Source: Anolis carolinensis | Lineage: Eukaryota | Length of the DNA stretch: 64,000 nt | Reading direction: 5' to 3' | Assembly: GCF_035594765.1 (NCBI RefSeq) | Contig: NW_026943823.1 | Coordinates: 20,893,842-20,957,841 of the forward strand | Shown here: positions 1-64,000 of the stretch, piece by piece | How positions within the stretch are numbered: position 1 is the stretch's first letter | Layout of the letters: each line of letters opens with the position of its first letter | Program-made: the position numbers and the translations under genes | Notes under the pieces: model-generated | Told to the model about the DNA's origin: nothing | Seen by the model: only the letters and a program-made list of their open reading frames with translations | Databases searched by the model: none

Positions 1-527
1 TTCCAAAGCAGAATAGAGGGGCTGCATGACTTCCCTGGATCTAGACGCTATTCCCCTATTTATGCAGGCCAGAATCCCATTGGCTTTTTTCGCCGCCACA
101 TCACATTGTAGGCTCATGTTTAACTTGTTGTCCACGAGGACTCCAGGTTTTTTTCATACGTACAGCAGTCGAGCCAGGCATCGTCCCCCATTCTGTATCT
201 ATGCATTCCATTTTTTCTGCCGAAGTGGAGTATCTTGCATTTGTCCCTGTTGAACTTCATTTTGTTAGTTTCAGCCCATCTCTCTAATCTGTTAAAATGG
301 TTTTGGGTTCTGCTCCTGTCTTCTGGAGTGTTAGCTATCCCTCCCAACTTGGTGTCGTCTGCAAACTTGATGATCGTCCCTTCATCTAAGTCGTTAATAA
401 AGATCCTGAACAGAACCGGGCCCAGGACGGAACCCTGCTGATGGCACTCCACTCGTGACTTCTTTCCAAGATGACGACACATTGGTGAGCACCCTTTGGG
501 TTCGTTCGCTCAGCCAATTACAGATCC
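1..527 (-). mobile_element. CR1 LINE RT fragment
   Basis: ORF 120-482: QGSVLGPVLF..FINDLDEG..KFADDTKLGG...MKFNRDKCKILH. Confidence 0.9.
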
Positions 528-937
528 CTCCTTCACTTTTATTCCCATCTCAATGAACTAAAGTTTAGCCAACTGGCTGTGAAGCTTGAAGTCATAATGC
601 TCTCCTTCAAAAACACAATTATGTCCTGTTCAGCACTTGGTCTTTCCCAACTGCTTCGTTCAGCAAGACAAGCTTGCCTTCCTTTGCCCGAGGAGAGGGT
701 GTCTCTTCCGCTGTTGTGCCACAACCCACTGCTGATGCAAAGGCCACACTCATTCATTCGTCTATACTGTACATTTACACTACAAGGACAATTTAATTAG
801 AAACTCTTTGCACTGTCTTTTGGCTTATAGACAATCCAAATGGTACAAATAAGCAACGTCAGCACCAGCATGGCTCCAACGGGGCCAAACAACCCAGCAT
901 TATATTTCAAGGCAGGGGAAAGATGATCACCCAGATA

Positions 938-1357
938 CCGTGTTTCCCCGAAAATAAGACAGTGTCTTATATTAATTTTTGCTCCCAAAGATGTGCTAGG
1001 TCTTATTTTCAGGGGATGTCTTATTTTTCCATGAAGAAGAATTCACATTTATTGTTGAACAAAAAAATGAACATTTATTATATACTGTACAGTAGTTGTC
1101 ATCACAAACCAGCATAACCAGACAAACTGTGAATCCTATCAAGAATTTCTTGTTACTACCATTATTTCCATGTACAATTGGTATGTACATTTACCAATCC
1201 TGCATGCTCTGGTGTTCTGTTTGGCAGGCGCTGGGCATGCTTCCAAACAAAAACTTTGCTAGGTCTTACTTTCGGGGGAGGCCTTATATTTAGCAATTCA
1301 GCAAAACTTCTGCTAGGTCTTATTTTTCGGGGATGTCTTATTTTCAGGGAAACAGGG
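938..1357. mobile_element. Tc1/mariner (Tigger-like) non-autonomous element
   Basis: TIRs CCGTGTTTCCCCGAAAATAAGAC / GTCTTATTTTCAGGGAAACAGGG, flanked by TA. Confidence 0.85.
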
Positions 1358-1634
1358 TATTATTGGGGAGGAAAGTCCCATCAGTCCAAAGTGCTACAAG
1401 GAGAAGGAGTATTTTCTATTTCAACAGCCCAACCCTGTTGTGTTATTACTTTGTACTATGGCCCTTGGCAGAACAGGACTTATTCCAAGTCAGTCTGCAG
1501 AGCAATGAGACCTTAAGAACAATCTAGGCACCAAAACTGCGCATAACATAATTCAACAAAGCAGGAAGGAACTTCATGTGCAAGAGAAAGGGAGGGAAAA
1601 GATGGCTTCCTCTCCCATTTTTTAGTCTTCAGAT

Positions 1635-1717
1635 CAGGCATAGGCAAACTTGGGGCCTCCAGGTGTTTTGGACTTCAACTCCCACAATTCCTAACAGCCA
1701 AAGTTGGCACATGCCTG
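1635..1717. mobile_element. hAT MITE
   Basis: TIR CAGGCAT...ATGCCTG with 8-bp TSD CTTCAGAT on both sides; related copies at 43602-43787 and 59287-59423. Confidence 0.85.
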
Positions 1718-2099
1718 CTTCAGATAATTCCCATGCTCACAGATTCCAAGGAAACTCGCGGTTTAAAACATATACAGCACAACAATCTCCTAAATTCTTC
1801 TAAACTCTTTGTTGTGGGAGGGGCTGCAGACTATGTGACCAGGTCTGGGCTTGTATTTATCTATAAATACTGCAAATAAATAAATAAATAAATGTATCCT
1901 CGATTAACCCAAGCCATCAAAAGAAAGGCTGCAACAGGGAAACTCCATTTTACATCTCTTCCAGAAAGTGTTCAAAAGTTATATGAATCACTAGGGGAAA
2001 AGAAGTCTATAACAGAGGGAAAGCCACAGACAATAATACCATTTTCACATCTTCTCCGCCCGAACTCAGCACATCGTCAGCAGTAATATTTTTGGAAAA

Positions 2100-2830
2100 T
2101 TGAAATCTCCATATCCTTTTGGAGACTTTCTGATTTTTGAAAAGGTATGACCTTGTTAAAAGTTGTAACCTCATGAAAAATTACAACGTAACCTCTTGGT
2201 AAAAGCATGGCCTGTTAGAATCATAACTTTTTGGGAAAATGGCTTTCATGCAAAGCAATCGGGTTTCTCAGCTGTTAGACTGATAAACATATTTAGTTCT
2301 GTTAGGAACAAAGATATACCAATGCACAGAAACATATAATATATATAGCAGAATTTCAGAAGTGTTCCTTTAAGTTGCCCAAAAATATCTACTCTCTCTT
2401 AAAATATATTTGCCTTTAAATCATGCTCTCAAGAGACAAAAATAAGCAGAATTCTTTAAAAGTAACATAGTTGGTTTGCTCACAAACTTCATGTATTCAG
2501 CATACAGGTACTTTGCTTATAAATCCAGTTAAAGATAGGTTTTGAAGTAGTTTCTCTGTGTAGGTAACACAGGGTATCTTTCTTAGAATCAACAGTCCAT
2601 AGTCCAAAGCATCTCTCTGTTCTGAGAGTCTAATAGAGTCTCTGTCTAGTCTGAACATCCAATGGAGTCTGATGCCTTCTGTACAGCATGTTGTTCCTAC
2701 AGACTTCTAAAAGCATGCTGTTCCTACTGAAGTCTAAAAGCATACATCTAAAATGGAGTCTGAGTCCTGAACAAGCCCGCAACAAACAAGCCCACAACAA
2801 AGAGTTAAAGAAAAATGGCTAACCAACACA
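2100..2830. repeat. Unclassified interspersed repeat, possibly an LTR remnant
   Basis: Colinear similarity to 24560-25250 (shared CTCAAGAGACAAAAAT, GTTAGACTGA and TTCAGCA...CAGGTAC) and weaker similarity to ~26020-26510. Confidence 0.5.
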
Positions 2831-2867
2831 CACATACACTAAGTAATCTGCATTATATACATAACAA

Positions 2868-3424
2868 CTAGCTGTGCCCAGCCACGCGTTGCTGTGGCGA
2901 AGTCTGGTGGTATGGGAAATAAAGTATTGAGGAATTGGTGGTAGTTAAGGTAAAGGGTAAAGGTTTTCTTCTGACATTAAGTCCAGTTGTGTCCGACTGC
3001 ACACTGAAGTGGATTATATGGCAGTGTGGAGTCAAGATAATCCAGTTCAAAGCAAATAATATAAGATTATAAATGGGTTATATAGCTGTGTGGAAGGGCC
3101 TTGAGTCTACACTGCCATATAATCCAGTTAAAATCTGATAATCTGTGGAAGAGGCCTAAGTGAGGCCTAACTGTGCCTGTCCCCTGGGCTGAGTAGGTTG
3201 CTAGGAGACCAAGTGGGCAGAGCTTAGCCTTCTAACTGGCAGCAATTGGATAAAAAACAATTATTCATCTCCCTCTAATTAGGACTTTATTTTTCTTTTC
3301 TTTTTGTTGTATGAACGTAGAGGCATGGATGAGGGGTTGTGCTGCCAAGTTTAGTGTTTCTGGGATGTGTAGTTTTGTTGTTTTGTCCTAGGCCGAAATG
3401 TCATTACCCTTTTATATATACAGA
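2868..3424 (-). mobile_element. Non-autonomous Helitron
   Basis: Minus strand: A|TC...GCCACAGCAACGCGTGGC hairpin...CTAG|T; inserted in an AT dinucleotide with no TSD. Confidence 0.8.
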
Positions 3425-3964
3425 TTAACTAGTGGAGGCTTGAGATGGTTGCTATTTCCAACAAATATGCATTTCCCGGAAAGGATTGAAATCAGAAAAA
3501 CAACAAAGTTGTTTAAATTAATAGAGTTGGACACACAATGGCATCAAAGTGGAACAATAGCATCCACTTCCTTGGAACTAACCAAAGAAAAAGAGCATCC
3601 AAAGCCAACATGGATAGATTACTTCTATAAAGGCAGCAGATGGGGAGAACCTTCATAAATATATTTCCGACCTGGGCAGAAGGTCCTGCGGGGGGTTGAG
3701 TGTAATATATACTTAGCATTTATTCACCTCTCCTATTAAAAGGAACCAAATAAATGAGGATGGTCGTTTAAATGCAATAGTTGCAAAACACACAGCACTT
3801 CCCTGTAATTAAACTTAATGAGATCAAATAAGTGCCTAGCCACAAAGAATCAAGTCTCAAACGTGATGCAACAGTTCACCTGAAAGATTCCCTTGAGCAA
3901 CTCTCAAATAGGCTCAAAAGAGAAGAGAAAGAAACAAGCAGAAAGCTCTGTTCATGCTTCTTGA

Positions 3965-4805
3965 ATCTGGGTGGCTGTGAGTTTTCTGGGCTGTATGGCC
4001 ATGTTCCAGAAGCATTCTCTCCTGACGTTTCGCCCACATCTATGTCAGGCATCCTCAGAGGTTGTGAGGTCTGTTGGAAACTAGGCAAGTGGGGTTTATA
4101 TATCTGTGGAATAATGTCCAGGGTGGGAGAAAGAACTCTTGTCTGCCTGAGGCACGTGTGAATGTTGAATTGGCCACTTTGATTAGCATTTAATGGCCTT
4201 GCAGATGCAAAGCCTGGAGGAACCCTTTGTTAGGAGGTTAGCTGGCCCTGATTGTTTCCTGTCTGAAAATGCTGGACCATTCTAACAACCACTATGTCAG
4301 ACGACACAGAGAAGCCATTCAAATCCACAAGAAGCTTGTGAACAATTTGAACAGAAAGGAGAAAACCATGAAATTGAACAAAATCTGACTATCAGTATTA
4401 AAAACTCTAAAATCAGGACAGTAAATAAAGAACACCGGTCAGAAGACAGGGGAATATCAGACAGGAAATGATCAGGGCTAGTTAACACCTCCCAACAAAG
4501 GATTCCAAGCAGGAAGCAACCAGGCTTTGAAGCTGCAAGGCCATTCAATGCTAATCAAGCTGGCCAATTGCAACCTGCACACTTGACTCAAGCAAACAAG
4601 AGTTTTTTTCTCCTACCCTAGACATTATTCCACAGATACATAAACCCCACTTGCCTAGTTTCCAACAGACCTCACAACCTCTGTGGATACCTGCCATAAA
4701 TGTGGTTGAAACGTCAGGAGAGAATGCTTCTGGAACATGGCCATACAGCCCAGAAAACTCACAGCAACCCAGTGATTCCGGCCGTGAAAGCCTTCAACAA
4801 CACTT
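3965..4805. mobile_element. Penelope-like element: inverted pLTR plus GIY-YIG 3' fragment
   Basis: pLTR on the minus strand ~3965-4265 and on the plus strand ~4620-4803; internal degenerate GIY-YIG C-terminus (HREAI...NNLNRKE). Confidence 0.85.
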
Positions 4806-5449
4806 CTTGAATCTTTCAGAGTTTTAGAAAAAGTAACCACATTTAAAAAACACCAAATGCACTGCCTTACTATGAGTATTACATTTAATCCTTCAGTCAA
4901 CTATGCCATGACACTCTTGTTCAGGGCTACAGCAAATGAATGTATTGGAATTGTATTTGCATCAAGATAGATAGGGAATAGTATCAAGAGGCAATGTAAT
5001 GGAAAGAGAAAACCACAAGACAAAACCAGCAAGAACGGGGCCGTGGACTATTTGCAAATGACTTCCTCGAAACGGATTCAAAGAGCAACGTTTTAATCTC
5101 TGAACATCAGAGACATCACACAGTCTTTATCACAAATGTCTCTGGACACAGAAGGTATGAAAACAACCTGCTGTATTTGAGAGATAGCAGGAAGAAAAGG
5201 AGAAGTCCGACGTAGGTTTGCAGAAGCAATTTGCACGTCTTTGGCTCCCGGCCGGTGCTTCAGTCTGGACAATCATTTCCGTTCATATTGTTTCAGCACC
5301 AGCGTCTCTGAAGTGTCCAACCAAAGTTCACCACAAGATACAGAACACCAGTCCCATGACCATCCACAACGTTGCAAGCAAATGACTAGACTATGCAAGA
5401 AAACTATAAAACAAAGTGAACCTGAGGTTCCGATGGTCTTTCATCCTAT

Positions 5450-5635
5450 CTGATGCAGCAGTGCTTGTAAGTCGGAGCACGGTCCAGAATGAATTCCAAG
5501 TATTTGGGTGTGCTGCAATACTCCAGTGGGATTCCTTCCCAGATCATCCTCAGAGCTCAAGATGCTTGTCTGTCCTTAAGGTGAAAGGCACACGTCTGCA
5601 TTTTAGGTAGATAAGGAATCAGCTGGTTTTCCCAG
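5450..5635 (-). mobile_element. Vingi / I-group LINE RT fragment
   Basis: Minus-strand translation ENQLIPYLPKMQTCAFHLKDRQAS*ALRMIWEGIPLEYCSTPKYLEFILDRAPTYKH (PKYLG.LDR motif). Confidence 0.7.
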
Positions 5636-5640
5636 TAATA

Positions 5641-5712
5641 TTTATTTATTTTATTTCTCGCATTTATATCCTGCCCTTCTCACCCGAAGGGACTCAGGGC
5701 GGCTTACAACAG
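5641..5712 (-). mobile_element. L2-like LINE 3' end (dispersed family)
   Basis: TTTATATCC.GCCCTTCTC.CC.AAGGGACTCAGGGCGGCTTAC; further copies near 7800, 8420, 8775, 11495, 12615, 13945, 16340, 17935, 32055, 35515 and 56835. Confidence 0.6.
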
Positions 5713-5857
5713 TGGCAACAATTAGATGCCCATACAACCAATATAAAACCGTACATAAAATAGTTTAAACTATTAAAATACATTATGAATTAAAAATATA
5801 CATTTCAAACACAAAATCAGATCCATTCTTCTTCATGCTTTGTCCATAGTTCAGTCT

Positions 5858-6385
5858 GTAAGAGCACCTAAAGCTTCAGTCCATAAGAACACCTAAATAG
5901 GCAGTAAGAGCACCTAAAGCTTCAGTCCATAAGAACACCTAAATAGGCAGTAAGAGCACCTAAAGCTTCAGTCCATAAGAACACCTAAATAGGCAGTAAG
6001 AGCACCTAAAGCTTCAGTCCATAAGAACACCTAAATAGGCAGTAAGAGCACCTAAAGCTTCAGTCCATAAGAACACCTAAATAGGCAGTAAGAGCACCTA
6101 AAGCTTCAGTCCATAAGAACACCTAAATAGGCAGTAAGAGCACCTAAAGCTTCAGTCCATAAGAACACCTAAATAGGCAGTAAGAGCACCTAAAGCTTCA
6201 GTCCATAAGAACACCTAAATAGGCAGTAAGAGCACCTAAAGCTTCAGTCCATAAGAACACCTAAATAGGCAGTAAGAGCACCTAAAGCTTCAGTCCATAA
6301 GAACACCTAAATAGGCAGTAAGATCACCTAAAGCTTCAGTCCGTAAGAACACCTAAATAGGCAGTAAGAGCACCTAAAGCTTCAG
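5858..6385. repeat. 46-bp minisatellite, 11.5 copies
   Basis: Unit GTAAGAGCACCTAAAGCTTCAGTCCATAAGAACACCTAAATAGGCA; only copy 11 differs (2 substitutions). Confidence 0.97.
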
Positions 6386-6548
6386 AGAGCTTCTGCTCAA
6401 TGCCTCCCCTATGGCATACTTAACAAATCTAGAGATACTCAATTATCAGAAGGCCTTCACCTTGGCTTGATGTCACACCCTTCCAGCAGTTGTAATCGAG
6501 GGCCAATATCGGAAGACCCCCTACCCAGAGAAACTCTGTCCCTGTACA
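6386..6548 (+). mobile_element. Degenerate LINE ORF2 C-terminal fragment
   Basis: Translates as MAYLTNLEILNYQKAFTLA*CHTLPAVVIEGQYRKTPYPEKLCPC, resembling the LINE C-terminal Zn-finger-proximal motif. Confidence 0.55.
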
Positions 6549-6617
6549 TTGTTTTTAAATGAATAATTAATAATCACACAGCGACAGCAATAATAATTAT
6601 CTACAAATTGCAGTAAG

Positions 6618-6950
6618 AATGTGTTCTCGAAGGCTTTCATAGACAGAATCACTGGGTTGCTGGGAGTTTTCTGGGATGTATGGCTATGTTCCAGAAGCAT
6701 TCTCTCCTGACATTTCACCCACATCTATGGCAGGCATCCTCAGAGGTTGTGAGGTCTGTTGGAAACTACGCAAGTGGGGTTTATATATCCGTGGAAAGCC
6801 CAGGTTGGGAGAAAGAACGCTTGCTTAAGGGAATCCTTTGTTGGGAGGTGTTCTTACCAGACATTAAGGGAACCACTGACTGCAGACAGAAGATTATTAA
6901 GAAACACAACCGACAAACTATCTACAGGCCCACTAAGAAAATCCAACAGA
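6618..6950. mobile_element. Penelope-like fragments
   Basis: Minus-strand pLTR 6620-6850, then plus-strand IKGTTD...KKHN.QTIYRPTKKIQQ, which resumes at ~7505 after a MITE. Confidence 0.75.
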
Positions 6951-7100
6951 AGTTAAAGTCAGATGGAAGTCAACAATTTTCTGTATTTTTATTTATATAT
7001 AAAAATAATCATTTATTTTTATTTTTTTCTATTTCACTCTTATTTCCTACTTTCTACTAATAAGGAATGTTCTCCCACTTTCAATGTGAAAACTTTATTG

Positions 7101-7422
7101 CAGTAGAGTCTCACTTATCCAAGCCTCGCTTATCCAACGTTCTGGATTATCCAACGCATTTTTGTAGTCAATGTTTTCAATATATCGTGATATTTTGGTG
7201 CTAAATTTGTAAATACAGCAAATACAACATAACATTACTGCGTATTGAACTACTTTTTCTGTCAAATTTGTTGCATAACATGATGTTTTGGTACTTAATT
7301 TTAAAATCATAACCTAATTTGATGTTTAACAGGCTTTTCCTTAATCTCTCCTTATTATCCAACATATTCGCGTATCCAACATTCTGCCGGCCCGTTTACG
7401 TTGGATAAGCGAGACTCTACTG
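7101..7422. mobile_element. Tc1/mariner MITE (~320 bp family)
   Basis: TIR CAGTAGAGTCTCACTTATCCAA; other copies at 9352-9998 (nested copy 9564-9884), ~13640-13896, 14194-14516, 15857-16164, 18770-19092, ~35183-35509 and 58872-59220, mostly TA-flanked. Confidence 0.9.
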
Positions 7423-7888
7423 TACTTGCAAATATATAATCTTTATTTTTTCTTTTTCTCTTCTTCTATCTTCAAAAATAAAATTTCCAATAAAAATATA
7501 ATTAAAAAAAAGAAAATCCAATAGAAGTTACGTTCAGCAAAGGACAAGAGAGATCCTCTCACCTCTGCAGAAGTCTACTGTATACCATGGTTGCCTAGAA
7601 GCATCCTTTGTTTGGGAGATGTTAACTGGCACTTGATTGTTTGCTGTTTGGAATTCCCGTTTCCGACTTGTGTTCTACAAACGGTCTATAGCTTCAATAA
7701 GAAAATTCAACAAATGCTACATTCACCAAAGAATAAGAGGGATCCTCTCACCTCTGCAGGAGTCTATTATTATTAATATTATTATCATCATCATCATCAT
7801 CTTTATTTATATCCCACCATACTCCCCATGGGGACTCAAGGCGGCTAACATTTATCCACACTAATAATAATAATAACAACAACACAAT

Positions 7889-8272
7889 AGACATCACAGT
7901 TGTGGAAAAGAAAAAGGTTTGGATCATTGATGTCGCCATCCCAGGTGACAGTTGCATTGACGAAAAACAACAGGAAAAACTCAGCTACTATCAAGACCTC
8001 AAGATTGAACTTCAAAGACTCTGGCAGAAACCAGTGCAGGTGGTCCCAGTGGTGATGGGCACATTGGGTGCCGTGCCAAAAGATCTCAGCCGGCATTTGG
8101 AAACAATAGACATTGACAAAATTAAGATCTGCCAGCTGCAAAAGGCCACATTGCTAGGATCTACGTGCATCATCCGAAAATACATCACATAGTCCTACAC
8201 ACTTGGGAAGCGTTCAACTTGTGATTTTGTGATACGAAATCCAGCATATCTATCTTGTTTGCTGTGTCGTAC

Positions 8273-8313
<41 letters not shown>

Positions 8314-8402
8314 ATCACACAGTCCTAGACACTTGGGAAGTGTTCGACTTGTGATTTTGTGATACGAAATCCAGCATATCTATCTTGTTTGCTGTGTCAT
8401 AC
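7889..8402 (+). mobile_element. R4/Dong-clade non-LTR retrotransposon 3' ends (two in tandem) in a (TAA)n tract
   Basis: ORF 7902-8192: restriction-like endonuclease VWIIDVAIPGD...EKLSYYQDL...VPVVMGTLG...QLQKATLLGS; flanked by TAA repeats; 3'UTR repeated at 8311-8402 and inverted at ~11566-11634. Confidence 0.85.
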
Positions 8403-9351
8403 AATAAAATAATAATACATTCTTTCTCCCCGAAGGGACTTGGGGCGATTTACATGGGGACGAGGCCCAAGGAACAAGAAGTTCAACATACAATTAAAAA
8501 CACAACACAAACTACAAGATTAAAATGCATAACAACAAAATAATGAAAACATCTTAAAATAGATCAACAATATCATCACTGTAGGACAAAAGTGGAACTA
8601 TTCAAATTGCATGGGAAATGCAAACCTGTGGCCTATGGTGCTTGACTACGGATTGGGATTATTGTCTATGTTTTAAGTTATTTTAACTTTTGTGAGAAGT
8701 TTTATTATATTGTGATTTTATTGTGTTACTGTTTTTATTGATGTACCGGTAATATTGTTTTGGGCTTGTCCCAATGTAAGCCGCCCCGAGTCCTTCGGGA
8801 GATGGAGCGGGGTATAAATAAAGTTATATTATTATTACCTGGACACAACATATTATTGGTGAACACAGAAATGCTGGACCACTCTCACAACTAAGATGTC
8901 AGACGACACAGAGAAGCCACTGAAATCCACAAGCATGTGGACAATTTCAATACAAAGGAGGAAACATTAAAAATGAGCTCCTAGTATTAAAAAAAACTAT
9001 ACAATCAGGACAGTAAATAAAGAACAACACTCCACAAACAGGGGAATTCCAGACAAGAAACAATCAAGGCCAGCTAATCACCTCCCAACAAAGGATTATT
9101 CCCCCAGGCAAGAAGAAGCCAGGCTTTGAAGCTGCAAGGCCATTCAATGCTAATCAAGGTGGCCAATATTATCATTACTGTGTTATTATTAAATGAGCAA
9201 TTAATAGTATTATTACAACTGTATTTTTAAGTGACTAATTAGTAATACAGTAATAATATTACTGCGTTTTTAAGTGAATCATTAATAATAACACATAAAT
9301 AATCTTACTGCATTACTATTGTTATTATTACATGAAGAGCACTAACAATTA

Positions 9352-9998
9352 CAGTAGAGTCTCACTTATCCAACATAAACGGGGCGGCAGAACGTTGGAT
9401 AAATGAATATGTTGGATAATAAGGCGGGATAAAGGAAAAGCCTATTAAACATCAAATTAGGTTATGATTTTACAAATAAAGCACACCAAAACATCATGTT
9501 ATACGACAAATTTGACAGAAAAAGTAGTTCAATACGCAGTAATGTTGCGTTGTAATTACTGTACAGTAGTCTCACTTATCCAAGCCTCACTTATCCAAGT
9601 TTCTGGATTATCCAAGCCATTTTTGTAGTCAATATTTTCAATATATCGTGATATTTTGGTGCTAAATTTGTAAATACAGTAATTACAACTTAACATTACT
9701 GTGTATTGAACTGCTTTTTATGTTAAATTTGTTGTAAAACATGATGTTTTGATGCTTAATTTGTAAAATCATAACCTAATTTGATGTTTAATAGGCTTTT
9801 CCTTAATCCCTCCTTATTATCCAAGATATTCACTTGTCCAAGCTTCTGCCTGCCCTTTTAGCTTGGTTAAGTCAGACTCTACTGTATTTAAGAATTTAGC
9901 ACCAAAATATCATGATATATTGAAAAACATTGTCTACAAAAATGCCTTGGATAATCCAGAACCTTGGATAAGCGAGTCTTTGATAAGTGAGACTACTG
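9352..9998. mobile_element. Mariner MITE with a second copy nested in opposite orientation (9564-9884)
   Basis: Outer and inner TIR pairs, each with TA flanks. Confidence 0.88.
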
Positions 9999-10348
9999 TA
10001 TTTAAAAAAAAACCTCTAAAATCAGGACAGTAAATAAAGAACAACACTCCACAAACAGGGGAATTCCAGACAAGAAATAATCAGGGCCAGCTAATCACCT
10101 CCCAACAAAGGATTCCCCCAGGCAAGAAGCAGCCAGGCTTTGAAGCTGCAAGGCCATTCAATGCTAATCAAGATGGCCAATATTATTATTACTGTGTTAT
10201 TATTAAATGAGCAATTAATAGTATTATTACAACTGTATTTTTAAGCGACTAATTAATAATACAGTAATAATATTACTTCGTTTTTAAGTGAATCATTAAT
10301 AATAACATAGAAATAATCTTACTGCATTACTACTGTTATTACATGAAG

Positions 10349-10486
10349 TAAAAAAAAAGGTAAGGGTGTTCCCCTGACGTTAAGTCCAGTCGTGACCGAC
10401 TCTGGGGGTTGGGTGCTCATCTCCATTTCTAAGCCGAAGAGCCGGCGTTGTCCATAGATACCTCCAGGTCATGTGGCCGGCATGAC
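10349..10486 (-). mobile_element. Sauria SINE 3' fragment
   Basis: AAAGGTAAGGG..CCCCTGACGTTAAGTCCAGTCGTGACCGACTCTGGGGG...; 9-bp TSD TACATGAAG at 10340-10348 and 10487-10495. Confidence 0.85.
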
Positions 10487-10510
10487 TACATGAAGAGCAA
10501 TAACAATTAC

Positions 10511-10815
10511 CTACAAACAGCACCAAGAGCGTATGAGGAATTAAAGGGGAAGAAAGCCTTCACTTCCGATTTGGAATATGGACCAAGAAACTGCTTCCTT
10601 ACTTCCGGTTTGCTCCGCGGCCTCCAAGACGTCCTTCCTCTTCGGCGTCCTTCTCTTTCTGAGGCGAAGAAAAGCCTCCCTCATTCAGGCCACGCCCCCT
10701 CCTCTTCGGCCACGCCCCCTCCTCTTCGGCCACGCCCCCTCCACACGACTGTTGCTACACTCCCAGGACGTCATCACATAAATAGGAGGCGCGCATGCGC
10801 TCATTGACTACTCGG
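10511..10815 (-). promoter_or_regulatory. CpG promoter and probable non-coding first exon of the next minus-strand gene (probably ATP7A by synteny)
   Basis: CpG-rich island with 3 tandem 20-bp GC/KLF boxes (10688-10742), NRF1 palindrome GCGCATGCGC 10791-10800 and CRE-like GACGTCA 10767-10773. Candidate minus-strand donors: GAA|GTAAGG at 10603/10602 and TAG|GTAATT at 10511/10510. No ATP7A coding exon seen in the window, so the identity is inferred. Confidence 0.55.
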
Positions 10816-44100: not shown

Positions 44101-47100
44101 ATTAGAAATTATTTGGTGTGTGTGTTTTAGTTTGGAAGACAGAAGAGGGGGTGGACTGGAAAATAAAGCCTGTTTCTTCTGCGTGGTCACTCTGGAATCC
44201 ACACCTGTGGTATCTCCACCATCCACAGGTGTGAATTCCAGAGGTGACCACTGGAAGAAACAGGGTTACAGGTAAGCAACCATACCTTCTTTTTTAATCA
44301 TGGCAACATTAAGGAATAGTGCCATTGTGAAAAAACATGGTTCTCTACAAAAATGCATACGTGTTTGGTAGTAGCAACTAATATTACATTGCTTCCCTTT
44401 CCCTTCATTTTTGCAGAGGACGGACTCCACGGCATTGTGAGTTGCACTGCTTGTGGCCAGCAGGTGAACCATTTCCAAAAGGATTCAATTTACAGGCATC
44501 CTACATTAAATGTCCTTATTTGCAAGGTATGTACTAGGCTAGTGCATAATTTTGGATTAGATCGGAACTCGTCTTTGATTAGTTAAATTTGGACATACAT
44601 ACGTGAGTCCCGAAGCATGCAGGAAAGGTGAGGGGGTGGAATTTAGAATTTGAATCACCTACCCATTTTTTTCAGAAATGTTCTATAACATTTGGATAAT
44701 GTTAAATGTGTTCTACCACTGTAGCAAGTTTTATCAGGATAGCTCAAAAAGCCCCCAAAGTTTCCCTACTTGCCAGTGATGTTTTCCCATTGCACATTCG
44801 TGACCGCCATTAACAAAGTACTTATGAAGATTCGTAGGTTTCATTAGATATCTGAAACATTTACCCTAAAAATTAGGAAAGAACTTCAAAAACTAATCGC
44901 CAGCGCCCCCTACTTTTGAACACAGTTTAGAACCATTTTTTATGGATCGCACATGCCTAATGTGTACATGTCTCATGGGTAGTGTTTAGATCTCCACATT
45001 ATATTTATAAATTACATTCTCTGCTAGATTTTATGCTTTCAGTAATATTGTTCAAAGTGTGTGTGCAATGGATCCAAACAATATGATTTAAAGTTTCTGA
45101 GAAAATAATCTTTTCTTTGCAGTCTTGCTTCAAATACTATATGAGTGATGATATCAGCAGGGACGCTGATGGAATGGACGAACAGTGTAGGTAAGTGTAT
45201 AAAATAACTTATATAGTATTGCATTTACTAGGGTTACGAGTAGCTAGTAAAGTCCCTTTTCTCTTAACTAGTATTTAAGGAGTGCATGCCGATGGCATGG
45301 CAAGCATAATATCTATGGAACCCCCTGGATTCTCAGTAATGAACAACAATTGTTGCATAATATTTGAATTCTTCCCACATTGAGCAAACACTAAAATATT
45401 TAGTTTCACTCTGCAGTGTGCCTTCTAGTAACAGGCAACCTCCCTCCCAAGAAACCTTGTTTGTGTGGAGGACATAACATAAGAAGAGGCCCACAGTTGA
45501 GCAAATTTCTAGTGTCTGTGTAGAAAGTGAGAGAGATTGGTGTGTGTGTGCTTCTTTATGGAAAGCTGGGGTTCCCTTGGATTCCTTGCTCCTTCCATTG
45601 TGAGAAGAGTCTCTCGTAAATCCAACCTAGATTGGTGGGTCCCCCTAATAGCCGGCCTATGTAACCATATAAATAATGCCTTCAATATACCTATAGGTTG
45701 GAAAATGGCAATAATCATCCCTATTTACAAAAAAGGGTGTAAAAAAGACAATTGCTTTGTCCTACGTTGTTTAATTAATAAACACCTAAAAAGAAAGAGC
45801 TTCTTACATGTCACTTTTATCGATTTAAATGCAGCCTTTGATAGCATCAATAGAGAGATTCTCTGGCAAAAATTAGCGGAACACGGAATTGATCATAGGC
45901 TATTGCTCTTGATCAAAAGTCTATATTAATGATCTGCCGGACTACCTTAGAGCTACTGAAGTACATTTGCTAAAAATTGGTAACAGACATGTAAATACAC
46001 TTTTATATGCGGATGATATGGTTCTGATGTCTAACACACAAATTGGAGGTTACTGAGTAAACAGTGTTTATGCCCACAAAAACAAGTTGACAGTACACAA
46101 AACTAAATAAAAAAATAATGGTGTTTGGAAATCGCCTAGAAAGGCAAAAATGGTTCCAGATGCTGAGGGTATAGAACAGGTCAGCTCATTTACACACTTA
46201 GGATTTGTCTTTTCAGAGTCAGGTTCATGGCCTGTGCACTTTCACTCATGCACAATTAAAACTAGGGCTCGCTCAAACACACTGACAAGACAACTATGCC
46301 ATAGATATCCTGGGTCTTTAATCCTGATAATAAATGTTGAGAAAGCAAAGATTGTCCCTATAATACTATACAATGTGTAGTTTATTCATGTTCCAGCTTA
46401 TTGACTTTCCAGAGGAAAGCCAATTGACAGGGACCTTAATTGTAAAGGCAACAGTAGCACTGTCCTGTGAGAAAATCCTTAGCAATGAAATGGTGGCCTC
46501 ATTTGCTCAGACATTAGCCCTCTTGTGAAACGTTCTCCATTGTTTTGAAACCTGTCTCGACTTCCATTCCAGATGGTGCGCTGAAGGTGGGAACCTCATT
46601 TGCTGCGACTTCTGCCATAACGCCTTCTGCAAAAAATGTATCCTACGCAACCTGGGCCGGAGGGAGCTGTCGGCCATCATGGACGAAAACACGCAGTGGC
46701 ACTGCTACATTTGCCATCCAGAGCCCTTGCTGGACTTGGTCACGGCTTGCGACAGCGTGTTTGAGAACTTAGCACAATTGTTGCAGCAGAATAAAAAGAA
46801 AATCAGAGCGGACAGCGACAAAAGTAAAATGTATGACCACACACTGAAATATTCCTCAAAGAAAAATAGCTCAAGCTGTAATGGCGAAGAAAAGAAAGAC
46901 CACCCATATGCTGGTTCTATAAACTATTCATACAAAGCATTAATGGTGCCAAAAGACCTGCTCAAAAAGACAAAAAAACTGGTAGAAACAACCACTAACA
47001 TGAATGCTAGCTTTGTAAATTTTCTTAAAAAGGCAGCTGAAAACTCTGAAATAAACTCTACAGTGCACTTGCGTCAGCTAAAGGCTTTTAAATCAGTGTT

Positions 47101-50100
47101 GTGTGACCTCAAAAAGGCCCACACAGCTTTGGAGGAAGGTCTCAATCTGGAGATTGAAGCTCTAGGTGTTAAAATGGGGGGAAAAGATACCAAAGAGAAG
47201 GGAAGTGAGACTAAATTGGCTGGCAGCGAAGCAAGGAAGACAGAAGAAAAAGAATCCAAGGAGCAGAAAACCACAACCGAGGCCGGTGAGCAGAATGTAT
47301 CCGCAACAGAACAAACGGCAAGCCGAAAGTCAGTTTCCAGAGAGAAAAAAAGTGGGAAAAGTGATGAGCTTCAATACGAACCCAATAGCACAGAGGCCTC
47401 AGATATGGATATTGTGTCTGTCCCCTCCTCTGTTCCTGAAGACATTTTTGAGTCTTGCATGGAAGCGCAGAAAGCAGGGGAGCCGGGAGCAGCAAGCGCA
47501 AATGCAAAACCTAAGGACAGCAAGGGAGGGGCAAAGCAGCAGGTGCCGTCGCCAAAAGTCAAAAAGGAATTGGTGGTGAAACTGACTCCCGTTTCCCTCA
47601 GCAATTCTCCTGTGAAGTCTGACGATCCAGATGGAAAGTTAGAGGAGGAAGAGGAGGAAGAAGGTGGAACAGAAAATCTTGAAACTGAACTGCCAGTTGA
47701 AAACGACGTTGTCTCGGTGATAGAAGATCATGACCTCAGGAGGTCTCCGCGAGTCAAAACCACCCCTCTGAGACGCCCGACCGATGTCAAAGCCTCAACA
47801 TCTAACTCTGAAGAGGAAGGCAACGGTGCGTACAGTGAAAGACAAAGAAGAATGCCTGCAAAGTCCAAGAGAAAAAATGACCAGCAGAGTTCTCCTGATA
47901 GCACTCTTAGTAACCCTAATGCGCTTAGTGAGACTGACAAACCAGACGCAGCGGACCTTAGTTCTGATTCTGATGAGGTGCCTGCAGTTCTCCAAGAAGT
48001 GGCCATGATGAGCCACAGCTCTTCAGATGCCGACAGCCCCTGTGAAACATCAGAGGAGCCCTTGAGTGCTGCAAAGAGGGAGCCTACCAAGGAGGACAAT
48101 GGGAAGCGGAAAAGGAAAAGTTCCAGTTCTGGGTCAGACTTTGATGCCAAAAAGGGCAAATCAAGTCAAGAGTTTGGTGAGGTGAAAAAGAAACGGCAGA
48201 CCCGTTCAGAGTCTTCTAATTGCAATTCTGGGGCAGAACGAGAGTCTAAAATGGAGTCTCCTGGAAAAGCGCCAAAAAAGAGCCCCAAGAGTGAAGACGG
48301 TGGCTCTTCCGAAGAAAAACCGACTAAAAGGGGGAAAAAATCAGAGCAGCCAGAGGAGGAGGAATTATGCAATGAAGCTGATGACGTGGAACATCCTTCT
48401 CCAGGTGCAGAGAAGCTAGATAGTTCTTCGGAAGAGGAAACTGCAGAAGCCAAGGGAACGAGGGATGAGAAAGAGAGACCTTCCAAAGGCAAGCAGAGAG
48501 ATAAGGAAGAGTGTGCTGTCTCCAGCAAGAGAAACAGAAAGGCAAAAGAAGAAGGACAGGAGCTTTCTTCTGATGAGAGTCAAGAGCAGAATGGCGAGTC
48601 CTCAGATGGTGCGGGGAAAAAGACTAAGAAAAGCACAAAAGGAAAGAGCGTGGGCCAAAGGAAAGGCGAGTCCTCTTCCGAAGCTGACAAGCCTGAAAAA
48701 GAGGCATCCAGTCCTTCTGGAAGTAACACCAAGAAGGAGAGCCCTCCTGAGGGGAAGGTGAAAAGGACCCTGAGGGAGCGAGTTCCCAAGAAGGTCCCAG
48801 ACCACGCATCTGAGGCCGTGAAGTCTCCCCAGAACGACACTTCGGAGGACAACCTCACGAAGAAAAGAGGATTCTCCAAAGAAAAGAAAAAAGCCGGCTC
48901 CAAAAGGAGGAACTCTAAAAAGGCAAGAGGCGACTTGCTGTCCTCCTCTGACGAAGAGTCCGAGGAGAAAAAGACCAAAAAGAGAGGGGCGGCCGCTAAG
49001 CAAAGCAGGAAAGGTGGACGGGACGAGAAGCAGAGGACTGGAGGGAAGAAGACAAAGACGGAGGCCGCTAGCACCACCACTACATCGTCATCGGACAACG
49101 AAGCCGAAGAGGACGCGAATTCCAGCGACACAGAGAACAGTGACAAGCAGAAAATCAAGCCCTTGACGGAAAGCCTTTTGCCGCCTACCAAGCTGGGATT
49201 CTGTCAATCTTCAGGTGTGCAACATATTTCACATTTGAGAGTTGTTATGAATTTAAAACATTTTCCAGCTTTTTCAAATTGTATTTCCAGTGATGTTTGT
49301 GTGAAAGGCAGGGTGTAATTTCAAGAATAATAGTTTCATTTAGATTGGTGCTGGCTTACTGGTTCAACGTTCATGTAATGGACTTTTAAACAGGACCTTG
49401 ACTATAAGGAAGCTGGCATCCTGTTTGACACAAGGGCTAGCTGTGTGGCCCTTAACAGCCTTCAGACAGGACACATGGTAGGAAACCTGGCCCAAGAGCA
49501 CGAGTTTGTCTAAATCAGTGGTTCTCAATTCGTGGGTCCCCAGGTGTTCTGGCCTACAACTCACAGAAATCCCAACCAGTTTACCAGCGGTTAGGATTTC
49601 TGGGAGTTGAAGGCCAAAATATCTGGGGACCCACAGGTTGAGAACCACTGGTCTAAATAAAGACAGCCTTGAATCTTTGATGTAATTTTGCAAGGAAAAA
49701 GGGCTGATTCCGGTTGATTTTGGTATTCTTTCAGATATTTTCTGAACAGCAGTGTGAAATGACCATTTTGTTCTTTTAACTACATGTAAGCTGTGTTAGT
49801 TCTGTTCTTGAATCGGTTTGTTCCATGTGTCTCAAGAGTCATTTATCCACATCTGACAAAATATATCCTCTCTGGGCATTTCTTAGATTCTCCAGTACAA
49901 CTCTGTGGTTTGCTTTGGACTGAGAAATCTGGAGAACTGAGCGTTGCCTAAAAAAGTCTCCTCTTTAAGCATTTCCTAGGTCCTCCCAACAATTCTATGA
50001 CATACTGTTACTGGAATTTGTTTGTTGTGTTTGTACATAGTTTCATCCAATTAGAGAACATAAAAATGTTCCCTGTATAGAGGGAAAGATTGATGGTGAG

Positions 50101-53100
50101 GTTTCGCTGACTTTGGGCTATTTCAAGGCTACACTTTATATGCACATCTGCTTTTTAGCCATCTTGTGGTTGCATACGAAGGGACGGAAATCGTTGTTGG
50201 GAATTGTGGCCCTTCAGTTTATTGACTGATTGACTATAAGTCCCTTATTCCTTCATATTTAGTTATTGCTGGGTAGAGCTGATAGGATTCTAGGCCAAAA
50301 GCATCCAGAAGAGGACAGTCGCTCAGTTCTGCTATAGAACATCAGTTCAGTCTTATGCACGCACTTAGGACTGTCCCGCTCACTTTATAGTTCAACTACA
50401 GCAAATAATATTATTTACTGGCTGCCTCTCCTCGTGGCTTGAAATTTAAACACAATCCCATAAAATACATAGTACAGAAATTAAAACACGACATGACACT
50501 AAATGGAATGTAGTGTTTGATTTTAAATTTGCATCTTTTGGTTTGCCCTGTGTATATAAATCACAGCAATTGTCTAAAAACAAAGTGTAATAGTTATTAG
50601 GCAAATAGTATTATCTAGTTTTATTTATTCTTTTTATAGGTTTACACATAATAATAATAATAATGATAATAATAATAATAGTATTTCTTATCCACTGCTC
50701 CTTGGAGTGGGGCACAACATATTTAAAAACACTTCAGTGTAAAACATGATATTAATAAAATGCATGGAACAAAGATTAAAATACAGTAAACACGGGACAT
50801 GAGTTTAAAATTCATAGTTAAAAACGGACTGGGTTTTCAGTTTACACAGCAGTTCTGAAAAAGATGGTTTTGGTTATTTTAAGGAGCAGATTCTTAGCAG
50901 TGAGAATGGTTTTTGTTGTGATTCTACATGCAATGAGTGTTTCTTTCGTGCCAGATTCATACCCATTTTTCCTTTCTTTCTTTCCAAAGGTGATGAAGGT
51001 GAGACCAAGGCAGCCACCATGCCGATGGAGGCAGAGGAAGATGACGACGACGATGATGATCCCGAGAATAGGTATGATTCCGACCGTAAGGACCTTAGCT
51101 GGGTTATGACACCCCCTAGGCGCAGGTGCACACCAGCGCAACGGAGCCACAAGCAGGTTGTAAAAACCAGAAGTCCCTGCCTGGTCCAGACTCGCTCCCA
51201 GGCTTCCCGCAAGTTTGAACGAGAGGCCAGAAAGCAAGCCCCTAAATCTGGGCATGAAAAGAAATTCAGAAAATAGATTGAAGTGTTAACACTTACACCT
51301 TGTGTAGGGTGTGTTATCAATGCACTGCAGCTCTGTCCATTCTGAGGTTTCCATGTGAAATGTAGATTTTATGTAACTTGTACATTCAGTCTCATTTTGG
51401 AGCAGAGGGGAGGAACCGGTTTCTTACTTAATGGCTGCCCAGAGAAGTAAGATGGCCTTAAATCAGTATTGTGACAAAAATTTTGTTTTGCATCACAACG
51501 ATGTTTCCAGTTGATGTATGAACTGGTTCTAATGAGAAAGCAGGACCAGAATGTCCCAAATATTCACTCCATAACTTTGAAAGTGAGTATCTGGTGACAT
51601 TTGGTAACATGACCTGAGTTGATTTCCTTTGAGTGAAGCTTTATTAATGGGTTTTGGAGTTAAATCCACATGTTGATTTAAACATGTGGGGCAGTGTACT
51701 TTTTTTCATTAAAATCTTGTTAAAGCGGTAGTTCTCAACCTGTGGGTCCCCAGGTGTTTTGGGCTACAACTCCCAGAAATCCCAGCCAGTTTACCTTGCA
51801 GTTAGGATTTCTGGGAGTTGAAGGCCAAAACATCCGGGGTTGAGAACCACTGTGTTATTAAAGTATTGTATCATTGTTGTTTCATTGTAGTGCAATTTAG
51901 GGTCACAGGCCAATTCTATCATTATGGAACAGTAAAGCAAATTAAAAACAAAACAAGTAAAATAAGATTTTTTTTAAAATGGATGGCTGGACTTAGAAGT
52001 AAGCCTTGTGGGACCCAATGGGGCCTATCATTGTGAAAGTGTCTTTTGGATGTGCTCTTATTGCATGGATCAGATCCATCTTGTCAAGGCAAATGTTGGT
52101 GCCTGATGTCGGTTACCAGGCAGTTTCTTTTGTAAGAATTATTTGTTTTTGGGGAAAATGACTTCTGCAAACTCAGTACGCTGATTTGGCAATTGGGTGT
52201 CTTTTGACAATGACGAATATACAATTATCTAAGGGAGAGGGGGATAAGAATCACATGTTTGACTGGTTTTTATTTGCTCAATTAGAGAAAACAAAGCATT
52301 TTCTTCCTTTATTTTCCTTTCCTTTTTGGTTTGTACCTAAAGTGAATATTAATGCTTGACTTGGGTACAGACAAGAATGCTGCTAATGTAGCTGTTACTT
52401 ATGCTTTGCAAATATTTAATACTGAACGATAATAATTGCTTGGTGATTAAGAATATAGAATAATAAGCAAATATTTTGGGAAAGTTTTAAGACTTTGTTT
52501 TAAAGAAATCAATACTGAGTTCCTTATTTAATTGTTAAAATCATTTATAGTAGATAGGAAAAATGGTTGGGTGGGTTTTTCTTGCTTTATTTTATTACGT
52601 AGCAGGCGAATCCTGAAATAATATTTTAATCATAAATAATAGTTTTCTGTAGTTCCTGGAATTGCTTTAAAGGGGAGGGAATGGCATGCCCATGAATGCT
52701 GTATAATCCAGGAAATGATCTATCTACCTCTCTGAACAATATGCAAAAATGACTTGCGCTAACGCTGTTTAATGTATCCAGAGGCTTCGGTTTGGTCCTT
52801 GTTTCCAAATAGGGAGAGCTCCAAAGAGCTGACTGAGCTTCAAAGGATGCACTTAAGGCTTGTTGTGTGTTTAATTGTGGCTCGCTTTTCCTTTTGGGCA
52901 AAGCACTTGACTCCTTCCAGGCCAAAGAGGGATGCTGGAGATGCAGAGTCTTAGTGACCTTACAACTTGTACAGTTGTATCTACCGCTTTCTTTTTTCTC
53001 TCTCTCTTTCTCTTTGAATAAACCATTTAAACATTGCCTCTTATTAAAATGTTAAAATAATCTCTTTTATTTTCCTCTTTTTTGCCAAGTGCAATATTTT

Positions 53101-56100
53101 AGTTTTAATATAACAGACAGTGCTGTATTTTGTTGTGGTGTGTATTTGTTTCCTCTTGATTTGTCTGCATTTTCCAAATAGTGCTGTTTTAATATGTTTG
53201 GAGTTTAATTTTTTTTTTGCTATTTTGTTCATTAAGAGATTCATAGTGTATTCATGCACAATGCCTTTTAAGTATTTGATGGATGCAATAAATTTTTGTA
53301 AAACACATTTCTCGTGCAAGCATTTAATTTGAAGAAATATCAAACACAATTGTTACTAAAATTTACTTCATTTGTGTTCATACTGAAAATTTGCTCACAA
53401 AGTGCGCAGTTTATCCTTTCTGCTGTTTCCTAATGTTAAGACAAAATACGTTGATTGTGGTACATTAGTTAAAGAGTAGTAGTATCTCCATAACACATTG
53501 CCACAGTTTTCTTTACGCATCTTCTCCTTTTGGGCAAATGCAGATTTTAGTCAAAGGTTTAAATTGTAATCTCCCTTGATTCTAGTTGGAAAACGTAATC
53601 TGTCCCAGAAGACTTGTGCATGCATTCAGGGTTTTCTATGCATTTTCCAATTGTGACCTCGAACATGATTCATGCACAGATTGACGCTCTTCAACACTTT
53701 CCTCCTCTCAATATATATTTATATAAAAGCATTGTGAGAGTTTGCTGGAGGAGTGGGTTGTGTTGGGCACAACTGAGGACAAAGAGGCTGTTGCAGAAGG
53801 CCGCAAATGCGACACCTTCTTGGATATTTCAAAGCAAGAGAATGCAGGATATTTCAAGGAGGGTGCTTGTGGGGCTCTTTTCTATACTGTAAATGCGATC
53901 CACAAATGCAGGTTGTACTGTTGTCAATAAAAATAGGGGGAAAGTGAGATAACTGCCTTTTGACTCTTATCATTTTGATCATATAGGACATTCTGTCAAA
54001 AAGAGTCCATACGCTTTATTGTCCGTGCCTTTTACAAAGTGCTCCACGAGGGTCATTTCTTATTGGAAACACCATTGATGATCTGGTACAGGGACTGGTA
54101 GTTCTATTCCCCCATCAGCCAGTTCCCTGTTTCTGCCCATTGACTACAATTGTTTTATTACCTCTCCTGGAAACACAAGGGCTGGTACTGGTCCAGGGAT
54201 CACCACTTTGGTTAGTGCTGATTTAAAACACCTGGTTTAGACTTAAATACAGATAACTCTCTGTTGAAATCCATGGGATTTAAATCATTAATGCTTAACT
54301 TCTTGACTCCATCTCAAGGTCCAGGGTCACGAGCCTGCTTGCCTTTCTGGTCACTGCTCCAAGTGTCTAGCATTTCCTCAGTTGGAAGTTCCCACAGAGA
54401 TTTCACATAGGTTTTCTTTCAGAAGCAAAACCTATTAGTGCCATTTATGACTTAGGTGGAGTCAGTTCTGTGGGAGGAAGTTCTTAAACCCTGTTTTGAA
54501 GTCTGAAAACCATTTTAAACTGCCTGGTTTCTTGGTCTATTCAGTGATCCGGTTGTGGGTTCCAAAACTGCAAACCACACTGAGTTAAAAGGCTAGGAAA
54601 AACTAGTCTTGCCATTATTAGCTTTATTTGTGTTTCTGTTTTACTTTGCCTCCTTTGACCTCTTCCTCAGATTCAATGCTAGTCTTCCAATAAGTAGACT
54701 AAGGCTACAGGTAAAGAAAAGCAGGAGCTTATAGATAAAATATGGACAAGAACATGTGTATTTATCAGGAGGCATTTACAATTGTTGTTTATGGTTCCGT
54801 TCATCATAATCCTTTTGTGTTGTCTGTACAATCGTCTCTGCAACTTACAGAACCACCAACCAAAGCAAACCCCAGCAGTTCTGCATGATGACCCAGGAAG
54901 TCATCAGAAATAGTAGTTGTGCATTTTGGCTGTTCTCAGGATCAGAATTGGTCATTTTGAGTTATGATTTCTGGAGCCAAAACAGACTCAGTGACTCAAA
55001 AAAGCATCCCATTTTGAAGAGGGGAGAGAGAGCTTGCTTTCCGCTTTTTGACTTCCCAGACTTGAAAAACATGACACCTGTCAGTAGTCTATTCTCAGGC
55101 CCTCATGACTTGCACTGCCATGATTTCAGAATACAAAGCAGCTCCAAAGCTTCCCATTGTGCCAGGGGGTGGTCCCATAGTGGCACTCGCTGCCTGGCTT
55201 TATGTCTTTCAAAATTCACAGAAAATTTGTACTCGATGGCTTGCAGATTGGCTCATCTGGTGTTGACCTGCAACTGGACCAAATTCTTGAGCAGACACAC
55301 AGCAGAGTGTCTTCCCCAAGCATCGACTGCCTGGGAAGAAGGAGGTCCATTCAACATGAGCGAATGACATTTCCGTCAGGTTTTGGTTTGGTTTCAGGCC
55401 AGGAGAACTTCCTTCATGGAGTACGCTCAACTAGAGAGCTGATGCATAGTAATATAGATATCTTCAAGACTGATGTTCTAAAACATTGCCGGTGACAGGG
55501 AAAGAAGAGTGAACCGGAGAGACTGTAATTAATTCAGTTTGGTACTGCTTGAACTGCATTGGCTATGAAACCACTTCCAAAGTGTGCAAACAACAGCCCT
55601 AAGGATTCCATTGCAGTGAAAGTGGTGTCACACTGCATCCATTCTACTATGTAGTTAGGGCCTAGTTAATCCATGTTATGGAACTATATCAGCAACAGGT
55701 GTGCTTTAGGGCAGACAACCCCATCGAACCAGATCTCCTCCTCCTCTTTGGACTGCACTACCCATTTCTCAATTGCAGCAGGGTTTTATTGGCAGTATTT
55801 ATAAGAATGGCCTCATTTCTCCACAAGCAACAGGTGGCTTTCTGCCACTGTGATCATTCAATCTCCCTTTTGTCTTGCACAGGCTTTAAGCACTCGGTCT
55901 TGCGTTACCTTTTTAGTACAGATATATACAAATTGTATTTGTCTGTTTACTGGTGAATCAATGGAATACGCCTTTTTTGTTTCACTCTAAAGAATTGCCA
56001 AGAAAATGCTTTTAGAAGAGATCAAAGCCAATCTTTCCTCAGACGATGAGGCCTCTTCCGACGAAGACTCGGACGGCGGGAAGGAGAAGAAGAATAAAGG

Positions 56101-59100
56101 AAGGAAATCCACAGCCACAGAGGAACACGGTGAGCACAAGGCACAGGCTTCATTCTCTGTAAATCTGTGATAAACTAAGAGTTTGCCTTAAAAGCAGATC
56201 TTTAGGCATTTTCTAGGTCCTCCAGCATGACCCTGTGTTGTGCTTCCACCAGAAGTTGGGCAGAGAATTATACTGGGGGGCCTAGTGATGCCACAATGAT
56301 GGTGATACAGAGAAAAATAACTTACATGATAAAGCTCTAATGCTGTGCCCTTTTTTTCTTTCTGCGACAGAAGAGAATGATGAGGACGATGATGAGCTCG
56401 ACTCAGATTCGGATGTTGAAGAAGCCAAGAAGCCGAGGTACAGGCACCGCTTGCTGAGGCACAAGCTGACTATGAGCGACGGAGACTCCGAGGAAGAGCC
56501 AAAGGGGAAGTCTAAAGAGACCAAAGACTCGAAGCGCAAAACTAGGAGGAAAGGTACGGAATCTATGCATGTGTTTCATAACGAGCACCAATGGGGCTAT
56601 TAAGACAGCCATGTTGCATCCTATGAGATGACCAATCTGGCTTGTTCTCGTTGCTAGATGGAATGTCAGCACTTGTGCAAACATCACTGATTTAATTTCA
56701 ACCAGCAATTTGATTTAGGCCATAGCCTTCATACCTTGTTTTAATTGATATATTGTATTACTGTTTTATCTTTTTATAGTGTGATTTGTATTATGTTGCC
56801 TATATTTTGTCCTATGTTGTTTGGGCCTGCCCCATGTAAGCCACCCAGAGTCCCCGCGGGGAGATGGTGGCGGGGTATAAATAAAGTTTTATTAATATTA
56901 TTATTAACCAGGTCACCGCAGAACAAAAGCATTGTCTTCTCAGTTGTCTGCTTGGCAGAATGAATTTAGATGTGCTTTGAGCATGCACAGAGAGATCAGA
57001 GTCAGTGTCTTGAATTAAGCCCTTCAAGTTTGAACTGAGACACAGAGAGATTCACTGCCCCATTGAACTGAGATCCTTGCATGCACCTCATTCTGTCCAT
57101 ATGTGTGTGCGTGTTTTAATGTGTGTTTGTGTGGGCTGTGAACATAGATAAGACTGAATGCGAATGAGCTCAGATCGCAATTGTTCCTTTGTTTGATCCT
57201 GGGCAAAGGAGACACTACAAGAGTCTGCTGGGCGTGAGTGCATGCTGCTTTTATCGTATTCGGCTCAAACTCACATAGTTAATACTGTCTCAGATGTTGT
57301 TTCTGAGCAATGGGGAAAGCTTTGCCCCATGAGTGGTTTTTTTCCCATTTTTCCCAAATGCATCTCCCAATTTGAGTCATCTAGTTTCACAGCTCCCTCC
57401 TTTGCTCCTTCTTACCAGAATTTTTTACAGTTACATATATTGAGTATATATAGACAGGATAGCTTGGCAGACAATGGATAGACAATGATGCTGGGGAAAA
57501 TGGAAGGAAAAAGGAAGAAGGGCTGACCAAGGGCAAGATGGATGGATGTTATCCTCTAAATGACTGGTTTGACCTTGAAAGAGCTGGGGGTGGCAACGGC
57601 TGATATCATTCTCCTGAGAATTGTTGATATCTCCTCTATAAATAATGACATTGAAGCAGTAGAATTTTTCAAGTGAAAATAAAAGGTTATGGATGTGAGA
57701 CAGTATTTTCTTCTGTCCAGGAGAGTGTGGAAAAAGTCTATGCAGACATGTTTAGAGTGCAATTCCTTGCTTTCTTTGTGTGTTTTGCCTACAGCTTGTC
57801 CTTGTTTTAAGAAATAATGTCAGATATTTCTCAGTGTTTAGGCTTACAAATAAGATGCTACTTTTTTAAAACATACATCCTCTGCCTAATTGCTTGAAAA
57901 TATTACCTCTGGACTGTAGTGAAAAAATAAACCCTTTGAAACAGCTTTAGGTCGCCTTCCCTCTGCAGCCTTTTGCTGCTGTTTGTCTCCAGCATCTTTC
58001 ATCACAAGCTCATCTGAATTCTCCAGTTTTGGGTTTCAATACTGAAATTCATTTTTTTTCTCATTTACACATGCCAGCAGATGGCACCATTTCCCTTTCC
58101 TTGTCTTCTGTATTTGCTCAGAAAAGTATAGAGGCTGGGCCACACAGTGTGAGTTATCCTTACTGATAACTAGAACCTTTTATAGTCACTCTTGACTGTA
58201 CCTTATTCTCTTTTCTTCCTATGAAATTGTTAATAAATACTAGACATTTATCTAGTCATTTCTGTTTTGTTTCCTCTTCAAGTGAGCAGCGAGGACTCTG
58301 ATAATTCAGAAGAGAGCGAATCTGGGGTCAGCGAAGAAGTCAGTGAATCGGAGGACGACCAGCGCCCACGGACCAGGTACCAGAAATGACGGGAAGGGGA
58401 GGCCGGAAAGCCCCTCCATTGCCGCAATTAGGCTGCATTTTTCGGGTGTGGACCAAAAACGGCTGTTTGGCTACTTGCCCGTTTTTGGAAGGCGAGCAAA
58501 AATGGATCCGGGGGTCTCCCAGAATTTGGCAAGCAAAACAGATTGAGCTTCAGTCAAAAAGCACACATCTTCAAATCATACACAATTCAAGTACAGTTAA
58601 TAGTGAAATGGGCATTATCTAAATGCGTCTGTTGTCAGCAAAGTGAAGCAACCACTGTGCTGTAAACATCCCAAAATATTTGTTTTCCGATGGGTCCATC
58701 ACTCTGAACAATGACAGAGATTCCACTGTATCTGCCATGGAATCCTGGGGTTGGGAGTTTAGGGGGAGCATTTAGAATACGTTTCTAATAACTTTAGGGG
58801 TTTACATTGTTTGTTTTTAATACTGTAAATGTTTAATTCTGTTTTAATGTATGTTTTTAGGTTTTAAATTACAGTAGAGTCTCGCTTATCCAACGTAAAC
58901 GGGCCAGCAGAACGTTGGATAAGCGAATATGTTGGATAATAAGGAGAGATTAAGGAAAAGCCTATTAAACATCAAATTAGGTTATGATTTTACAAATTAA
59001 GCACCAAAACATCATGTTATACAACAAATTTGACAGAAAAAGTAGTTCAATATACAGTAATGTATATTGTAGTAATTACTGTATATGTATATGTATTAAT

Positions 59101-62100
59101 TACTGTATTTATGAATTTAGCACCAAAATATCACGATGTATTGAAAACATTGACTACAAAAATGCATTGGATAATCCAGAACGTTGGATAAGCGAGTGTT
59201 GGATAAGTGAGACTCTACTATACATTGTTTTGGTTTTATTGTGAGCTCTTTTTAGAGAGATAAAACAAAATAATAATAGGATAGTGCAGGCATGGACCAA
59301 CTTGGTCCCTCCCTCCAGGTGTTTTGAACTTCAACTCCCACGACTCCTAACAGCCTACTGGCTGAATTGTGAGAGTTGAAGTCCAAAACACCTGGAGAGA
59401 GGGACCAGGTTGGCCCTTGCCTGGACTAGTGCCTCTCAAAACTATAAATCCCAGAGTACCATGACATGGAACCATAGCAATTGTAGTTGAATGATGGCAA
59501 TATAACAATATGATGCAAATGGACCCCTAGTAGTTTAGCACACCATAATCCGAATGCAGAGGCCCAGCCCTCTTGCCTTGGAGCGCCCAAAGAGGCCAAT
59601 TCACAACTCGGAATCAGCAGGAAAGGTGCAGAGGCCATCCCTCATCAAGGTGATGAGACTGATTCACAGCAACAGCATGTTTTGCCTTTGCCATTTGGGA
59701 TACTGTGAAATAGGATGACATGCAAAAGCATTCAAGGAGCGGTCTTCCTTTATGGGCAAAAAAGTCTTCCTTTTTTCCAGATCAGCCAAGAAAGCCGAAT
59801 TAGAAGAAAACCAGCGCAGTTACAAACAGAAAAAGAAGAGGAGAAGGATAAAGGTCCAGGAGGACTCCTCAAGCGAAAACAGCAAGGTATGAGTGGACTC
59901 AGGCCCTTGGCACTAGTTCTGTGGCCTCAAGGAGGGTAGTTTTTGTTGGAAATAGCAACCTCCCAAGCCTTTCACTATTTATTTGTTAATGAATATATTT
60001 GCTAGCTTGTATTCTATTTGTATGTTGATTTGCCAGTTTAACTGTACCTCTTTGATGTGAGAGTGGTTATAGACATGTCATTGTACTGAGCATGTTCAGA
60101 CTCAGGACTTAATGTAAGGAATCTTGTAAACCATTGTCTCTGCTTAATGTACACACGTTGTTTCCCCCCCAAAAGTTCAACAGTTAATCATTGTCACAGT
60201 TCTTATCACAGTTCAGCAACTTTTAATTACAGTTCACGAGTGTAGTTAATGATTTTGTCCTTGCAGGCCTTCATTCCTTGGAACGGTGTCTTCAAAATTA
60301 TTAGGTCTCATTCATTCATTCATTCATTCATTCATTCCCACACCTATCAAATCCACAATTATCAAATCTGCACATCATATTTTCATGACACCAGGATTAT
60401 ATCATAAAACACATTACATATCTTCACTAACCAGGTATCAGAAGAAAAAAGAGGGGGAAATATAATTACTTATAGTAAGCAAATGACTATTTTGTTGTCT
60501 AACATTTATCTTAACGTTGGTCTTCTTTCTATCAATGGTTGGTAAGCTTAAGTAATGATTTGTTATCATCAGCAGTTTGGTCCTTCTTGGAATTGCTGCT
60601 AAGGATGTGAAAGGATGATAGACTCATGTCTTAACTGGTTTTCTCCTTTGTTTCGCAGAGTAATTCAGACGATGACGACAACGATGATTCCAAATCTCCA
60701 GGGAAAGGCAGGAAGAAGATACGGAAGATCATCAAAGACGATAAGCTCAGAACGGAGACGCAGAATGCACTGAAAGAAGAGGAGGAGAGGAGGAGGCGGA
60801 TCGCGGAAAGGGAGCGCGAGAGAATAAAGCTCAGAGAGGTACGTCAGTTTCCTCTAGATCACAGTAATAAGGGGATTTTCTGAGAAGTTTTAAGTGTTGC
60901 CGTTACTTCAGAATAATCCTGTCAAATGCAAGGGAGCTCATTGGAAGTATGGAAAGTGAAGTGTGGTATAATTATTATCCTGCTTTTTCTCTCTAAAGAA
61001 GAGACTCAAAGTGGTTCACAATCAAACCAATACAATACAATTTAAACCTATAAATATATAAACCTTAAAATGGAATTTAATATGAATAGTTATAACCAAT
61101 TAATGTGCTATTTGTAGCTGATATACCCATATTTAACTCAAGTCTAATGTGCCACCAAATCTAATGCGTACCTCAGTTTTCAAAAAAGATAAGGGTTAAA
61201 TTTGAGTAAATACAGTAATTGTAAGCCACCTGGTCTCAGAAATAATAGTGTACATAGTGTTAATAATAATAAATAATGTAAATAATAATACTTTCAGGAC
61301 AGAAGTGTGTGTGTTTCAGTATTATCATTACAATCAGCAATGTGTTGCTTGGTTGTCCCTGAAATTGCTTGATTTATTTGTGCAAACATCCCCCCCCCCC
61401 CCAACCAGGTGATCGAAATAGAAGACGCACCCGTTAAATGCCCCATAACAACAAAGCTGGTTTTGGATGAAGATGAAGAAACTAAGGAGCCCATCGTTCA
61501 GGTTCACAAACACATTGTGACAAAACTGAAGCCCCATCAAGTCGATGGTAAGGGAACAGGGCCCAGACGTTGGCCTTGAGTCTCTGTCTGCTCCCGTAGG
61601 TTTAAAGCTTTGAATCAATAGAGCTGGAGAGAAACCCCAGTGTCCTGTCACTGCTGACTTGAACTAAAGCTGTAGATGGGGAAATCGGTTGCTAATTGCT
61701 GTTTTCCTCCCCCCCCTCCCAACCCCCCCTTTTTTTCTAGGTGTTCAATTTATGTGGGATTGCTGTTGTGAATCTGTGAAAAAAACACGGAAATCTTCAG
61801 GCTCCGGCTGCATCCTTGCCCACTGCATGGGCCTGGGGAAGACCCTGCAGGTAGGTTTCCTTTCTCCTTCCACCTTCTTCCTGCCTATATGACCCTGTGT
61901 ATTACAATTATTGTGTTGTGGAAGGCTTTTATGGCCGGAATCACTGGGTTGCTGTGAGTTTTCCGGGTTCCATTTCCAGTGTTTTATAAGGGCATTAGGT
62001 ATCCCTTTTTGTTCTTGCAACAACTTTGTGAGATAGACTGAGACGTCATACTTAACTTCATAAATAGCTAATTTTTGAAATACCCTTTTTAAAAAAGCAT

Positions 62101-63598
62101 ATATATTAACACTTGATGTGTTTGGCTTTCTCTCTCTTGAAGGTAGTCAGTTTCCTCCATACCATCCTGTTGTGTGACAAACTGGATTTCAGGACCGCAC
62201 TTGTGGTTTGTCCCCTGAACACGGCCCTGAACTGGCTGAACGAATTTGAGAAATGGCAAGAAGGCCTGGACGACAATGAGAAGCTGGAGGTATGTTCTGC
62301 TCGAGATAAAATTCTCTTTCATTTCACAGTCAGTTGCCTTCTCCAGCCTTACTAATAATACAAGTTGAGCTTCCCTTATCTGAAATGCTTTGGGACCCAA
62401 AGTGTTTTGGATTTTGGTCTGTTTCTGATTTTGGAATCCGTAATGAGAGATCTTGGAGATGGGACTCGGAAGTCTAAACATGAAATTCATTTATATTTCC
62501 TATATGCTTTGTAGGCAGAAAATAATTCTATGCACTGTATTTTTAATGTGTGTGTACATTCAACTATCCAGCAGCAAGTGTGTCACACTCTCAGCCACAC
62601 AATTGGGGGAATTTTGGGTTTTGGAGCATTTCAGGTCAGGGTTGCTCAATCTTTAGTAAAACTTGCTTTGACGGTAGGAAAGATGTATTTCTCAAGTAAG
62701 TGACTTAAGAATCATCCCAGTGTGGGGAGTGCATTATTGGTTCATCTCCTCCTTGCCCTCCCTCCATGAAGGTGAATGAGCTGGCCACAGTCAAGCGGCC
62801 TCAGGAGCGAGGCTACATGCTGCAGCGGTGGCAGGATGAAGGCGGTGTCATGATAATTGGCTACGAAATGTACCGGAACCTGGCCCAAGGGAGGAACGTC
62901 AAGAGCAAGAAGCTAAAGGAGATCTTCAACAAATCCCTGGTCGATCCAGGTAAGCAGGACGTTCTGCAGGTTTGTCTTTTCCTCTCACTTCTGTTTCTTC
63001 TTAGCCTTCCTTGTATCTGGGAGACTCGTGGATCCTTATCTCTGTCAGGTAGCTATAGCTTTCCTGAGTGTATAGCGTTCCAAGCTTGATTTTGTCTTCA
63101 TATACCAGGAGGTGGCACTCTCTTGCCTGTGTTTCTAAACACACATTGAGAAAACCTCTGGGATTAACTCTTCAGTTGGACATTTTTAGAAACAAATGCT
63201 ACTGAACATGACCTGCTCTATCATGACTTTATGACTTTTGCTCACTTGCTTACTACACAACATCTCAAAACAAATGTTTCTCTTTGCATCTTGCACTAAA
63301 GGGGTGCAGACGGCAATGTTTTTTCTCTCTGTTGACAAAGAGAGTAGAGTTATTACTAGAGCAGGCCACACACAGATGTGACGTACTGGGCGGAAATCTG
63401 CAAAGGACATCTTTTTTGCAGAGACAATAAAGAGTCTTGTTTTCTTTCTTTAAAAACCAGGCCCTGATTTTGTGATCTGTGACGAAGGACACGTGTTGAA
63501 AAACGAGGCTTCTGCTGTGTCCAAAGCGATGAATTCCATACGATCAAGGAGGAGGATCATCCTCACCGGGACCCCGCTGCAGAACAACCTCATCGAAT
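31468..63598 (+). CDS. ATRX: Transcriptional regulator ATRX (SNF2-family chromatin remodeller), coding exons 1-20, 3' part outside the window
   Basis: join(31468-31487,38267-38379,39119-39174,40723-40775,41270-41394,42331-42450,44417-44526,45123-45190,46573-49214,50990-51071,55993-56129,56371-56553,58283-58376,59781-59886,60659-60838,61409-61547,61741-61850,62143-62289,62772-62949,63461-63598). All GT-AG with consistent phases. ADD domain, LVVKL HP1 motif, [20 protein letters not shown] motif, Walker A MGLGKT, DEGH box. Confidence 0.97.
31828..33668. repeat. Degenerate AT-rich tandem array (~12 units) built from an L2-like 3'-end motif
   Basis: Recurring TTTATATCC..CTTTTTCTCTCCATACGGAGACTCAAAGYGGCTAT units separated by (TTA)n-rich spacers. 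Confidence 0.75.
33131..33281. mobile_element. PIF/Harbinger-type MITE (second copy ~33668-33816)
   Basis: Long imperfect palindrome GGGCCCTTCCAGACAGGCCCTA...; 3-bp TSD TCA. Confidence 0.7.
38011..38071. mobile_element. Internally deleted Tc1/mariner MITE
   Basis: TA|CAGTGTTCCCTC...GAGGGAACACTG|TA. Confidence 0.75.
38267..38379 (+). CDS. ATRX: ATRX exon 2
   Basis: [24 protein letters not shown]... Confidence 0.95.
39119..39174 (+). CDS. ATRX: ATRX exon 3
   Basis: [19 protein letters not shown], 56 nt, phase-compatible. Confidence 0.88.
39840..40030 (-). mobile_element. CR1 3' end
   Basis: Reverse complement of the 21290-21490 CR1 3'UTR. Confidence 0.8.
40723..40775 (+). CDS. ATRX: ATRX exon 4
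   Basis: [18 protein letters not shown], 53 nt. Confidence 0.92.
41270..41394 (+). CDS. ATRX: ATRX exon 5
   Basis: [14 protein letters not shown]...MKSLPK. Confidence 0.93.
42331..42450 (+). CDS. ATRX: ATRX exon 6
   Basis: [24 protein letters not shown]...KKRG. Confidence 0.95.
42706..42840. mobile_element. hAT MITE
   Basis: CAGTGGTTCTC...GAGAACCATTG with 8-bp TSD TGCTATAA. Confidence 0.88.
44417..44526 (+). CDS. ATRX: ATRX exon 7 (ADD domain, GATA-like finger)
   Basis: [37 protein letters not shown]. Confidence 0.97.
45123..45190 (+). CDS. ATRX: ATRX exon 8 (ADD domain)
   Basis: [23 protein letters not shown]. Confidence 0.97.
45560..46400 (+). mobile_element. Degenerate non-LTR retrotransposon RT (clade uncertain) in ATRX intron 8
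   Basis: [16 protein letters not shown]; [17 protein letters not shown]; LLYADDMVL at ~46000-46027; internal deletions and frameshifts. Confidence 0.8.
46573..49214 (+). CDS. ATRX: ATRX exon 9 (ADD PHD finger plus large disordered region)
   Basis: [31 protein letters not shown]...; continues as ORF 46679-49318; donor after GFCQSS. Confidence 0.97.
49516..49650. mobile_element. hAT MITE (third copy 51726-51852)
   Basis: TIR CAGTGGTTCTCAA / TTGAGAACCACTG with 8-bp TSD GTCTAAAT. Confidence 0.9.
50990..51071 (+). CDS. ATRX: ATRX exon 10
   Basis: [28 protein letters not shown]|gtatga. Confidence 0.94.
51072..51276 (+). CDS. ATRX: Intron-encoded C-terminal tail of a truncated ATRX isoform (ATRXt-like read-through of exon 10)
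   Basis: Reading frame stays open for 67 codons past the exon 10 donor to TAG at 51274-51276 (ORF 51019-51276); appears to be the same intron that is retained in mammalian ATRXt. Confidence 0.6.
55993..56129 (+). CDS. ATRX: ATRX exon 11 (DAXX-binding helix)
   Basis: [26 protein letters not shown]... Confidence 0.96.
56371..56553 (+). CDS. ATRX: ATRX exon 12
   Basis: ...[24 protein letters not shown]...RRK. Confidence 0.95.
57478..57605 (+). mobile_element. RTE/BovB LINE 3' fragment
   Basis: [21 protein letters not shown] motif. Confidence 0.75.
58283..58376 (+). CDS. ATRX: ATRX exon 13
   Basis: [32 protein letters not shown]. Confidence 0.95.
58872..59220. mobile_element. Mariner MITE
   Basis: Same TIR family. 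Confidence 0.88.
59781..59886 (+). CDS. ATRX: ATRX exon 14
   Basis: [35 protein letters not shown]. Confidence 0.96.
60659..60838 (+). CDS. ATRX: ATRX exon 15
   Basis: [60 protein letters not shown]. Confidence 0.96.
61409..61547 (+). CDS. ATRX: ATRX exon 16
   Basis: [46 protein letters not shown]. Confidence 0.96.
61741..61850 (+). CDS. ATRX: ATRX exon 17 (helicase motif I)
   Basis: [37 protein letters not shown]. Confidence 0.97.
62143..62289 (+). CDS. ATRX: ATRX exon 18
   Basis: [49 protein letters not shown]. Confidence 0.97.
62361..62653. mobile_element. Old Tigger-like DNA transposon remnant
   Basis: TA|CAAGTTGAGC...CCCTTATCTGAAATGCT...GGTTGCTCAATCT. Confidence 0.55.
62772..62949 (+). 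CDS. ATRX: ATRX exon 19
   Basis: [37 protein letters not shown]...LVDP. Confidence 0.97.
63461..63598 (+). CDS. ATRX: ATRX exon 20 (DEGH box and motif III)
   Basis: [46 protein letters not shown]. Confidence 0.97.
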
Positions 63599-64000
63599 GT
63601 GAGTGCATTTCTGGGGAGAGCCAGGTGCCAAACTGTTGGGGTTTTTTGTTCAATATCAGGAGGCATTGTTTGTCAGACGTATTGTATTCTACCAGGCCTT
63701 TGAAGCATTAACGGTACCATGGTGCACAGGATTGTGGCCTTAAGACCTGTCCAGACTAAGGATCACTTTCTTTTAGACATGGCTCCTTTTGCAAAACACT
63801 TGAGGATACCAACCCATCCTTCATTTTTCCCCCTTTAGTTTTTATTCAGAAATAAAGAAAAAAATGAACAACAACACTAAGAAAGGCAGATTTTCACGGT
63901 CTTTATCGTGAAAACTGAACACCTATCTGGCTATCTACTATGACATATTACAAAACTAAATCAAAAGCAAACATACTAACCTCACATAAACCTACATGAA

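Follow-up and report, generated by a model that had tools for sequence, protein, structure and literature searches.

Human and mouse ATRX, a major disease gene, also yields a little-studied short isoform, ATRXt (Garrick 2004, as cited in PMC1440874; Levesque and Picketts 2026, PMC13074095). Intron 10 of the gene in Anolis carolinensis raises the question of whether a reptile makes the same product, and we addressed it in the 64,000-nucleotide stretch of DNA that carries this intron (the window). Very likely, the sequence following exon 10 corresponds to exon 10a of ATRXt as its reptile orthologue, and unspliced transcripts, probably ending near position 53307, would encode an ATRXt-like protein. 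The element itself is not new. ATRXt exon 10a in reptiles is already known at the sequence level from an alignment across mammals, birds, reptiles and amphibians published in 2026, as given in the Fig. 1B legend of PMC13074095. The present analysis adds support from transcripts, and proposes a 3′ end, for a reptile.

The ATRX frame beyond the exon 10 donor

The ATRX gene lies on the plus strand of the window. The large exon, number 9 when 35 exons are counted, spans 46570–49214 as an open reading frame with an approximate start, and its splice joint at 49212–50988 was seen in contigs. A Cys-rich stretch that opens this frame is probably the end of the ADD domain, whereas a Pfam search with exon 9 alone gave no match; an HP1-box-like LVVKL near 47570 aligns with residue 585 of a lynx homologue (P0094). 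Exon 10 occupies 50990–51071 and exon 11 occupies 55993–56129, with GT..AG joints at exon 10 and at the start of exon 11 in contigs of all four runs, and exons read by eye as helicase exons follow downstream of 61 kb. The end of exon 10 corresponds to the residue 1270 junction of the lynx protein, which comprises 1331 residues with a 61-residue tail, the same figures as those published for human ATRXt (PMC13074095).

Past the donor at 51071, the ATRX frame stays open for 67 codons (exon 10a, 51072–51276, plus strand) to a TAG at 51274–51276, and the Lys/Arg-rich peptide is exactly the one originally reported. Exon 10a is single copy in the genome and has a GC content of 53%, compared with 36–41% in the adjoining intron DNA. 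Taken alone, neither the open length nor the polyadenylation signals mean much: local stop frequencies give 67 open codons at 1.4–5% per donor (P = 0.014–0.052), 569 of 13,200 start positions between 33 and 46 kb are open for at least 67 codons, and about 1.5 AATAAA hexamers are expected in the 2 kb in which two were seen. These figures speak for a rival explanation: a fortuitous open frame in intron DNA of the usual kind, with the RNA signal coming from unspliced pre-mRNA. We regard this explanation as exceedingly improbable, as amino-acid identity to the tails that frogs, birds and mammals carry at this junction is 48–67%.

Global identities, taken on the tail alone against homologous tails at the same exon 10 junction, ranged from 36/67 to 44/66 in birds (54–67%), were 31/65 and 34/65 in frogs (48–52%), and ranged from 33/61 to 36/60 in four mammalian tails (54–60%). 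Alignment scores for all nine tails tested were 133–201, against maxima of 35–48 in 300 shuffles each, and in six of six comparisons conservation was higher in the tail than in exon 9 beyond the ADD (48–67% versus 42–53%). A protein search for homologues returned 101 matches (89 bird, two frog, eight mammal, one trout and one other record). The bird and mammal matches are automatic gene models and do not prove a protein, and such a search recovers only lineages that keep the frame; named squamates, turtles and crocodilians were absent from the matches. Tail length was 61–70 residues in 94 of 100 tails shorter than 100 residues, a count that leaves out the longer tails of P0090 and P0102. Five matches, all tetrapod-like, came from a library clustered at 50%. 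Homologues with the tail have the ADD domain and no SNF2 family, while Pfam held no family for the tail itself.

This conservation at the same junction identifies the Anolis stretch as an exon 10a orthologue and bears out its equivalence to the intron read-through of mammalian ATRXt; the presence of the tail in frogs likewise upholds an origin before the mammal–sauropsid split. The basic character of the tail is conserved (20–25 Lys plus Arg in Anolis, bird, frog and mammal tails, four in all). The TP/SP sites, to which the original prediction also drew attention, number three in Anolis and zero in the tails compared from bird, frog and mammal; we rejected them as a conserved feature and consider them lineage-specific, and a role for them finds no support. 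The Anolis tail additionally differs from those tails in having more substitutions in its first 20 residues.

Transcripts in intron 10 and a candidate 3′ end

The expression data were assembled contigs, which show neither strand nor expression level nor a poly(A) tail, and the RNA status of the runs was guessed from contig size and from splice joints, the latter in X6, X9, X10 and X12. Contigs join exons 9-10-11-12-13 at GT..AG in four of four runs from four studies, and all four runs also hold a 720-nt piece, 51042–51757, that passes from exon 10 into the intron; 30 of its letters are exonic, one below the 31-letter bridging rule. The exon 10 donor is thus where the transcripts divide. Contigs span both introns 9 and 10, yet continuous contigs internal to intron 10 are confined to its first 2.2 kb, which argues against unspliced pre-mRNA as their source. 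Contig depth was 8–17 over the tail piece and 52–88 over exons 11–13, a ratio resembling the 5–20% reported for human ATRXt, although contig depth reflects expression poorly and we base nothing on it. No joint in the four runs matched a second donor within exon 10a of the kind seen in the bird gene model P0090.

A stretch of about 2.0 kb, 51277–53307, likely forms the 3′ UTR of the short mRNA and is covered by contigs of runs X6, X9, X10 and X12, and by those of X5 from 51860; it is assigned to the plus strand, the contigs themselves giving none. The contigs end at 53307, 53307, 53300, 53285 and 53204. X6 and X9, from two studies, share the end point at 53307, whereas the genome-sized run X15 continues. 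AATAAA at 53017, ATTAAA at 53043 and AATAAA at 53287 all lie where they had been placed, and contig support exists for the last only: the shared stop follows it by 15 nt at a CA dinucleotide (53287–53307, plus strand), which is a weak hint that 53307 is the 3′ end of the short transcript. The end contigs of X6 and X9 carry 6–7 unmatched letters with no loose end listed, a search for poly(A) letters among the loose ends of contigs yielded none, and the genomic sequence 3′ of 53307 is not A-rich. The upstream pair (53017–53048, plus strand) finds no support as the principal 3′ end, since contigs of all five runs guessed to be RNA run past it, while minor use is possible. The anticipated coverage from 51071 into the intron was found in contigs up to 53.2–53.3 kb, with a candidate end near 53310 and none near 53040.

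The description of this stretch as U-rich and almost transposon-free proved partly apt. The T content is only slightly raised (36% versus 32–34% in neighbouring intron DNA), and a single MITE-like element, a short high-copy inverted repeat without assigned strand at approximately 51726–51852, is present, and intron 9 holds a second, related copy (~49516–49650); 51860–53310 matches nothing else in the genome. Summed contig depth is very high in the bins of this element.

Since the contigs are without strand information, the signal could in principle come from an independent or antisense transcript over the 5′ part of intron 10. We give this almost no credence. In four of four runs the piece begins within exon 10, 30 nt from the donor, which would fit an assembly fork there; the signal terminates past an AATAAA of the plus strand, and that strand also carries the conserved frame. 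A rather less remote, but still quite unlikely, alternative accepts the transcript and attributes the conservation of the sequence to an RNA or DNA element that tunes splicing or ATRX dosage, a transcriptional off-ramp in which the peptide matters little. Consistent with this, the first tail residues overlap the splice-donor consensus, and exon 10a is not essential for the nucleolar and heterochromatin localisation of human ATRXt (PMC13074095). Against it, frame and length are kept, indels are whole codons and substitutions are conservative. Moreover, nucleotide conservation falls right after the coding part of exon 10a, and exon 10a alone sends GFP to the nucleolus (PMC13074095).

In the favoured reading, that of a coding exon 10a, splicing is likely in competition with cleavage at a point 2.2 kb into intron 10, and the unspliced transcript would encode ATRX exons 1–10 plus the conserved 67-residue basic tail, lacking the SNF2 ATPase. 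An mRNA with its stop codon in the terminal exon escapes nonsense-mediated decay, and the short mRNA should do so for this reason. If it behaves like human ATRXt (PMC13074095), the protein would retain H3K9me3/HP1 targeting, would be helped into the nucleolus by its basic tail and would serve as a minor repressor or scaffold devoid of the ATPase. The ATRXt protein and its localisation to heterochromatin and the nucleolus, but not PML bodies, are described in human and mouse only (PMC13074095).

The Anolis arrangement shares with human and mouse ATRXt the same intron (10 in the 35-exon and 11 in the 36-exon numbering), the junction after PENR, a homologous basic tail followed by a stop and an intronic poly(A) signal, and a predicted retention of ADD with loss of SNF2, on the strength of homologues with the tail and of the exons read as helicase exons downstream of 61 kb. 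It differs in tail length (67 residues versus the 61 that follow residue 1270 in the 1331-residue human protein) and in the MITE-like insert in the UTR, and it is known here from sequence and contigs.

The DAXX-binding region and the tail

The isoform switch does fall inside the DAXX-binding peptide, as predicted: the ATRX peptides in PDB 5GRQ, 5Y18 and 5Y6O end in a stretch identical to what exon 11 contributes. The helix residues that bind DAXX (L1276, L1277 and I1280 in human) come from exon 11, and this hydrophobic core is missing from the short form, which, compared with full-length ATRX 1259–1285 in 5GRQ, keeps the polyD loop and the PEN residues that contact DAXX. L1276A abolishes ATRX–DAXX binding in ITC (PMC5636754). 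The further proposal that the short form loses DAXX is supported in so far as the solved binding residues sit in the omitted exon, but human ATRXt co-precipitates DAXX (PMC13074095), and the structures and this co-precipitation are in conflict.

The start of the tail reads D-hydrophobic-x-x-hydrophobic-hydrophobic, the spacing of L31/Y34/F35 in Rassf1C (PMC5636754); such a motif is generic for amphipathic helices, and it is a candidate by its spacing. The pattern occurs at tail positions 7–12 in 142 of 151 tail records, which are related rather than independent, and is missing in five of five fish-like records. The first helix of the tail may replace the lost DAXX helix. A complex prediction for the Anolis DAXX bundle piece with a polyD-plus-tail peptide scored 0.00 in two runs, using one DAXX exon with a truncated first helix and neither an alignment nor folded controls; it weighs neither way on this proposal.

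Origin of exon 10a

Homologous tails were found in the trout gene model P0102 and in five fish-like records (P0122–P0126), one of which is a spliced ADD-plus-tail protein, and profile–profile comparison of the fish tails gave a probability of 95% (E 3e-8). Homologous fish tails were not found in the literature searched. Exon 10a probably goes back to the bony-vertebrate ancestor. We are doubtful of the larger proposal that combines this origin with a splice choice swapping the exon 11 DAXX helix for a Rassf1C-spaced exon 10a helix behind a shared polyD loop. Such a swap, if true, would account for the co-precipitation of DAXX with an ATRXt that has no L1276, and would cast ATRXt as a competitor for DAXX that lacks the ATPase. 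Should the fish tails be confirmed, zebrafish or medaka could be used for an isoform-specific knockout; mouse exon 18 knockouts leave ATRXt intact (PMC1440874). In Drosophila (PMC12607251), an ADD product without the ATPase similarly exists beside an ATPase product (dAdd1/dXNP), but from two genes, whereas ATRXt arises from one gene through intron retention and intronic polyadenylation.

Read-through at the exon 10 donor

The plus-strand ATRX gene in the window has exon 9 ending at 49214, exon 10 at 50990–51071 and exon 11 starting at 55993, and the GT..AG joints of these exons are present in contigs of all four sequencing runs. The exon 10 donor is a fork: one path is spliced, and the other is unspliced and carries a conserved in-frame tail (exon 10a). 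Translation past the donor gives 67 open codons and a TAG at 51274–51276, with a peptide identical to that originally predicted; the three poly(A)-like hexamers (53017, 53043 and 53287) and the single inverted-repeat element also lie where they had been placed. Frame length, hexamers and inverted repeat are each weak evidence when taken singly: a run of 67 open codons has a probability of 0.014–0.052 per donor, and AATAAA occurs twice in the 2 kb against ~1.5 expected. The read-through has an exon-like composition (GC 53% versus 36–41%), and in a genome search neither the tail nor the last (3′) 1.45 kb of the proposed untranslated region matched anything but itself.

A 720-nt contig piece spanning 51042–51757 was recovered in all four runs, which come from four studies, with more pieces beyond the repeat element. 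These runs are presumed to be RNA, having transcriptome-sized contig sets and spliced joints; their contigs carry no strand, level or poly(A) tail. The piece includes 30 letters of exon 10, one fewer than the bridging rule requires, and we infer that its identical 51042 start in every run is the expected result of an assembly fork at the donor. The contig sets differ from the window within this piece by three substitutions and one 4-nt insertion, too few to test, all downstream of the stop codon and none inside the tail.

Contigs end at 53307 (X6 and X9), 53300 (X12), 53204 (X10) and 53285 (X5, a fifth study), while X15, a run with a genome-sized contig set and possibly the origin of this DNA, runs on through 54500. 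The CA at 53307 follows the AATAAA at 53287 by 15 nt, and the DNA beyond it is not A-rich; the same stop in two studies is a weak hint of a 3′ end. Of the predicted coverage from exon 10 into the intron, ending near 53040 or 53310, the entry into the intron stands, and the end points of these assembled, presumed RNA contigs spread over 53204–53307. The short transcript is very likely expressed. Splicing of the intron would compete with intronic cleavage near 53307, and since the stop codon would lie in the terminal exon, the mRNA should be stable.

Conservation and age of the tail

The read-through tail is real and well conserved, and the sequence affinities agree with the original label of reptile. 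Exon 10 plus the tail as query gave 52 matches among 293 candidates (51 birds and one frog), and of 7,987 candidates scored with a tail profile 101 matched: 89 from birds, two from frogs, eight from mammals, one from trout and one further record. These homologues are automatic gene models, and named squamates, turtles and crocodilians were absent from the matches of the protein searches, which see only frame-keeping lineages. With exon 10 removed, tail identity was 54–67% to three birds, 48–52% to two frogs and 54–60% to four mammals, with alignment scores far above shuffles in 9/9 cases (300 shuffles each), and in all six comparisons its conservation exceeded that of the part of exon 9 following ADD. 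Its length is 61–70 aa in 94 of the 100 tails shorter than 100 aa, a count that excludes the longer P0090 (Eurypyga helias) and P0102 (trout). Its basic character is conserved among the homologues; the predicted TP/SP sites are not.

In PMC1440874, citing Garrick 2004, ATRXt arises when this intron, which has a poly(A) signal inside it, is retained. The lynx model P0094 (1331 aa, with a 61-aa tail diverging after residue 1270) has the same figures as those given for human ATRXt in PMC13074095, and this match in length, junction and tail fixes the orthology of the intron. The proposal that the isoform predates the mammal–sauropsid split is borne out, but it is already in print: the Fig. 1B legend of PMC13074095 puts exon 10a of mammals, birds, reptiles and amphibians in one alignment, and the reptile ATRXt tail is already known. 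What we add is modest: a candidate for the 3′ end in a reptile, homologues of fish-like type and an idea about DAXX that can be tested.

The trout model P0102 reads through at the same junction, with ~25 homologous residues followed by divergence, and scored only E 0.13 in the first tail-profile search. A profile including it recovered five more records, P0122–P0126 (E 4e-10 to 0.2), whose exon 10 is closest to trout and whose tails of 58, 62, 62, 78 and 62 aa share a common end. P0126 (876 aa; best named match trout) has an ADD domain and continuous exon 9–exon 10 sequence, then the tail and a stop. In tests with the three donor-overlapping residues removed, the tetrapod profile scored 4/6 fish-like tails higher than any of 1,000 shuffles; for the remaining two, 4 and 35 shuffles reached as high a score. 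With the reverse profile, no shuffle came up to five other tetrapod-type tails, and 16 of 1,000 shuffles scored as high as the reptile tail of the window. Profile–profile comparison gave a probability of 95% (E 3e-8). These comparisons point to a tail older than the ray-finned fish/tetrapod split, with a species name, trout, on one of the six records. The word 'zebrafish' is absent from the available text of PMC13074095, and literature listings, which exclude subscription journals and bioRxiv supplements, yielded no paper addressing ATRXt in fish or an interaction of exon 10a with DAXX.

The short product and DAXX

As predicted, the junction falls inside the DAXX-binding motif: the peptide encoded by exon 11 exactly matches the final 15 residues of the ATRX peptide in PDB 5GRQ. 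The hydrophobic core of the ATRX–DAXX contact consists of L1276, L1277 and I1280; no binding is left in L1276A, and affinity rises ~14-fold with the polyD loop that exon 10 encodes (PMC5636754). This core is omitted with exon 11, and the solved contact is therefore lost in the short form. The broader claim that DAXX binding is lost holds for that contact, but DAXX co-precipitates with transfected human ATRXt in U2OS cells (PMC13074095). Because full-length ATRX likewise co-precipitates with ATRXt, the association may be indirect; U2OS cells have low ATRX expression, according to a review. The association may instead be direct. Tail positions 7–12 read acidic-hydrophobic-x-x-hydrophobic-hydrophobic in 142/151 tail records, with the same spacing as L31/Y34/F35 of Rassf1C. 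A tail helix could replace the exon 11 DAXX helix, an idea offered only as a hypothesis, since these records are not independent of one another, such a pattern is generic and 5/5 fish-like records (P0122–P0126) lack it. An exon of the genome's DAXX gene, coding for most of the helical bundle, lies at L002:1504–1740, with one genome match.

The short product would retain the N-terminal chromatin-reading half and lose the ATPase. Human ATRXt, an HP1-alpha binder found at H3K9me3 chromatin and in nucleoli, acts as a repressor of rRNA transcription (PMC13074095); by analogy, the tail's main role may be that of a signal directing the product to nucleoli or RNA.

Other ATRX forms and neighbouring genes

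P0090 splices from within exon 10a to exon 11, predicting a full-length ATRX whose DAXX peptide is interrupted by 47 tail residues. A GT of the same phase lies near 51212 in the window; no such joint occurs in contigs of the four runs, and the form is possibly a prediction artefact. Four lynx models (P0136, P0141, P0144 and P0146) end 73 residues past PENR, the last exon 10 residues at the fork, apparently by read-through of the intron after exon 11; this would make a possible second truncated form with the DAXX helix retained. In monkey, rat and rhinoceros models (P0138, P0139, P0140, P0142 and P0143), a common novel start is spliced to exon 11, which suggests that mammalian intron 10 harbours an alternative first exon that is conserved, and that an ATPase-only form exists; contig pieces supporting such an exon in the window's intron 10 were absent from the four runs.

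A tRNA gene at 15172–15285 (Rfam, 50.8 bits), which ARAGORN at default settings did not find, likely contains an intron because it is longer than the Rfam model. Exons of an OST3/OST6-family gene (18600–22208; Pfam match at 21843) lie upstream of ATRX and share its strand, and we take this gene to be probably MAGT1, in synteny with mammals.
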